Part shown: one piece after another, positions 1 to 64,000 of the stretch | Layout of the letters: every line of letters starts with the position of its first letter | How positions within the stretch are numbered: position 1 is the first letter of the stretch | Source of the DNA: a virus | DNA length: 64,000 nucleotides | Virus record (IMG/VR): IMGVR_UViG_3300044591_002613 | Direction: 5' to 3' (one strand) | Position numbers and translations under genes: made by a program | The notes under the pieces: generated by a model | Databases searched by the model: none | Seen by the model: only the letters and a program-made list of their open reading frames with translations | Told to the model about the DNA's origin: nothing

Positions 1-27
1 CGTAAATAAAATTGCCGAGGAAACAAC

Positions 28-1362
28 ATGACTATTTATGTGGCATTTGACTGTGAAACTACATCATTGCATCACAGAACTCCAGAATCATTAATCAATG
101 CATCATGGGTAATTTTTGATTCTACAAAACTTTCTATCCCTCCCGAAAAACTGCCTCATTATTCTGTTTATGTTAAACAAGATAGATATACAGTAGAGCT
201 AGACACTCTTCTTACCGAAAAACTCCAAACGGTTGATATCTTAAAAAAGATACGTTCTGGTAACGCCGACTATCCAATTGTTTCTTTAGACGAATGGACT
301 AAATATAGTATTGCGTTTATTAAAGAACATACCGCATCAGCTAAAGACTGGAAATTTTTGATTCGTAATCCGTCTTTTGACTGGCATTTTATTCCCCGCG
401 ATATCAAAGAAACTCTCGCTGTGAGCCCCTTCCAAGTAATCGACCCTGCAATGCTGTTTTCAACGTCTTCAGATAAATATGGTTTGCCGTCCATGCAAGT
501 GTGTGCCGAACGAAGTGGAATAAGTGAGATCGTTCCTCATAATGCTTATGAGGATAATCTTTTGATGCTAAAAACTTTTATTTTTGGGCTGCAGAGAAAT
601 AATGAGCAGTTTTCTAAAACAAAAGTTGCCGTTAGCCAGCCGGCAGAGCCTAAAAAGACCACAATTTCTTCTAAAAAAACAGCAAACCCGTTATCACAAA
701 CCGAAGTAATTAAAATTACAGCGGAAAAGCTTAAGCTAAATGTTAATGAAATAAACAAAACTGCTGAAAAGCTAAAGCAAACAGAATCCAGAAAAGATAA
801 ATATGCTCTAGCCAATCAGCTTGAAACCCTTCTGCTGCCAGTATTTGCGGATGGAGCATTTGCAAGAGGTAATGAGCGCAGAGTTTCTATGGACATTGGC
901 TTACCTAATGGTGGTCGCGTAGAAATTAAAAGCGACGGCATTTTTAATGCAGTTTGCCAAGATAAGGTCTATAACGAAGAAGGGAAAGTTACCGATTCAC
1001 CTAATGTATTTATCGAAATGCATAAAGGCGCATCTTCCGGCGGGCAGTCTAAGGCAGGCGGATTTAGACAGGCTGGACACCAGAATACCGAAATTTATGC
1101 AATTTATGGCTATAAATCTAGCTATCTGTTTATCCTCGACACTGATAATGAAGAACTAAGATCTGCCCTTTCTAAGGGCTACTATGGCAATGGCTACCAT
1201 AATGCTAAAAACATCACTGCAAACAGAGGTTATGGAGTGGATTTTAGGACTTTGCTCCAACTTCCAGGAGTTGCGGCGATTGATATCAAAAATATGGTTT
1301 GGCTTAAAAAACCAGAGAGCGAAGTCATTAAATCAAGCCTTAATAAGAAGCTGTTTGTATAA
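28..1362 (+). CDS. DEDDh 3'-5' exonuclease (DnaQ-like) fused via a Lys/Pro linker to a putative PD-(D/E)XK nuclease-like domain
   Basis: N-terminal ExoI motif FDCETT, ExoII-like NPSFD and ExoIII HNAYED. The C-terminal half has MDIGLPNGGRVEIKSD (D..ExK). SD GAGG lies upstream of ATG 28. Confidence 0.7.
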   Translation: MTIYVAFDCETTSLHHRTPESLINASWVIFDSTKLSIPPEKLPHYSVYVKQDRYTVELDTLLTEKLQTVDILKKIRSGNADYPIVSLDEWTKYSIAFIKEHTASAKDWKFLIRNPSFDWHFIPRDIKETLAVSPFQVIDPAMLFSTSSDKYGLPSMQVCAERSGISEIVPHNAYEDNLLMLKTFIFGLQRNNEQFSKTKVAVSQPAEPKKTTISSKKTANPLSQTEVIKITAEKLKLNVNEINKTAEKLKQTESRKDKYALANQLETLLLPVFADGAFARGNERRVSMDIGLPNGGRVEIKSDGIFNAVCQDKVYNEEGKVTDSPNVFIEMHKGASSGGQSKAGGFRQAGHQNTEIYAIYGYKSSYLFILDTDNEELRSALSKGYYGNGYHNAKNITANRGYGVDFRTLLQLPGVAAIDIKNMVWLKKPESEVIKSSLNKKLFV

Positions 1363-1382
1363 GCGTATATTATAATAGTTAC

Positions 1383-2231
1383 ATGAATTTAAAAGAATTA
1401 AATAAAATAGAAAAAGAGCTAAAAATTCTACGCAAGTCCATCCAAGATGTAGTAGAAAAAAGCTCTTTTTCTGATAGAATAAAGGCTGGAATAGTTGGTG
1501 CGTCCACCATGCTTGTTCCTTCTATGCGTACAGAAAATCCCACCAACCAGCCTAAAACTGAAATGCAGGCGCCTAAAACCGAAACACAGACTCCTAAAAA
1601 ACAAAACTATTTCTTTCCACCAGATTCCGAATACTCTTTCCATGAACAAAAAAATCCGTTAAAAACACTCAATCCTCAAGATAAAAAAATCATGGAAAAT
1701 CATCCCCTTAAACCAGGACAAATTTTGCATGATTATAGAGACCCGCGCCATATTCCCGAAGAAGAAGCGATGGAAAAGAAATTTGGTATTCCACACCGCA
1801 TGATTACTGCCATCCGTGTGGCGGGAGAGTTATCTAACTGGAACGAGAGCTCTAAATTTAATACGCGAACTCCATATCAATTTCGAGAATCTTCTAGAAA
1901 TGCATTTTGGAAACGCGATAAAGTCGATGCATATAAAGACACAAAAAGCGCAATTCATGCTACAGCTCTTCATTTAAAAGATAATATCAATCGCATTAAT
2001 AATTGGAAAAAAAATAACGATCCAAGAGTAGCCGGTATGGCAGACACGGAAGAAGAAAAATGGCTATTAGCCGCACGATTATTTAACGGCAGCCTAGAAG
2101 CAGTGCGGTCTGACAATAAAGAAAACAGTGATTATGGGCATCGAATTCAATATGGTTTAAAGATATTACAGAATAATCCAGATGTTCACCACCTAGACAG
2201 CATCATCCAAGAAAAACGAAAACAAAAATAG
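1383..2231 (+). CDS. Lytic transglycosylase (SLT/lysozyme-like) domain protein, probably virion-associated
   Basis: FGIPHRMITAIRVAGELS (putative catalytic E), YQF, AIHATALHL and LAARLFNG follow SLT motifs I-IV. The N-terminus carries LRKS/VEKS motifs. Confidence 0.6.
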   Translation: MNLKELNKIEKELKILRKSIQDVVEKSSFSDRIKAGIVGASTMLVPSMRTENPTNQPKTEMQAPKTETQTPKKQNYFFPPDSEYSFHEQKNPLKTLNPQDKKIMENHPLKPGQILHDYRDPRHIPEEEAMEKKFGIPHRMITAIRVAGELSNWNESSKFNTRTPYQFRESSRNAFWKRDKVDAYKDTKSAIHATALHLKDNINRINNWKKNNDPRVAGMADTEEEKWLLAARLFNGSLEAVRSDNKENSDYGHRIQYGLKILQNNPDVHHLDSIIQEKRKQK

Positions 2232-2234
2232 TAA

Positions 2235-2468
2235 TCACAACGCTCCCTCATACCACATTTTTCCCTTATAACTTCTTCGCTCCCCATTTAAACAGCGGTC
2301 TATACGGTACCGTTTGTAGCCCGCCTTTTCGGCATCATATTTACTTTCAAATGATTCAATTTCTCCGGTAATCATATCTATACAATAAACAGGTTTTCGG
2401 GCGTCTTCGTTATACTTACGTAACGCTGTCCGGACTCTTTTTTTATGTTCTTTTCCCTGAAATTCCAT
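2235..2468 (-). CDS. Stand-alone NUMOD1-like DNA-binding domain protein
   Basis: KPVYCIDMITGEIESFESKYDAEKAG...IDRCLNGERRSYKGKMW matches the NUMOD1/IENR pattern of homing endonucleases. Confidence 0.6.
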   Translation of the reverse strand: MEFQGKEHKKRVRTALRKYNEDARKPVYCIDMITGEIESFESKYDAEKAGYKRYRIDRCLNGERRSYKGKMWYEGAL

Positions 2469-2506
2469 AGGTTGTCTACCATTTTTAATGCAAATATAAC
2501 ATTGTT

Positions 2507-2851
2507 ATGGAAACACAACAAATAAAAAATAACGAAAATAATTACTTATTGTTATCTATCGATAGAGATATTCGTATATACAAGAAAGTAATTCCAAATT
2601 TTAATACAACGCAAACATATTACGCACGATTGTTTACCGATAAACATTTACAAAAATGTCGTTGGGACGACTACATTCTAAGCGAAGCCGAATTATCACA
2701 CTGGATTGTGATGGTTGCAGCCGAAACAAACGACTACTATAGAACAAAAACTGTAAGTGGTCTTGGTGATTTAATTAAATTATTGTCCTCATCTAAAGAT
2801 AAAAGAAAAAAGCATAAATTTATTGTTGATTTTTTGGTTGGAGAGTTATGA
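2507..2851 (+). CDS. Hypothetical protein
   Basis: 114-aa ORF with ATGA overlap into the next gene. Confidence 0.55.
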   Translation: METQQIKNNENNYLLLSIDRDIRIYKKVIPNFNTTQTYYARLFTDKHLQKCRWDDYILSEAELSHWIVMVAAETNDYYRTKTVSGLGDLIKLLSSSKDKRKKHKFIVDFLVGEL

Positions 2852-3885
2852 TCAGTATTAAAACTGCCTACACCTTTGATGACGTTTTGATTGTTCCTAA
2901 ATTTTCTTCAATCAACTCAAGATCATGGGTAGATTTATCCACTACTATTGGTCGCTACACAAAACTCTCCCTCCCAGTTATTTCCGCTAATATGGACACG
3001 ATTACCGGCCATAATATGTGTATAGCGATGCATCAAGCGGGCGGAATCGGCTGTCTTCATCGATTTATGAGTATCGAAGAAAACTGCATTATTGCAGAAA
3101 GTTTGCTTAAACAGAATATTCATTTTTGGGCATCTATAGGTATTGATAAAAACAGTAAAGACCGTCATGATGAATTAAAAAAGCTTGGGGTCAACACTTT
3201 TGTTATCGATGTTGCTCATGCAGCCCAGCAACAAGTGGTTGATTTTTTGATTGATACTGCTTCAGAAAATCCAGAAATTGATTATATTGTAGGCAACTTT
3301 ATTGATATTATGGAGTTTAACAGGGCGCTGGCCTCTGATTATTATATAAATAATTCATTTAATCACCCTAATTTGTATTATCCAAACAATATCATGGCTT
3401 ATAAAATTGGAATTGGGCCAGGATCTGTGTGCGAAACCAGAACTGTAACAGGCTGCGGTTATCCCCAACTATCAGCAATCATGAATAACGAGCCAGACTC
3501 TCACCCATTAATTGCAGATGGTGGTTGCAAAACAAGCGGAGATATTGCCAAAGCCCTAGCGGCAGGTGCAAGAGCAGTCATGATTGGCGGCATGCTGGCA
3601 GGATCTTCGGCTTGCGAACGCCCCTATGAGTTTCGTGGCTCGGCTAGCCTCAGTTCTTATAAAGACCAACATAAAGAAGCCAGCCACAGGGCTCCAGAAG
3701 GATCTTCGCATACGATTTCATCGATTGTAGAAACACAATCCATACTGCAACAAATTAATGGCGGGCTTAGATCAGCTTTTTCTTATTGTGGAGCACAAAA
3801 CTTGGAAGAATTTCAGCAAAATGCTGAATTTGTTTTAGTTACCGCAAACGGAGTGAAAGAAAACGGTACTCATTTTAGAAAATAA
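2848..3885 (+). CDS. IMP dehydrogenase / GMP reductase family protein (no CBS domains)
   Basis: [20 protein letters not shown], catalytic loop [26 protein letters not shown] and GGLRSAFSY. Confidence 0.9.
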
Positions 3886-3917
3886 AATGTTCAATTCTTA
3901 TTAAGAAAGCCTTAACC

Positions 3918-4268
3918 GTGTATTATCTACAATTAGCAACTTCTATTTGTCTTGCATATATACAAAATATTGACGCGGCTGGATTTCTTTCAATCTTTAA
4001 AAAAGAAAATTCTCGTCTTTTTGTATTAAATCGTGACGATTGTGTATGGGTAGATCAAACACAAGAAGTAATTAATCTTTATAACGCATTATTTATATTA
4101 AAAGCCGGAGCAATTTCAATTTCTTTTGATGATTTTATAGATGAATACATGGAACGTAATGACTTATATTTCCTGACATCTAAGTGCGAAAGCCTAGATC
4201 ATGCCTACGAAAAATTAGCGGGCGGCAGTTATAATTCACTCGCAGAAGCACTGCTTGCCGCAATTTAG
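3918..4268 (+). CDS. Hypothetical protein
   Basis: 116-aa ORF filling the gap before the terminator. Confidence 0.5.
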   Translation: MYYLQLATSICLAYIQNIDAAGFLSIFKKENSRLFVLNRDDCVWVDQTQEVINLYNALFILKAGAISISFDDFIDEYMERNDLYFLTSKCESLDHAYEKLAGGSYNSLAEALLAAI

Positions 4269-4270
4269 GC

Positions 4271-4305
4271 AACAAAAAAGGCCGGGTTTCCCCGGCCTTC
4301 TTGTT
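4271..4305 (-). terminator. Rho-independent terminator of the capsid gene (probably bidirectional)
   Basis: AAGGCCGGG-TTTC-CCCGGCCTT hairpin flanked by an A-run and TTCTTGTT, between convergent genes. Confidence 0.85.
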
Positions 4306-4316
4306 AAAGCGTCTTA

Positions 4317-5822
4317 TCAGACGCTTCCATAGGTCTCGTCATTGAGCTCATGGTAGACGTTATCAAGGAGGCCGTGATGACGTACATGCTCAAGAACAAC
4401 TGCGAGGTAGCTTACATAAAGAGTTTCTTCAACAAGACCACGAAGGCCGAGTTTCATCTTTGAAAGCATTTCGCCAAGAACCGCAAGCTTAGCACGGAAC
4501 TGAGCTTTTGGTAGGAACACAACGCTGTCAAGGCCAGGAAGGATAGCTTGTGCGTCAACTGCTGTGGTTGAACCAGCGCGAGCAGCAATTACGCGACCGC
4601 AAGCTTTCCATGTACCAGAAGCGCCGCCAACCGCAGTGCGGAATAGAGCAAACTCTTCAGCGCCAGGAACAGCACCGATTGTAAGTTGAACTTTGTTACC
4701 ATCAGCAGCGATAGTTACAGAAACTTCAGCTGAAGGCATTGAAATGCCGTGGATGTTAACAGCTTGGACAACATACTTAACAACATCGCCAGCCTTGAAT
4801 GATGTATTACCAGCAACTTGAGCAGTTCCTGAAATAACAGGAGTTGCGATTGTACCGCTGGAGCTCATTACAGGCTCTGGGTAAGCGCGAGTATATTTGA
4901 ATACAGAAGGAATGAAGTCAACTGTACCAACAACTGTTTGGAGTGGGAAACCAGACTTAGCTTCAGCTTCAACGTTTGCACCACGGATAGCGTAAGCTGC
5001 GCCAAGATCACCGCGCTCGAATGGGAAGAATGTAGCACGGAAGTGAACAAGTTGGTCAACCGTACAGTGAGCTTCAACGATACGACCACGGTTCTCGCGA
5101 ACTGCAGAAACAAGCTTGTCAACTTGGCCCCTGGTAAGGACTTGACCCTTAGCATCAGCAAAAGTTACACGGTTGTTACCGTAGCCAACGAAGTCACCGA
5201 TGATACCGCGAGCAGACTTGTTGCCTTCACGGATTTGAGCTTGGATACCGCGTGGCATACGCATAGGAGCGTTCGGGTTAGCAGCAAGAGTGCTGTCGAT
5301 CTCACCGTTTTGGTCGAGATACATGTCGCCACCGATGTACATTGCACGCTCAAGACCTTCAGCCATTGACATAGCTGCGTTCTTGTCATTTTCTGCTTCG
5401 AGGTCGAGCATATAGCCGCCAGCAGAGTTAACAGTTTGTGCAAGGTGGGTAATTGTTTTACGAATACCTTGAACGCGAAGGACTTCAGCAACGCGCATGT
5501 ATTGTGAAACATCTTCTTGTGGAAGGAATGTTTCGACGCCCCATGTGTCGATACCGCTACGGACTGCTGTCTTAACTACATAGCTATATGTAGTTTGAGT
5601 AGCTTTGAGAGTTTGAACGTTTTTGGTCAAGAGGAAGTCTTCGTCCTCAAGAGTCAATGAACGCACGGTAGGCTCAAGGCTATCAATAGCAATTGCAGAA
5701 GTACCAGTTCTTCCTGCGTTGTTGAGACCAGGGAAGCCAGCAGCGAAAGACTTGTTAAGGCTCTCTAGCTTCTGAGCGATCATTTGAAGCTCTTGCTGAT
5801 TAAGTGGACTAAAACCTGACAT
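4317..5822 (-). CDS. Major capsid protein, Twort/SPO1 (Herelleviridae)-like, with an Ig/FN3-like insertion
   Basis: N-terminus LNKSFAAG...AIAIDSLEPTVRSLT resembles the K/A511 capsid pattern (KSF.TG...AL..E.L...I..LT). It also has LERAMYIGG and a YVVQAVNIHGISMPS FN3-like insert, with strong codon bias. ATG 5822 lies 6 nt after SD GAGGTG. Confidence 0.85.
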   Translation of the reverse strand: MSGFSPLNQQELQMIAQKLESLNKSFAAGFPGLNNAGRTGTSAIAIDSLEPTVRSLTLEDEDFLLTKNVQTLKATQTTYSYVVKTAVRSGIDTWGVETFLPQEDVSQYMRVAEVLRVQGIRKTITHLAQTVNSAGGYMLDLEAENDKNAAMSMAEGLERAMYIGGDMYLDQNGEIDSTLAANPNAPMRMPRGIQAQIREGNKSARGIIGDFVGYGNNRVTFADAKGQVLTRGQVDKLVSAVRENRGRIVEAHCTVDQLVHFRATFFPFERGDLGAAYAIRGANVEAEAKSGFPLQTVVGTVDFIPSVFKYTRAYPEPVMSSSGTIATPVISGTAQVAGNTSFKAGDVVKYVVQAVNIHGISMPSAEVSVTIAADGNKVQLTIGAVPGAEEFALFRTAVGGASGTWKACGRVIAARAGSTTAVDAQAILPGLDSVVFLPKAQFRAKLAVLGEMLSKMKLGLRGLVEETLYVSYLAVVLEHVRHHGLLDNVYHELNDETYGSV

Positions 5823-5862
5823 ACATAACACCTCTTAAAGAGTTAAACAAATTTCTTATACA

Positions 5863-5910
5863 ATTCTACACCAAAAAGCTTAAACTCATGGAGTTAAAGT
5901 AATTATACAC
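5863..5910 (-). promoter_or_regulatory. Candidate late promoter boxes GTGTATAAT (5902-5910) and GTGTAGAAT (5863-5871) upstream of the capsid gene
   Basis: The same 9-mer occurs upstream of two other putative virion genes (14663-14671 minus; 35944-35952 plus). Confidence 0.5.
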
Positions 5911-6092
5911 ACAGATTCATAAACAAAAAAAGTGACAATTTAATTAAATGTCCAGTTTTTTTAAATAAAATGACATTCGATGTTAAATATCTAATATAAT
6001 TAGATTTTATCCATACAAATATTATAAAATGAGATTGTTTAGCATTAGCAATAAATAATTCATGAGTAATGTTTATTATTGATAAATAAGCT

Positions 6093-6386
6093 TTAAATGT
6101 GATTCATGAGCTTTGATGAAAGCTTTTTTTGACCGCATTTTTCTAAAAAATGAATGGTATCTTCTAAAGATAAGAAGTCATCTGAAAGCGCCACCAAGTT
6201 AACTAGCATAGAAGGATAGGTTGGTAACCAGAGATCAAATTGCCCTATTGTACTCGACAGCTCAGACAAATACAAAATTTCTAAGGTGTCTGTGTTAAGT
6301 CTATGCACCATCCAAAACTCTACTTCATAGGCATCCATGGTTTTATTAAAATTTAATTTTTGATAAACTTTATATAAATAATTCAT
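6093..6386 (-). CDS. Hypothetical protein
   Basis: 97-aa ORF coupled (ATGA) to the upstream ORF in the primase operon. Confidence 0.5.
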   Translation of the reverse strand: MNYLYKVYQKLNFNKTMDAYEVEFWMVHRLNTDTLEILYLSELSSTIGQFDLWLPTYPSMLVNLVALSDDFLSLEDTIHFLEKCGQKKLSSKLMNHI

Positions 6387-6622
6387 GGTATTGAATTTGG
6401 AAGCCCGTTGTTGTAAAGAAAGTTTTTTATTTCATTTTTACCAAGCCATTCGCTGATGGCTACAGTTTTACTAGACAGTTCATCCCATGGTGACACGACA
6501 AACCATTCTGATTCGCCAATTTTTCGCATTTCTAGTGCAGAATTAGCACTTAGGTCCATTCTTGCGATGTAGTGTTCGGTATCATTCTTGCGCACTTGGT
6601 AAATAAAACGTTGTTGGTTCAT
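6383..6622 (-). CDS. Hypothetical protein
   Basis: 79-aa ORF with ATGA overlap with the primase stop. Confidence 0.55.
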   Translation of the reverse strand: MNQQRFIYQVRKNDTEHYIARMDLSANSALEMRKIGESEWFVVSPWDELSSKTVAISEWLGKNEIKNFLYNNGLPNSIP

Positions 6623-7719
6623 TTTTTATCCTGCTCTGTTAAATCTTTTAACATTTTGTTCATTTTTTTTGCTTTTTGTTGTTCAAAAATATCATCTATT
6701 CTTAATACGTTTGGAGTCCACCAATGTTTTGATTCTACCAAACCTGTAATTTTTAGCAATTTATCTTGTGTTTCAAGATCTAATCCTGAATATTTGACTA
6801 GCATAGAATTGAAATCCTCCGTTTCAATCCTAGGAACTACGCGTTCATACTTCACACCATAAAAATCTAAGAACCTAGCTAGCTTGCAAGAGCCATTTTC
6901 ACCAGCTTCATCGGGGTCTAGACCAATATATATCTTTGGATTATCTGGATTTTGTTCCATAGCCATCATTGCAATCTGTCTAGCTTGAGATGCGGATATT
7001 TGTGCGCCCATTGTTGCTACGCCGTAATAACCAAACCAGACTGCCGAAATAGCGTCAAATGGACCCTCGACGACACAAATTGGATCACTAACCTCCCCGA
7101 ATTTGACAAATGCATGGGCTTTTGGCAAATTTGCGTCAGTATGCACTTTTATTCTTGCATCTGGTGAAATAAAACGTTTTTGAAAACCAACTAAAGTGTC
7201 AAAACAATAAATAGGGAATGCGACTGCTCTAGCAAACGGATCAATAAATACTTCATGCGTTAAATCGCCAACAACACCGCGTTTCCTAGCATAAATAGAC
7301 GCAGGGTTGCTTGGCCAATCATACACTTTATGAAATGTTTCCGGGACCGAACAGTGTTGTAGTTTTAAAGTTTCGTGCGGTTGATTAATCGGTGTGTGCG
7401 GCATAGGCTGATCTAGGTCAAACATACCCGCATTTGGTTTCGATATTTGTCGTCCAAATAGCTCAGAACGAATTTTTTTATAACTATCGGCACCACAATC
7501 AACAAGATATTTAAGCAGGGAGAACTTTGCACCACAAACCCAGCATTGACCAAACACTTTAGTTTCGTCGTCTTCAGGTTTTAGCAGCCAGACAGAATAC
7601 TTACTTTTGCCGCAGCTAGGACAAAACTTCAAAATCAAAGATCTGCGATTGGCCTTATAATCAATCGCATATTTATCTAGGATGTTTATAATTGCCGTTT
7701 CAGTATGATGTGAGCTCAA
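6619..7719 (-). CDS. DNA primase (Zn finger + TOPRIM)
   Basis: CPSC...CWVC zinc finger. TOPRIM motifs VVEGPFDA and GLDPDEAG, then EDFN. Confidence 0.85.
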   Translation of the reverse strand: MSSHHTETAIINILDKYAIDYKANRRSLILKFCPSCGKSKYSVWLLKPEDDETKVFGQCWVCGAKFSLLKYLVDCGADSYKKIRSELFGRQISKPNAGMFDLDQPMPHTPINQPHETLKLQHCSVPETFHKVYDWPSNPASIYARKRGVVGDLTHEVFIDPFARAVAFPIYCFDTLVGFQKRFISPDARIKVHTDANLPKAHAFVKFGEVSDPICVVEGPFDAISAVWFGYYGVATMGAQISASQARQIAMMAMEQNPDNPKIYIGLDPDEAGENGSCKLARFLDFYGVKYERVVPRIETEDFNSMLVKYSGLDLETQDKLLKITGLVESKHWWTPNVLRIDDIFEQQKAKKMNKMLKDLTEQDKK

Positions 7720-8227
7720 AGTTTGGTCGCTCCCGCCTTGTCCACCGTGGAATAGTCTTAGTAGAAAGTTCGCCTTTTTTCCACTTGTCCACTAGTGTTT
7801 TCTTGTATGCAACTAGAGTATCTTCGATATCTTGGTGCAATGAACAGTTTGCAAAAGGCGTAAGTTCACCGACTGGCCACAAGTTTCTAGCAGATTGGAT
7901 GCGCTGTAAGTTAATAGGATCAACAAAAGGTGGCTTATTAAAGCGATGTTCGTATTCTGCCATCATTTCTTGTAGATAAATAAACATCCAGTCAAAATTT
8001 CCAACCGATTTTTGTAGCCACAAGGTTACCGGGTGCTTAGTGTGTGAGTTTTTTGACTTATACGGCAGACCAGTTTCTTTTGAAATTGGATAGTAAGAGT
8101 CGGGAATTTCCAAGTTGTTCATGGCATATGCAAACAACTGTAAAGTTTCAACCGTCATTTTTACCAAACGACGGTCATCAAGAGCTTGAGCGCTTTCTTT
8201 TTGGTTACCAACAACAAATAAATTCAT
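7700..8227 (-). CDS. Pyrimidine-dimer DNA glycosylase / endonuclease V-like family protein
   Basis: MNLF...AQALDDRRLVKMTVETLQL...HTKHPVTLW...EYEHRF...WTRRERP. Start placed at the ATG after GGAGG. Confidence 0.7.
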   Translation of the reverse strand: MNLFVVGNQKESAQALDDRRLVKMTVETLQLFAYAMNNLEIPDSYYPISKETGLPYKSKNSHTKHPVTLWLQKSVGNFDWMFIYLQEMMAEYEHRFNKPPFVDPINLQRIQSARNLWPVGELTPFANCSLHQDIEDTLVAYKKTLVDKWKKGELSTKTIPRWTRRERPNFELTSY

Positions 8228-8269
8228 AACACCCTCCACGACAATAATGCCAAATTGAGGGTATTATGA

Positions 8270-9937
8270 CTACCCCTCGCAGCTTTTGCAAGCCTCAGCT
8301 TTTTCAGCTTTAATACCAGCCATCGATCTTACGTAATACAAAGATTTAATGTTTGGCATTAAGGCAGCCTCTTTGTGGATTTTATGAATCCACTCAGGAC
8401 TTTCATTAGCATCAAAGAATAAATTCAAGGACTGCGCTTGGCAAATATACTTTTGCCTTTGATTAGCTTGAAAAATAATTTCTTTTTGGTTAATTTCGTA
8501 AGCAGTTTTAAATACTTCTTTAGCTTCTTCGCTAATACCAATGATATCTGAAACACTGCCGTTATTATCAATAATTTTTTCCCAAACGTCGTCAGTGTTT
8601 AGTCCCAGTTTATCTAGATATTGCTCGAGAGTAGGGTTCTTTCTAATGAAAGTGCCTTTAGCCGTTTTTTGTACATAAGCATTAGCTACAATTGGTTCGA
8701 TACCTTGCGAAACGCCGCCTGAAATAATCGCATTTGATGTAGTAGGAGCGATTGCAAGCAAATGTGTGTTGCGAACACCAAACTTTTTACACCACTCAGG
8801 CTCGCCTAGCTCTTGTGCCATCCACTCGGTAGCTTTTTGTGCTTCATTTTTAATGTATTTAGCCCAAGTATGGTTAAAAATTCTTGCTTGGAGGCTATCA
8901 AACGGAATCATATTGTGTTGTAGATATGTATGATATCCCAATACACCTAAGCCTAGTGCCCTTGACTTTTGTGCAAAACGTACAGCAGCTTCAATTCCGC
9001 GAATTTTAGAAGCCTTACGAATAAACTCTTCCATTACGCAGTCAAGAAATACTGTTGCCACAAATACTGCATTGGTATCTTTCCATTCATCCCATTTTGC
9101 AAGGTTCATAGACGACAAACAGCAAACAAAGGAGTGGTTTGCATCAGAGTGCAAAACAATTTCTGAGCAGAGGTTGCTGGCCTTAACGCTTAAATTGTTT
9201 TTTGCATACATTGGAGGATTTTGTTTATTAACCCTGTCGATAAACAAGATATAAGGTTCGCCAGTTTCCATTCTTGCCTTGAGCAATTTGAACCAACGAC
9301 GGAGCGCTTCTTGGTCTCCGTTTTCGCATTTTTGCAAAAAAGCATCAGTAATAGTTACGCCAAGATGGATTCCGTCCAAATGTTTTCTTACATCAACAAA
9401 TTCATCAAAATCATCATGATCGATTGGAATATATGTGGCATGTTGGCCACGACGAATACCGTTTTGGGATACTTGGTTAACAGTTGTGCGCAACACTTCA
9501 ACCCAACTAGTAGTGCCGTTGCTAGAACCGCCGCCGTTAATCAAAGAGCCTCGCCCACGCACGTCACCAAGGAAGCTGGAGGTACCACCGCCATGCTTAC
9601 TAAGAACTGCGACTTCAAGGTTTTTATCAAAGATGGAATAAATACTGTCGTCGACATAGCTGCCAAAACAACTGATAGGCAATCCACGATCAGCGCCAAA
9701 ATTTGATGCAACTGGAGTAGCAAGGCAAAGCCAGTTATTCCAGATAACGTTAAAGAAATCTTCTTCCCATTTCTTTTGATCATTAGGCAAATACGAAGCG
9801 GCAGCCTTAGCAACACGCCTATACATACCTTTTGGCGTTTCACCTGGGAGTAAATATCCCTTAGATAGGGTGATAAATCCTTCTTCAGTAAGCCATTGGG
9901 GAGCTTCAAGGGAAGACTTCAGGTCTTTTAGTTTCAT
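8270..9937 (-). CDS. nrdA: Ribonucleoside-diphosphate reductase class Ia, alpha subunit
   Basis: ATPVASN, PISCF, GGGTS, ASNLCSEI, VCCLSSMNL, AIAPTTSNA, SLYY and the C-terminal CKSCEG. Confidence 0.95.
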   Translation of the reverse strand: MKLKDLKSSLEAPQWLTEEGFITLSKGYLLPGETPKGMYRRVAKAAASYLPNDQKKWEEDFFNVIWNNWLCLATPVASNFGADRGLPISCFGSYVDDSIYSIFDKNLEVAVLSKHGGGTSSFLGDVRGRGSLINGGGSSNGTTSWVEVLRTTVNQVSQNGIRRGQHATYIPIDHDDFDEFVDVRKHLDGIHLGVTITDAFLQKCENGDQEALRRWFKLLKARMETGEPYILFIDRVNKQNPPMYAKNNLSVKASNLCSEIVLHSDANHSFVCCLSSMNLAKWDEWKDTNAVFVATVFLDCVMEEFIRKASKIRGIEAAVRFAQKSRALGLGVLGYHTYLQHNMIPFDSLQARIFNHTWAKYIKNEAQKATEWMAQELGEPEWCKKFGVRNTHLLAIAPTTSNAIISGGVSQGIEPIVANAYVQKTAKGTFIRKNPTLEQYLDKLGLNTDDVWEKIIDNNGSVSDIIGISEEAKEVFKTAYEINQKEIIFQANQRQKYICQAQSLNLFFDANESPEWIHKIHKEAALMPNIKSLYYVRSMAGIKAEKAEACKSCEG

Positions 9938-9965
9938 GATTTATATTCTCTTGTAGGGGTGATGC

Positions 9966-10946
9966 TTACCAGCTAATGTTGCCGAAATTCCAACCTTTGA
10001 CATAATTTGTAGATCGAGCTTCGAAGAAGTCTACAAATTCTACGGCTTGGTTTAGAGGATTAAACCACGAACCGACTTTATCTGTTGGAAGATTAGTATA
10101 AATATCATTAAATCCAAGGTCGCGCATTTTTTGATTGATACGATGTTTGATAAAGTTTTTCATATCGTCTTTTTTCAATCCTTCGAGTTCTTCTTCTAAG
10201 AAGATTTTATCGATATAAATCATTTCCATATCGTGAATATGTTCAGCCGCTGTTTTTATTTGTTCCTCAAGAGCAGTTATTTGCTCTTTAGAATAATTCA
10301 TCTCGCTTACAAGAGTTTTAAACAACCAGCATCCAGCAGAAGAATGCAAACTTTCGTCACGAATGGACCAACTAATAATATTTGCCACGTCTTTTAGCTT
10401 ATTAAACCGTTGAAAATTTAACAGAATTGCAAACGAGCTAAATAACGACACGCCTTCGGTAAAGCCAGAAAAAACGGCGAGGGATAGTGGTAGGTCAGTT
10501 ACGTTGTTGATCTTCATTTTAGATTCAATAAATTCTGTTTTATGTTTTAAATCTTCGTCATCAAGAAACGACAAATAAAATTCTTTTGTGTCGAGGCCAA
10601 GTGCAGTATTGAGTTTGTCATATGCCTGCGCATGGATTGCTTCAAATGATGCAAATGTGTTTGCCATCATGCAAATTTCTGGTTGAACAAACCATTTAGC
10701 AACAACATTAGTCCAATAATCAGCTACAATATTTTCTGTTTGCGTGAAAATTTTTAAGATAGTAGTAATTGCGTGTTTTTCTTTTTCGGAAAATTCAGTG
10801 TGGTACTGATGAACGTCAGCATCCATCTCAACTTCCGAAGGATTCCAATGTGCTTTTTGCTGTTTTTCAAAAATATCAAAGGCGGTTGGATACACAAAGG
10901 GTCTAAAGTTCGTTCGCTTCTGCAAAATTTTTGGCAAAGCTTGCAT
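9966..10946 (-). CDS. nrdB: Ribonucleotide reductase class Ia, beta subunit
   Basis: HWNPSEV, EAIHAQAY (radical Tyr), TEGVSLFSSF, RDESLH and DFFEARSTNY. Confidence 0.95.
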   Translation of the reverse strand: MQALPKILQKRTNFRPFVYPTAFDIFEKQQKAHWNPSEVEMDADVHQYHTEFSEKEKHAITTILKIFTQTENIVADYWTNVVAKWFVQPEICMMANTFASFEAIHAQAYDKLNTALGLDTKEFYLSFLDDEDLKHKTEFIESKMKINNVTDLPLSLAVFSGFTEGVSLFSSFAILLNFQRFNKLKDVANIISWSIRDESLHSSAGCWLFKTLVSEMNYSKEQITALEEQIKTAAEHIHDMEMIYIDKIFLEEELEGLKKDDMKNFIKHRINQKMRDLGFNDIYTNLPTDKVGSWFNPLNQAVEFVDFFEARSTNYVKGWNFGNISW

Positions 10947-11055
10947 CTAAAAATGCTCCCATTAGAAATCTAGACTAGAGTTCTATTGTCACTCGGGTAT
11001 TTAAATTTTTTAGGATTAAAAATTTAAAATGTTGTTTTGATTATGCAAATACGCT

Positions 11056-12420
11056 TCAGAGAACATCTTCCAATTTTTCAGCAGTTTCCATACGATAGAT
11101 ACCATAGGCGAAGTCCGTTTTAACTTTGTATTTATTTTCATTACACCCTTCTCGCCCCTTGATAACATACAGAACTGCTTCATTATCGATACGCATTTGC
11201 GGGGTTCTATTAATAGAAATAATATTATCGGCCACAAAGCAAGCGTTATATGAACCAGAAATCATGCTCATGTCAATTAATTGATTTTCGTCGTTATTAC
11301 GCAACATTGCAGCACCAGAACGATTTACTTGGAAGTGGGTAAAACCAATCATATGGTGTTTTAAACAAAAATCCTTAAAATCTGCCATGGCGCGATGGAG
11401 CTTTTCATGCATGCTATCGCCCGGAGCCATATGTCCAATATGTTGAATATAGTCAATGATTATAACTTTATTTTCTGGTAATCCTTGATTTCTGCGTTCA
11501 CGATTCTTTTCTGATATTTTTTGCAAAATAGAAGACGGTGGATTCTGGTATACAAAATCAATCGTTACATATTTTTGTAATTCAATCGAAGCTGCACGAA
11601 TTGCATTCTTCTTATCCTGAGAAAGATCTGTATATTTGGACAATTCGTTGATTGGAATACCAGTCATATTGGCATACAAACGTCGCAAAATAGTTGGTTG
11701 GCGGTCTTCCACAAAGATTGCGTGAACGTGCTTCTGCTGTCGTACAGCTTGCACAATAAGGTGGATGGACATCATACTCTTACCACCACCGGAAGTAGAA
11801 ATGAACAAATTCATAGACTGTTCTTCAAAACCGGCCATAGTATCAAAATCGGTAATACCAATCTTAAATCGTTTATAACGCTTTTGGGAGTTTTCTTCTA
11901 AGAACTTATGCGCAGTTTCCCAGTTTACAGTTTCCTCTTCCTCAGTACCAATAGACTTAATCTTGCTAAGAGTAACTTCAAGATCACGATAAGCGGAATC
12001 AAAATCAGTATTTTTAAATTTTTTAGTAACCGATTTGTGTGAATTAATAAAAGTTTGTGCCTTGAGGTATCGCAAGAATTCAGCAAAATAGCCGTCGTTT
12101 TGTGCAAACTTATACAAATCCGCATCTAATCGCATTTTTTCCGCCAGCTGCATACTTGCATCGCGCCCATCTCCCGAAGGCTGTAGGTTTAGCCAGCCTA
12201 ACAGCGCTTCCATAGATACAGGTTCATTCTTAGAACGATCTAGCAGTACTTTTGCAATACGAAATAATGACTGATTTTCGTCGCCAATATCAAACATTTC
12301 CGGATATAGATATTCACGGTATTTGTCAATCATTGCTGGCTGCAACACCAAACGAAGAATTGCCCCTTTAAGAAACCTAGCATCAAAATTAACAATATTA
12401 TCTTTAATTTCGGAGCTCAT
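11056..12420 (-). CDS. DnaB-like replicative helicase (SF4)
   Basis: Walker A STSGGGKS, IFVED, Walker B IIIDY, FQVNR, ADNIISI and KGREG. Confidence 0.85.
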   Translation of the reverse strand: MSSEIKDNIVNFDARFLKGAILRLVLQPAMIDKYREYLYPEMFDIGDENQSLFRIAKVLLDRSKNEPVSMEALLGWLNLQPSGDGRDASMQLAEKMRLDADLYKFAQNDGYFAEFLRYLKAQTFINSHKSVTKKFKNTDFDSAYRDLEVTLSKIKSIGTEEEETVNWETAHKFLEENSQKRYKRFKIGITDFDTMAGFEEQSMNLFISTSGGGKSMMSIHLIVQAVRQQKHVHAIFVEDRQPTILRRLYANMTGIPINELSKYTDLSQDKKNAIRAASIELQKYVTIDFVYQNPPSSILQKISEKNRERRNQGLPENKVIIIDYIQHIGHMAPGDSMHEKLHRAMADFKDFCLKHHMIGFTHFQVNRSGAAMLRNNDENQLIDMSMISGSYNACFVADNIISINRTPQMRIDNEAVLYVIKGREGCNENKYKVKTDFAYGIYRMETAEKLEDVL

Positions 12421-12695
12421 GCGTTTCTTCGTCCCTTCCCTAATTTATCCAAATCCCGCTCTTGCTCTTCGATACTAGCCTGCTCGGAAACAAATGAGTC
12501 TATTGTATCTACATTGTCGTACAGATATTCCACCATATGTCCAGTTGTAACCGGGACTGTTGCCGCAGAAATTACAGGTTTTAATTCGGCAGCATTACAC
12601 TCTGGGCAATTAGTAGGTTTTTTGTCTTCCCAACATAATAACGAATGCCTACAAGATTTGCACAATAGACGTATAAGTTTCGGTTCCATATCCAC
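12417..12695 (-). CDS. Zinc-ribbon protein
   Basis: CKSC...CPEC. SD GAGGTGG upstream; coupled to the helicase. Confidence 0.65.
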   Translation of the reverse strand: MDMEPKLIRLLCKSCRHSLLCWEDKKPTNCPECNAAELKPVISAATVPVTTGHMVEYLYDNVDTIDSFVSEQASIEEQERDLDKLGKGRRNA

Positions 12696-12723
12696 CTCTG
12701 CCGATAATGTTACGCATAATTAA

Positions 12724-12759
12724 CAAAAAAGAAAACCCCTAAGAAAAAATCTTAGGGGT
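12724..12759 (-). terminator. Rho-independent terminator after the scaffold-like gene
   Basis: ACCCCTAAGA-AAAAA-TCTTAGGGGT hairpin with a U-rich tail on the minus strand. Confidence 0.75.
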
Positions 12760-12790
12760 GAAATTCCTAGTTCATAGGGGAGGGATAGGA

Positions 12791-13741
12791 TTATGAACGA
12801 GGAGCTTTAATACCAATTCTTTCAAGTTCTTTATAGAACTCGCTAGCGTCTTCAACAGACTTGGATAGGTTGGCTTTAGTAACTAGGTCAGAATTAACTT
12901 TCTTGTTACCAGCAGCCTGCTCGCTGATGAGCCAGTTCGCCAAAGTCGCACCAGTCATTACTTCTTTTGAAGAATCAGATGATGATTTTTCAAGAACGGT
13001 AATTTTTGGATCTGCATATTTTTGAGCAGGAACAACAGAACCTTGCTCGACTTTTTTTGCACTACTCTTTTTAAGAGCAGCAACTTGTGCAGTTAGGTCA
13101 TCAATCTTTTTAAGAGCAGCCTTTAAGCTTTTTTCCATTTTCTCAGAAGACTCATCTTCTTCTTTCTTCCTACTAGCAAGCCATTCTTCATGCTTTTTAT
13201 TTTGCTCTTCGGAAGGAGCTTTAGGATCGGCCTTAATTTTTGACGGGTCTATAGATTTTTCAGCAGCGTCTCCGTCCCGCTTAGCAAGTTCAGCCTGAAC
13301 AGCAGACATAAGCGTTTTAATTTCTTCGTCAGAAAGTTCGGCTACTTTAGAATCAAGATCTCCGTCCTCTGATTTTTCAGCCTCTTCAGATTCAGAATCT
13401 TCTTTGTCTTCTTCTTCCTCATCACCCATTTCTTCTTCGGAAGATTCCTCTTCTGCCTTTTCCATTTCTGGCTCTTCGGACGGCTCTTCATCGCCACCAC
13501 GACCTTCAGCTTCTTCAACTAAAGAAGAAATTAATTCATGAAGTTCTTCGTCAGAAAGTTTTTTTGCATATCCAGCAAGGCTTTCTTCGTCTTCTCCATG
13601 ATCCGCCATATGAACTGCGTCTTCTTGCGCATCACTAGGCTCGTCTTCCGCTTTTTCCATTTTAGAATCCCAAGATTTTTTGAGATCTAAAACTTCAGTC
13701 ATCAGTGTATCGATGTTCTGAAACAGTTCACTTTTTTTCAT
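12791..13741 (-). CDS. Acidic coiled-coil head scaffolding / prohead core-like protein
   Basis: Very Glu/Asp-rich. Carries repeated (L/M/A)xK[SA] motifs, a duplicated LSDEE helix and a strong SD GAGGTGG. Confidence 0.55.
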   Translation of the reverse strand: MKKSELFQNIDTLMTEVLDLKKSWDSKMEKAEDEPSDAQEDAVHMADHGEDEESLAGYAKKLSDEELHELISSLVEEAEGRGGDEEPSEEPEMEKAEEESSEEEMGDEEEEDKEDSESEEAEKSEDGDLDSKVAELSDEEIKTLMSAVQAELAKRDGDAAEKSIDPSKIKADPKAPSEEQNKKHEEWLASRKKEEDESSEKMEKSLKAALKKIDDLTAQVAALKKSSAKKVEQGSVVPAQKYADPKITVLEKSSSDSSKEVMTGATLANWLISEQAAGNKKVNSDLVTKANLSKSVEDASEFYKELERIGIKAPRS

Positions 13742-13754
13742 CTACCACCTCTTC

Positions 13755-14042
13755 TTACGGTTCAAGAGCTGTAATGCGAGCTTCGTGATCAGCAGCGGTT
13801 GATTCTAAAGTGCTGACTTGGCCTTGTAGCGTAGCAACAGCGCCTTGAAGAGCAAGAACTGCCGCTTGAAGAGCTGCAATTGCTGCAGATTGATCTGCCA
13901 CTTCGCCAGCCGCAGCCGCTTCAATTAGATCACCTAGCTTGATACCAGATTGATCTGCAGGAAGGCCGGGAAGGTTTAGCGCAGGCTGTGATTTTGAAAA
14001 ATCATTTAGAAGTTTTTTTACTTCAGGGGTTAAAAGAGCCAT
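13755..14042 (-). CDS. Small coiled-coil virion protein (putative head decoration/fibre)
   Basis: Heptad run IAALQAAVLALQGAVATLQGQVSTLE ending HEARITALE. Confidence 0.5.
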   Translation of the reverse strand: MALLTPEVKKLLNDFSKSQPALNLPGLPADQSGIKLGDLIEAAAAGEVADQSAAIAALQAAVLALQGAVATLQGQVSTLESTAADHEARITALEP

Positions 14043-14062
14043 GCTTATCTACCTCGTGTTTT

Positions 14063-14090
14063 AAAAATAAATGGGCCTCTCGGCCCATTA
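14063..14090 (-). terminator. Terminator/hairpin after the 175-aa structural gene
   Basis: AATGGGCC-GAGA-GGCCCATT followed by TATTTTT on the minus strand. Confidence 0.65.
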
Positions 14091-14092
14091 AA

Positions 14093-14620
14093 TTAGGCCA
14101 AAGAACCAGGAGCAGTGCCGCGCCCATAAGGCATAAGCACACCAACTTCAACACCTGCAGCATCCCATGTTGCGGCAGCAGTTGCAAGGGCTCCACTTGG
14201 AGCAAGAGCAGGAGCAGTTCCGGCAGCAGTTTGTTTTAACTTAACTGCAGCACCGTTTTGGCCGCGAAGAACATGAAGTACATCTGGAAGGAACTTATGA
14301 AGTCCGCCAGCAGCAGGAGTTGCCGCTGGAGATTCAACGATCAGTTCAACTAGAGCAGCGCCTTCAGCAAATTGGCCAGCAGCATGGAGTTGAGTTTTCA
14401 TTGAATCCGGCCATTGAAGGCCAGCAACTTCCCAAGCTTTAAAACGGAGGAAACATTGAAGATCACCAGCCGCCGAACCTGCAGAAGAAAGATTCAACCA
14501 AGCAATAACATTGCCATCAGAATCAAGAGAAACAACTTTAGCCTTAGCTTTTGAATAGCCAAGGTTTTTTAGATTGTCTTCAAGCTGTTTAGCAACTTTG
14601 GAAAAACGTGGACTAGCCAT
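14093..14620 (-). CDS. Ala/Gly-rich, probably highly expressed virion protein (candidate capsid decoration protein)
   Basis: Codon usage resembles the capsid gene. It has its own GTGTATAAT box, SD GAGGT and a downstream hairpin. Confidence 0.5.
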   Translation of the reverse strand: MASPRFSKVAKQLEDNLKNLGYSKAKAKVVSLDSDGNVIAWLNLSSAGSAAGDLQCFLRFKAWEVAGLQWPDSMKTQLHAAGQFAEGAALVELIVESPAATPAAGGLHKFLPDVLHVLRGQNGAAVKLKQTAAGTAPALAPSGALATAAATWDAAGVEVGVLMPYGRGTAPGSLA

Positions 14621-14662
14621 ATTAAATTACCTCTGTAAAGAAAGAGTGTTAAACTATAAAAA

Positions 14663-14671
14663 ATTATACAC
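14663..14671 (-). promoter_or_regulatory. Candidate late promoter box GTGTATAAT
   Basis: Identical to the boxes at 5902-5910 and 35944-35952. Confidence 0.5.
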
Positions 14672-15075
14672 TAAAATCCCGGGGAAGAAATGTTCTTTTT
14701 GACAATATACGGCACACTACTTTTGGTTTGAGCACCGCTGATTGTCACAATTAACTGAACAGAACCCGAAAGAATAGAAGATGCATCATCTGCAGATAAA
14801 GTTATTTGAAATAACGATTTATCATTAGGTGATACTACGGTTGCAGTTTTTGAAATAGTTTTAGCGGTTTCTCCGCTTTTTGCCGGTCTAGATCGTAAAA
14901 ACGCAACATTGACTGTTGTTGAATTGTCTATAATAAATCTTCTATTCCCTAAACCGTCGGTTTTTGTTAAAATGAAGTATAAAGTGGTCGGACTTCCACT
15001 AGACACCTCCCAACTTTTTATGAAAGTAAAATCATTTATGTTGCTAAAATATTCAATTGGTTGGATTCCAAACAT
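14671..15075 (-). CDS. Hypothetical beta-rich protein (possible Ig-like/BppU-type structural domain)
   Basis: 134 aa of alternating beta-strand patterns (LFQITLSADDASSILSGSVQLIVT). Confidence 0.45.
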   Translation of the reverse strand: MFGIQPIEYFSNINDFTFIKSWEVSSGSPTTLYFILTKTDGLGNRRFIIDNSTTVNVAFLRSRPAKSGETAKTISKTATVVSPNDKSLFQITLSADDASSILSGSVQLIVTISGAQTKSSVPYIVKKNISSPGF

Positions 15076-15155
15076 CTGAGTAAATCCTTTTTTTATTATT
15101 TAATGATATCATATTTATCATGTTTATATTCTACTGACATAATAAGAGGCAAAAA

Positions 15156-16310
15156 ATGAGTTTTATTCAAAAATTTGGAGCAAATAAACTTGGAGTTTTT
15201 GATTTTAAAGGGACTTGGGACGCCTCATCTAATAATCCAGAGTTAACATCGGGAATTGGGAAAAAAGGAAATTATTACATAGTTTCCCAAGCCGGCTCAA
15301 CCTCTATAGATAATGAATCAAATTGGGAGGTTGGGGATTGGATTATTTTTAGTGGAACAGAGTGGCAGCGCCTAAATACTGCTGACGGAACAGTTCAAGC
15401 AAGTGAAAAGGGAGTTGCAAATGGTGTAGCTACACTAGATTCAACTGGCCTTGTACCCGCAGAACAACTTCCTCCATATCCATCTGCACCAGTAACTTCT
15501 GTAAACGGATTGACCGGAGACGTAATAATTGCCACCGGAGATACCGCAATATCAGATAGCATAACTGATGGTGTAACTAATATTGCCCCATCGCAAAACG
15601 CAGTCTTTGACGCTCTAGCTTTAAAAGCTAATGATGTCGATGTAGTGAAAAGTGTAAATAACGTATTGCCGGTAAGTAATAACGTATCTATTAATACAGA
15701 TAATATTTCAGAAGGCGATACTAATTTGTATTTCTCTCCTACCAGAGCAACCGAAGCGGTTGTTGTGAATTCAACTTCTGGTAACGAAACAGATCAGTCT
15801 CCATCTGTTGATGCCATTAAAGCCTATGTAGATAATACAGTTGGCAACACTGGATTCGGGCAACGTTATAATTATTTTTTGAATACCGAAGCCACCACAT
15901 CTTCAACATCTTACAGCTCGATCGGTGGGTTGACTTCCGCTAGTTTGCCAACAGGCTTGTATAAATTTAAATTTTGGGGATTGATGCAGAGTAGCACAGC
16001 AACAAATGGCGTTGGTGTGCGTATTGACGGTACAGATGCGGGTATCTCCACTTGCTTTGCGTTCTGGAATATTTCACAAGCTGCCGACGGAACAAATAGC
16101 ACATTTTCTTATGACCAAACAGGTTTAACAACAAACGTTGTTTCTCAATCAGCGCCATCTGCAAACACAAATTTTTTGGTTATAGGCGATGGTGTTTTTA
16201 GAATAACATCCGCCGGGACGATTGCGATTCAAATGAGATCGGAAGGGGCGCATCTTATTAAAATGATGCCCGATTCTTGCTTTTCTATTGACCTCATTTC
16301 AGCAAGCTAA
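15156..16310 (+). CDS. Fibre-like virion protein
   Basis: FKGTWDASSNNP...WEVGDWIIFSGTEWQRL, KGVANGVATLDSTG, VTSVNGLTGDV and ISEGDTNLYF are modules typical of phage fibres. Confidence 0.65.
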   Translation: MSFIQKFGANKLGVFDFKGTWDASSNNPELTSGIGKKGNYYIVSQAGSTSIDNESNWEVGDWIIFSGTEWQRLNTADGTVQASEKGVANGVATLDSTGLVPAEQLPPYPSAPVTSVNGLTGDVIIATGDTAISDSITDGVTNIAPSQNAVFDALALKANDVDVVKSVNNVLPVSNNVSINTDNISEGDTNLYFSPTRATEAVVVNSTSGNETDQSPSVDAIKAYVDNTVGNTGFGQRYNYFLNTEATTSSTSYSSIGGLTSASLPTGLYKFKFWGLMQSSTATNGVGVRIDGTDAGISTCFAFWNISQAADGTNSTFSYDQTGLTTNVVSQSAPSANTNFLVIGDGVFRITSAGTIAIQMRSEGAHLIKMMPDSCFSIDLISAS

Positions 16311-16329
16311 TTTGAAGTGTTTCATAAAC

Positions 16330-16367
16330 AAAAAAAACCCCACCAATTTCTTGGTGGGGCCTTTTTT
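16330..16367. terminator. Bidirectional Rho-independent terminator
   Basis: A8-CCCCACCAA-TTTC-TTGGTGGGG-CC-T6 between convergent genes. Confidence 0.85.
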
Positions 16368-16380
16368 ATACTAGACCGTA

Positions 16381-18228
16381 TTAGATAACAGATCTGGTCT
16401 GGTATTTAATGCGAATTTTATCGCCCTCAGCAAGTGCTTCCTCGCCACCGGGTAGTAAACTTCCATCAAACGCCATTCTCCAATTGTCGCCAAGATTGAT
16501 CAAAGAAAAATCATCGCCTTCATGGATAGCTAGTCTGTCTATAAACGCTACTAGAGAGCCCTCTGCATATTCTGCGCCAAATCCTAAATCAACATATCCA
16601 TCGGCAATCATTTGTGCAGTGATTTCAAAGCTTCCTGAAACCCATGTAATATCTGCCAATTGATTCAACGAAGAAACAACTTGGGATTTTAGCTCATCAA
16701 GTGCAGACTTAACGGAAGCTTCTCCGCCGGCTGCAACTGTCCAATCGCCAACAGAAGCTGGAACGAATTTAAAGTCGCCCGCAGATGCACCAAGAGCCAT
16801 TCGCGTACCAGCGGCAACATTTTCTGCAGCGGCTGATCTTGTGACGTTGGTGAACAAATAAGGAGCAGAACCGGTTTTTGTTAATGCACAATAAGCAGCT
16901 CCGTTATGTAACATAACGTCTCTTAGGTAGAGAGCACCAGGGCTTGCAGCCGAAGACACCAAACCAGCAACGTTTGTAAATGCAGATTTTGCAATAGAAA
17001 CAATACCCGCATTATGAACAACAGAGTGGATTCTTTCACAGTTATTAACTACAAGAGTACCGCAGTCTACAAGCTGTTGAGCAAGAGCTTGTTCTTGATT
17101 CAACGAAACACTTTGGTCTGCCGCAGGAGTACCTTGCATTTTTAGACCATAGTGGTAGCCATTTGTGAAATCATGCCAACGGCGCCATGCACCAGAAAAT
17201 TGGACGGTACCAGAAAAACCGCAATTTTCGAAATAGTGGCGACCAGCAGTACCGTTGATAGTTAGCACTGTATTATTAACACCGCCCGGAGCTTCAATGA
17301 AGATATTCTTCATTTTAATACGAGTAGTATTTGCACCAGCAATTGTGATTGTACCAACTAGTTTAATTGGAATAATACCGTTAATTAAACCATCTTCGAC
17401 CATGATTGTACATTTTCCGCCGCCAGCAGCAGAAAGAGCATTCAGGCCAGCCGCAGTACGAATTGCATCTGGGTCAATACTAATACTAAGAGGTCTAGCG
17501 TTATTACCAGTTTGCATACTTACATTTGCACCAGTGCTATCTCCAGCAGCAAGCGCACGAATAACGACTACGAAGTCATGATTTGCATCACTATTTCCGT
17601 AAGTCATGTCATCTAGTTGAGTATAGCCATGGTTAATAGCGGCTTGGATGGTATTGAATGGCTTAAAAACAGTACCATCTGGCGTATATGAAAGACTTTC
17701 AGATTCTTTATGCCAACCGCCGGGAGCAGTAAGGTCTACATAGAGGAATCTGCGTGAATCAGATGGGTTAAGACGCTCAGAAATTCGTTGCTCAACAGAG
17801 TCAGCAACGCTTTCGTCGCCTTCTAGCGTATCTAGTCTGCCGTCAAGAGCACTAATTTGGCTTGCGATTGTTGAAGCAAAGTTTTCATCATCGCCAAGAG
17901 CTGCTGAAAGTTCTTGCAATGTATTTAGAAGATCAGGAGCCGCGCCAACAGTTGCTGCAATTTGTGCATCCGTGTAGCTGTTTGCGGAGCTTAACGCACC
18001 AGAAACTTCGGTATCAACATAGCCTTTACGAGCTAGATGCTCTGCATCTGAAGGGTCAACGGATGCCTTTGGAAGAACTAGCATACGAAGATCGCCAGAA
18101 GCATCTAGCTTCATGAGCTCAACAACGTTATCGCTAGCGTCTAGGGCGCGAACGGATTGATCGTTAAGAAGAAGCAGTTTCGCACCATCAACTGCATTAT
18201 TCTTAATAAACTTCTTTTTAATCTGCAT
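16381..18228 (-). CDS. Fibre/spike protein with a putative beta-helix region
   Basis: HLARKGYVD and GAAPDLLNTLQELSAALGDDENFAST fibre motifs. DGTVFKPFNTIQAAIN precedes a beta-helix-like stretch. Confidence 0.65.
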   Translation of the reverse strand: MQIKKKFIKNNAVDGAKLLLLNDQSVRALDASDNVVELMKLDASGDLRMLVLPKASVDPSDAEHLARKGYVDTEVSGALSSANSYTDAQIAATVGAAPDLLNTLQELSAALGDDENFASTIASQISALDGRLDTLEGDESVADSVEQRISERLNPSDSRRFLYVDLTAPGGWHKESESLSYTPDGTVFKPFNTIQAAINHGYTQLDDMTYGNSDANHDFVVVIRALAAGDSTGANVSMQTGNNARPLSISIDPDAIRTAAGLNALSAAGGGKCTIMVEDGLINGIIPIKLVGTITIAGANTTRIKMKNIFIEAPGGVNNTVLTINGTAGRHYFENCGFSGTVQFSGAWRRWHDFTNGYHYGLKMQGTPAADQSVSLNQEQALAQQLVDCGTLVVNNCERIHSVVHNAGIVSIAKSAFTNVAGLVSSAASPGALYLRDVMLHNGAAYCALTKTGSAPYLFTNVTRSAAAENVAAGTRMALGASAGDFKFVPASVGDWTVAAGGEASVKSALDELKSQVVSSLNQLADITWVSGSFEITAQMIADGYVDLGFGAEYAEGSLVAFIDRLAIHEGDDFSLINLGDNWRMAFDGSLLPGGEEALAEGDKIRIKYQTRSVI

Positions 18229-18291
18229 AACAAAATACTCCTTTGTGTGTGTGAAAAAACACTATAAAAGTATATCACATCTTTTTATTAA

Positions 18292-18543
18292 TTAATCGAG
18301 ATATTCTTCTAATTCCTGAACATCTACTCCGAATAATTCTATTGAATAGCTATGGCAGGATTTCTTTCCCTGCCCTAATGAAAACGCAAAGTGCCAATCT
18401 TCTGGCAGAAACTGTGGAATGTTTGTTTCCTCCGATCCGTTCTTCTCTAAATACCCAACATATTCTCTCAACGCTTCAAGGTACGAGCCTTCAAAATCAT
18501 CTGGTAACAAAAACTCAATTTTTGCAGAAAATTTCTTTTTCAT
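18292..18543 (-). CDS. Hypothetical protein
   Basis: 83-aa ORF directly after the chaperonin. Confidence 0.5.
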   Translation of the reverse strand: MKKKFSAKIEFLLPDDFEGSYLEALREYVGYLEKNGSEETNIPQFLPEDWHFAFSLGQGKKSCHSYSIELFGVDVQELEEYLD

Positions 18544-18550
18544 TATAATA

Positions 18551-20161
18551 CTATACGCCTCTTAAAATTTCTTTAGCCCTTGCCGCCTGCTCCATTTGAT
18601 CTAAATCTGCTTCAAGGCTATATCCACCTAAATTTGTCACCAACAAACCTAGTTCAAAGGCATTTGTGATAACAGAGCGAATAGTTTCAAAACTATCGGC
18701 AACCCCGTGGTCTAAAAAGTTTTCAACCTTTTGAATATCATTATCGGTAATATAATATGTTTCATTTTTACCAAAATGCTTCATAGGCGTTTCACCAAAA
18801 TTTGTCATAATCACATTATGAATGCTTGCAAGCGCTGTTTGCACCGACTGAGAAACCTTAGCTTGCTGACCCGCTCGCATATATGAAGCGCCACAACCTG
18901 GAAGAGCGCCTGAGCGCGAACAGGCTTGCGAGGCTTTAATAGCGTCATCGGCACGGTCGGCTCGTTCTTGTAGATCACTCATTAGTGAACCACCAATAAT
19001 AAGCTTAACACAACCGCCAGTCAGTGATGCATTACGAGAATGAATAATGTCACGATCCATTTGGCTTGGCGCTAAGCAAGCCGATTCTTCATTTTGTTCT
19101 GCTCGCTCAATAATCCAGTTACGTTCTGATTTACCTAAAATAAAAGTTTTGTGCGGCCCAATTCGAACCGACTGACAGTCTCCAAAATCTCCTATAGCTA
19201 GATGAGTTAGACTGCCACCATCCATAACTTTTGCGCCAGTATAGGATGCAATGTCATTAAGCTGCTGGACTTGTCCATTTAGCTCTGCAGATGGAGTTGT
19301 TCTTGCAACAAATACCTTTGCATTGGGATTTTGACGGTTAAAAAATGCTAAATTTGCAGCCAAATCTTCGGCAATTTGATGACAAACAATCAGCAGGTTC
19401 CACCCACTAGTCGCATTTCTTGCCAAGCATTCCAACATTGGCTTGACTTGGGACATCATCATTAGGTCGCCATTATATGGCAATACATGGCATTGCTTGA
19501 TTGTAAATTCAGCATTATTTGCCAAGTTTGGTCGAACACTTTGTGCAAACGGCAAATAATAACTATATCCAGTGCCGGCTTGATAGCCGTATTCTTTATC
19601 AATTTTATAGGGATCTTTGGACATAGGGTTTTTTTCTACAATTACAGTTCCGTAAGCAGAGCTTTGAGATACTGCGTCCATTACAAACTTAGTAAGTTCG
19701 TCATCGCCGTTGGCACTGGTTAGTGCTACCTTATAAACGGCTTCGTCACTAGCAATAGCTTCACCTTTAATAGCCTCGATAGCACTTTGAATTTCTTTGC
19801 GAAACTTACGGGCAGCTGCTTGTGGATTGTTTCCACTATTGACCAAAGCTTTAGCAAAAGCGGCAGCCATTACAATAGTTGAAGTTGTGCCGTCTCCGGA
19901 CGATACAACCGAGTTTGCACTAGCTTGCAGACAAAGTTTATGCACGGCGTCAAATACCGGATCGGTATAACGCAAACTGTTTAATACATTAAACCCGTCT
20001 TTAGTATGGGAGACAGAAATTTCATCGGCAGAATTACGACGACTTAAAAGAACAGTTTTACCGCCAGGCCCAAGAGTACTACCTACGATATGAGAAATTT
20101 CTTCTAATGCTTGAACAGCTTTATTTCTTGCCTCGTGTCCATATTTTATTTCTTTTGCCAT
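18551..20161 (-). CDS. groEL: Phage-encoded GroEL-like (Cpn60) chaperonin
   Basis: MAKEIKYG, STLGPGG, TKDG, GDGTTS, SANGD, DRADDAI and LPGCG. No GGM tail. Confidence 0.9.
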   Translation of the reverse strand: MAKEIKYGHEARNKAVQALEEISHIVGSTLGPGGKTVLLSRRNSADEISVSHTKDGFNVLNSLRYTDPVFDAVHKLCLQASANSVVSSGDGTTSTIVMAAAFAKALVNSGNNPQAAARKFRKEIQSAIEAIKGEAIASDEAVYKVALTSANGDDELTKFVMDAVSQSSAYGTVIVEKNPMSKDPYKIDKEYGYQAGTGYSYYLPFAQSVRPNLANNAEFTIKQCHVLPYNGDLMMMSQVKPMLECLARNATSGWNLLIVCHQIAEDLAANLAFFNRQNPNAKVFVARTTPSAELNGQVQQLNDIASYTGAKVMDGGSLTHLAIGDFGDCQSVRIGPHKTFILGKSERNWIIERAEQNEESACLAPSQMDRDIIHSRNASLTGGCVKLIIGGSLMSDLQERADRADDAIKASQACSRSGALPGCGASYMRAGQQAKVSQSVQTALASIHNVIMTNFGETPMKHFGKNETYYITDNDIQKVENFLDHGVADSFETIRSVITNAFELGLLVTNLGGYSLEADLDQMEQAARAKEILRGV

Positions 20162-20844
20162 GATTTATCTTGTACCTCGCTTTTACACGCCTTATCATAA
20201 TCTTTGATAATTTTATTAGCCGTAAACTCATCTGAAGTTATTGCATACATTTGCAAGTTCGAATGTAATGCAAACCTTGCCATTGACAACTCAGGCAGCC
20301 CTAGTATTAAAAATTTTCTACAAATAAGCGGACTCGCTAAATTTGCTAAAAGATAACCTACTTCCCATGCAAATTTTTTTGATACAGTCTGTCCGCTTCC
20401 CTCCTTTGGCTGAAAGCCAACATCCCAAACGTTTGTGCAATCGCCAATTTCCGAATTAAACCAGTTGGTTGTTTTAGTATTCGGCTCTTCGTTCTTAGTA
20501 AATAAGATGCCGACTTCACCGATAGGTGATAGATGGTTAGGCGGTTGGCGACAAGGTTGTTGTGAAACGATTGTTATGTAATCATAAAACTTAAAACCAA
20601 TTTCATCCCCCATGTAGACGTTACTCATAGCCTTTAGTCGTAGTTTTTTAGGCAACCGACTATACTGTAAAGAAATATGATTATTTTTTTGAGTTTTATA
20701 AAGCTGTTGATACATTTTTTTAGCATCTTTAGCTTCTAAAGGAAGCTCAATAATACTGAAATCACATTGCGGATAAATGCTTTTATTATAAATATCATCC
20801 GTGATCATTATCACGACTCTACCATCTGTGCTTGTAATTTGCAT
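20146..20844 (-). CDS. Hypothetical protein, possibly a degenerate N6/N4 DNA methyltransferase fold
   Basis: Layout echoes a beta-class MTase (CDFSIIELP at the DPPY position; TNVWDV; KFAWEV..L), but the catalytic and SAM motifs are absent. Confidence 0.4.
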   Translation of the reverse strand: MQITSTDGRVVIMITDDIYNKSIYPQCDFSIIELPLEAKDAKKMYQQLYKTQKNNHISLQYSRLPKKLRLKAMSNVYMGDEIGFKFYDYITIVSQQPCRQPPNHLSPIGEVGILFTKNEEPNTKTTNWFNSEIGDCTNVWDVGFQPKEGSGQTVSKKFAWEVGYLLANLASPLICRKFLILGLPELSMARFALHSNLQMYAITSDEFTANKIIKDYDKACKSEVQDKSWQKK

Positions 20845-22766
20845 TTTTGTTCCTGTATCTGTCTAGATATTTTTCTAGCGAACAGAGCAAATTCTCGGAT
20901 TCGCTGTTTTTTATTCTTTGCCTCAGATAACCATATAGCCTCATTAAATATTTTGCAAGCTTCATATAGTCCATGATTGATAACTAAAGGTTTAGCATAA
21001 ACGCGAATGATACTCCACGTATTACCATTACCCAGCCTTGAAGCCAAGTATTGAGGAGTGAAAACAAAACGTGTAGAACAAAAATTTTCAATTAATTTCC
21101 AATCAACCATAAACCCGCGCCGCTTCCAATGAGGTTTATATTCGTTGATATTTTTTGATAAACTTGGCATAAGCAATTGCCTTAGCGCCGTAGCTTTTCT
21201 TTCATGGGTATTCCAAAATTGTTTAAAATCTTCTAAACCAATATCAATAAAAATATTGTTTTCTGCCATTTTTAAATGCAAAATAAAACCCAACAACTGT
21301 TTAAATCCATCGAGCAGCCATTGTTTTTCTTCGCGCCATATTTTTCTTAAGGTTTGTTCGTTTTGTTTTGAAATGATTAAATCTATATAGTCGGATTCAA
21401 AAACTTTTTTCAAAAAGTTTTCAATAAACACATCATTTAAAATAAAATTATTTTTTTGATTGTTTATTTTTCTTTCAAGCTGTTTTATTTCAAAAACAAA
21501 TTTTATAAACCGTTTGATAGCCCGAGCATCGGCTATAATCTGTTTTTCCTCAACATGTCCAATATTTTTATCTAAAAGTTGTAAGCATTTTTCTGGATTT
21601 TGAATTAATGAGATCTGCAAACAATCAAGAAATAGGTTGTCTAAAAATTTTATTTCAGGCTCAAAGTAGGCGATTTTATCGTTTTTCCCGGAAGAAAAAT
21701 ATTTACCCACACTTTTATTAAAGTTCATTTCTCGTGAAAGAAGTATTAATCGATTAAAATCTTCAACCGGTTCAATACATTCTGTCGGATTTAAAAAACT
21801 ATCAAATTCTCTATAATAGAGCGTATATCGAGAAATGTTTAATGTATCGTTATATAAAAACTTTGCCGCAAGAGGATGTGTTTTTTGTACGTTAGCAATA
21901 CTATATTTGCTCAATAATGTTTGAATTTGAAAATTTGAAGACTGCAATACGCATCCAACAATATTAATGAACCTAGTTGCGTATTGATTTTTTACATTTT
22001 GATTATTGAATGTTGATGCCCGCTCAATAAACTCAATAGTCTTTTTTAAATCGTTATCTAGTCGATAAAAATCGCGTTTTTCAAATGGGATTAAATGGTC
22101 TTGCAAAGAATGTATTTCAAATGAATCAAGAGCAATTTTAGCTGTCCAAAAATTTCTATTCTTGCCCTGCTCGCGCTTTGTGGTATTTACGTATCCTTTT
22201 TCTATCCACTCTGGAAAATACGCTAAATGATAAAATCCCTGCTTTTTAGAAAGTGAGGCATTAAAATCAATGTAGTCGTGAACTTCGTGAAACAAGCTGT
22301 GGATAATATCTTTTTGTAATTGCTGGTAGTTTTTTGGTTCGATATTGCCATTTGCAACAAATATAATATGCCAGCCAATTCCACTAGAACTTTTAGCCAA
22401 TAGGCATTTGCCGTTTAAAATTGAACTAAGTCTAGAAAATCCGTCAACAATTTTGTCTGTAACTTCGGGCAAATTTTCTTTTAAGTCAAAATCAATAACA
22501 AACGTAGTTTGTGGCAAAAAGTCATTTGTAGGCTGCACAAATGGTATGTAGCGGTTTGTTTTTATCTGCTTGATCTTTTCTACATTTTTCTTATTGTAGA
22601 AAACTAAGTACTTTTTGTCTTTATCCTTGTTTTGATCAAGGAAAAGATTATTGATTTTAAAATAAGGAATGATCTGTGTATCTTTTTCCCACCGTCTTCT
22701 TACAAAGAACGGAAAATAGATATTTTGCGCCTTTGCCATAATGTCTTCTTTTTTTAGGTTTTGCAT
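20811..22766 (-). CDS. Large protein with an N-terminal AEP (primase-polymerase)-like domain
   Basis: FVIDFD (motif I) and KSSSGIGWHIIF (motif II, sxsGxGxH), with a downstream YID. Confidence 0.55.
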   Translation of the reverse strand: MQNLKKEDIMAKAQNIYFPFFVRRRWEKDTQIIPYFKINNLFLDQNKDKDKKYLVFYNKKNVEKIKQIKTNRYIPFVQPTNDFLPQTTFVIDFDLKENLPEVTDKIVDGFSRLSSILNGKCLLAKSSSGIGWHIIFVANGNIEPKNYQQLQKDIIHSLFHEVHDYIDFNASLSKKQGFYHLAYFPEWIEKGYVNTTKREQGKNRNFWTAKIALDSFEIHSLQDHLIPFEKRDFYRLDNDLKKTIEFIERASTFNNQNVKNQYATRFINIVGCVLQSSNFQIQTLLSKYSIANVQKTHPLAAKFLYNDTLNISRYTLYYREFDSFLNPTECIEPVEDFNRLILLSREMNFNKSVGKYFSSGKNDKIAYFEPEIKFLDNLFLDCLQISLIQNPEKCLQLLDKNIGHVEEKQIIADARAIKRFIKFVFEIKQLERKINNQKNNFILNDVFIENFLKKVFESDYIDLIISKQNEQTLRKIWREEKQWLLDGFKQLLGFILHLKMAENNIFIDIGLEDFKQFWNTHERKATALRQLLMPSLSKNINEYKPHWKRRGFMVDWKLIENFCSTRFVFTPQYLASRLGNGNTWSIIRVYAKPLVINHGLYEACKIFNEAIWLSEAKNKKQRIREFALFARKISRQIQEQKCKLQAQMVES

Positions 22767-22876
22767 TTTAATAAAAACACAACTATAGAAATAAGAAAAC
22801 GCCTACCGAATGACAACCAAACTTTTTTGTTTTCAATTTTATTAATCCTGGTACGCTGGCCACAAAGTGAGGTGCT

Positions 22877-23854
22877 ATGAATTGTTTAGTAGTCGGTGAC
22901 ATCCATCTAACACACCGTAGATTAAAGCGCTCAGAATTGCTGTTATCTCGGTTAACTGAAACTATATCTTCAGTTAAGCCCAAAATGGTTGTCTTGCTAG
23001 GCGACGTGTTTGACGAGCACGACATCGTTCGCAACGATTGTTTAACTATCTTTTCTGAGTTTTTGAGTGCAAACAGCCACGTAAAGATTGTTCATATTCT
23101 CGGTAATCATGAAATGAACGACAGCAAAACGTTCCTGCCTAGGTTCCATACGCTCGCACCATTCAAAAACACCCCAAACTATGTTGTAGTTGATACGCCT
23201 ATACACGATTGCATTGACGACACACACGTTGGGTTTGTACCTTACTGCCCTCCCGGAACGTTTCACAAAGCTACGGAAATGTTATCAGGCAAAGAAACTC
23301 TGTTGTTTGCACACCAAGAGTTTAAAGGCTGCTTGATGGAAGCTGGTTTAAAGAGCGAACACGGCGACGAACTTCCATCGTGCAAAGTAATTAGTGGTCA
23401 CATTCACGGTGAACACACGGTTAGTGACCTTATTTGGTATCCTGGGACGCCATGCCAACATCGATTTAGCGAAGACGAAGAAAAATTCGTATATCTAATT
23501 GATATTAAAAATGGCGATTACAAGGTTGTCCAGCCTATTGACTTGCAAATGCCAAAGTTTGTTACACGCGAGGTGAAGATCGAAGACGTCAGTAAATTTG
23601 AGATTGATCCAGTAAATGAATATCGGATTGTTATCAAAGATACGTCTTTCAATATTATTGCGTTTAAGAAAACAAAAGAATATAAAAAGCTAGCAAAGCA
23701 GGTTAAATTTAAATTTATTGCAGAAGATCATCAAGAAAAAACACAGCGCAAACTACAAGCAAACACAAAAAGTTTTAACGAACGTTTTTCTGACTATGTG
23801 AAGGAACGCAAACTTGAAAAATCGTATCAATTTATCTTTGACAAACTTCCGTAA
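22877..23854 (+). CDS. SbcD/Mre11 (T4 gp47-like) recombination nuclease
   Basis: GDIH, LGDVFD, GNHE, AHQE, GHIH and YPGTP. Confidence 0.9.
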   Translation: MNCLVVGDIHLTHRRLKRSELLLSRLTETISSVKPKMVVLLGDVFDEHDIVRNDCLTIFSEFLSANSHVKIVHILGNHEMNDSKTFLPRFHTLAPFKNTPNYVVVDTPIHDCIDDTHVGFVPYCPPGTFHKATEMLSGKETLLFAHQEFKGCLMEAGLKSEHGDELPSCKVISGHIHGEHTVSDLIWYPGTPCQHRFSEDEEKFVYLIDIKNGDYKVVQPIDLQMPKFVTREVKIEDVSKFEIDPVNEYRIVIKDTSFNIIAFKKTKEYKKLAKQVKFKFIAEDHQEKTQRKLQANTKSFNERFSDYVKERKLEKSYQFIFDKLP

Positions 23855-25811
23855 TCACAACGACGTATCCTTCTCTTTACCCGAAACCGGAATGGTGCGC
23901 ATACATGGGCGTAGCGGTGTAGGAAAGTCGTCTATCTTTAAAGCTATCAGTTACGCTTTTTACGGCAAGCAAAACAAAATAACAACATGGAATGAAGAAA
24001 CGACGTCTGTACAGTTTGACGGCTTTGATCTTTCAATAACTAGAGGTCGTGGCCCAAACATACTAAAAGTAAATGGACTTAGTTCGTCTACTGCGCAGAA
24101 TGAAATTGAAAACATTTTGCGTATGAACAAAACTGAGTTTGATATTTGCTCGTATGTTGCTCAAAACCAAAAGAACAGCCTGATTAATTTGTCTCCCTCA
24201 GAGCAAATGGAGCTAATCAACGAGCTTGCATTTAAAGGGTCTGACCCATTTAAACAAAAAGAAGAAATTGCCGAAAAAACCAAAGAAGTTGGTAATTTAC
24301 TTAGCCAATTAGAGCACAAAGAACAAAACACTCAAGATAAAATCAAAGAAATTAATAACACTATTAATTCCTTGGCAGGTACGTTGTTTGATGTGCAAGG
24401 TTCGCCAAAAGATTTAGAAAAGAAAATTGCCACAGTTGAAACTCAAATTAAAATACTCACTGGTAAAATTTCTGGCCTCAGACAGGCTCGAGATGAGCTT
24501 AGTGAAAATAAAAACCATCCAGCCAGGGCAGTATTTCAGTCGGCGTCTGACTTTTTAACAAAATATCAAGAACAGCTTGAAGAATTGTCGGCAAAACAAT
24601 CTGAGTTCCAAGAAAAACTTCAAGGCTTTAAAGAAGATGCAACCGGAAAGCAAATAGCCGAGTACGAAGAACAAATAAGAAAGCTCAAGCAAGAACTTAA
24701 TAAAATGGAATGGCTGCTTTCCCAAATGCAAAATTTGGAAAAATACCAAGAGCGTAAACAGTTATCGTTAAACAAGATCTTTAGCCTTACACAGAACATA
24801 GAGCTGTACGGCGAGCCAGAAATTGTGGACAGAGTTCTTGATTTAAAGATTATCTGTGAAGAGTTTTTGGGACACCACGATGCCGTAGAATCTATTTCGG
24901 TTACTAACTTTGAATCAGAAATTAATACAAAAATCGTCGCACACAAAAAGAACATTCAAAAGTTTGAGAAAGCTGCCAACCAATTGAGCGAACATCTTAA
25001 AGAAATGCGTAAATACAAAGTTCTTTTAGATGATGTAGAAAGCAGTATTGCCACTCTCCAAAAGAAAAAGCAAAAGGCTGACCAAATTATTAGCACAAAT
25101 GCTAACTTAATCCCTATTACAGAGCTGGAGAATAAAATTCAGTCTACGTTTGCGGAAATTGAGCTGCATTCAAATGAACTAAACAAGCAAACAAATAAAA
25201 AGACTGCTCTGCAATCACAGCTTGATCAAATTAATAAAAATGCCGAAATTAATAATAAGATCAGTGAATATCAAGAACGACTCGATATTCTGACTGCGTC
25301 TTTGGCAGATATTGCAAAACAGAAGCAAGATGCTAAAGAGCTGTATTCCGGTTGTAGTGAAATTGGTGAAATCTGGCAAAAGTCAATGTTGGAATCGCTG
25401 GAAAGCATCATTGACGAGATTAATTTCCGTGCAACTTACTGGCTCGACTTGCTCTTAGATGGTCGAGTGAAGGCCGAACTAAAAACCACCAGAAAACTCA
25501 AGTCTAAAGACAAAGAAATTTCGGCCATTAACCTAGAGTTGACCTGCGATGGGCAGGTATTAGATACACTCAACGAAGATGATTTGTCTGGTGGTCAGTT
25601 TAGCCGTTTAGTTCTAGCGTTTCAATTGGCGCTGTCGGATATGTACAACAGCCCCATTTTGATGCTTGACGAAAGCTTGCAAGGTTGTGACCTCGCTACT
25701 CAAGAAATTTGCATTAGCGCAATTAAAGAAATTTCCGACCGTAAGCTTGTCCTTATGATCGAACATCATACACAAGACTACTTTTTTGATGAGGTTATTT
25801 ACATTGAGTAA
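23814..25811 (+). CDS. SbcC/Rad50 (T4 gp46-like) ABC ATPase
   Basis: NFRNH, Walker A GRSGVGKSS, Q-loop, long coiled coil, signature LSGGQ, Walker B LMLDES and IEH. Confidence 0.9.
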   Translation: MKNRINLSLTNFRNHNDVSFSLPETGMVRIHGRSGVGKSSIFKAISYAFYGKQNKITTWNEETTSVQFDGFDLSITRGRGPNILKVNGLSSSTAQNEIENILRMNKTEFDICSYVAQNQKNSLINLSPSEQMELINELAFKGSDPFKQKEEIAEKTKEVGNLLSQLEHKEQNTQDKIKEINNTINSLAGTLFDVQGSPKDLEKKIATVETQIKILTGKISGLRQARDELSENKNHPARAVFQSASDFLTKYQEQLEELSAKQSEFQEKLQGFKEDATGKQIAEYEEQIRKLKQELNKMEWLLSQMQNLEKYQERKQLSLNKIFSLTQNIELYGEPEIVDRVLDLKIICEEFLGHHDAVESISVTNFESEINTKIVAHKKNIQKFEKAANQLSEHLKEMRKYKVLLDDVESSIATLQKKKQKADQIISTNANLIPITELENKIQSTFAEIELHSNELNKQTNKKTALQSQLDQINKNAEINNKISEYQERLDILTASLADIAKQKQDAKELYSGCSEIGEIWQKSMLESLESIIDEINFRATYWLDLLLDGRVKAELKTTRKLKSKDKEISAINLELTCDGQVLDTLNEDDLSGGQFSRLVLAFQLALSDMYNSPILMLDESLQGCDLATQEICISAIKEISDRKLVLMIEHHTQDYFFDEVIYIE

Positions 25812-26607
25812 GTGGGAAGATTTTTTGGCTAAGGTCAAAGATGTAAAACAAAACTATGAAACTGGCGAAATTAAAATTATGGTTTCGCCTATCATAACTA
25901 TGATTATGAGCGGTGCGTTTGATGACTGTTTTCCTGATCCATTGACAGTAGAGCAGCGATTTGTAGCTATCGAACAGCTTAAAAAAGCTTGTAAGTCTAC
26001 CGCCGGTTTTCCAAAGATCAAAGACCAGCGGATTCCTATGGAAAAGATTTCATCCGACTTTGACCGCCAGTTATGGTTGGCAGACTTTAACCCTATTTTT
26101 TCTATCAGTTTTTGTAATGTATACCAGTCGGCTCTGCAGCAACTTGGGTTTAAACCAACCAAAGAAGAGTTTGCTGAGGTATTTCCATTTGCCCGTCAAT
26201 TTACTATTGACCAAAACGGTCACAAAGTAGAAGATCGTGTGGCGATTGCTAAAAGCTACAAGGGGACAATATCTGACTTTTCGGTAAAGACTGGAATGTG
26301 GCGCAAAGCATTTTTTGGTTATTTTAATGGATATGCGACTAAAAAGTATGACGGCAAAGAGTTTATTGAAGTTTCGATTTTTGATGGTAGTGACGATGTG
26401 CGTGTGCGTATGTGGCCAAAAGATAGATTAGTTGACGATCCCGTTACTGGCATAAAAAAGAAAGTATTTGAATACGACCCTAAGATTAATAAAAAACTAG
26501 GATCATACCGGCATAAGCTGTGTTTGTTTGTAGGGAAAGTTGGTGTGAGTAGTTTTACTAAAAAACCATATTTTAATCTACAAGATATCATCGACTTTTC
26601 AATTTAA
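25804..26607 (+). CDS. C-terminal part (helical segment + OB fold) of a split DNA polymerase III alpha
   Basis: SKWEDFLAKV...IITMIMSGAFDD matches the DnaE motif S.EDF..R...LI.AGAFD. FIEVSIFDGSDDVRVRMW and LFVGKV match the DnaE OB fold. TTG 25804 has SD GAGGT 8 nt upstream. Confidence 0.7.
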   Translation: MSKWEDFLAKVKDVKQNYETGEIKIMVSPIITMIMSGAFDDCFPDPLTVEQRFVAIEQLKKACKSTAGFPKIKDQRIPMEKISSDFDRQLWLADFNPIFSISFCNVYQSALQQLGFKPTKEEFAEVFPFARQFTIDQNGHKVEDRVAIAKSYKGTISDFSVKTGMWRKAFFGYFNGYATKKYDGKEFIEVSIFDGSDDVRVRMWPKDRLVDDPVTGIKKKVFEYDPKINKKLGSYRHKLCLFVGKVGVSSFTKKPYFNLQDIIDFSI

Positions 26608-26625
26608 ATTTATTACCATCAATAG

Positions 26626-27081
26626 ATGGCAAAGAAGTCTAAAAAGAAACGTAAATGGGTATTAAGGGCATCGCTTATTTCAGCGATTCGCCGGTTGTTT
26701 TCTATTAGTCCAATCAAAAAACTTGTTTTAGAAAACGCAAAAGTTCCATACAAAGCTTCCAAAAAAGACGGAACCGAAAGTAAAGCTAAACGCGTCAAAT
26801 ATAAATGTTGCACCTGTAATAAAATTTTTGATTATAAAGAAATTCAAGTCGACCATGAAGACCCTGTAATTGAAGTTACAGGTTGGAGAGACTGGAATAC
26901 ATATGTTGATCGAATGTTTGTCGGTATAGATTTTTATGATGAGGAAAATATTACAGATGAAATGAAACAACACATATTGTCAAAACTAACCGTTAAATGC
27001 ATTCCTTGTCACACACAAAAAAGTATTGTTGAAAATAAGGCAAGGCGAAAACCAAAAAAACCGTCTAGGAGAAAAAAATGA
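26626..27081 (+). CDS. HNH endonuclease
   Basis: CCTC...QVDHEDPV...CIPCHTQKS. Confidence 0.8.
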   Translation: MAKKSKKKRKWVLRASLISAIRRLFSISPIKKLVLENAKVPYKASKKDGTESKAKRVKYKCCTCNKIFDYKEIQVDHEDPVIEVTGWRDWNTYVDRMFVGIDFYDEENITDEMKQHILSKLTVKCIPCHTQKSIVENKARRKPKKPSRRKK

Positions 27082-27704
27082 CCGTTATGTACGACCGTTC
27101 ATATTCAATTCCAGTAATTGTTGATTTATCAGATCTTAAAGAAGAAGAAGCTCAGATTATTTTGCAGGGCATCGAAAAGTATGCGCCAGTTCAGCTTGGG
27201 TATGTTTCTGATTATGCAATTCAAGTTGCAGAAGAAATGAAAACGAAAGGCTATACTGCATCCCTCAGCAGAGAGATGCCGTTTGAAATTTCTGCAACCG
27301 AGGCAAATGTTCTTTTTGCTAATTGCCTTAAATTATTTTCTGGTTCTACTGCTATTCGCAGAACCCCAGACACAAGCCGTGTAGTAAAGAAGATTGAAAG
27401 CACTCGCGACTTTGTTCGTATTGTAGAAGACCTTACTCTTCAACAAGATAATATCAGTGTTTCGCAAATTTTTAGAACTGGTGAACTGCAATCTAGTGTT
27501 TTTTATACATATCACCGTACACCACTTAATAATCGTTTATCAAGAACTATCATTGTTGTGCCAAAAGGAGGAGGAAAGAAGTCTCAAGAAGAAAAACTTG
27601 TAACCGTACTCAAAACAATCGAAGAAGGCATCGAGTTATCAAGAGTAACCGCTGCTGCTAATAATTCAATGAACCCGTCGCTAAAAAAATTCCAATACCG
27701 TTAA
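27078..27704 (+). CDS. Hypothetical protein
   Basis: 208-aa ORF, ATGA-coupled. Confidence 0.6.
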   Translation: MTVMYDRSYSIPVIVDLSDLKEEEAQIILQGIEKYAPVQLGYVSDYAIQVAEEMKTKGYTASLSREMPFEISATEANVLFANCLKLFSGSTAIRRTPDTSRVVKKIESTRDFVRIVEDLTLQQDNISVSQIFRTGELQSSVFYTYHRTPLNNRLSRTIIVVPKGGGKKSQEEKLVTVLKTIEEGIELSRVTAAANNSMNPSLKKFQYR

Positions 27705-27717
27705 AAGGAGCCGTACA

Positions 27718-28635
27718 ATGGAAAATTTCGATTACTCACTTCTTGAAAATGAAGACTTCTCTGTTGGTAAGCAAAAAGAGCAGCGCGAAAAAATCAACTA
27801 TGTTGGTGGCGCAAAGAATACTACTTGGCCACTTACACTCCGTGTTGTTGTTAATCAGCATGTTGGTAAGCCGCGTCCCTACGCAGAAAACCATTTCCAC
27901 GAATACACTTTGAACGGCGAATACATGCGTATTCCGTGTCCACGTTCTGTAGGCAAGACCTGTTCTATTTGTGATGCTCACTGGAAGCACCGCGACGAGG
28001 CAACTAAGCTGGAAGAAATGGGTGCTAAAGCTCCCGGCCATAAAATGCATGAAAAGTATTTAAACCATTCCACACTTGCTAAGTCGTTTGAGCAAAAACG
28101 CCGATTCTCGGTACTTGTTGTTCTTCGTGGCGATGACAAGATTTCCGTACTCGACGCTAAAACATCTTTGATTAAATCTATCTTTGGCGATGCGAGCAAG
28201 AAGATCAGTGGTGTTGTACATAAGTTTAAAGATTACAATGCACAGGTTTACAACCCTTCTGAGCCTACTGGTTGGATGGTGCTTAACAAAACTGGCGAAA
28301 AGTTGGACACGCGCTATTCTGCTGATCTTTGTGTTGAATCAAAGATGGTTGGCCGCCAAAAAACTGAAATGCTCTACGAACAACAGCTACCAAACTCTGT
28401 GCGAGATCGTCTAAAAGATCCTGAAAAGATGATCGATTTGGTACAAATGTTTGCTTCCCGCCTTTGGAGCGAAGATGAAATGGCAGCGTTTGTTGCATCC
28501 GGTGGTACAGAACTTCCTGAACGTTTACTCCGTAAATCAAATAATGGTGGCGGTGAAGAATCCAGTAAGCCAGCTGCAAGTTCTGCATCAGTTGACTTCG
28601 ACAGTACAGATGACGAGAACTGGAATCCCTTCTAA
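27718..28635 (+). CDS. Single-stranded DNA-binding protein (T4 gp32-like)
   Basis: H...CPRSVGKTCSIC zinc site, KTGEKLDTRY and an acidic tail DFDSTDDENWNPF. Next to RecA. Confidence 0.8.
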   Translation: MENFDYSLLENEDFSVGKQKEQREKINYVGGAKNTTWPLTLRVVVNQHVGKPRPYAENHFHEYTLNGEYMRIPCPRSVGKTCSICDAHWKHRDEATKLEEMGAKAPGHKMHEKYLNHSTLAKSFEQKRRFSVLVVLRGDDKISVLDAKTSLIKSIFGDASKKISGVVHKFKDYNAQVYNPSEPTGWMVLNKTGEKLDTRYSADLCVESKMVGRQKTEMLYEQQLPNSVRDRLKDPEKMIDLVQMFASRLWSEDEMAAFVASGGTELPERLLRKSNNGGGEESSKPAASSASVDFDSTDDENWNPF

Positions 28636-28658
28636 TAGTACTCAATAACTTGTTTTTG

Positions 28659-28686
28659 ACCGACCATGCATTTGGTCGGTTTTTTT
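28659..28686 (+). terminator. Rho-independent terminator after SSB
   Basis: ACCGACCA-TGCATT-TGGTCGGT-TTTTTT. Confidence 0.8.
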
Positions 28687-28701
28687 ATATTAGGTGGACA
28701 C

Positions 28702-29172
28702 ATGGCATCAGAAGTTGTTTCCAAACGTGATCAAATGAACATGATTGCTAATCAGCTTGCCCCGTTTATTGCAAAGAGTAAGCAGTCAGTGCAGGTTAGC
28801 GAGCATGATGCTCCGGTGTTTTTGCAGTCAATGCGCGAAGGGCTGCTAGCTATTTCTGAACTAATGACTAAAGCGCAATACTCTTTGTCTAAATCAAAGA
28901 TAGAAAAAGAGCGAATCGAATCGGTATTACGAATCGAAAAATTTCCCGAATGGGCAGCAGAAAAGAACTTGCAAAAGCCTACCGAAAAAGACAAACAAGC
29001 CTTCATTTGTATTCAACCGGAATATCAGATGGCGCAGGAGGACGAAGCCTACTGGGAAAGTGTTTATTCTTATTTATCTTCAGTTCGTTCGGTGCTATCA
29101 ATTTCAATAGATGATGTTAAGAAAAACATCTATGGCCGTACCAATTTCAACAATATCAACATCCGTGCGTGA
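28702..29172 (+). CDS. UvsY-like recombination mediator
   Basis: Helical protein of about 156 aa with KPTEKDKQAFI...PEY, between SSB and RecA. Start placed at the ATG after AGGTGG. Confidence 0.5.
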   Translation: MASEVVSKRDQMNMIANQLAPFIAKSKQSVQVSEHDAPVFLQSMREGLLAISELMTKAQYSLSKSKIEKERIESVLRIEKFPEWAAEKNLQKPTEKDKQAFICIQPEYQMAQEDEAYWESVYSYLSSVRSVLSISIDDVKKNIYGRTNFNNINIRA

Positions 29173-29180
29173 GGTAATAA

Positions 29181-30269
29181 ATGTCAAAACTGCCAAGTTA
29201 TTTGTCGTCAATGTTAAAAATGGAACGTGTAGCCGTAGCCAAGGAATTTTCCAACAAACAAAAACAAGTCCGTTCTACCGGTTCAGTTTCATTTGACTGG
29301 GCTGTCGGTGGAGGTATTCCAGTTGGTGAACTTGTAATGCTATGGGGTTCGCCCGGTTCAGGTAAAAGCCTTATGGCTCTAAAGCTGCTTGCACAAGAGC
29401 AACGAATGAACCCGACTAAATACGGCATCTTTATCGACACAGAATATGCGTTTAACCCCGAGCGTGCAGCTAGTTTAGGTGTTGATCTCGACCGTTTGGT
29501 AGTCATTCAATCCAACACGTTTGAAGGCGCTATTAAGCCCCTAGCTAAGGCTGAAGAGGAAATCAAGAAGAACAAAGATTGCTGTGCTATTGTCCTCGAT
29601 TCCGTCAAAGCTCTTACGGCGCTTGGCGAACAAGGTGCAATGGAAGAGGGCGATGTTAGCGGTGCTGCTAATGGATACGGTGGTATTTCTAAAAGCATTA
29701 ATCCTGCCTTAAACGTACTGAATCGTATTGCTAATGAGTGCGAAGTCCTAGTAGTCCTTACCAACCACGCTATGGCAAACCTCGATACCCGTATGGCTAA
29801 ATACTACCCGTGGGTGCTTACTGGCGGTCAACGACTAAAACACCTGTGCTCGACTATTATTTTCTTGGAAAAGGCAACTGGCATGAAGGATAAGCTGGTT
29901 TCCGAATCCAAAGACGGCCAAGGCAAGAATATTGCGGTCGGTTCTAAGGTTCGCTGCAAAGTTAATAAGACGCGTCTTACTGTCGAGGGCAAGGCTGCTG
30001 AATTTTGGCTAAACATGGAAAGCGGAGAACTGGCTAACCAATATGAAGAGCTTGTAGAGTTAGCGTTAAATCTTGGCGTACTCCATAAAAAAGAAACTGG
30101 TAACACCATTTACTTCGGCCCAGAAGAGCTTGGAATTAAAGCAGGCAATATGTCTAAGTTTGTTGATTTGGTCAAAATGGATGAAAATCTATACGCCAAG
30201 ATCAAACAAGAAGTGTTTAATTCCAAAAACATGGGCATTGCTATGAATGCCGATATTTACGAGGGATGA
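29181..30269 (+). CDS. recA: RecA/UvsX recombinase
   Basis: STGSVSFDWAVGGGIP, GSPGSGKS, FIDTEYA, IVLDSV, TGGQRLKH and KVNKTR. Confidence 0.92.
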   Translation: MSKLPSYLSSMLKMERVAVAKEFSNKQKQVRSTGSVSFDWAVGGGIPVGELVMLWGSPGSGKSLMALKLLAQEQRMNPTKYGIFIDTEYAFNPERAASLGVDLDRLVVIQSNTFEGAIKPLAKAEEEIKKNKDCCAIVLDSVKALTALGEQGAMEEGDVSGAANGYGGISKSINPALNVLNRIANECEVLVVLTNHAMANLDTRMAKYYPWVLTGGQRLKHLCSTIIFLEKATGMKDKLVSESKDGQGKNIAVGSKVRCKVNKTRLTVEGKAAEFWLNMESGELANQYEELVELALNLGVLHKKETGNTIYFGPEELGIKAGNMSKFVDLVKMDENLYAKIKQEVFNSKNMGIAMNADIYEG

Positions 30270-30270
30270 T

Positions 30271-30744
30271 ATGGACAAGAAAGAGAAAATTAAACTGCTC
30301 AGTGATGTTCAGTCGGCTCTCGAGAACGAGGCTTTGAAGGAAGGTATTTTGACGCTCCCTAGCGGAGAATTTCTTTGGGGTCACATTCAAAAAAGCCTAA
30401 ATGCCGTGCTAGAGCAACTGTTAGAAAATAACAACCCAGAAACGACTAAGGCTATTTCTGAAGTAGAAGAAAAAGCAGTAAAACTAGCGGCTTTGTTCAA
30501 AGAAATCTCAAGTAATCCTGTAGTGGAAGTGCTGCAGCGCATTAATCAAAACCTTTCTTCTCCCACATCAAAACAGCAAACTCCCGTGGGAAACGGGACG
30601 CTGACGACGACAGCAAACCCACGCACACCGTCGCCAGTAATCACAGCAACTCAGGAAGAGCTGCAGAGGGAGTGGGAAGAGCAACAACGCCAGAATGCAG
30701 CGCCATCACGCCGACGCGGAGGCGGAGCCTTTGGTCCTTATTAA
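30271..30744 (+). CDS. Hypothetical protein
   Basis: Helical N-terminus and low-complexity C-terminus. Start placed just after the recA stop. Confidence 0.55.
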   Translation: MDKKEKIKLLSDVQSALENEALKEGILTLPSGEFLWGHIQKSLNAVLEQLLENNNPETTKAISEVEEKAVKLAALFKEISSNPVVEVLQRINQNLSSPTSKQQTPVGNGTLTTTANPRTPSPVITATQEELQREWEEQQRQNAAPSRRRGGGAFGPY

Positions 30745-30760
30745 AATCGGGAATTAAAAA

Positions 30761-31666
30761 ATGTCTACAGTGCATATTAAAGGCTTTGGACTGATTGGCT
30801 CACTTCTTGCCTGGGAACTTACTAGTAGAAAGATTATGTTTTCGTGGGAAGACAACGATACACCCGGTGCATGGAAAGCCAGCACTGGGTGTATTTATCC
30901 ATCGGGAGAAGAACTAGACGCCGTTAATTATGATCTTTGGCTGCAATCATTCGGCCAAGCAGATCGCAGGCCAATTATTTTGTTTTCGGAAGCCGTTCCT
31001 TATGGGTATACACAAAAAAGCATTCCGCATCATAATAACTCCAAAGAGCTAAAATATGTAGAAACTGTTGGAAATATTAAGATTTTAAATAAACAGTCAA
31101 TGCATGTAAATGTGCAAGCGTTTGTGCAGTTTACCCAAGAATTTTTCTTTTCTGCGCGTATAGATAAAACTCCAACAAATCGTCTCGTTATTCACGCTAA
31201 TGGGTTTCATAAATATAAACCCACTGATTATCGTTGGGGTTGGTCGGTAGAGTGTAAGCCAAGCGGAGAAGTGTTTAATCGTTATCCCAGGTTTTGCCTA
31301 AACGCTAAAGAGGGGCGATTTATAAACGCGTATTTATATCCAAAACCTACTACCGACACTTACTATCTTGGAACTCATTTTATTTATCAAAAAGAGCAAA
31401 AAGATTTAGAAATTAAGGACAAGATTGAAAAAATTGTTCAGCATATTTCTAAAGTGACCGATGGCCAAGTGAGCATTGAAATAACTGGCGAGCCTAAAAC
31501 TGGTTGGAGGCCGGCTTATATGGAAGAATACTCGCACGCATTTATCCAAGAAGGCAGTTCTATGTATGTAACGCCAAAGTCTGCAAACGGTTTACGCCAC
31601 GCCCCAACGTATATTAAAGAACTTGCCGATGGCATTCAAGAGTATTTGTATGCAACATCTATTTAA
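30761..31666 (+). CDS. FAD-dependent oxidoreductase (DAO/glycine oxidase-like), candidate DNA-hypermodification flavoenzyme
   Basis: Rossmann motif VHIKGFGLIGSLLAWEL, AWKASTG, GWRP and ANGLRHAP. Overlaps the amino acid:DNA transferase gene. Confidence 0.75.
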   Translation: MSTVHIKGFGLIGSLLAWELTSRKIMFSWEDNDTPGAWKASTGCIYPSGEELDAVNYDLWLQSFGQADRRPIILFSEAVPYGYTQKSIPHHNNSKELKYVETVGNIKILNKQSMHVNVQAFVQFTQEFFFSARIDKTPTNRLVIHANGFHKYKPTDYRWGWSVECKPSGEVFNRYPRFCLNAKEGRFINAYLYPKPTTDTYYLGTHFIYQKEQKDLEIKDKIEKIVQHISKVTDGQVSIEITGEPKTGWRPAYMEEYSHAFIQEGSSMYVTPKSANGLRHAPTYIKELADGIQEYLYATSI

Positions 31667-32513
31667 TTTTGCAGATTTTGAGAAAGCCAGCTTAGCCTTA
31701 ATCCATACACAAGACGTTGATCCTGTTTATCCTTTTCTTAAATCGGTCATAAAACATGAAAAGTTTAATCCCGAAACGGCAATTTTCATGTACGTTTACT
31801 ATTACTCTATCGAGAGTATGGTTTTGTTCATGCGTGGAGTTGCTGAAGGCAAAACTTCCACGCAAATGTTTGAAAAAATTAGTAAGTTTGGAATGGAACG
31901 CGGTCGAACTCCGCAAGTCCGCCGTATAGAAAATTTTGAAAAAGCTTTTGATCGATGGTTAACAGTTGAATCAAAATTCAAAACAGAATCATTAGATTTT
32001 AATAGCGGTCGAGAGTTATTCAAAACCATTCCATATTTTGGCGATTGGGCTTGCTATAAAACATGCGAACTCATGGATCAAACACTTGGTTACAGTAACC
32101 TCCGCATTGACGGATTGGGAATCGAAGCCTCTGACCCTAATAAAAACACCGGACCTGTATTTGGTCTACGTTACCTATACGGTATTAACCAAAAATTTAC
32201 TAAAGACATAATTCCAGAATGGGAAGCTTTAGGCTGGAATTTATCAAAAGTCTGGAATGCCCCAATTGGTCAAGTCGAGAGCTGTTTGTGTAAAGTACCT
32301 AAAATATTGCATAAGGGGAGTTATGTAGTTGGACATGACATTAATGAATTTCTAGTTCTTAAAAAACCAGAATTATATCCAGATAACATATTTTGGAATT
32401 TAATCAATGAATGCGGATTTGATCATAAATTTTTGCAACATCATTTTTCAGTAAAAGAAAAAACTGCGTACATTAAAACCAAACAATTGCTTTTTGTGGA
32501 GGAAGCCATATGA
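31650..32513 (+). CDS. Amino acid:DNA transferase (aGPT-Pplase2/AADT family, HhH glycosylase-like fold)
   Basis: DVDPVY, YVYYY, GMERGR, HhH-like IPYFGDWACYKTCEL, GPVFGL, VESCLCK and YVVGHDI. Confidence 0.75.
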   Translation: MQHLFNFADFEKASLALIHTQDVDPVYPFLKSVIKHEKFNPETAIFMYVYYYSIESMVLFMRGVAEGKTSTQMFEKISKFGMERGRTPQVRRIENFEKAFDRWLTVESKFKTESLDFNSGRELFKTIPYFGDWACYKTCELMDQTLGYSNLRIDGLGIEASDPNKNTGPVFGLRYLYGINQKFTKDIIPEWEALGWNLSKVWNAPIGQVESCLCKVPKILHKGSYVVGHDINEFLVLKKPELYPDNIFWNLINECGFDHKFLQHHFSVKEKTAYIKTKQLLFVEEAI

Positions 32514-32839
32514 AAAAGAAAAGTAAGTCAAATAAGTATAGCCATTTGAGTGATATTGAAAAAGCTTTCGTAAAGAACTATTCTTACGATGAATTGCAAA
32601 TGCTAAAGACCTACAGTGTCGATAAGCTAAAGCAGATTATCGCAGAACAGAATGCGCATGTTCTAAAGGCAAAGAAGGAAATGGAGGCTAATTCAGAATT
32701 CAAATCTGCACAAGAAATTTTGCAAACATTTCGTAGTGCCTTCAATGAAACAAGAAACTTTGCAGACTCTAAACGAGTATTGGCTCTTTCCTTGCTGCAG
32801 AAGGAGGGGATTGTAGACATGGGTGCTGAATTAGAGTAA
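32510..32839 (+). CDS. Hypothetical coiled-coil protein
   Basis: 109-aa ORF with SD GGAGG and ATGA overlap. Confidence 0.6.
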   Translation: MKKKSKSNKYSHLSDIEKAFVKNYSYDELQMLKTYSVDKLKQIIAEQNAHVLKAKKEMEANSEFKSAQEILQTFRSAFNETRNFADSKRVLALSLLQKEGIVDMGAELE

Positions 32840-32849
32840 GGGCAAAACA

Positions 32850-33224
32850 ATGATTGTTAATGAAACTAAAATTACATTAAAAATGTTTTGCAAAACTCTT
32901 AATATCCCAGTACCTTCTACTGAAGATCATCAACTTTTTATGAAAAATTATGTAGAACAACATAATTTGGACTGGAATAATTTAACAGAAAAAATTAAAA
33001 AGAATAAAGAAAAAACATCTAGTCGACGAAAACAAAGACATAAAGAGTTAATGGAAGAACTGCGCAAGGCAGACGAAAAATTCTTTTTAGACCACGGAGC
33101 TGCTAAAGCCAAAGATCGTAATTGTCTTAAATGCAATACTGTATTTTTTTCACCAAACGGTAATAGGATTTGTACTAAATGCCATAAAACAAACCAGGAG
33201 TATATTGAGGGCTTCCATGACTAA
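32850..33224 (+). CDS. Zinc-finger protein
   Basis: RNCLKCNTVFFSPNGNRICTKC. Confidence 0.65.
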   Translation: MIVNETKITLKMFCKTLNIPVPSTEDHQLFMKNYVEQHNLDWNNLTEKIKKNKEKTSSRRKQRHKELMEELRKADEKFFLDHGAAKAKDRNCLKCNTVFFSPNGNRICTKCHKTNQEYIEGFHD

Positions 33225-33855
33225 AGTAGCAATTTTTCTAATGGGCGCAGGCGCCACTGGCAAAACGACAACTAGAAATACTTTTTGCCAGGGTGATGGC
33301 AAAGAAATTTCTAAAATGGGTAAATTTATTAAAAAACGTATGCCTAATAGAGGGGCTACAATTGAGCAGAAATATAGTATTGTTCAATACGATAATTGTG
33401 TTTTGGTTGGTAATAAAAATTCTGGCACGGATTCCATAACTACACCATCGCTGGTTAGAACGGGCTTCTTTGATGCTCTAGAGCTATCAGATACAGTTAT
33501 TATCGATGGCGTTATGTCGACCTCTCGTTGGGTAGAAATGGTTAACGAATATCGGCATAAAGAAGATATTAAAGTCGTTGTTGTACATTACGACTTTGCC
33601 GTAGAAAAGATCAGAGAGCGTCTTTCATTGCGCAGAAAAAATGCGGGCATCGTAGAAGAACGTCTTCCTGACTTAACATTTAATAATGTTCAGGTCTTTA
33701 CGGATAGAGCAAAGATGTGCGTAGGATATTTCTTGGATTTATGCCGCGCCCCTGTTACTCTAGTAAAAGTAGATTTTGAAGATTCACCCGAACAAGTAGT
33801 GCAAAAGCTACAGCAAGGAATTAAAGAATGTTTGTCTACGGCACCTTCCCTGTAG
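33217..33855 (+). CDS. P-loop nucleotide kinase, candidate 5-hydroxymethyluracil-DNA kinase
   Basis: Walker A GAGATGKTT, SGTDSI, Walker B IIDG and lid RERLSLRR. Adjacent to AADT. Confidence 0.65.
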   Translation: MTKVAIFLMGAGATGKTTTRNTFCQGDGKEISKMGKFIKKRMPNRGATIEQKYSIVQYDNCVLVGNKNSGTDSITTPSLVRTGFFDALELSDTVIIDGVMSTSRWVEMVNEYRHKEDIKVVVVHYDFAVEKIRERLSLRRKNAGIVEERLPDLTFNNVQVFTDRAKMCVGYFLDLCRAPVTLVKVDFEDSPEQVVQKLQQGIKECLSTAPSL

Positions 33856-34364
33856 TTAGCACAGAGATCCTATTTGACGTTCTTAAAAAACGCAGTAGCG
33901 ATCCTCTAGTTCAGGTGGTTGCAATTGCCGTAGACACATCAACTAATTCCGTTATTGCCTATGGCGTTAACAAAATAATTTCAGCATTTGAAAAAAATGC
34001 AAGGGCTCTTTCTGAGCTTGCGGTTGATAAAAATCCTGCCAAAAAATTCTTAGTTCGCCATGCAGAAATTGATCTTTTAGAAAAAATGACGCAAACAATG
34101 AATATTGATAAATATCAATTTATTGTAAGTATACAGCCCTGCATGGCTTGTATGACTAAACTGCTTGATAAAAATATCAATAGTATTGGTTATATTAAAG
34201 AAAATCGCCACCAAGATGAACAAGAAATTATGAAGCCTTTTTTATCCAATATCCAATATGGTAAAATAGAGCATAAAATGGTTTGCGTACCACCTTGGAT
34301 TGTAACAGAGGCCGAACTTGAACAAACTGTTAGAAATAATCGAACTATGCAAGAAAATGGCTAA
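33828..34364 (+). CDS. dCMP/cytidine deaminase family protein
   Basis: RSSDP..QV, GVN, HAE and QPCMAC zinc motifs. Confidence 0.8.
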   Translation: MFVYGTFPVVSTEILFDVLKKRSSDPLVQVVAIAVDTSTNSVIAYGVNKIISAFEKNARALSELAVDKNPAKKFLVRHAEIDLLEKMTQTMNIDKYQFIVSIQPCMACMTKLLDKNINSIGYIKENRHQDEQEIMKPFLSNIQYGKIEHKMVCVPPWIVTEAELEQTVRNNRTMQENG

Positions 34365-34551
34365 ATCCACGCCTGCGGAAACTGTACAAGACAGAATGTA
34401 TAAAATTCTTGATGGTTCTGTATCTTCTATTTCCAAAAAAACTACAGTTAAAACTCCAGAAATAAAAATGCCGGAAGCCCCTAAACTTCCGGGTACATCT
34501 ATTCCCACGGGTTCTCGTCAAAAAAACAAGATTGGTAATTCCGAAGTTTAA
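34318..34551 (+). CDS. Small basic protein, possible internal head protein
   Basis: TTG start after GAGG. LCKKMAKS resembles the N-terminus of the 36026 protein. Confidence 0.4.
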   Translation: MNKLLEIIELCKKMAKSTPAETVQDRMYKILDGSVSSISKKTTVKTPEIKMPEAPKLPGTSIPTGSRQKNKIGNSEV

Positions 34552-35000
34552 ATTAATTTTGCCTGATCATTTAATATTCTTTTAATTGAATCTTCAATAA
34601 TTTTAGTCACTTCCATAACATCTTCATGATTTTTAATAAAAGCCGGATCTTCAATTCGTTTTAAATCCAGGTCTGGCAGGACCGTGTAGAGCGGCTTGCA
34701 TTTATGTATAAATTGAACATGGTTTTTATACATATAGTTGAAATGTGCGGGGGCCATATATAAAACAATATCCGCCCACTCCATTAATTCTGCCGTAAGA
34801 TGCTGAGAACGTATTGTTGGCTCCGAATAACCTAATTCAATTAAACAACGACGCATTTTTTTAGCCATTAGGTAGTTTTTACCGGCACCTTCTGCAGTTC
34901 CAGCAGATTTAACTTCCATATGCGGCGCCAGGCATTTAAGGATATGCTCCGCAGTTGGGCTGCGGAATTTATTACCGGTGCAAATGAATAAAACTTTCAT
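34548..35000 (-). CDS. Low-molecular-weight phosphatase (LMW-PTP/ArsC fold)
   Basis: VLFICTGNKFRSPTAE (CX5R), SAGT, WADIVLYM and IEDP. Confidence 0.85.
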   Translation of the reverse strand: MKVLFICTGNKFRSPTAEHILKCLAPHMEVKSAGTAEGAGKNYLMAKKMRRCLIELGYSEPTIRSQHLTAELMEWADIVLYMAPAHFNYMYKNHVQFIHKCKPLYTVLPDLDLKRIEDPAFIKNHEDVMEVTKIIEDSIKRILNDQAKLI

Positions 35001-35007
35001 TTAATCC

Positions 35008-35931
35008 TCAATAAAGAGTTTGTTCGTCAACTAAGCCTTGCTCAATTAAACGTTTGTAGTTTTCTCGTACCTCAGAGCGTTTGTTATGATAAACATTAGT
35101 TTGCCTAAAAATTTTATCTAGTTCGTGGTCATACGGGTGAAAATTTTGAAACACTAAGTCTGGATTGTTTTCCAAAATCTGCTTGGGTGTATAGCCAGTA
35201 ACAAAGACTGCTTCCATAAGCAACTTAGGCCATTTATACGCCGACAGCATTTTATTTAGATCCGGCGACATAGTAAAATGCCTAAATTCAATGGTTTCGG
35301 TGTCTTCAAACACTTGCTTAAGATTTACACCAGCCCTAACCACAACATGCCACATAGGCTGCCCAAACCGATTTTTAGGGGCATGAGCCTCATAAAACTC
35401 GCGTGGTGACTTAGCATTCATCATAAGTTTATAAACTTTTTCTGATACGCGGTATCTATGGGACTTATTGCGACGACGCCATCTTGAAACAGCACCGTTA
35501 TAAAAGTCCGGATTAGAAAATTTAAGCTGTCGTTCTGGGAACGGATTTGGGTCTATGAGTTCATAGATTTCTTCGTCATATTTACGAAGATATGCAGTAA
35601 TTTTCTTTAGGGCCTCTAGATCATCCTTCAGTCCGGGAATACGAATATGAACATGCAGATTAGTAGTAAAGTTAAAGTGTTTTTTAGGCAAAAGATCATA
35701 AATTTCTTTAGTAGCGCGAAGCAACTCTTCCGGAGAGTTTTCTGGCTTCATTTGAATCTCGCCACCATATCGATTAAAAACTTTTTTAGGATCATTTGCA
35801 GTTCCATTGGAATTACAGATAGATCCATCTTTATCACACCATCTATTTCCCGGCGGAAGAATAATTTTTGTATCAACATCGCCAAGTTCTAATTCGGCGC
35901 CAAACGTCATCTTGCTTAAATCAATTGCCAT
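35008..35931 (-). CDS. Putative amidoligase (glutamine-synthetase-like COOH-NH2 ligase)
   Basis: TFGAELELGD, DGS, GGEI, NLHVHI, VNL and TIEFRHF. Confidence 0.8.
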   Translation of the reverse strand: MAIDLSKMTFGAELELGDVDTKIILPPGNRWCDKDGSICNSNGTANDPKKVFNRYGGEIQMKPENSPEELLRATKEIYDLLPKKHFNFTTNLHVHIRIPGLKDDLEALKKITAYLRKYDEEIYELIDPNPFPERQLKFSNPDFYNGAVSRWRRRNKSHRYRVSEKVYKLMMNAKSPREFYEAHAPKNRFGQPMWHVVVRAGVNLKQVFEDTETIEFRHFTMSPDLNKMLSAYKWPKLLMEAVFVTGYTPKQILENNPDLVFQNFHPYDHELDKIFRQTNVYHNKRSEVRENYKRLIEQGLVDEQTLY

Positions 35932-35943
35932 AGGCGACTCCAA

Positions 35944-35952
35944 GTGTATAAT
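35944..35952 (+). promoter_or_regulatory. Candidate late promoter box GTGTATAAT
   Basis: Upstream of the 36026 gene and lysis cassette. Identical to the boxes before the capsid and 14620 genes. Confidence 0.5.
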
Positions 35953-36025
35953 TTATACTAGCGATTTGCTAATATAAGACAATGGCATTAATTTCATTAA
36001 AAGTCAAGGTTTTTTGGAGAAAAGA

Positions 36026-37738
36026 ATGAGCATTCATCATCTTAAAAAAATGCACAAAATGTGTAAGGCAATGCCCGTTGATCAGGCCGTAGAAGAAATC
36101 AAAGGACCGGCTAAAGTCAATGAAGTAATGCCTAAAGTTGCTCCAGAAGATCGAGCCGATGTTTTTAACAAGTTGCGAATGGAAAAAGCAACAGAGCTAC
36201 AAAAACAGGCTATGCCAGCTGGCGGTGCAAGACCTGGGACAGAAATGAGCCCGGCTATGGTTCAAACTTCTTCTCAAACTGCAATGGCAAAAGCGGACGA
36301 AGAGAACGATGACGCTGCTCTTACAGATGCTATGAAAGATTTAAAACGTCAGAAAAGATTTAGAGATGTAGCTAAGTTAGCACAGGACATGGGCGAAGCT
36401 GCAGAGCGTAGTGGAGATGCAAAAACAGCGCAGGCTCACTATAAAACTGCTCTAAGATATCACAATAAACATGCCGAACAAGACTATACAGGAAAACCTG
36501 TTGATGTTAGTGTTCCTAAAACCGAAGCAGTAACCGTTCCAAGAAAAGTTGGTCGTGATACTGAAGTACGTCGTCAGTTTGAGCAAGATCTTGCGCCTTT
36601 GCAAGAAGAACTTAGGTCTTTAACTAAACCAAAAACCGAAGAAGAAATTAAAAACGCACAAGATCCAAAGATTGCTCCTCAAAGATTAAAAAGAATTAAA
36701 GAATTAAACGAGCAAATTTTAGACAGAAAACAAAAATTTGGCGCTGCAGCACTTGGCCTTGGCGATCCTAAATCACCTAACTATGATCCTGATTTTGAAG
36801 ATCCCGATACAAAAAGTGCTCTTTATGATCCTAATGTTTCTATGGCTGCAGAACAATTCCGCGCACAACAAAAACCCGTTTCTGAAGAAATGCCAAAAGA
36901 ATTCTTGGAACAAGAAGAAACTAGACAGGTTCCTGGGTTTGAAACAAAACGTCAATACCAAGGAAGAGCCGATCAAAGTTTATCAAGCAGAAGTTACTCA
37001 CCAGATTCTCGTGGCTCGTTGACACAATTAACAGGGCCTGGAGTAAGAGGTGTGCCTGGTCGTAGTTCTAAGTTCGGTCCTAGCGCACAGGCTCAGGCTG
37101 AACACATGGATTGGTTTTTAGCTCGTCAAGGGGCTAAGGGTGGTTCTGGACTAAGGCCACAAGGAGCGGCTGAACGAGAAGTAGGCGATGCAACCGAAGG
37201 GGCGGCGCAAGAAGCACAAAGCGTTGTCTCGCAACCAAATTATTCTCCCGGTTCTGGTGAATTCAAAAGAAAAGTCAAGCCAAAATCTGGTGGCGGAGAT
37301 GTAGTAGCAGGCGGTGGCGCGGCTGAATATGCAGCTAGAATTGCTGAACTAAAGGCTAGACAAGAGGCAGCCCAAAAACAAAAAGTTTCCGCTGAAGCTC
37401 AAAAACCACAAGAAATTCCTTCTGCGAATGAAGGATTTGTAGCAATGCCTAAAGCAGAAATTGAAAGAAGAATGAAAGAAAAACAAGGCGCAAGCGACGA
37501 ACAGGCTGCTAAGTCTATGTATAAATCTGCAGAGCAGGCTAAAAATCCAGCGTTTATGAAAAGACCAAAAGAAGGGACGGTTGCTGGCGAAATTCCAGAA
37601 TCCGACATTGTTGGTGACTATTCTAAACGAATGGGAGAAGAAAAATCTGTGAATGACAAGCCAGCAAAAAAACAAGGGTTTGGCAGCGCGGAAACTCTTA
37701 AAAAGGCCCATTCTTTATTAAAGAAGAAATATAAATAA
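36026..37738 (+). CDS. Large hydrophilic, probably disordered protein; candidate internal head/ejection protein
   Basis: Rich in K/E/Q/A/G/P with no hydrophobic core. MCKA, MEKA, MAKA, AKSMYKS, EEKS and LKKA motifs lie near both termini. Confidence 0.5.
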   Translation: MSIHHLKKMHKMCKAMPVDQAVEEIKGPAKVNEVMPKVAPEDRADVFNKLRMEKATELQKQAMPAGGARPGTEMSPAMVQTSSQTAMAKADEENDDAALTDAMKDLKRQKRFRDVAKLAQDMGEAAERSGDAKTAQAHYKTALRYHNKHAEQDYTGKPVDVSVPKTEAVTVPRKVGRDTEVRRQFEQDLAPLQEELRSLTKPKTEEEIKNAQDPKIAPQRLKRIKELNEQILDRKQKFGAAALGLGDPKSPNYDPDFEDPDTKSALYDPNVSMAAEQFRAQQKPVSEEMPKEFLEQEETRQVPGFETKRQYQGRADQSLSSRSYSPDSRGSLTQLTGPGVRGVPGRSSKFGPSAQAQAEHMDWFLARQGAKGGSGLRPQGAAEREVGDATEGAAQEAQSVVSQPNYSPGSGEFKRKVKPKSGGGDVVAGGGAAEYAARIAELKARQEAAQKQKVSAEAQKPQEIPSANEGFVAMPKAEIERRMKEKQGASDEQAAKSMYKSAEQAKNPAFMKRPKEGTVAGEIPESDIVGDYSKRMGEEKSVNDKPAKKQGFGSAETLKKAHSLLKKKYK

Positions 37739-37977
37739 TGTTACTAAAACCATTTAATGGCTGCAGGCGCACTGCAATTGCATTTTATACAATAACAGTC
37801 TTAGCAATCCTAGGATTTGTTAACGATATAGACGTTGCAAGTCCAATTGCGTCTGTAGCCATTGCATTGGCTGCCGTAAATGGTGTAGAAAAAGCATACA
37901 AAGAACCTCGCATGAAACAAAAAGAGGATACTGAGTATGTTGGAAATGGACCAAAGAACAAAAAAGCTAGTAGCTGA
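37738..37977 (+). CDS. Putative holin
   Basis: Two hydrophobic segments and a charged C-terminal tail, immediately upstream of the endolysin. Confidence 0.6.
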   Translation: MLLKPFNGCRRTAIAFYTITVLAILGFVNDIDVASPIASVAIALAAVNGVEKAYKEPRMKQKEDTEYVGNGPKNKKASS

Positions 37978-38383
37978 GTTAATCCCACCGGCAAAAGAAG
38001 TAATGACTCGAATGCTAGAAATTGCATATGCCAACGGGCTAAATATGCAGTGCCATTCTGGTTATAGAGCACCCGAAGATCAAGACAAACTTTATGCCCT
38101 TGGACGTACCGAGCCTGGAAAGATTGTTACAAACGCAAAGGGTGGTCAGTCTACACATAATTATCGTTTAGCCTGCGATTTCCATTTTGTGGACAAAAAA
38201 GGCGCTATTATTTGGGACGAAAAGCTTTATCGCAAAATTTGGAGCCTAGTAAAGCCTATTCTTGAGCCAAAAGGTTTAAGATGGGCCGGTAATTGGAAAA
38301 AATTCAAAGAAACTGCTCATTTTGAATATAATCCACAAAATTTATCATGGCGTGATTTACAAAAGAAGAATCCTTATGTTTGA
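37937..38383 (+). CDS. Endolysin, M15 family (L-Ala-D-Glu peptidase-like)
   Basis: SGYR..EDQDKLYALGRT.PGKIVTNAKGGQSTHNYRLACDF...WAGNW..FKETAHFE. Confidence 0.9.
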   Translation: MLEMDQRTKKLVAELIPPAKEVMTRMLEIAYANGLNMQCHSGYRAPEDQDKLYALGRTEPGKIVTNAKGGQSTHNYRLACDFHFVDKKGAIIWDEKLYRKIWSLVKPILEPKGLRWAGNWKKFKETAHFEYNPQNLSWRDLQKKNPYV

Positions 38384-38930
38384 TAAAAAATATATTATAG
38401 TCGGAACGTTATGCCTAGTAGGCGGATATGCTATTGGTTATGGCAACCGTCCCGCGCCAGACATTCAAGTTAAAGAAGTATTTGTTTTCGATACCGAAAA
38501 ACTAGAAAAGGCTATTGCTGAAGAACGCGAACGTCTGGAAAAAGAATATCAATCTAAAAAATCCGAAAAAAAGATCACCAAGAAAATAACTAAGCCAAAT
38601 GGTGAAATTATTGAAACCACTAAAGAAGAATCTAAGTCCGAAGAAAATAGCTCCGAAGTTGTGCAAAAAGATAAAAAAGAATCAAAAGAAACTAAAGAAA
38701 CTGAAAGCGTGAAAAAAGAAACTGAAATTGTCCAAAAACAAAATTTATCTAAATATTCTGCCGGATTAATGGCAGAAAAACCAGTTGATAAACTATTATC
38801 GACTAAGCCAACTGAAGAATTAAACGTTGAATTAAATCTTGGGTTTAGATTGTATGGGCCACTATGGATTGAAACTGGATATGGGTTTAAAGATAAAAGC
38901 CTTGCCCTAGGATTTAAACTAGAGTTTTGA
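38376..38930 (+). CDS. Membrane-anchored lysis accessory (spanin-like) protein
   Basis: N-terminal TM segment, charged coiled/extended middle and C-terminal amphipathic beta-strands ending in Phe. Follows the endolysin. Confidence 0.5.
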   Translation: MFDKKYIIVGTLCLVGGYAIGYGNRPAPDIQVKEVFVFDTEKLEKAIAEERERLEKEYQSKKSEKKITKKITKPNGEIIETTKEESKSEENSSEVVQKDKKESKETKETESVKKETEIVQKQNLSKYSAGLMAEKPVDKLLSTKPTEELNVELNLGFRLYGPLWIETGYGFKDKSLALGFKLEF

Positions 38931-39302
38931 CATAAAAACTTCTAGAATTTGTATTGGAAATTTATTATCTGCTAAAAACTCTAAAAGATCTATTTTTGAA
39001 TTTGTTTCAAAGATAGATTCTTTTTTTATTTCTTCATATGAAATGATTTGTCCTTTAGTGTCTGTTAACATTACCCAAAAAAAACGCGGCAACCCAAGGT
39101 TGCCATGATGTAAGTTTTTCTTATTTATTCTTGTTGGCATTTTATACTTTTTGATATTGTTCCAACTAGGAAAGTTTGAACGCCACCATAAAAAGTACGA
39201 CTTAGGTTTTCTACCCTTGCCTGAGCGCCAGCAAATTATCATCCGGTTTTTGGTCACTAAGTACTTTTGCACGTTTAGTGGATTCTTTCGTATTTTTGGC
39301 AA
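38919..39302 (-). CDS. Hypothetical basic protein (start uncertain)
   Basis: Fills the gap downstream of the polymerase and overlaps its 3' end. Confidence 0.4.
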   Translation of the reverse strand: MPKIRKNPLNVQKYLVTKNRMIICWRSGKGRKPKSYFLWWRSNFPSWNNIKKYKMPTRINKKNLHHGNLGLPRFFWVMLTDTKGQIISYEEIKKESIFETNSKIDLLEFLADNKFPIQILEVFMSKL

Positions 39303-42150
39303 CCTGTGGCTTTTTGGTTAAACCAATCTCCTCTAAACTATTATGCATAAGTTTTTTGACGGCTTTTGCCGCCTCTTCTCCGACGCCTTTTAAAACACAG
39401 AGGGGAACGCGTATCTTGTCCCCTTCAATGACAAAATCTGTTGTATCGGAGTGAAGAACCGAAGGCTGCAAAAGTTTGTCGGAAATAAGTTGAGAGTATT
39501 CTCGCAATTTGTCTTCGTCTCCATATTCAACACTAAGCTCTGCAGTCCAAAATTCTAGAGGGTAGTTATTTTTAAGCCACGCCGTAGCGTAAGAAACAAT
39601 ACCGTAAGATGTGCTGTGGGCACAATTAAATCCGTAGCGTGCTGAAGCAATTACCATTTCTCGCAATTCGTGTAACTGATTTTCTGTCCACGATGAATCT
39701 TTTGCAATAATACGTTTTTCCATGTCATCCAAAATTTCATTAATAAGTTTCTTGTCCTTTTTACCAATACCTCGTCGCAGGTTTTCCGCTTCTTCAAAAG
39801 AATAGCCGCCAACTTCTCGAGCTAACTTTAGAATTTGTTCCTGAAACAACGGCACTCCAAATGTAGAACCAAAAATGGATTCAAGCGAGGAATGGATGTA
39901 ATAAGGCTTTTGGTTGCCTGCAGAGCATTGTACGTAAAATTCCATGGCATTACCGTGGAATCCATTTGGACGTTCATCAGATGGCTGCAAATGCATCTGC
40001 CAGTCAATTGTAGAAGGTCGGTAAAGCGCAATAAGGTTAGAAATATCTACAATGTTTTTTGGCTTAGTTCTTACGCACAAAGATCGAATACCGGACGTAT
40101 TGGTTTGGAATGTTGCATCAGTTTTACCAGTGTGATAGATGTTTTCAAACACCTGTTCATTATGTTCAAACTCACCCCATTTTAAATCAATACCGTAGCG
40201 TTGTTTGATTAGTTCAAAGGTTTTCTTGATTGTTTGCATTTTTTTAACGCCGAGCACATCAAACTTTACAGCTTTATACCATTCCAAATCTTTTGGACAC
40301 CATGCGGTAACAAGCGCACCGTTTTTTCCCCCAACACGGCACACTGGAAGCCAGTATTTGCTTTCGGTAGGGGTAACAATAAGCCCGCATGGATGAGAGG
40401 ACTTTTGCCGCATAACGCCGCACATTTGTTCAACCATCATCCAAATTTCTGGATTTTTAGCAGCATATGTTTGTAACTCTTGTGACGTCTCAAAATAACC
40501 TTGTATATGTTCGCCAGTTTCAATATCCTCATAGCCAAACAGCCATTCTGTTTCATCTTTCCCTTGTGGGACAAGTGGCATTGATTTGGTAAGAATTTCT
40601 GTTTCTTGGCGAACGGCACCAAGGATAAAGCGCTCGGCATCTTTAATAGCAGAGCGCGGCTTAAGGTTTTGATTTACTGAAATTGGCAAGACTCGATTTG
40701 GATACATTTCATGTATCATAGCCAGAGCTTCATCTTTAACATCAAAATCCAAGTCGCAGTCGGGCAAAGAGCCAGATTTAATACGACCTAGTGTGATGTG
40801 GCGCTCAAATTGTAAGTCATATTTAATTGGATCTGTAACAGATGCCCCTACAGCAAAATACGAAAGGCTACCGCCAGCCGAACCGCGAGTATTAACAAGA
40901 ATATTACGTTTTTCTGCTTCGTCGCAAATCTCACTTACTGTCCTCAAGTAAGCTAATCCATCAAACACGCCATTATTGCCAAGGACTTTAATCTCGTAAT
41001 TAAGACGATCTGCGTAATCTTTTTCGTCTAAGTTAATTCGTTTTTCGGCTTTAATTTTATTAACAATCCATTTCAAGTTAGAATCTTCATAACCTGGCAT
41101 AATCCATTCTTTAGATGGACCAAATTCATAACCATTAAACTTTTCTGCATAGTCTTCGGTATTATCTAGCAACTCTTCAATAAATTTATCGTCTAAGCCG
41201 CCATATTTTTTAGCCTCATATGCATATTCCTCCGCTCCACGCATATGTTGAAAGTTAGACATAATCCAATCCGAACCGTAATTCTTGGAATCTTGGATTA
41301 CTTTATCTTTTTTACGGGCGTAATGTGAATCAAGCGAAACAATAGGTTTAATATTTAATGGGCCTGTAACGTGCTCACGGCGCACATTGTTTACTGCCTT
41401 GCCGATATTTGGGGTATCTTGCCCGTATTGCAACAGATGTGGTGAGCATTCATTAAGTTCAAGCGCGGCCTCTTTGATAATTTTGCCTTCTTCAACTTTG
41501 GCAGGCGCATAATATTTACTTAGGTCGTCTACGATCCACTCGTCGTAAACATTGTCCCTGCCTACTAGGCTCACAACCCACTCAAGACGCTCACGTGACT
41601 CCTTAACGTTGCCGTGTTTATAAATAGGGTAGTTAAAGAACGAACCGATACAGCCAGTTCCTATGACAATACCAAGGGCTGCCAGCTCTTCAAGATGTTC
41701 GATAGTCATAACGGGTTTTACATCTCCCCATTTGACTTCCATATGTTTTTCGTCATACAGCGTATGTGTTAATTCACAGTACTTTTGAAATGCTGTACTG
41801 GTCTTAAATCCTATTGTGATGTGGGTAGATTTTTCATCTTTCGGGTGACGAATATATGCTTCTACTGAATGGAACAGCTTTATTTTCTTTTCTTTCTTGT
41901 TGATTTTTTCGGCTTCGCGAAACAACGCAACAGCGCTGTTAACATTTCCATGCTCGGAAAGGGTAAAGTGTGTGTATTCTAGCTCTACAGCTCGTTCAAC
42001 CATAGTCTGAACGGTTGAACCGCCATCCAACGAGAAGTGGGAGTGGCAATGCAGATTTGCACAAATTCTTTTATTTTTCCAACGGTTATTCCACGGTCGT
42101 TTTTCTTCTGGATGCTGGTCGACAAAATCAAACAATTTAAAATGTGACAT
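39211..42150 (-). CDS. dnaE: DNA polymerase III alpha (family C), N-terminal part: PHP, palm, fingers, start of HhH
   Basis: PHP motifs LHCHSHFS, EHGN and DSHY. RGSAGGSL, catalytic PDCDLD, HPCG, KFDVLG, ALYRP, FQEQ, YGFNCAHS and LKGVG. Ends in a Lys-rich tail with no OB fold. Confidence 0.93.
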   Translation of the reverse strand: MSHFKLFDFVDQHPEEKRPWNNRWKNKRICANLHCHSHFSLDGGSTVQTMVERAVELEYTHFTLSEHGNVNSAVALFREAEKINKKEKKIKLFHSVEAYIRHPKDEKSTHITIGFKTSTAFQKYCELTHTLYDEKHMEVKWGDVKPVMTIEHLEELAALGIVIGTGCIGSFFNYPIYKHGNVKESRERLEWVVSLVGRDNVYDEWIVDDLSKYYAPAKVEEGKIIKEAALELNECSPHLLQYGQDTPNIGKAVNNVRREHVTGPLNIKPIVSLDSHYARKKDKVIQDSKNYGSDWIMSNFQHMRGAEEYAYEAKKYGGLDDKFIEELLDNTEDYAEKFNGYEFGPSKEWIMPGYEDSNLKWIVNKIKAEKRINLDEKDYADRLNYEIKVLGNNGVFDGLAYLRTVSEICDEAEKRNILVNTRGSAGGSLSYFAVGASVTDPIKYDLQFERHITLGRIKSGSLPDCDLDFDVKDEALAMIHEMYPNRVLPISVNQNLKPRSAIKDAERFILGAVRQETEILTKSMPLVPQGKDETEWLFGYEDIETGEHIQGYFETSQELQTYAAKNPEIWMMVEQMCGVMRQKSSHPCGLIVTPTESKYWLPVCRVGGKNGALVTAWCPKDLEWYKAVKFDVLGVKKMQTIKKTFELIKQRYGIDLKWGEFEHNEQVFENIYHTGKTDATFQTNTSGIRSLCVRTKPKNIVDISNLIALYRPSTIDWQMHLQPSDERPNGFHGNAMEFYVQCSAGNQKPYYIHSSLESIFGSTFGVPLFQEQILKLAREVGGYSFEEAENLRRGIGKKDKKLINEILDDMEKRIIAKDSSWTENQLHELREMVIASARYGFNCAHSTSYGIVSYATAWLKNNYPLEFWTAELSVEYGDEDKLREYSQLISDKLLQPSVLHSDTTDFVIEGDKIRVPLCVLKGVGEEAAKAVKKLMHNSLEEIGLTKKPQVAKNTKESTKRAKVLSDQKPDDNLLALRQG

Positions 42151-42151
42151 T

Positions 42152-42418
42152 TTATACTTCTTTTGTTAGTTCGTTTAATAATGCGGTTTTGTACGGTTCG
42201 GCATTAGTATCCCAAGAAATGATGTAATCTGCGAGTTGGTCCATTGTTTCAAATTTTGAAACCAAACGTTGGAATTTCACTTTTGTGGAAAGTGAGACAG
42301 AAGGGACGACGGAATCTGGTTCGTAAACCGGTGCATTGATGATAAAAAACGGATGTCCGTGATCTTCTAAAGATATATCTCGATACATTGGGTTAATTAA
42401 TTCGTATAAGTAAATCAT
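42152..42418 (-). CDS. Hypothetical protein
   Basis: 88-aa ORF in the polymerase operon. Confidence 0.55.
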   Translation of the reverse strand: MIYLYELINPMYRDISLEDHGHPFFIINAPVYEPDSVVPSVSLSTKVKFQRLVSKFETMDQLADYIISWDTNAEPYKTALLNELTKEV

Positions 42419-42678
42419 TCTTCGTATTCTTCCAATTCTTCTTCGGTTTCATCATCAGAGTTATGAAATAATGGCAGTTTCCTGGTTACCACAACTTTGT
42501 ATTGCTGATTATTGAATAAGAAATCTGTATTATAAAAATTTCGTTTCGGCTGAGTGTTTTCTATGAGCTTTATAGATCGGTAGTTTCTGGCTAAAAGCTG
42601 GTGACTGATCTCCATTAAGTCTTCTTCTTCGGTCACTTCGTGTAAGAAAGCTATTAGCTCCCCGTTGAGGTTTTTCAT
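42415..42678 (-). CDS. Hypothetical acidic protein
   Basis: 87-aa ORF with SD GGAG, first gene of the polymerase operon. Confidence 0.55.
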   Translation of the reverse strand: MKNLNGELIAFLHEVTEEEDLMEISHQLLARNYRSIKLIENTQPKRNFYNTDFLFNNQQYKVVVTRKLPLFHNSDDETEEELEEYEE

Positions 42679-42819
42679 TTCGGGTTCTCCAATCTATCCG
42701 AGGCTAGCACTAATTGTCGCTCTTGAGTTAGACATTTATTACTGAGTTATTTTACGCCTAATCCTAAACAGTTGGCTTTATATAAATATGGGGTAATATT
42801 ATAGGAAGGGGGCTGATAG

Positions 42820-44370
42820 ATGGCCAGCAAACAGTACACCGATAGATTCTCTGTACAGATAGATTTGTCACTATACTTGCAAGTTAAGAACGGTGGCAGA
42901 ATGACACTAAACCTGTTTCCTAAACTCACCGCAGACCGCTGGACATGGTTTGTTAAGAACGCTAGCGTAATCGGACAGAATTTTGAAAATTACGCAAATG
43001 GCGACGAATTTTTAACTAGGCAAATTCTTCTATTCCATGATTACGTTGAGAGCTACCAAAATGGGGCAAACGTAAATCCATTCACAGACTTGAATATTTT
43101 TGCAGAAATGTCAGAGCTTCTTGAATTGATTGAAGTTAATTCCCTAGACCTAACAGACCCTGAATCTCAGTATATAAAAGAAGAAAAACAACGCGCCGCC
43201 CAGTTTGACGTTGAGAATTTCAAGGCAATGCTTCAGTTTTTAAAAAGCCAAAGAGAAATTGCCTTTGATTTCATAGGACTCGGAGACTCTTATTATGATG
43301 GTATTAGAGGCCGAAAAAGTTCTCCAAAACAGCGAGACTACTTCATTTCTGATTTAGTGTTTTTGAACAATACTATTGAATTAGAAAAATATATTGAAGG
43401 TGTAATTTTAGAATTCAAATATCAAAAAAACATTGCGCCTAATTTATTATCATTTGCCAATTCAAAACTCATTGAAGGTGGTTCAGATGTTAGAGTGCTG
43501 GACATTTATCGCAGTTATCAAGTAGTTCCATTTGAAAAAAGTTTACACCAAATGGCCCAAGATTATCTTGGAAGTTCAGATAGATGGTATGAGCTTGTCA
43601 CTGTCAATAATTTAAAAGCGCCGTATGTCGATTTATATGGTGAAAAAGTTCTTTTATTAGAGAGTGGTAGTGCTTCAACCGTAAGAGTACCTATTTCACA
43701 ACAGGATAAATTTCGTATCAATTCATCTATCAAAATCGGTAGTCGATTGGTACCCGAAGAAGTTAGGAAAGTAGAGCGGGTAAATGACAATCGTGACGGC
43801 TCTGCTACAGTGCATCTTAGCGGAAAACAAGATCTTTCAAAACTTTTGACCAGTCATGTCGCCTACATAAGAGTTTATACGCCAGAAACTCTCTCTGATT
43901 TCTCTTTAGTAAAAATCCCACTGTCACTGGCTGCAGCAAATACAAATATTCCAGAACCTTCTGAGGGGGAACTTAAAAGGCTTGACAAAGCCTTGCTTTC
44001 TTTCGGAGTAGACGTTGCAGTAGATGATATATCTGGCGACTTGCTGCTTGGCACAGATGGTGATTTAAAATATCAATTTGGAATAAATAATTTAAGACAA
44101 ACAATTATTTCTGCTCTAAAAACAGAGCAAGGACAGCTACCTCTGCATCAGCAGTATGGTTTGGCAAATAACATCGGTTTTGCCTTGCAAGGATCGACAA
44201 CTTCTACGAAAATAGCATCTGTAATAGAGCAAACTTTAAAACGAGATTTACGTTTTACATCTGTTACACTAAAGGATATACAAATATCGGCGGATAACAA
44301 AATCGGCATGACTGTTCTTGTTACAATAGCTGGATCTAGTCAGTTGATACCATTAGCCTTTGTGATTTGA
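42820..44370 (+). CDS. Baseplate protein: LysM-like domain plus C-terminal gp25/gpW-like domain
   Basis: SLHQMAQDYLGSSDRWYELVTVNNL (LysM-like). DGDL...GINNLRQ...TEQGQLPLHQQYG...DLRFTSV (gp25-like). Confidence 0.75.
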   Translation: MASKQYTDRFSVQIDLSLYLQVKNGGRMTLNLFPKLTADRWTWFVKNASVIGQNFENYANGDEFLTRQILLFHDYVESYQNGANVNPFTDLNIFAEMSELLELIEVNSLDLTDPESQYIKEEKQRAAQFDVENFKAMLQFLKSQREIAFDFIGLGDSYYDGIRGRKSSPKQRDYFISDLVFLNNTIELEKYIEGVILEFKYQKNIAPNLLSFANSKLIEGGSDVRVLDIYRSYQVVPFEKSLHQMAQDYLGSSDRWYELVTVNNLKAPYVDLYGEKVLLLESGSASTVRVPISQQDKFRINSSIKIGSRLVPEEVRKVERVNDNRDGSATVHLSGKQDLSKLLTSHVAYIRVYTPETLSDFSLVKIPLSLAAANTNIPEPSEGELKRLDKALLSFGVDVAVDDISGDLLLGTDGDLKYQFGINNLRQTIISALKTEQGQLPLHQQYGLANNIGFALQGSTTSTKIASVIEQTLKRDLRFTSVTLKDIQISADNKIGMTVLVTIAGSSQLIPLAFVI

Positions 44371-44382
44371 TGGAGATTGATA

Positions 44383-47300
44383 ATGGCAATTACAGTTAAA
44401 AGCGTTCAATCGATTTTAGCTGACATGATCAGAAAGCTAACTGCCAATACTGACATTACAGATGTCAGCGAAGGTAGTATCACTTCCACAATTCTTGAAG
44501 CTGCCGCGTTACAAGATTATCAAAATCAAATTGGCGTTCTTAAGGTATTAGAGAGTTCCAATCTACAAACTCTAGTAGGCAGCGAACTAGACGAAAAAGC
44601 TATTGAGGCACAAACTCCTAACGGAGTTGGTGGTTTTGGTCGATTTCCCGCAAAAAGAGCTAACGGTCAAGTACGAATTTCTTCGCCTTTTACTAAAAAA
44701 TCTACCCAGGTTTATATTGGTAAACCAACTCCATACGCGGGCAGTATTAAAGTTTATCTGCAAGATTGTACTGGATGGCCATCTGCCGGCGCATTTTATT
44801 TAGGGCGTGGCTCTGCAAACGAAGAAGGCCCTATTCAATATACAAGTATTGAAAATAACAATACTTTTTGGACTTTGAATTTAAATATATCAACACCCCT
44901 GGTCAATAACCATGCATATGGCGAAACAGCTATTTTGTCGCAGGGTGGTACAAGACAAATTTCTGCAGGAACCGTGGTTGTTGCACCGGGTTCTAGCGGA
45001 AACGTTCCTGTCCAGTACACTGTAGACGGTACATTCACTCTACCTGATGGTGAAGATACTATCACTGTATCTGTCACTTGCAGCTCGTTTGGTGAAACTG
45101 GAAACGTATCAGTAGGTGCAATCAAACAGTTTTTAACACCACCATTTACCGGTGCTATTGTTTCAAACCCGTCTACAATCACAAACGGCGCTAGTGCAGA
45201 AGGCGACGAGGCTTTAAGGCTACGTATTGCAAACTATATTGCGTCACTCAGCCGTGGTACAAAACAATCTATTTCTAGTTCTTTACAAGGATTACGAGAT
45301 CCTGTTAGTGGTAAAACAATCACATCGTTAAATATTGTTGAACCAACTAATAGAATTGATTCAACAAAAATTTATATTGATGATGGTTCGGGGTTAGAGC
45401 CTTCATATCGCGGCCAAGATTTTGAACAATTGTTGGTAAATTCCAGCGGACAAGAAATCTTCTTAAAAACTTCCAACAAACCAATCACACCGTGTATTGC
45501 GGTAGGAGTTGAACCGGCTCCATACGCTTTACAAGATGGCATGTATTTGGACATCATTATTGATGGCGTTCCAACGCGATTCGAAATCAATCAATCAGAA
45601 TACACAAATCTTTCTTCCGTTTCTCCTTCGGAAATTGTGCGAGCTTTTAACAGCGTAATTCTTAGCGGGTCTTCTGCATTAGGTTTTAGAACTGCTAACG
45701 ATGGAATTACATTTTCAGTATTTGATATTTCTGGTCGAGCAGAAACTTTACAAATTCTGCCCAGCGAGCTGCAAGCTATTTTAGGATTGCCTACTCACGA
45801 AATTAGACCTATTTATGTTTATAAAAACAACAAGCTTTTATCATTTAAAGGTTTATCTGCGGTAGTCTATTCAGCGGACTTTCCATGGCTGTCTTTAACT
45901 GATTTGGATTTGCAAAATGTTAGAATGACTGTTGATGGCGTAACGCAAACTTTTACCATCGACAATAATGACCTGCTGGCCCTTGGTCGTACAATTGCAT
46001 CTGCACAGTTATCCGACTGGATCACTGTTTTTAAGAAAAAAGTTGCGGGTGTAAATGTTTATCAAGTCGGTTCAAAACTCGCCTTTGCTTCGTGGCAGTC
46101 ATTGAGCCCTACCGGTTCGATTAAAATTGAGCCTACAACTTCAACAAGCGCCCCGGCAACATGGATTGGCGTTAATAAAATATTTAAATCGTCAGACGTA
46201 TTAGAAAGTGTAGGAGCAACGCCAGATTTTGAGATTAATAGAATTAGTGGCGAAATCAAACTTTTGAATGAACCCCAACTTAATGACAATGTTACGGTTT
46301 CATCAAAATTTACCCGCGCAGAAATTCAATCAAAACCAGCACCAAGCGGTTTATTTTCTGCCGGTAATACAAACCTTGGAACTCCAAGAATTATTGTTGG
46401 CGTTGATGGTGAGTTTGAATTAAGAACACTCGGTCTTACTGGTGCAAGCTCCCTTACTCCAGAAATTTTGTCGCCTAACTCTACGGTAGTTAGGTTACAC
46501 AGCTCCGATACTGCTCTGTATTCTAGTATTCAATTAGGCGATTACATTTATTTAAATAGTGACTCGTCAGTTGCAAACAGACTGCCCGGACGAACTAACA
46601 GCGTAATGAAAGTTCTTAAAAAAGGACTTTGTACAAGAACTGTAGATCAAAATTTTAATTTAGTGCCAATGGAATATTCAACAACCGATATAAATGGCGA
46701 TGTGACATTTACTATCACTACAACAGAAGATCATAAATTTGTTGTTGGCCAATCGTTTGAAATTACAGCGGCTAGTTTAGCGGTTGGTACAAGTTTTTTA
46801 AGCTCAGAAATTATCGGTATTCACACAGTTTCCGCAGTAGACAGTAGTACTGTTTTTAAATTTAAAAAACAAATTGCAGGTGTCACCTCGGTCTTTGCGC
46901 CAAATACTATTAATTTTTCCGTTTCTAAAGATACATTTATTGATATTGAAACTTCAAAAATTGAACGAGAAGCGTTTTTTGGTATTTTTTCAAGCACACA
47001 GATCGAATCAACTCTCGGTACTCCTACTGTCAAAGTGATACTACCTAATCATGGCTTTTTACAGCTTGATTCATTTCAAATCACAGGCGCAAGTGCTTTG
47101 ACGCAATCTATTTTCCCAGGGCTGGTATTTCCAGTCACAGCCGTTGTTAAAGCTTCTCCGGCTCCAACTACGGATACTTTTTATATCGATCTTCCTGTGT
47201 CTGCTATTGCGTCCTCTGTTTCGGGCGAAACAACTATTGACGGCTTGAGCCCATTAACTCCGGCTTCTTTTGATTTGACTTCGGGAATGCTTTCAGCATT

Positions 47301-50300
47301 CAAAATTGACAATGCTGTGCCTCAAATCATAAATATTCCAGTTTCTGATTATCAAACGGCAGACGTACTTGTTTCCGAAATTAATAAACAATTGATTGGA
47401 GCCACTGCCTATAAGCTATCTCCACGACAAATTGCTATCAGATCAAATAATTTTGATCAAAACAAATCCACAATCGCTGTTTTAGCTTCTATTTCTTCTG
47501 CTACTAATATATTCAGTCAAATGATTGCAGACAGTATTCAACCGCATATTGCCGCAAAAAAGAGCGGTTTTATCGCAAGCGGTGCGCCATACATTACCAA
47601 TACTGGCGATCCGACGCTTCCAAAAGATTTTTATAATACTCGTGGTTATTTAGGATTTTCAATAACCGAAACTGAAGTTTTGAACGATGCCGCAAATCCA
47701 GCAATCGTAGCATCTGCAAACGTTATCGACTATCCAAAAGGATTGCAAGAAGCTTTTATAACCGGTCGTAATGAAAATATCATTTCTCGTATTTACAATA
47801 ATGATTCAACTTCTCCGTTTGGCGGATTCGCACGCGGAGAAGATACTATTCCGCCTCTTCCACAAACTATTTATGGTTCAAACGAAACAGAATCAAATTT
47901 ATCGTTAAGATTAAATGATATTCCATTAACTCCAGTTGACCGTTTAGTTGTACAAATGGATTTGGATTCAACTAATAAAACAACCAACATACCAATGTAT
48001 AAAAAAGCACTAACAGAAGTGGTTGAGCCGTTTGGAGCAGGCCCCGGCAACCAACTTATTTTTACTTTAAAAGACCCAGAAGATCGATTGATAACAAACG
48101 AGCCACGTCCATTTTTTGAACCTAACAGCCCATTCCGTTCGTTTGATTTTACCGATTTCAATATTCTGTTTAAGCCGACTATTATACATACTGTGTATCC
48201 GAGTTTGCCATTTGGCGGAAATCCATCAGATGCATTAGTTATTAGATCTACTCAATATGGCCCAGTGCATGATTTTAGATTTAACTTCTCTCTTCCTTTA
48301 CAACCAAATTTATCACAAATTCAATTCACCCATGAATCTTTTCAAGAAGAAGATCGTACTGTTCTAGTTATAAACTGTACTCTTTGTTCAGGCGCAGCAG
48401 TTTTAGGAACTCAATATACTGGTTCTTATACAATCACACCATCGGACTACACCAGCCCCACTGGCGCAGAAATTGTTAAATTGACAATCAGTGCGCTTTC
48501 AATTAACCTTTCGGGCGCTTTTTTGATTGGTGATATTTTAAATATTGGCGGTTCCCAGTTATATTCTGGCTCATTTTTAATTATCGAAACTCCAGATCCA
48601 GATACAATCGTTGTTTCTGCCCCTGGTATTCGTCAAACTGTATATACACCCGTTAGTTATATTTCAGATTACGCCCCTATTCAGTCGTTTACTCTTTTAC
48701 AAAAAACCATTCAAGACGTAATCACTAAAGCTGGTCAATATTATACAAACAATCCAGTGTTTACGGTTGAAGCAACTCCAACGACTAATACCAGTTCCCC
48801 AATTAAATTTCCCACATACCATACTCACGGAAATACAGTCGCAAGAACTAATCTAACAACTCTCACTGAAAGTAATTATTATCATTCCGCACGCGCACCG
48901 TTTGGATGCGTCGCACATATCCACACTTATTCTCCAATCGACAACGAGATTGTTGCGCTTGTACAGTCAGACGACTCCGTACTACCAGAATCATCTAAGA
49001 TTTTGAACACTGGGTTCAGTTCAGTTTATTCAGACCAAGAATGTGTTTTAATTCCAGCTTCAGCAAAAGCTTTAGAAAAGTGGCTTAAATTTACGGCTAT
49101 TAGCCCGCTTAATATTCAAGCTGAAATTTCTCGCGTTACTGATGAAAAAAATATTCAGCTCAATTCATTAAACTTAGGAGCTGCCGGAGCTGTTAAAATT
49201 ACTGGTGTGACTGCAAATACAGTAACAGCAAAAGCAAAAAATGCAGCCTCTAAACAAGGAACATCAGTTAAAGTAAGAACCGATTTTCCTCTTGCTCAAT
49301 CATTTGCTCGTGGATCTTTTGTTGAAGTATACAATTCAATAACTGCCCCTATTTATAGGGCATATCGCACACAACCAAGCGCATTGCCTGTTGATTCAAA
49401 AATTACTGCTACAAACTCGCCCGATATTGAAACTTGGTTTAAAATTTCAACTGTTGTTTCATATACGCGTCCATCTCCAAATAAAGGCAGATTTGTATTT
49501 AGAAAATCATTGAGCGGTATTATTGGAGATGAAACTGTTCAAATCACAAAACCAACAAGCTCAATTGCAAAAATTGCAATAACTGCCGGAACTGGTACAT
49601 TTAATACAAAAGTTGGCGATATGTTGATCCTTAGAGGATCAAAAAATGTGTCTTCTCCATACCCGATTAATTACACGTCATTATTTGGCGCTAGTAATCA
49701 GTGCGTTACACCAGCTGAAGACTTAACAGATCAATACATTGGTTATCCAGTAGTACACATTGAAGATGAAAAAATTATTTATGTGATTGGTCCAAATATT
49801 GTTCCAGAAACAGTTTCTGCACGAAAAACAACAGATTCCAACACAATGTCTGCCATTTATCAAAATACAGGCTCTTTTACTGGGTCTGTTAAAATTGGCC
49901 CATTAGTTAATATTTCTAATTTTTACGTTGGTGATACCGTAACTATTTCTGGATTTTTAAATGATTCAAATAATACAAGATCTAGAATAATCGGGAAAGA
50001 TGCATCAAATATTTATGTAACAACTGCTAGATTGAACTCAACAAACGATGAGACAAATAGAGACGGAATTGGCGTTATTCGCGAAACAACTGAATTCATG
50101 TTTGTGCCAATGCTCAAAAATGAAAAAAATATTAAAACAAATTACAAAGCTGGGGCGCCAAAAGATCTTTCTTCATGGAAATTATCTTCAAATGAGTCGG
50201 TATACTACCGAATCAAGCCATTAGGAAATGGTTTTGTTTATGTAGATTTTGCATTTGATTCACATGATGACATGCAATTGCATGATTTATCCGTGAGTTC

Positions 50301-51354
50301 GGATGATTTAATTTCATTTTCAGATGCATTTGCAGTTGCAAATCGCGGTCGATTCAAAATAATTGCCCACAACGGTAAAAATGCTTTCATTATCAAAAAC
50401 GATGAAGCGGTTGAAGAAATTCTTTCTTTCAAAGAAGATGTTATTAATTCTGATAACACAATCGGAAATGTTAATTGGCAAGTTGGCCCAATCGGTGACG
50501 CAGATACAATAAATGCACAAGATAAACGCCATGTAAGAATATGGGATGCTGATTCTGTGTTTGAAAACGATTATTTGATTGTCAAAACTCCAAACGTAGG
50601 AACAACATCTTGGTTTGATACATCTTTAATTGGAAAATGGCCAATTACTAGAATTGGTATGAATAATGAATTTGATATTTTTGTTGAGGCAGACATTGTT
50701 AATGCAACAAGTGCTTCTAAACAAGTTGTTTTAGCAAACTCAAAAAATGCAATATCTTTTGAAGAAGCCACCCCTTATAAGGGTTATAGATGGGTTTCGG
50801 GTTATGCACACCACAACACCATTCAAACAGATGCAGAATTATATTTAATGCCTCAGGTTTTGGCATATAAATTAAGTCCAGCCTTTAACACACAAGTTAA
50901 ATGTTTGCATAAACTTAATTTTGATTCTTCAACAACCGTCGGTGTTGATGCATACAACTATTATTCTGAATTGATTGCAGAAGCCCACAAAGTGCTTGAT
51001 GGTTTGCCTTCTAATACAATTGCATACCCAGGTGTTAGAGCTGCTGGCACTTCGATTGAAGTCTTAGCACCGCTAATTAAGAGCATTCAAATTGGTATTT
51101 CTGTAGAATCCAGCGATGGTATTTCTTTGAATACAATTAAAAATCCAATTAAATCTTCAATTACAACGTATATCAACTCACTAGGTGTTGGTAAAGAAGT
51201 TGTAATTAGCCAAGTTGTAAAGCATATTCAAGAAGTGCCTGGTGTTAAAAGCGTTCAAATTACATACACTCTGCCATTAGCAAATGAGGGTGTTATTAAA
51301 GTTGGAAGTTTTGAAGTACCACGTATTTCTAAACCAGAGGATATCTTGCTGTGA
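44383..51354 (+). CDS. Giant baseplate J (gp6-like) wedge protein with a very large insertion
   Basis: N-terminal DVSEGSITSTILEAAA, G.ELD, GETGNVSVGAI and EGDEALRLR...SLSRGT. C-terminal YPGVRAAG...YINSLGVG..V...VPGV. Confidence 0.85.
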   Translation: MAITVKSVQSILADMIRKLTANTDITDVSEGSITSTILEAAALQDYQNQIGVLKVLESSNLQTLVGSELDEKAIEAQTPNGVGGFGRFPAKRANGQVRISSPFTKKSTQVYIGKPTPYAGSIKVYLQDCTGWPSAGAFYLGRGSANEEGPIQYTSIENNNTFWTLNLNISTPLVNNHAYGETAILSQGGTRQISAGTVVVAPGSSGNVPVQYTVDGTFTLPDGEDTITVSVTCSSFGETGNVSVGAIKQFLTPPFTGAIVSNPSTITNGASAEGDEALRLRIANYIASLSRGTKQSISSSLQGLRDPVSGKTITSLNIVEPTNRIDSTKIYIDDGSGLEPSYRGQDFEQLLVNSSGQEIFLKTSNKPITPCIAVGVEPAPYALQDGMYLDIIIDGVPTRFEINQSEYTNLSSVSPSEIVRAFNSVILSGSSALGFRTANDGITFSVFDISGRAETLQILPSELQAILGLPTHEIRPIYVYKNNKLLSFKGLSAVVYSADFPWLSLTDLDLQNVRMTVDGVTQTFTIDNNDLLALGRTIASAQLSDWITVFKKKVAGVNVYQVGSKLAFASWQSLSPTGSIKIEPTTSTSAPATWIGVNKIFKSSDVLESVGATPDFEINRISGEIKLLNEPQLNDNVTVSSKFTRAEIQSKPAPSGLFSAGNTNLGTPRIIVGVDGEFELRTLGLTGASSLTPEILSPNSTVVRLHSSDTALYSSIQLGDYIYLNSDSSVANRLPGRTNSVMKVLKKGLCTRTVDQNFNLVPMEYSTTDINGDVTFTITTTEDHKFVVGQSFEITAASLAVGTSFLSSEIIGIHTVSAVDSSTVFKFKKQIAGVTSVFAPNTINFSVSKDTFIDIETSKIEREAFFGIFSSTQIESTLGTPTVKVILPNHGFLQLDSFQITGASALTQSIFPGLVFPVTAVVKASPAPTTDTFYIDLPVSAIASSVSGETTIDGLSPLTPASFDLTSGMLSAFKIDNAVPQIINIPVSDYQTADVLVSEINKQLIGATAYKLSPRQIAIRSNNFDQNKSTIAVLASISSATNIFSQMIADSIQPHIAAKKSGFIASGAPYITNTGDPTLPKDFYNTRGYLGFSITETEVLNDAANPAIVASANVIDYPKGLQEAFITGRNENIISRIYNNDSTSPFGGFARGEDTIPPLPQTIYGSNETESNLSLRLNDIPLTPVDRLVVQMDLDSTNKTTNIPMYKKALTEVVEPFGAGPGNQLIFTLKDPEDRLITNEPRPFFEPNSPFRSFDFTDFNILFKPTIIHTVYPSLPFGGNPSDALVIRSTQYGPVHDFRFNFSLPLQPNLSQIQFTHESFQEEDRTVLVINCTLCSGAAVLGTQYTGSYTITPSDYTSPTGAEIVKLTISALSINLSGAFLIGDILNIGGSQLYSGSFLIIETPDPDTIVVSAPGIRQTVYTPVSYISDYAPIQSFTLLQKTIQDVITKAGQYYTNNPVFTVEATPTTNTSSPIKFPTYHTHGNTVARTNLTTLTESNYYHSARAPFGCVAHIHTYSPIDNEIVALVQSDDSVLPESSKILNTGFSSVYSDQECVLIPASAKALEKWLKFTAISPLNIQAEISRVTDEKNIQLNSLNLGAAGAVKITGVTANTVTAKAKNAASKQGTSVKVRTDFPLAQSFARGSFVEVYNSITAPIYRAYRTQPSALPVDSKITATNSPDIETWFKISTVVSYTRPSPNKGRFVFRKSLSGIIGDETVQITKPTSSIAKIAITAGTGTFNTKVGDMLILRGSKNVSSPYPINYTSLFGASNQCVTPAEDLTDQYIGYPVVHIEDEKIIYVIGPNIVPETVSARKTTDSNTMSAIYQNTGSFTGSVKIGPLVNISNFYVGDTVTISGFLNDSNNTRSRIIGKDASNIYVTTARLNSTNDETNRDGIGVIRETTEFMFVPMLKNEKNIKTNYKAGAPKDLSSWKLSSNESVYYRIKPLGNGFVYVDFAFDSHDDMQLHDLSVSSDDLISFSDAFAVANRGRFKIIAHNGKNAFIIKNDEAVEEILSFKEDVINSDNTIGNVNWQVGPIGDADTINAQDKRHVRIWDADSVFENDYLIVKTPNVGTTSWFDTSLIGKWPITRIGMNNEFDIFVEADIVNATSASKQVVLANSKNAISFEEATPYKGYRWVSGYAHHNTIQTDAELYLMPQVLAYKLSPAFNTQVKCLHKLNFDSSTTVGVDAYNYYSELIAEAHKVLDGLPSNTIAYPGVRAAGTSIEVLAPLIKSIQIGISVESSDGISLNTIKNPIKSSITTYINSLGVGKEVVISQVVKHIQEVPGVKSVQITYTLPLANEGVIKVGSFEVPRISKPEDILL

Positions 51355-54300
51355 GTTCTCTTTTTGATTTTTTGCCAGATTCTTTTCTTAAAGAAGAGCA
51401 AATAGTTCTAAAAGGCTTACTAGAAGCTATTGCTACTGGTGATACTTTTGTTATTGAATTATTATCTCAAGCTAGAAGGCAGTTATTTTTAACCACTGCC
51501 GAAGGCGGATTTTTAACTAATCTAGCCAATAGATATAATTTTTCCGTACCACCTAATTCAGGTTTAGACCAAAACTCTTTTCGGCAATTAGCACTTCCAG
51601 CTATCTTTGCACCTAAACAATCAATTCCTACATTTAATAAAATAATTGAAGTATTTTATGGCACAGCAGTTCTTCATCCGGTTGTATCAAGTACAGTATC
51701 TGAGCCGTTTAGTCTTCAAGATCGCGATACATTAATAATTGAAACTGAATCTGGTATTTTCAGTGTTTTATTTTTAGCAGAGCGTTTTCCCGATATAACA
51801 AATCTTTCGGCATCTCAAATTGCTAGTACAATAAATGCTCAAGTTCCAGAGCTATATGCGGATATTGTCACTGATAAAAATACTCGCCGCAGTAGTGTGC
51901 GTGTTGTAAGTAAAGAGTTTGGAATTGCCGCAAAGATCAGAGTAGTCGGTGGCGCAGTACAGAATAAACTCAAGTTTCAGGGTTATAAAGATTCTTGTAA
52001 TTTAGCCGGAACTGAATGGAATATATCCCATTTTTCTGATGCCATATATTCTAAGACAATTAGGTTTACTTGGGTTGGTGGGCCAAATCCTAATCTAGCA
52101 ACAGTTAATGTTGGTGATTTTATATCCATCTATAACTTGCAAGACACTTCAACAGTTTTGTTTTCAAAACTAAACGGAACGTTTGAAATTGTAGACTGCG
52201 GTTATGATTATTTTGAAATAAACTCTTTCGAGTTTCCTTATACTAATATTCTTTGGACGCAAGAATCGAGTAATAATTTTGCGATTACTAGCCAAGATTT
52301 TAAAACAATATTTACTAACGATCAGTATGCATATATCACTGAAGCTACTGCCGGCACAGTAGATATTAGTATTCCGGTAATTCCACCAATTATCAGAAAA
52401 AACCAAGAAGGTGTTTCTCGATTTAGAAACCAATCAATTCAATTACTTGACATTGAATCAAATAAACTTATTATTCCATATCCAAACTCATTGCCAGAAT
52501 CTGGAGTAATTGCATTTGAGTCGGCAAAATTTTTGAACGGATTCATTGAAAAATATTATTATTATACAAACAAAGAACAACCATCAGGAAGTACGCAGGC
52601 GTTATCTATAGATAGTTCTATACAAAACAGTACTCCCTTTTTGTCCCCAGTTGAATGTCAAATTGCATTCGAAGCTTTAGAAATGACTAACCCAATCGGC
52701 GGATTAGTAGATAATTCTGAGTTATTTATACATACGCCCGAATTGCGACACAATTTAGAAAATATTGAAGAAGTTGTTTTTCAAGATGTAAACCTTGATC
52801 AACCAGTTTTTAAACATAAAACTATAAAAAATATTAGAATTGCACCAAATGCAGACGAAGTTTCATTTGAAAATGGTATGGAAACGCAACTTCTTTATGT
52901 GCAATTTGCAGATGAAACTACCAATGAAAAATATTACTTTAACTATGAACCAGATCCCGAAGACGCAGATAATAGTACTATTTTAAAATGCATTCCAATG
53001 CCTGATGAAAGATTCGTCCGAGCAATTATGTGCTCTATGAATCCAGCAGTCACGCCCGGTGAAGTCACATTATCAATTGGGCCCAACTCATTTCCTAATA
53101 TAGACACACAGACTACTTATACACATAATTTCAACACGCCATATACATCTTTTATGATGTCAGATGCAGATACTAACTCTAATCTCCATGGCGTTAGAAT
53201 TGTTGATAATGTTAATAATGTGAAATTTATTTCTGCGCCACATCAATCTTTAACAAACGTTAATACATATGTTTTGGATTATCAAAATGTATTTCCAAAT
53301 TTCACAAGAGCCGTTGCAATAAACGTTCTTTTACCAGCTTCTCCCGCTGGTGAAAATAGTATTACCGTTATTCACAACTTATTCTCAACAAACCTTATCA
53401 CTGAGATTAGAATTAGACCAACTCCAGCAAACACCATGGGCCTTTTGCCTAATTCTATATTTGAGGGTCCACGCATATTTTTCACAGATATTGGTGGAAT
53501 TCAAAGCGATACTCAATTTCAATTGAAATATATGAACACCGTCGAAGATTTACGTGTAGACATTTTTTTAATGGCTAGTTACTTCAACCCGGTTGAATCT
53601 GTTAACGGAAAACTTTTAAGGTCAGATATTGATAAAGCTCATAAAATTAAACGAATTGTTAATCAGGAAAGATTTATTTTTGAAATTCTAGGAACTGGAC
53701 CCGCACCATATGGTTCTGGAACCATTACAACTATTGGTAAAAACGTGACGGGGGTTGGCACTCAATTTCTAACACAAGTTCAACCCGGAGATTTATTAGT
53801 CCTGGCAACAGGTCAGAATCGCGAAGTGGCCTCGATTATTTCTAATACAAAACTCCGTCTTAGAAGTGGTTTTTATCCAAGTATTTCCACGCCAACAATT
53901 TATAAAGTGGCATCCCCCTCAGCAAACGATGCACCTCTTGGCGCTCCCATCAAATATGATGGCGCATGGATTTACGGATTTAATGTAATATTTAGGCCCG
54001 ATTCAACGCGTAGAACTGATATTGCCTTTGAGTTTCCGGATCGAATTTCTCGCGGATATGCTAATTTCCAAGAAGGCTCAATTGTTAAGTTATTAGATTT
54101 TGGTTTTATACCAACATCTCGGTATGGCATTGCCACATATTTGAAAACAATTTATCTACAGGTTCACAGCCAGGAAGGTAAATATGTTTATTTTAGGTCT
54201 AATATTGGTATTCCATTAGATTATAATCCTCTTGATCCAAACACTTGGCTCATTATTCGTGATGGTAAATGCAAGCGATCTGGAGAATTTGGCGGAACAG

Positions 54301-54899
54301 AATTTAAATATTATATGCAAAAACCTCTTTCCGAATGGAACAGAGAAACATTTTTCAAAAATGCAAAACTGTATTTAGTTTCTGCAAATGTTCCTGAAAA
54401 CGAATATATTGTAGGATCATATTTGTATGATCCAGTCGGCACATATTCTCCCTATGTCATTTCAGATAAATTTTGTCGACTTGAACAACCTATTGTGGCG
54501 TTTGAATCCCCTGGAATTGTTCTTATTGACGGAATAGACAGCCTCCCTTCTTCGGGTTTCGTAATGATTAATTACGGAAACTCACGGCAAGAAGGCCCTA
54601 TAAAATATGATCTAGTTATTGATGGAAACCCGGCTCAATTAAAAATTGACCCCGCCTATGTTTTCAAACAATCACATGAAAATAATTCAGTTGTTCGCGT
54701 AATTAGTCAAACATCACCGCCCACTATTGGAATTGCAGGAAAAGAATATCCTGTGTATATTACAGGTGCAACTCAAGTGCGTGTGACTCTTCAAAAGACT
54801 CTAGAGCAGCTTGTAAGTGTTGGAGTAAAATTAAATATACAGGTCCAATTGCCAGATCTAAAATATGATGATCCAGGAATTGCGCCGTTTCAAGCATAG
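51351..54899 (+). CDS. Baseplate wedge protein (gpI/gp7-like) with accessory domains
   Basis: ARRQLFLTTAEGGFLTNLA...FR near the N-terminus and LEQLVSVGVK at the C-terminus. Follows baseplate J; contains a VTGVGTQF module. Confidence 0.7.
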   Translation: MSSLFDFLPDSFLKEEQIVLKGLLEAIATGDTFVIELLSQARRQLFLTTAEGGFLTNLANRYNFSVPPNSGLDQNSFRQLALPAIFAPKQSIPTFNKIIEVFYGTAVLHPVVSSTVSEPFSLQDRDTLIIETESGIFSVLFLAERFPDITNLSASQIASTINAQVPELYADIVTDKNTRRSSVRVVSKEFGIAAKIRVVGGAVQNKLKFQGYKDSCNLAGTEWNISHFSDAIYSKTIRFTWVGGPNPNLATVNVGDFISIYNLQDTSTVLFSKLNGTFEIVDCGYDYFEINSFEFPYTNILWTQESSNNFAITSQDFKTIFTNDQYAYITEATAGTVDISIPVIPPIIRKNQEGVSRFRNQSIQLLDIESNKLIIPYPNSLPESGVIAFESAKFLNGFIEKYYYYTNKEQPSGSTQALSIDSSIQNSTPFLSPVECQIAFEALEMTNPIGGLVDNSELFIHTPELRHNLENIEEVVFQDVNLDQPVFKHKTIKNIRIAPNADEVSFENGMETQLLYVQFADETTNEKYYFNYEPDPEDADNSTILKCIPMPDERFVRAIMCSMNPAVTPGEVTLSIGPNSFPNIDTQTTYTHNFNTPYTSFMMSDADTNSNLHGVRIVDNVNNVKFISAPHQSLTNVNTYVLDYQNVFPNFTRAVAINVLLPASPAGENSITVIHNLFSTNLITEIRIRPTPANTMGLLPNSIFEGPRIFFTDIGGIQSDTQFQLKYMNTVEDLRVDIFLMASYFNPVESVNGKLLRSDIDKAHKIKRIVNQERFIFEILGTGPAPYGSGTITTIGKNVTGVGTQFLTQVQPGDLLVLATGQNREVASIISNTKLRLRSGFYPSISTPTIYKVASPSANDAPLGAPIKYDGAWIYGFNVIFRPDSTRRTDIAFEFPDRISRGYANFQEGSIVKLLDFGFIPTSRYGIATYLKTIYLQVHSQEGKYVYFRSNIGIPLDYNPLDPNTWLIIRDGKCKRSGEFGGTEFKYYMQKPLSEWNRETFFKNAKLYLVSANVPENEYIVGSYLYDPVGTYSPYVISDKFCRLEQPIVAFESPGIVLIDGIDSLPSSGFVMINYGNSRQEGPIKYDLVIDGNPAQLKIDPAYVFKQSHENNSVVRVISQTSPPTIGIAGKEYPVYITGATQVRVTLQKTLEQLVSVGVKLNIQVQLPDLKYDDPGIAPFQA

Positions 54900-54909
54900 G
54901 TGATAAATA

Positions 54910-57192
54910 ATGGCAATTTTGAGTAGAGTAAATTATCTTTCTCAACAAAGATTAGATTTGCAACATGTTATTGCCACAGATTCATTTAACGCGTTTGATT
55001 TACGTGCATTTTCGTATATCTTAAATGGTCTTGAAAAAAACTACGTTGTTCGTGGGCTAGAAATCACAGCTTTGAACGGCTTTACTGTAACCGTAAAAGT
55101 TGCTAATTCTATTATACTTTTTCCTTTGGATAATGAAGCCTCTTTTTATTATGGCCTTGCCGATGCGTCTGACGAAATTATTAATGTTCCGCCCAGTACA
55201 GAAAAGGTTTTCTTGGAGGCATTTCTAGAAAGGGTTACAGAAACACCCGTAACTGCTGCGTTTTTTGACCCCAGCAACACAAACGATCAAAACCCAGCCG
55301 GTCAAGAATTTAATGCATCGGTTGATTTTCAGTCTATTGTAAAGTTGCAACTGAGATATAATACTGAAGGTTTTTCAGTAGATGCAATCCCTCTTGCAGT
55401 TTTAAGAACTGGCAGTGCTGGTGTTATTGATATTTCAGATGCCCGAGATTTGTTTTTTAGATTGGGTTCTGGTGGAGCGCTCCCAAGTCCATATAAAAAA
55501 TATGCATGGTCTACCAGTCGAGTAGAAAATGCACTTCCGGCTCAATCGATTTATTTGAATCAATTTACGCCACAAAACCCATATTATACGCAAGACGCAA
55601 ATGGTATTATTAACGACAAGGCTCTAACTAATCTTAAAGATTGGATGGATGCTACGATGACTATTATTGCAGAAATGAAAGGTTCTGCGAGTTGGTATAC
55701 ACCGATTGCTGGAAAAACAATTCCAAACCTTTTGTTCTTAAACCCTAACGCCACATCTTTTGTGCCATCAATCGATGGCCGTACTTTATCATGGACGGGA
55801 ACTCAACTAAAAAGCAGTTCTTTAAGCGGTTCATCAAACCCTCTTAGTCTCGCTATGAACTACGGCCCAGTAAAATGGGAAGTCGGTGGTGCGTTTGTAA
55901 ATGCTTTTACAAACCGCGCATTCACTAATACAGATTTTACTGCATCTATTCCAGATAATGCTGCATTCTTTTTAAAGCTAGAACGTGAAAAAATTCCAGT
56001 AGATTCTAGCGGAAACAGTGTTAAGTGGGGCGTAGAAACTCTTCTTATTCCCACACCCCCGCTCCAAGAGTATACTGTCTCTGGCCAAGAAGGTGATTTT
56101 ACTGGCGTGGCTATTGGTGATTATATTCGCAAGCTTGGTGAAGATTATTATCAATATAACCGAGTTGTTGGTTTGGTTGAAGGGGGAATCGTTTACAGCA
56201 CTACCGGTCGTGTAGCCACAGCAATCACGACTGCGCTAATTGTAGAATACCCGATTGACACACCAACGACCGAACCGTTTAGGTGGTTTAAGTCTAGATA
56301 CCAGCTGTCTGACTTGTTTGTTACGTCAGACGCTCAGGGTTTAAAAGTACAAAGTGTAGATGTTTCTCCACTTATTCTTCCGGTTGATGATATTAACTTG
56401 TATTTCCTTGGTCGCCGCAAAGGCGATCTATTTCAATTGCGCAATTATGGCGTAATGCAACCAGGGGAAGAAGTTCCGTTAATGGAAGATGCTGATTCTT
56501 CTCCCATCCGTAGTATTCCTAATTTATTCCTTAAATTAGATTACGGCATTCAAATAGATGGAACTGGAGCGTTGTCTTCACTGAACACTGACGTTTTGAC
56601 TATTCAAAAACGACGCACGTCTAATTTAGTAGAAGTCGGTTTAAATAATGCGGACGCATGGCAAACATTCAATATTTCTTCAGCAACATTATCATTTGCA
56701 AACGATGGCGATGGGTTGTGGGTTAGATTAGATGATTCAACTACTTCTACTCCAGCTACTCTCACATCTGGTGTAGTAGATTTTTACAAGCCCGGTGCCG
56801 CTGATAATACTTACGAAATTATTCCAGCGTCTAAAAATCCACGCCGAGACCTCCGTAATAAAAACGTTATGTTGATTGCCAGAAGAGCAACAATTAATGG
56901 AGTCGTTAGCCTCCAGTTTTTTGATGGTTCTGTAGTTCAAATCGAAGGACTTGCTTTACAGCGTGATTTAACTAAAATTATTACAGGCGTAACAACTAGC
57001 ACGTCAACAACTACATCTGTGAATCATGGATTTTTAAGAACAACGACTGATTTTATGTGGAATGCGCGAATTGCATCAACGGGACAAAATGTGTGGATTG
57101 GTGGAACACAATCCAACACTGGTGTGACTTTGGACTCAACCCCAGATGCTGCTCAGTCATTAACTATAATGTTTACAAGACATTTAAGGTGA
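54910..57192 (+). CDS. Baseplate / tail-fibre attachment protein
   Basis: N-terminal RVNYLSQQRLDL..., YVVRGLEI. Located after the wedge genes. Confidence 0.55.
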   Translation: MAILSRVNYLSQQRLDLQHVIATDSFNAFDLRAFSYILNGLEKNYVVRGLEITALNGFTVTVKVANSIILFPLDNEASFYYGLADASDEIINVPPSTEKVFLEAFLERVTETPVTAAFFDPSNTNDQNPAGQEFNASVDFQSIVKLQLRYNTEGFSVDAIPLAVLRTGSAGVIDISDARDLFFRLGSGGALPSPYKKYAWSTSRVENALPAQSIYLNQFTPQNPYYTQDANGIINDKALTNLKDWMDATMTIIAEMKGSASWYTPIAGKTIPNLLFLNPNATSFVPSIDGRTLSWTGTQLKSSSLSGSSNPLSLAMNYGPVKWEVGGAFVNAFTNRAFTNTDFTASIPDNAAFFLKLEREKIPVDSSGNSVKWGVETLLIPTPPLQEYTVSGQEGDFTGVAIGDYIRKLGEDYYQYNRVVGLVEGGIVYSTTGRVATAITTALIVEYPIDTPTTEPFRWFKSRYQLSDLFVTSDAQGLKVQSVDVSPLILPVDDINLYFLGRRKGDLFQLRNYGVMQPGEEVPLMEDADSSPIRSIPNLFLKLDYGIQIDGTGALSSLNTDVLTIQKRRTSNLVEVGLNNADAWQTFNISSATLSFANDGDGLWVRLDDSTTSTPATLTSGVVDFYKPGAADNTYEIIPASKNPRRDLRNKNVMLIARRATINGVVSLQFFDGSVVQIEGLALQRDLTKIITGVTTSTSTTTSVNHGFLRTTTDFMWNARIASTGQNVWIGGTQSNTGVTLDSTPDAAQSLTIMFTRHLR

Positions 57193-57196
57193 AAAC

Positions 57197-58744
57197 ATGA
57201 GAATTGTAAGCAGAGTAGGCATAGGGAAAAACCCGACCAGCCATCATTTAGATGTTACTGGTTCATCTAATTTTGATTCACAAGTATTTTTTCAAAGTAC
57301 AGCATTTTTTAATGCCAATATCGAGTTAGGCGATACGACTGCAGATCTAATTTCTATGAATGGTCGTATCGATACAAATGTTGAGCCGTCTACAACTCTT
57401 GCTAGGAATCTAGGTTCTTCTTCATTATTTTGGAATAATTCATATACACAAAATTTAATTATTAAGAATGCAGGTTCTATTGAATCTGATGGCGATATTG
57501 TAAATATCGGAACGGTTTCTGCTTCTACAATCAATATTGGTAAAGTTGGCGCAACTGTTAATTTTTACGGAACTGTAAATAAAATCCAGTCAACCGACAC
57601 CGAAGTTTTTGATAAACTGGTAACTTTAAATAAAAACGGTCTAACCGCTTCTGCATTTGGTTCGGGAATTGAAATTGAAGAAAATGCCTCAATTACTGGA
57701 TATATTAAAACATCTGCAGATCGAAACGCATGGCTCTTAAAATCCCCAAATAAATCAGGGATTATTTCTCTAGAACCCGGATCTTCTGCCTTTACCCATA
57801 AAATTCTTTCTCAGGCTTCTGCAGATAGAACCTGGACGCTACCAGATAACACAGACACATTCGTCGGTACTACAAATGCACAAACCGTTGATAATAAAAC
57901 ATTAAATAATACAACTACTACAGGAGCGTTTGTTGCTAACGGCACTGTAACTACGAATGGAACAGTTACCACTAATGGAGATGTAACAGTTAACGGTTCA
58001 ATAACCATTAACGGAACTGCTATTGGCGTGGGTTTTGTTCCGCTAGGTGCGGTAATTGGTACCGTTCCTGCTCTGACTGGCGCTTATTCTTGCACCGCTA
58101 CAACAGCAGCTGATGCTTTTGGATACGTAAGATGTAATGGCCAAGTTATTGCAGACGTAACGAGCCCATTAAATGGTCGTACTATTCCGAATATTAATAA
58201 TGATGTTTATTTAAAAGGTAATACTACTTCTAATGTGGCAGGAGGCAGTAATAGCCACTCCCACACTGTAAATGGCCATACACACACAATTCCAGGCCAT
58301 TTCCATTGGTGGGGCAGCCATTGGTCTAATGATAACTCAAATGATGTTTATAATGACAATGGCGATGGTGGCGGTAATACATATAACGATTCCTACGGTT
58401 ACGGCACTAGAACAAATGACGCTGGCTGGCATAATCATGGAACTGAAAACGTAGCACCAACGGGTTTCCCTAATGAGTCGGGAGACCGAACCGGTAATTA
58501 TTATTACATTTATGGCGACCGAGACCCCCCTTCATCTCGTGATTTTGGAATTGATGGTAACGGTAACCATTGGCATCATGTTCAAAACCATCGCCACTGG
58601 ATCAAAGCAAGGCCAACCCATCGGGTTAATGCTAATATAGATGGTCGATATGATTTTACTTCGGGAAGTACGGGGCCGGGAACTAACTCTGTTTCTTCTG
58701 AGCCAAAATATATTACCACTTTGTATATTATGAGGGTTAAGTGA
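57197..58744 (+). CDS. Tail fibre with collar domain and His-rich needle tip
   Basis: Collar VPLGAVI...GYVRCNGQ...IPNIN, six HxH motifs and C-terminal PKYITTLYIMRVK. Confidence 0.8.
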   Translation: MRIVSRVGIGKNPTSHHLDVTGSSNFDSQVFFQSTAFFNANIELGDTTADLISMNGRIDTNVEPSTTLARNLGSSSLFWNNSYTQNLIIKNAGSIESDGDIVNIGTVSASTINIGKVGATVNFYGTVNKIQSTDTEVFDKLVTLNKNGLTASAFGSGIEIEENASITGYIKTSADRNAWLLKSPNKSGIISLEPGSSAFTHKILSQASADRTWTLPDNTDTFVGTTNAQTVDNKTLNNTTTTGAFVANGTVTTNGTVTTNGDVTVNGSITINGTAIGVGFVPLGAVIGTVPALTGAYSCTATTAADAFGYVRCNGQVIADVTSPLNGRTIPNINNDVYLKGNTTSNVAGGSNSHSHTVNGHTHTIPGHFHWWGSHWSNDNSNDVYNDNGDGGGNTYNDSYGYGTRTNDAGWHNHGTENVAPTGFPNESGDRTGNYYYIYGDRDPPSSRDFGIDGNGNHWHHVQNHRHWIKARPTHRVNANIDGRYDFTSGSTGPGTNSVSSEPKYITTLYIMRVK

Positions 58745-58977
58745 AATATACATTCAAGTATCGTAAAAATTTTTTTTGGAAAAAATTTATAGCAGTTGGG
58801 CATAAATATGATCCAGATCAAGACAAAATGATTGTATATTTTGAAGATGGTGGTTTTCAAGAAATTTGTGAATGGAAAAAATGTGAGTTAAAGTTAGGAC
58901 AAGACTGGGTTTTATATAGAAAAAAAATTATGGAAAAAGAAGCCGGTGTTGATGTTAAACTTAACATAGGTGGTTGA
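58741..58977 (+). CDS. Small hypothetical protein (possible fibre chaperone)
   Basis: GTGA-type overlap with the fibre stop. Confidence 0.5.
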   Translation: MKYTFKYRKNFFWKKFIAVGHKYDPDQDKMIVYFEDGGFQEICEWKKCELKLGQDWVLYRKKIMEKEAGVDVKLNIGG

Positions 58978-59314
58978 AAAAAGTATGGTGCGGTTAAAAT
59001 TAAAACCAATGGATGCAATGTATGATCGTCACGGCAATGTTGTCGTCGATCCATTGACAGGTTTGCCTCAAATCGTTACAGAAGAAATAGATATTTTAAT
59101 TGACGATGAAGTCGCGGCAAGTACAATTGCCTATATTGAACAAGTGCGAAAATATCGTGTTTCTCTTAACCCCCCTGTGCCTCTAGATGATTCAAAAGCA
59201 AGACTTTTACAGCAACAGCAGGAAGAAGAAAAACAGAATTTAATCAAACTAGAACAAGAGCGAAAAAAACAGCGATCTGTAGAATTTGAGAAAAATAAAC
59301 ATAAAGAAAAATAA
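58970..59314 (+). CDS. Hypothetical protein
   Basis: 114-aa ORF with a C-terminal coiled coil, inside the fibre operon. Confidence 0.5.
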   Translation: MVEKSMVRLKLKPMDAMYDRHGNVVVDPLTGLPQIVTEEIDILIDDEVAASTIAYIEQVRKYRVSLNPPVPLDDSKARLLQQQQEEEKQNLIKLEQERKKQRSVEFEKNKHKEK

Positions 59315-59335
59315 TACTTTTAAAATGGACTAATT

Positions 59336-62300
59336 ATGCATATTGTATCAAGGGTCGGCATAGGTAAAATTCCACCATCATCACCTCTGTATTTAGATGT
59401 TGGCGGTGCCGTTAATTTTGATAATACGTTACGTGTAATTGGCCAAACAACTGTTAATTCTTTGATTTCGTCTCAACTATCAACTAATTCTTTAGTTTAT
59501 GAAAGCAGAATTGAAGGCGAACCTAATGTTTTGTTTTCAATAAACCGAGATGGATTTCTTCAATGGGGATTAGGCGGTGCTCTTACCCCCGATACTAACC
59601 TATACCGATCCGCTGTTAGCACATTGCGAACCAGTTCTTCTTTTATTATTGACGGCTCTTTGAGTGTTGGTGACTCAACTGCAGACACAGCAGCGTTTAC
59701 TGCAAGAATTGCTAGCAATTTTGATCCAGCTACTACAAATTTATACAGCTTGGGTCAAGATTTATTACGATGGCAGAATTTATGGTTAAGTGTTAAATTA
59801 ACATCGGTAGATGGATTATTTACCGGAGATTTGCAGGTAGATGGTAACACCATACTCGGCAGTGCAGATACAGACACACTTGCAATTAACGCAAAAGTCT
59901 CTACATCTATTATTCCAGCTTCCGATAATTTAAATGATTTAGGTTCTAACTCGTTTAGATGGAAATCTTTGTGGCTCGGATCAAATTTAAAAGTTGATGG
60001 CAATGTTATTTTGGGAGATCTAAACTCAGACACCGTTGCGATCAACGGCAGGGTTTCAACTTCAATCGAACCTTCAGCAGATAATTTGCATAATTTAGGC
60101 AGCCTAGGACAACGCTGGTCTTCGTTGTGGCTTGGGACTGATCTTCAGGTAGACGGTAATTCTATATTAGGTAGTGCAAACACCGATACGGTTGCTATAA
60201 ATGCACAAATATCCACTTCATTAGTTCCATCTACTGATAATACAAACAATTTAGGCGATTTATCTAAGCGCTGGGCTTCTTTGTGGCTAGGCGCAGATCT
60301 TCAAGTAGACGGCGATACAATTCTTGGTGATTCGCCATCTGATACCGTTACAATAAACGCCGGCTTTGCCTCGCCTCTTAATCCGTCTGTAGATAACTTT
60401 TATGATCTAGGTACATTTGATTATAGATGGAAGCAAGTACACGTAGGGCCTGCTGGCCTTGTTGTTAGAAATGACAATACAGACACAGATAAAGTCTCTT
60501 TGTTTTTTAGTGCCGGAACAGCTACGCTGGGCAGTTCTAGTGCCGTAAATTTAAAAGTTACAACCGGTTTAAATAACGGAATTTTATTAGATACATCTGG
60601 AAACGTCGGAATTAATATTGCCTCCGGACCTCTATCAAAAGTTTTTAATGTAAACGGTACTTCAGATTTTTCCGACACGGCTTATTTTTCTAAGCCTTCC
60701 GGATATAGTCTTGAAGTACAATCTATTGCGGGAATAGCAGGTTCAATAGAATCTTCTAATTTAGAAAAACAATTAAATCTTGGCGTTGGCACCGAAACTG
60801 AGTTTATTAATCTTGGTACCGGATCTTTAACAAAAACGATCAACATTGGCACCGGCTCTGGTAAAACCACAATTAATATTGGCGGTGCTTCAGATATTAT
60901 CAATATTAATGGTACTGTAACAACAACACAAACTATACAATCTTTTGTTTCAGATAAAACTTTTTCTTTAAATGTTGGCGGCCTTAACGGAACTGCACAA
61001 AACAGCGGTCTTCTTGTAGAAGAAGCAAACAGTGTCCTATTAGATATTACCGATCCAACATGGCAGAGCGGAAATACAGTCAGATATTTTGCAATAGATA
61101 CTGGAAATATTGAAATTGGCTCAGTCGTTCTAGTTACTGGATTTTTCAATATTCAAAATAATGGTCAATTCGTTGTCACGAATGTTTCTGCAAATAGTTA
61201 TTTTGAAATTGAAAACGCAAATATTACCGATAGCAGTTTTGACGAAATTGCTTCTGGTCAATGCACTAATCCAATTGTGTCGGCAAAAATTTTGTTGTCA
61301 TCCGATAGATCGGGTTGGGAATTTTATTCTCCGGCAAATATTTCTAATTATTTTAAATTAAGCAATTCAGGAGCAAACGCGGAACTAAAATCTACTATAG
61401 ATGGATTAGTAGTAGTTTCAAATGCTCTTTTGCCAGATGTCGCAAACACTCCGATTGGATCGGCGGCAAAACAATGGGACGCGCATTTATACGATTTAAC
61501 AGTTTATAATGACTGCATTATTGGTAATGCATTAACAGATACATTGAATATTAATTCACTAACTTATTTTAACAATAACATCGACTCAAACGTTATTCCA
61601 GAAATTCATGAAAATTATAATCTAGGAACACCTTTTAACTCTTGGCAATCATTATATGTAAAGAATATTTATTCTAGCTTTTTAAGTCAGCTAAAAGGTT
61701 CAATCTATCTTGGTACAACTGCATCTGATGTTATTTATGCAAACGGTTGGTTTTCAACAAGTTTAATTGCTGTCGATAGTACATATGATATTGGTTCTTT
61801 AGCTACTCCATGGAATAATGTTTTTGCAAATAAATTATTTTTGCAAAACTATACGCCTGGATCTATCACATTCATTAACGATGCATTTGAAATTGCAGAA
61901 GCAAATAGTAAGTTATTCTGGGACATCGCCAACGAAAGATTGTATCTTGGCCAAAATACTGGTTCGTATATCTTAGATATAGCAAAAGCTGGCGCAGATT
62001 CAATCAGATTAAGAAATACAACGGATTCTCAAGCAATTGCATTAAATGCAAACTCCGCATCTACAAAGTTAGAGTTTACTTCTTCTTTGCAATTCGGCGC
62101 AAATACTTATGCAAACGTTGGTAACGGTGGGTCAACAGCAGTACTAGAACTTACCTCCTCACAAGTAAAACTTTTAGGGGCAGTTTCGGTCAACTCTGTA
62201 TCAGTGGGTACTGCTACGTATACAGTGCAATCTACAGACGTAATTATTAATGTTGACACTATGTCTTCTGGTTGTGCAATCACTTTACCTTCTGCAGTAA

Positions 62301-62488
62301 CAAAGCGTTTACTGGTGATTAAAGACATTGGAAATAATGCATCAATGACAGGAAGGTCAATACAGTTATCTCCAGCATCTAACGAATATGTAGAGTTTAA
62401 TGCGATTAATACGGCGTATGTTTTAGATAGAGATGGAGAATCTGTAACGCTACAAAGCGACGGTGTAAATCGCTGGTATATTATTTAA
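59336..62488 (+). CDS. Long tail fibre with 52-aa repeats
   Basis: Repeated DLG...RW modules, a GNVGI motif and a C-terminal ITLPSA...IKD...GESVTLQSDG..W domain. Confidence 0.75.
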   Translation: MHIVSRVGIGKIPPSSPLYLDVGGAVNFDNTLRVIGQTTVNSLISSQLSTNSLVYESRIEGEPNVLFSINRDGFLQWGLGGALTPDTNLYRSAVSTLRTSSSFIIDGSLSVGDSTADTAAFTARIASNFDPATTNLYSLGQDLLRWQNLWLSVKLTSVDGLFTGDLQVDGNTILGSADTDTLAINAKVSTSIIPASDNLNDLGSNSFRWKSLWLGSNLKVDGNVILGDLNSDTVAINGRVSTSIEPSADNLHNLGSLGQRWSSLWLGTDLQVDGNSILGSANTDTVAINAQISTSLVPSTDNTNNLGDLSKRWASLWLGADLQVDGDTILGDSPSDTVTINAGFASPLNPSVDNFYDLGTFDYRWKQVHVGPAGLVVRNDNTDTDKVSLFFSAGTATLGSSSAVNLKVTTGLNNGILLDTSGNVGINIASGPLSKVFNVNGTSDFSDTAYFSKPSGYSLEVQSIAGIAGSIESSNLEKQLNLGVGTETEFINLGTGSLTKTINIGTGSGKTTINIGGASDIININGTVTTTQTIQSFVSDKTFSLNVGGLNGTAQNSGLLVEEANSVLLDITDPTWQSGNTVRYFAIDTGNIEIGSVVLVTGFFNIQNNGQFVVTNVSANSYFEIENANITDSSFDEIASGQCTNPIVSAKILLSSDRSGWEFYSPANISNYFKLSNSGANAELKSTIDGLVVVSNALLPDVANTPIGSAAKQWDAHLYDLTVYNDCIIGNALTDTLNINSLTYFNNNIDSNVIPEIHENYNLGTPFNSWQSLYVKNIYSSFLSQLKGSIYLGTTASDVIYANGWFSTSLIAVDSTYDIGSLATPWNNVFANKLFLQNYTPGSITFINDAFEIAEANSKLFWDIANERLYLGQNTGSYILDIAKAGADSIRLRNTTDSQAIALNANSASTKLEFTSSLQFGANTYANVGNGGSTAVLELTSSQVKLLGAVSVNSVSVGTATYTVQSTDVIINVDTMSSGCAITLPSAVTKRLLVIKDIGNNASMTGRSIQLSPASNEYVEFNAINTAYVLDRDGESVTLQSDGVNRWYII
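59831..60454 (+). repeat. Four tandem 156-bp (52-aa) coding repeats
   Basis: L(Q/K)VDG units start at 59831, 59987, 60143 and 60299. Confidence 0.85.
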
Positions 62489-62503
62489 TCGGAGATAAAT
62501 AAA

Positions 62504-62881
62504 ATGGCATATTCAGGAACAGAACGCGGAAAGAAAAAAGCACTGGCTTCGGTCCGTCTTGTGCATCAAGGCGCGGGAGCAGCACAGCTTTATAAAGATT
62601 TAGATTTACCGTCGTCAGTCACTATTAGTACATCGACGTGGCTAGAGCTGTTTAACTCTTCGGCGGCAAAAGTCACTATGGTTGAAATTTTTAGCTCTAG
62701 CGGTGAAGTAGAAATTCTTGCTACTGGTGATTCTGGTTTAGAAACGGTTTTATTTAGAATCATTCCAGGTGGCGGTGGATATGGTCTTATTCAAATAGAT
62801 GCAGCCACTCGTATTTGCTATCGCCCAGAATCTGTTGTTCCCGGTGCTAACAGCGAATTAATTATCAACTTTTTCAACTAA
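62504..62881 (+). CDS. Hypothetical virion-associated protein
   Basis: 125-aa beta-rich ORF with SD GGAG, in the tail operon. Confidence 0.55.
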   Translation: MAYSGTERGKKKALASVRLVHQGAGAAQLYKDLDLPSSVTISTSTWLELFNSSAAKVTMVEIFSSSGEVEILATGDSGLETVLFRIIPGGGGYGLIQIDAATRICYRPESVVPGANSELIINFFN

Positions 62882-63008
62882 AAAATATCTAAGATATATC
62901 GTGTTACAATTTAATTGCGGTCACTGGCAAAAGCCACATACAGATTTTCTGGCCAGCAATTAGTGCTTTAGCGTAATTCCTAGCCAGAAATTAACAAAGG
63001 TATTACGT

Positions 63009-64000
63009 ATGAGCAGCGCTATTATATTTAATGGCGATTATCTAAAAGCCCTCAAACCTAAACTGAAACTCAGTGATGCTGCGTATATAGAAACTGGATC
63101 TGCAGATCCTACCACTTTATCATTATCATCGCCAACCGGCTCGCTTTATCTTAGATCAAACGGCGCTCTTTATATTAAATATGCCGCTGCGGCTTCAGCA
63201 TGGGCTCCTGCATTAACTACCGGTACTGGTGGCACTTTAACTAGCACGTCTTTGCAAGACAGTACGGTTTATTTTGTTGATGAAATAGACCCTACTAAAA
63301 AATTGTATTTTCAACTGTCTGGTATTAGCAATAACACATCAATAACTTTAACAATTCCAAACACTAGTGGAACTATTCCATTAGGAACAAGCACAAACGG
63401 ATATGTTACATACTGGAGTGCTACCAACACATTGACCGGCGAGGCGCAACTCGCCTCCACAAGAGGTGGTACCGGTGTTAATAACACAGGTACGCTTACT
63501 TATGGCTCTAATAATATTACATTTACTACATCTGGAGTAACAGCCCTTACTCTGCCAGCCGTAGGAACAGTAGCTACTCTTGCCGGCATCGAAAACTTTG
63601 ATAATAAAACAATTAATTCTTCGTCGATTGGTTCTACAACAGCAAGCTCTGGCGCTTTTACCTATTTAACAGTAAAAGGTACCGGTTCTGCCGGAACTGC
63701 ATATGTTGATTTATTAAACGAATCATCTGCTCCAACTTCTCCAACCGTTGGATATACAAGGTTTTATACCACCGCTGATGTTTTAAATTTAAAAAACGCT
63801 GCTAACGAAGTATTTGCAATTGATTATTCTGGAATAACAGCATCGAGAACGTTAACAGCTCCAAATATATCCTCAACAATTGCCACTTTAGATGGAAACC
63901 AAACCTTTACAGGCGTGCTTTCATTAAGCACAGCAAATGCTGTAAGCCTAGCAATTACCGGTGGACTTAAAGTTGGTAATGTGACGTCTACGGCTGCTAC
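63009..64000 (+). CDS. Tail fibre-like protein, truncated by the window end (not in the ORF track)
   Basis: Frame open from ATG 63009: MSSAIIFNGDYLKALKPKL...GSLYLRSNG...DPTKKLYFQLSGI...LTIPNTSGT...RGGTG. T/S/G-rich. Confidence 0.7.
   Translation, partial: MSSAIIFNGDYLKALKPKLKLSDAAYIETGSADPTTLSLSSPTGSLYLRSNGALYIKYAAAASAWAPALTTGTGGTLTSTSLQDSTVYFVDEIDPTKKLYFQLSGISNNTSITLTIPNTSGTIPLGTSTNGYVTYWSATNTLTGEAQLASTRGGTGVNNTGTLTYGSNNITFTTSGVTALTLPAVGTVATLAGIENFDNKTINSSSIGSTTASSGAFTYLTVKGTGSAGTAYVDLLNESSAPTSPTVGYTRFYTTADVLNLKNAANEVFAIDYSGITASRTLTAPNISSTIATLDGNQTFTGVLSLSTANAVSLAITGGLKVGNVTSTAA

Follow-up and report, generated by a model that had tools for sequence, protein, structure and literature searches.

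The 64,000-nt window analysed here (IMG/VR record IMGVR_UViG_3300044591_002613), which derives from a large uncultured phage, is confirmed to carry a genuine DNA-base hypermodification cluster of the known kinase/amino-acid-transferase type. A glutamine synthetase (GS)-fold amidoligase and a low-molecular-weight (LMW) phosphatase encoded in this cluster are part of the hypermodification pathway. Our preferred reading, to which we assign a probability of about 0.55, is that a pyrimidine would be hypermodified after replication through a layout like that of phage PaMx11, ending in a non-acetyl N-acyl-5-aminomethyl-dU, with 5-hydroxymethyluracil (hmU) derived from deaminated 5hm-dCMP.

Gene content of the cluster

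A plus-strand operon encodes, in order, a flavoenzyme, an amino acid:DNA transferase (AADT), two small ORFs, a P-loop kinase and a deaminase; a convergent operon facing it encodes the amidoligase and then the phosphatase (Table 1). Four related IMG/VR contigs carry all eight genes, intact and in the same order (62-99% amino-acid identity), so the genes are real and under selection. The six genes named in the initial annotation are present where it placed them, each identity now backed by homology, profile or fold evidence. The two small ORFs are additional to that list, and family searches with the first gave no significant match. In other clusters, small ORFs lie between the kinase gene and its helical-domain gene, one of them with a weak zinc-finger match (L023). 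Complete-genome checks were made in G001, a 169-kb CheckV-complete relative of the window phage.

Table 1. Features of the cluster, numbered by position in the window
Feature	Position	Strand	Basis or remark
FAD oxidase, D-amino-acid oxidase / glycine oxidase / MnmC (GR2) fold	30761..31666	+	301 aa; AF2 model, Foldseek, VIA
AADT / aGPT-Pplase2, divergent, glycine-type donor pocket	31623..32513	+	homology, family profile, retained residues
Small conserved ORF, 109 aa	32510..32839	+	within operon; 90-96% identity in four related contigs
Small conserved ORF, 124 aa	32850..33224	+	C-terminal CxxC...CxxC zinc ribbon; 68-83% identity in related contigs
[quoted passage not shown]
Zinc-dependent cytidine/dCMP-type deaminase, divergent	33828..34364	+	Pfam dCMP_cyt_deam_1 5e-7, 30 bits vs cut-off 25
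Strong terminator-like GC hairpin + T-run	34471..34492	-	between convergent operons; 9-bp stem, 5 GC pairs
Low-molecular-weight (Cys-X5-Arg) phosphatase	34548..35000	-	Pfam LMWPc 9e-15, 55.6 bits
ATP-dependent carboxylate-amine ligase, glutamine synthetase / gamma-glutamylcysteine ligase / YbdK fold (Amidoligase_2-like)	35008..35943	-	311 aa; fold

The flavoenzyme has no Pfam match and was placed by its N-terminal GxGxxG motif (residues 8-13) and its AF2 model (pLDDT 88.8). Foldseek against the PDB returned D-amino-acid oxidase first (E 3e-12), and VIA gave Z 21.4 for D-amino-acid oxidase (281 aligned, rmsd 3.1), 19.5 for MnmC and 18.9 for glycine oxidase. Both the DAO-like (D-amino-acid oxidase) fold and the overlap of its gene with that of the AADT, as first annotated, were verified. 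The protein is predicted to be an N-alpha-glycinyl-thymidine oxidase corresponding to PaMx11 gp47/NGTO. It resembles the C-terminal FAD domain of E. coli MnmC (281 aligned), which converts cmnm5U to nm5U in tRNA, in fold and in the proposed reaction, oxidative carboxymethyl removal from a glycine on a C5-methylene; unlike MnmC, its proposed substrate is DNA and no SAM methyltransferase domain follows.

The AADT matched Pfam ADDT directly at E 0.012 only. In tblastn it matched actinophage aGPT-Pplase2 proteins at 3e-7, 53 of its 60 phmmer homologs match PF18724, and its family profile found the AADT structure 25qc_A (2.7e-26) and the PaMx11 glycinyltransferase gp46 (8z2m, 3.7e-19) in the PDB. 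Together with the retained residues E219, S220, C223, K224, Y234, D239, K146, E92 and D31 (compared with PMC13458397), these matches bear out the AADT assignment. Its alignment with the closest representative begins at residue 10, which makes the ATG at 31650 the likely start. As judged from the alignment, the protein has retained the catalytic Cys and metal site of the solved glycine transferases as well as their glycine-binding pocket: its signature E/K/K/Y/D equals the YuA glycine pocket E96/K159/K248/Y257/D262 (PMC13458397). A glycine-type pocket occurs at 18 of 19 DAO-containing loci, the window family included, vs ~5 of 50 without DAO; in the latter the pocket is mostly D/F/S/H-R/Y and both carboxylate-binding lysines are missing. 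This co-variation agrees with a route to 5-aminomethyl-dU of the PaMx11 kind.

The kinase has no direct Pfam match. Its look-alikes in the ESM Atlas are viral HMUDK_HMUD1 / Ploopntkinase3 clusters (0.93-0.95), and hhalign of its family against the HMUDK alignment gave a probability of 95.4% (E 1.7e-8, 180 columns). By these profile comparisons it is a remote relative of the 5-hmdU DNA kinases. Its gene overlaps the deaminase gene, as annotated; the overlap of 28 nt suggests that the two are translationally coupled. Pairwise comparison of kinase, AADT and DAO with their counterparts in phage Simon revealed no significant similarity; given this divergence, an altered base specificity (5hmC) of the three enzymes may be possible.

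The amidoligase-phosphatase pair

Against Pfam Amidoligase_2, the amidoligase scored below the cut-off of 22 bits (19.1 bits, 1.3e-3). Its AF2 model (pLDDT 94.7) gave VIA Z scores of 10.1/9.9 for YbdK-type ligases (220 aligned), 9.5 for gamma-glutamylcysteine ligase (GCL), ~9 for GS and 9.0 for PafA, and all 50 of the 50 matches listed belong to the GS / YbdK ligase superfamily. As in that superfamily (YbdK/GCS2, gamma-glutamylcysteine ligase, glutamine synthetase, PafA), the type and spacing of its invariant Glu, His and Arg residues (E17, E19, E62, H97, H99, R203, E219, R221) fit an ATP/Mg acyl-phosphate mechanism. Unlike those ligases, to which it has ~10-13% identity, it is much smaller, lies in phage DNA-modification clusters and is near-constantly paired with an LMW phosphatase. 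That partner conserves the P-loop CTGNKFRS and the DP acid, and its gene follows the amidoligase gene directly in most loci. Both identities of the two-gene operon thus hold.

An amidoligase profile search of IMG/VR yielded 78 loci in 36 independent lineages, in which neighbours were counted within 10 kb. An AADT was present in 34/36 lineages, an LMWPc phosphatase in 34/36, an HMUDK in 25/36 and a DAO in 14/36. The co-occurrence of amidoligase and AADT, which the initial annotation had put forward as a check, is therefore nearly universal, and all eight amidoligase contexts inspected by hand in other databases fall within AADT/HMUDK clusters. The conserved core is the trio amidoligase-LMWPc-AADT, and a recurrent order is AADT-DAO-amidoligase-LMWPc-HMUDK-HMUDK_hel-ThyA. 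In PaMx11-ordered clusters, the amidoligase and phosphatase stand in place of the PaMx11 acetyltransferase.

These data bring close to refutation the idea that the pair is merely adjacent and serves, for example, the modification of host metabolites or proteins. The pair does occupy the opposite strand in its own operon, and Vibrio phage 2.275.O, whose genome has neither AADT nor HMUDK, encodes a distant homolog (28% identity) beside 7-deazaguanine genes. Against this, besides the AADT neighbours, DAO and kinase flank the pair on its own strand in many clusters, and one homolog (P0065) is a natural fusion of an amidoligase (~1-300) to HMUDK_HMUD1 (321-475, 36.5 bits).

The association itself is already known: Lee et al. 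2021 reported thymidine-hypermodification contigs with amidoligases or glutamine amidotransferases, without function, including Amidoligase Pfam matches with 5-HMUDK and aGPT-Pplase2 in viral metagenomes (PMC8989533, global-occurrence section). The pairing with LMWPc goes beyond that text, which has no phosphatase partner, as do the acetyltransferase-slot equivalence, the donor-pocket correlation and the variant with an Asp-type synthase and a deaminase.

Because many amidoligase-LMWPc-AADT clusters are without DAO and have different AADT pockets, the amidoligase is not strictly dependent on 5-aminomethyl-dU. It could instead act on the adduct carboxylate or make the AADT donor, phosphorylating the free carboxyl of a DNA-borne amino acid (e.g., N-alpha-glycinyl-T) and coupling it to ammonia or a small amine, or pre-assembling an amine donor for the AADT to install; the flavoenzyme would then have another role or serve a parallel branch. 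DAO is absent in 22/36 lineages, so the ligase must have a substrate there that does not require the oxidase. Enzymes of the GS fold make acyl phosphates from carboxylates, with the fold match PafA acting on a macromolecule; in one locus (L010) the second gene upstream of the amidoligase is a weakly GATase_6-like ORF, and Lee et al. report amidotransferases beside amidoligases (PMC8989533). However, MnmC1/NGTO-type cleavage in DAO clusters would discard a group placed on the glycine carboxylate, the slot taken by the amidoligase is precisely that of the acetyltransferase, and the adducts of DAO-less AADTs, which are without both carboxylate-binding lysines, may carry a free amine. GATase_6 was also looked for in G001 and not found. 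We regard action on a carboxylate as possible but rather unlikely.

Acylation of a free amine, as first proposed, agrees with the slot that the amidoligase occupies; the suggested glutamyl group is only one candidate for the acyl group. The accompanying statement that acetyltransferase, radical SAM and PLP enzymes are missing was extended for the first two, since neither GNAT nor radical SAM was found anywhere in G001, and was qualified for the third by an alliinase-like PLP enzyme elsewhere in that genome.

Source of the hydroxymethyl pyrimidine

The operon deaminase is intact, with invariant HAE and PCMAC (PCxxC) motifs, and it is restricted to the family of the window phage. G001 encodes a second, canonical dCMP deaminase elsewhere, which suggests distinct substrates. 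The operon enzyme is a candidate 5hm-dCMP deaminase and may convert 5hm-dCMP to 5hm-dUMP.

The sole thymidylate-synthase homolog of the family, a ThyA homolog unlinked to the cluster (RSWDIFLGVPYD), has Asp at the E. coli N177 / T4 D179 position and is classed as dCMP-type by a rule for pyrimidine choice that comes from mutagenesis of ThyA and T4 gp42, not of this family's enzyme. In the PDB it is closest to T4 dCMP hydroxymethylase (7e-17) and the CMP hydroxymethylase MilA. Elsewhere, all 23 ThyA homologs examined (4+19) that are encoded within other amidoligase clusters have Asn; neither an Asn-type ThyA nor ThyX was found in the complete genome of G001. A search for an hmdUMP synthase thus returned a hydroxymethylase homolog, but an Asp-type one rather than a dUMP hydroxymethylase. 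Taken formally, this counts against the thymidine hypermodification first proposed, unless hmU comes from the operon deaminase or from an oxygenase.

With 5hm-dCMP as the product of this enzyme, the hypermodified base might be cytosine: 5hmC would enter DNA and be the substrate of kinase, AADT and oxidase. The Asp residue, the kinship with gp42 and MilA, the lack of Asn-type ThyA or ThyX in the complete relative and the unusual divergence of the three enzymes from T-type counterparts agree with this. Yet the AADT keeps the full set of catalytic and glycine-pocket residues of thymidine-acting enzymes, G001 encodes a bona fide HMUDK_hel protein (87 bits), the amidoligase/LMWPc module otherwise occurs only with Asn-type, dUMP-type hydroxymethylases, and the operon-embedded deaminase would be left unexplained. 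We therefore judge a cytosine target quite improbable. The family resembles T4 in that its synthase homolog aligns with gp42, including Asp179, and a zinc deaminase is encoded; in T4, however, 5hmC stays in DNA and is glucosylated, whereas the cluster here has hmU-type downstream enzymes and a deaminase that, unlike T4 cd, is divergent and kinase-coupled.

Alternatively, a 2OG-Fe(II) dioxygenase could make hmU from thymine in replicated DNA, the Asp-type synthase and deaminase belonging to ordinary or separate nucleotide metabolism; the operon deaminase would then have another job. A 2OG-FeII_Oxy_3 gene (64.5 bits) overlaps the HMUDK_hel gene in G001, and the literature describes phage T-dioxygenases with links to kinase/AADT clusters (PMC13229309; PMC8989533). 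Its Tet_JBP match (19.7 bits), on the other hand, is far under the 34.9-bit cut-off, its Atlas look-alikes all belong to the generic phage 2OG-FeII_Oxy_3 family, and it lies ~8 kb beyond the window beside putative terminase genes. This source of hmU is unlikely. Given that the family's one thymidylate-synthase homolog is dCMP-type (Asp), supply through 5hm-dCMP deamination is simplest.

Proposed pathway

The analysis shows what the genes encode, how their products fold, which catalytic residues these conserve and how often the genes occur together; the chemical steps, their order, the acyl donor and the substrates of phosphatase and deaminase are inferred. In the preferred pathway, dCMP would be hydroxymethylated and the resulting 5hm-dCMP deaminated by the kinase-coupled deaminase. 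The kinase, probably partnered by an HMUDK helical-domain protein from another part of the genome, would phosphorylate 5-hydroxymethyl-dU in new phage DNA, and the AADT (31650-32513), using Cys223 and its metal site, would swap the phosphate for glycine or a similar alpha-amino acid. Oxidative trimming of this adduct by the DAO-fold flavoenzyme would expose the amine of 5-aminomethyl-dU, to which the GS-fold ligase would join a carboxylic acid at the expense of ATP. The phosphatase has no obvious role in simple acylation; its target may be a phosphate on the donor or on the adduct, or else 5-phosphomethyl-dU that has failed to react. The pathway would end in a 5-aminomethyl-dU N-acylated with a group other than acetyl. 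Glycinyl-T to 5-aminomethyl-dU, followed by an ATP-dependent, non-acetyl N-acylation, is the most likely chemistry. For the route to 5-aminomethyl-U proposed initially, the three enzymes are verified and the glycine pocket co-varies with DAO; the chemistry is deduced.

In PaMx11, 5-acetylaminomethyl-dU is made by the glycine:DNA transferase gp46, the FAD N-alpha-GlyT oxidase gp47, the acetyltransferase gp48, which uses acetyl-CoA, and the 5-hmdU DNA kinase gp49 (PMC8989533; structures in PMC11472151). The window cluster shares the kinase, the glycine-pocket AADT and the DAO-fold flavoenzyme, all three highly divergent, and related metagenomic clusters have the identical order AADT-FAD-X-kinase. 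There, X is the GS-fold ligase plus LMW phosphatase, not an acetyltransferase. Also unlike PaMx11, the window family has an unlinked, Asp-type hydroxymethylase and a deaminase embedded in the operon. The ligase-phosphatase pair recurs in many uncultured phages, and it probably makes an undescribed DNA base.

Gene layout and genomic setting

The window is a portion of a large phage genome and carries genes for a DnaE-type polymerase, a class I ribonucleotide reductase, RecA, an SbcCD-like nuclease, DnaB, GroEL, an endolysin and tail proteins. Four IMG/VR contigs are related to it. One of these, G001 (IMGVR_UViG_3300020204_000007; 169 kb, CheckV 100% complete), is syntenic with the entire window in reverse orientation at ~70-79% nucleotide identity, and was taken as a proxy for the window's phage in statements on the rest of the genome.

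ORF calling on the window bore out the genes that the initial annotation had placed in two facing operons, at the positions it had reported. Only the phosphatase and the deaminase passed Pfam cut-offs directly; the other four main genes needed deeper tests. Each of the four related contigs preserves all eight cluster genes, uninterrupted and in the same order (62-99% amino-acid identity), and the region had no blastn match in cultured phages.

Features of the cluster in the window (AADT, amino acid:DNA transferase)
Feature	Position	Strand	Remark
Flavoprotein, Rossmann GxGxxG	30761-31666	+	First gene of operon
AADT	31623-32513	+	Overlaps flavoprotein gene
Small ORF	32510-32839	+	Within operon
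Small ORF with zinc ribbon	32850-33224	+	Within operon
P-loop kinase	33217-33855	+	Same operon
Deaminase	33828-34364	+	28-nt overlap with kinase gene
Terminator-like hairpin, strong	34471-34492		Between the two convergent operons
Phosphatase	35000-34548	-	Second gene of pair convergent to plus-strand operon
Amidoligase	35943-35008	-	First gene of the same pair

A near-consensus sigma-70-like promoter is found at 35925-35952. Divergent from the amidoligase promoter region is a 574-aa low-complexity ORF rich in Lys, Glu, Ala and Gln (36014-37738, plus strand), whose length and sequence differ greatly among the relatives.

The kinase, transferase and flavoprotein

Pairwise BLASTP of the window flavoprotein, AADT and kinase against their counterparts in Simon (PQ683277), a sewage phage with the same module, was not significant, and profiles and folds were therefore used. 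The kinase had no direct Pfam match. Aligned as a family to HMUDK_HMUD1 (PF18748; 5-hmdU DNA kinase) with hhalign, it gave a probability of 95.4% (E 1.7e-8, 180 of 212 columns) over a span covering Walker A and the G..D substrate motif, and its look-alikes in the Atlas come from these viral kinase families. Its P-loop domain is thus homologous to HMUDK_HMUD1. The gene for the helical domain, HMUDK_hel (PF18723), has no copy in the window; it is present in G001 (79776-80699, 87 bits) at a position that corresponds to ~8 kb beyond the window start.

For the AADT, the direct Pfam ADDT match was weak (E 0.012) and phmmer against the PDB was uninformative. The gene matched annotated aGPT-Pplase2 proteins of actinophages (tblastn, ~3e-7), exhaustive phmmer gathered 134 representatives, and PF18724 was matched by 53 of 60 homologs tested. 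Among solved AADTs, the family profile matched 25qc_A (2.7e-26) and PaMx11 gp46 (8z2m; 3.7e-19). These matches assign the product, at the level of sequence homology, to the AADT family. The 15599 Pplase2 has a metal-binding Glu-Thr pair (E222, T223) and a catalytic Cys (C226) (PMC13458397); the alignment places E219, S220 and C223 of the window AADT at these positions, S220 being a conservative change from the Thr found in 54 of 60 homologs. Likewise, D31/D33, E92, K146, K224, Y234 and D239 align with the glycine-binding residues D24, E96, K159, K248, Y257 and D262 of the YuA enzyme (PMC13458397), making up a glycine-type donor pocket. The window AADT is a predicted amine transferase acting on 5-phosphomethyl-dU in DNA.

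The flavoprotein had no Pfam match even at E 10, the Pfam DAO model (PF01266) included; its family profile matched no PDB chain, and single-sequence phmmer against the PDB was uninformative. It carries the FAD motif GFGLIG at residues 8-13, and its structural model (pLDDT 88.8, residues 1-301) matched DAAO (Z 21.4), MnmC (Z 19.5) and glycine oxidase (Z 18.9); both the Rossmann FAD motif and the two-domain DAO fold are thus present. PaMx11 gp47 (8z2o), the FAD oxidase of the reference pathway, was absent among the best 50 structural matches (VIA) listed. Since neither the Pfam DAO model nor similarity to gp47 identified it from sequence, membership in the DAO/GR2 group is assigned by fold alone.

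The amidoligase-phosphatase pair

The amidoligase scored 19.1 bits against Pfam Amidoligase_2 (PF12224), under the cut-off of 22, and a precomputed PF12224 match exists for 2 of 39 homologs. Its model (pLDDT 94.7) matched YbdK-type ligases (Z 10.1; 220 aligned, rmsd 4.9), GCL (9.5) and GS (~9), and also PafA; the best 50 structural matches listed all belong to the GS/GCL superfamily. The model has the catalytic fold of GS and GCL. E17, E19, E62, H97, H99, R203, E219 and R221 are invariant in 26 sequences, and these Glu, His and Arg residues would be the ones that bind metal and ATP in the active site. The phosphatase scored 55.6 bits against LMWPc (PF01451; cut-off 23.2) and conserves both the P-loop CTGNKFRS (C-X5-R-(S/T)) and the general-acid motif IEDPAF (DP), marking it as a member of the LMW phosphotyrosine phosphatase/ArsC family.

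Several lines of evidence show that this pair belongs to the hypermodification pathway. Simon has a single block of genes, all on one strand, for an AADT, a DAO, an amidoligase (35% identity), LMWPc, an HMUDK P-loop protein, HMUDK_hel, Nmad5 and a ThyA homolog, and seven of seven further amidoligase contexts from other collections are within AADT/HMUDK clusters. In the homolog P0065, amidoligase and HMUDK_HMUD1 kinase are naturally fused in one protein. Scanning IMG/VR with the amidoligase profile yielded 78 loci, which were annotated with custom HMMs over all ORFs and grouped at 70% identity to give 36 lineages. The co-occurrence with AADT that the initial annotation had made a test of its proposal was found: an AADT lies ≤10 kb from the amidoligase in 34 of 36 lineages. 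Within the same distance, LMWPc is found in 34, HMUDK in 25 and DAO in 14 of the 36. The lineages without AADT are L040 and L103, and the L040 contig ends on the side expected to hold it. The single counter-example is Vibrio phage 2.275.O (L001; MG592671, 7866-8978), with an amidoligase homolog of 28% identity and neither AADT nor HMUDK in its genome. Immediately downstream of this homolog are genes for QueF-like, QueC-like and Ntn-hydrolase proteins and for GTP cyclohydrolase I, a context in which the amidoligase fold may have a role in 7-deazaguanine DNA modification.

Two architectures were seen. Type A has the order AADT-DAO-amidoligase-LMWPc-HMUDK-HMUDK_hel-ThyA; type B has amidoligase-LMWPc-AADT, in some cases followed by a weak kinase match, and no DAO. 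PaMx11 has the order gp46 AADT, gp47 FAD, gp48 acetyltransferase, gp49 kinase (PMC8989533). Type A follows this order, except that the ligase-phosphatase pair occupies the acetyltransferase position. The presence of a DAO is correlated with the AADT donor pocket: the glycine signature E/K/K/Y/D is found in 18 of 19 DAO-containing loci, the window family included, and DAO-less loci mostly have D/F/S/H-or-R/Y, with neither of the two carboxylate-binding lysines. This second pocket implies a different donor, and type B clusters probably specify yet another DNA base.

Type B is the commoner architecture (L046-L085, L097, L107, L111 and others). Loci L042-L045 have two tandem amidoligase matches (a duplicated or split gene), then LMWPc on the opposite strand, then AADT. 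Inteins occur in related phages bearing the module (L022, 1-1447; L010, 1-2480 and 4898-6853): in DNA polymerase A, which in L022 is joined to UDG, and in a helicase.

Lee et al. 2021 described metagenomic 5-HMUDK/aGPT-Pplase2 contigs with amidoligase and glutamine-amidotransferase Pfam matches and left their function unassigned (PMC8989533), so the amidoligase association is already published. In the papers searched we found none of the following: (i) the conserved phosphatase partner of the amidoligase, (ii) the equivalence of the ligase pair to the acetyltransferase slot, (iii) the amidoligase-kinase fusion, (iv) the way the donor pocket varies with DAO presence, and (v) the variant with an Asp-type synthase and a deaminase.

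Pyrimidine supply and the candidate DNA base

The initial annotation had called for a dUMP hydroxymethylase in the rest of the genome, which was not what the relatives revealed. In their genomes, the window family has one thymidylate-synthase homolog (PF00303; 235 aa), and no ThyX was found. This sole homolog reads RSWDIFLGVPYD, with Asp, not the uracil-specifying Asn, at the position of E. coli Asn177 and T4 gp42 Asp179; among solved structures it is best matched by T4 dCMP hydroxymethylase and MilA CMP hydroxymethylase. This residue (ThyA N177/gp42 D179), as PMC8670742 cites, is known to determine the choice between dUMP and dCMP. ThyA homologs within other amidoligase clusters have Asn in 23 of 23 cases.

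The deaminase scored 30 bits against PF00383 (cut-off 25), with HAE and PCMAC (P-C-x-x-C) invariant in four orthologs, and is accordingly a member of the dCMP/cytidine deaminase family. It had no tblastn match in cultured phages, a profile scan of IMG/VR returned the same four related contigs only, and among the amidoligase clusters compared, a cluster-embedded deaminase is confined to the window family. Elsewhere, G001 encodes a dUTPase and another deaminase, of the canonical dCMP type. The Asp-type synthase, the lack of ThyX, the in-cluster deaminase and the separate canonical deaminase together lead us to favor a supply of hmU in which dCMP would be converted to 5hm-dCMP and then to 5hm-dUMP.

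There are at least two other possibilities. The Asp-type hydroxymethylase would also fit 5hmC as the base presented in DNA, on which the divergent kinase, AADT, oxidase, amidoligase and phosphatase would all build; the product would then be the first amino-acid-derived hypermodified cytosine, a reading that we consider improbable. A milder version stays with the favored supply, the kinase-coupled deaminase then being a new pre-replicative way of making 5hm-dUMP via 5hm-dCMP. Alternatively, a 2OG oxygenase may oxidize T to hmU: a 2OG-FeII_Oxy_3 gene (G001 79205-79858) overlaps HMUDK_hel by 83 nt, ~8 kb beyond the window start; in the numbering of locus L025 the two genes are at 1486-2139 and 2057-2980, minus strand. 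However, this oxygenase is a generic 2OG-FeII_Oxy_3 protein with a sub-threshold Tet_JBP match and is unconvincing as a TET/JBP enzyme.

Two other G001 genes bear on DNA modification. A glycosyltransferase family 9 match (35 bits, 167790-167978), close to the contig end, could be relevant if 5hmC stays in DNA. Outside the window's extent, a Mom-family protein (PF25680, 112.6 bits, 115265-115831) suggests that the lineage may hypermodify adenine besides the pyrimidine.

Returning to the hmU route, we infer the chemistry of the final steps from gene content. The simplest reading that unifies both layouts is that the ligase would acylate a free amine on the adduct. In type A that amine would be left when the transferred glycine is trimmed oxidatively; in type B it would presumably come straight from a different donor. 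The near-obligate pairing of phosphatase and ligase suggests, as a conjecture, that the phosphatase handles a phosphorylated donor or intermediate, or cleans up 5-phosphomethyl-dU. Acetyltransf_1 (GNAT) had no match in the complete G001, the three partial relatives or the scanned window ORFs, and the window family differs in this from the PaMx11-type pathway to 5-acetylaminomethyl-dU (5-AcNmdU). Neither radical SAM nor GATase_6 was found in the relative genomes searched, complete G001 included. An alliinase/TAA1-like PLP enzyme (PF04864, 109 bits) is encoded at G001 96335-97201, and also in the related contigs G002 and G004. This family-conserved gene is not linked to the cluster, but its product could provide the adduct or tailor it, and no further finishing-enzyme candidate is evident in G001.

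That this is a real hypermodification cluster is well supported, and it very probably encodes a DNA base without earlier description. We know of no product identified for any amidoligase-bearing HMUDK/AADT cluster, and to our knowledge every tailoring enzyme so far found on top of the kinase/AADT scaffold has led to a new natural DNA base. Hypermodified bases confer resistance to restriction and CRISPR and are applied in sequencing and labelling chemistry. With 36 lineages in two architectures, the amidoligase and LMW phosphatase form the most widespread uncharacterized tailoring module seen here. The relation between AADT pocket and DAO allows donor prediction from sequence, and the Asp-type synthase with an operon deaminase makes a testable prediction on hmU supply. 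Were it shown to act on DNA bases, the amidoligase would be the first amide-forming, ATP-dependent enzyme to do so.
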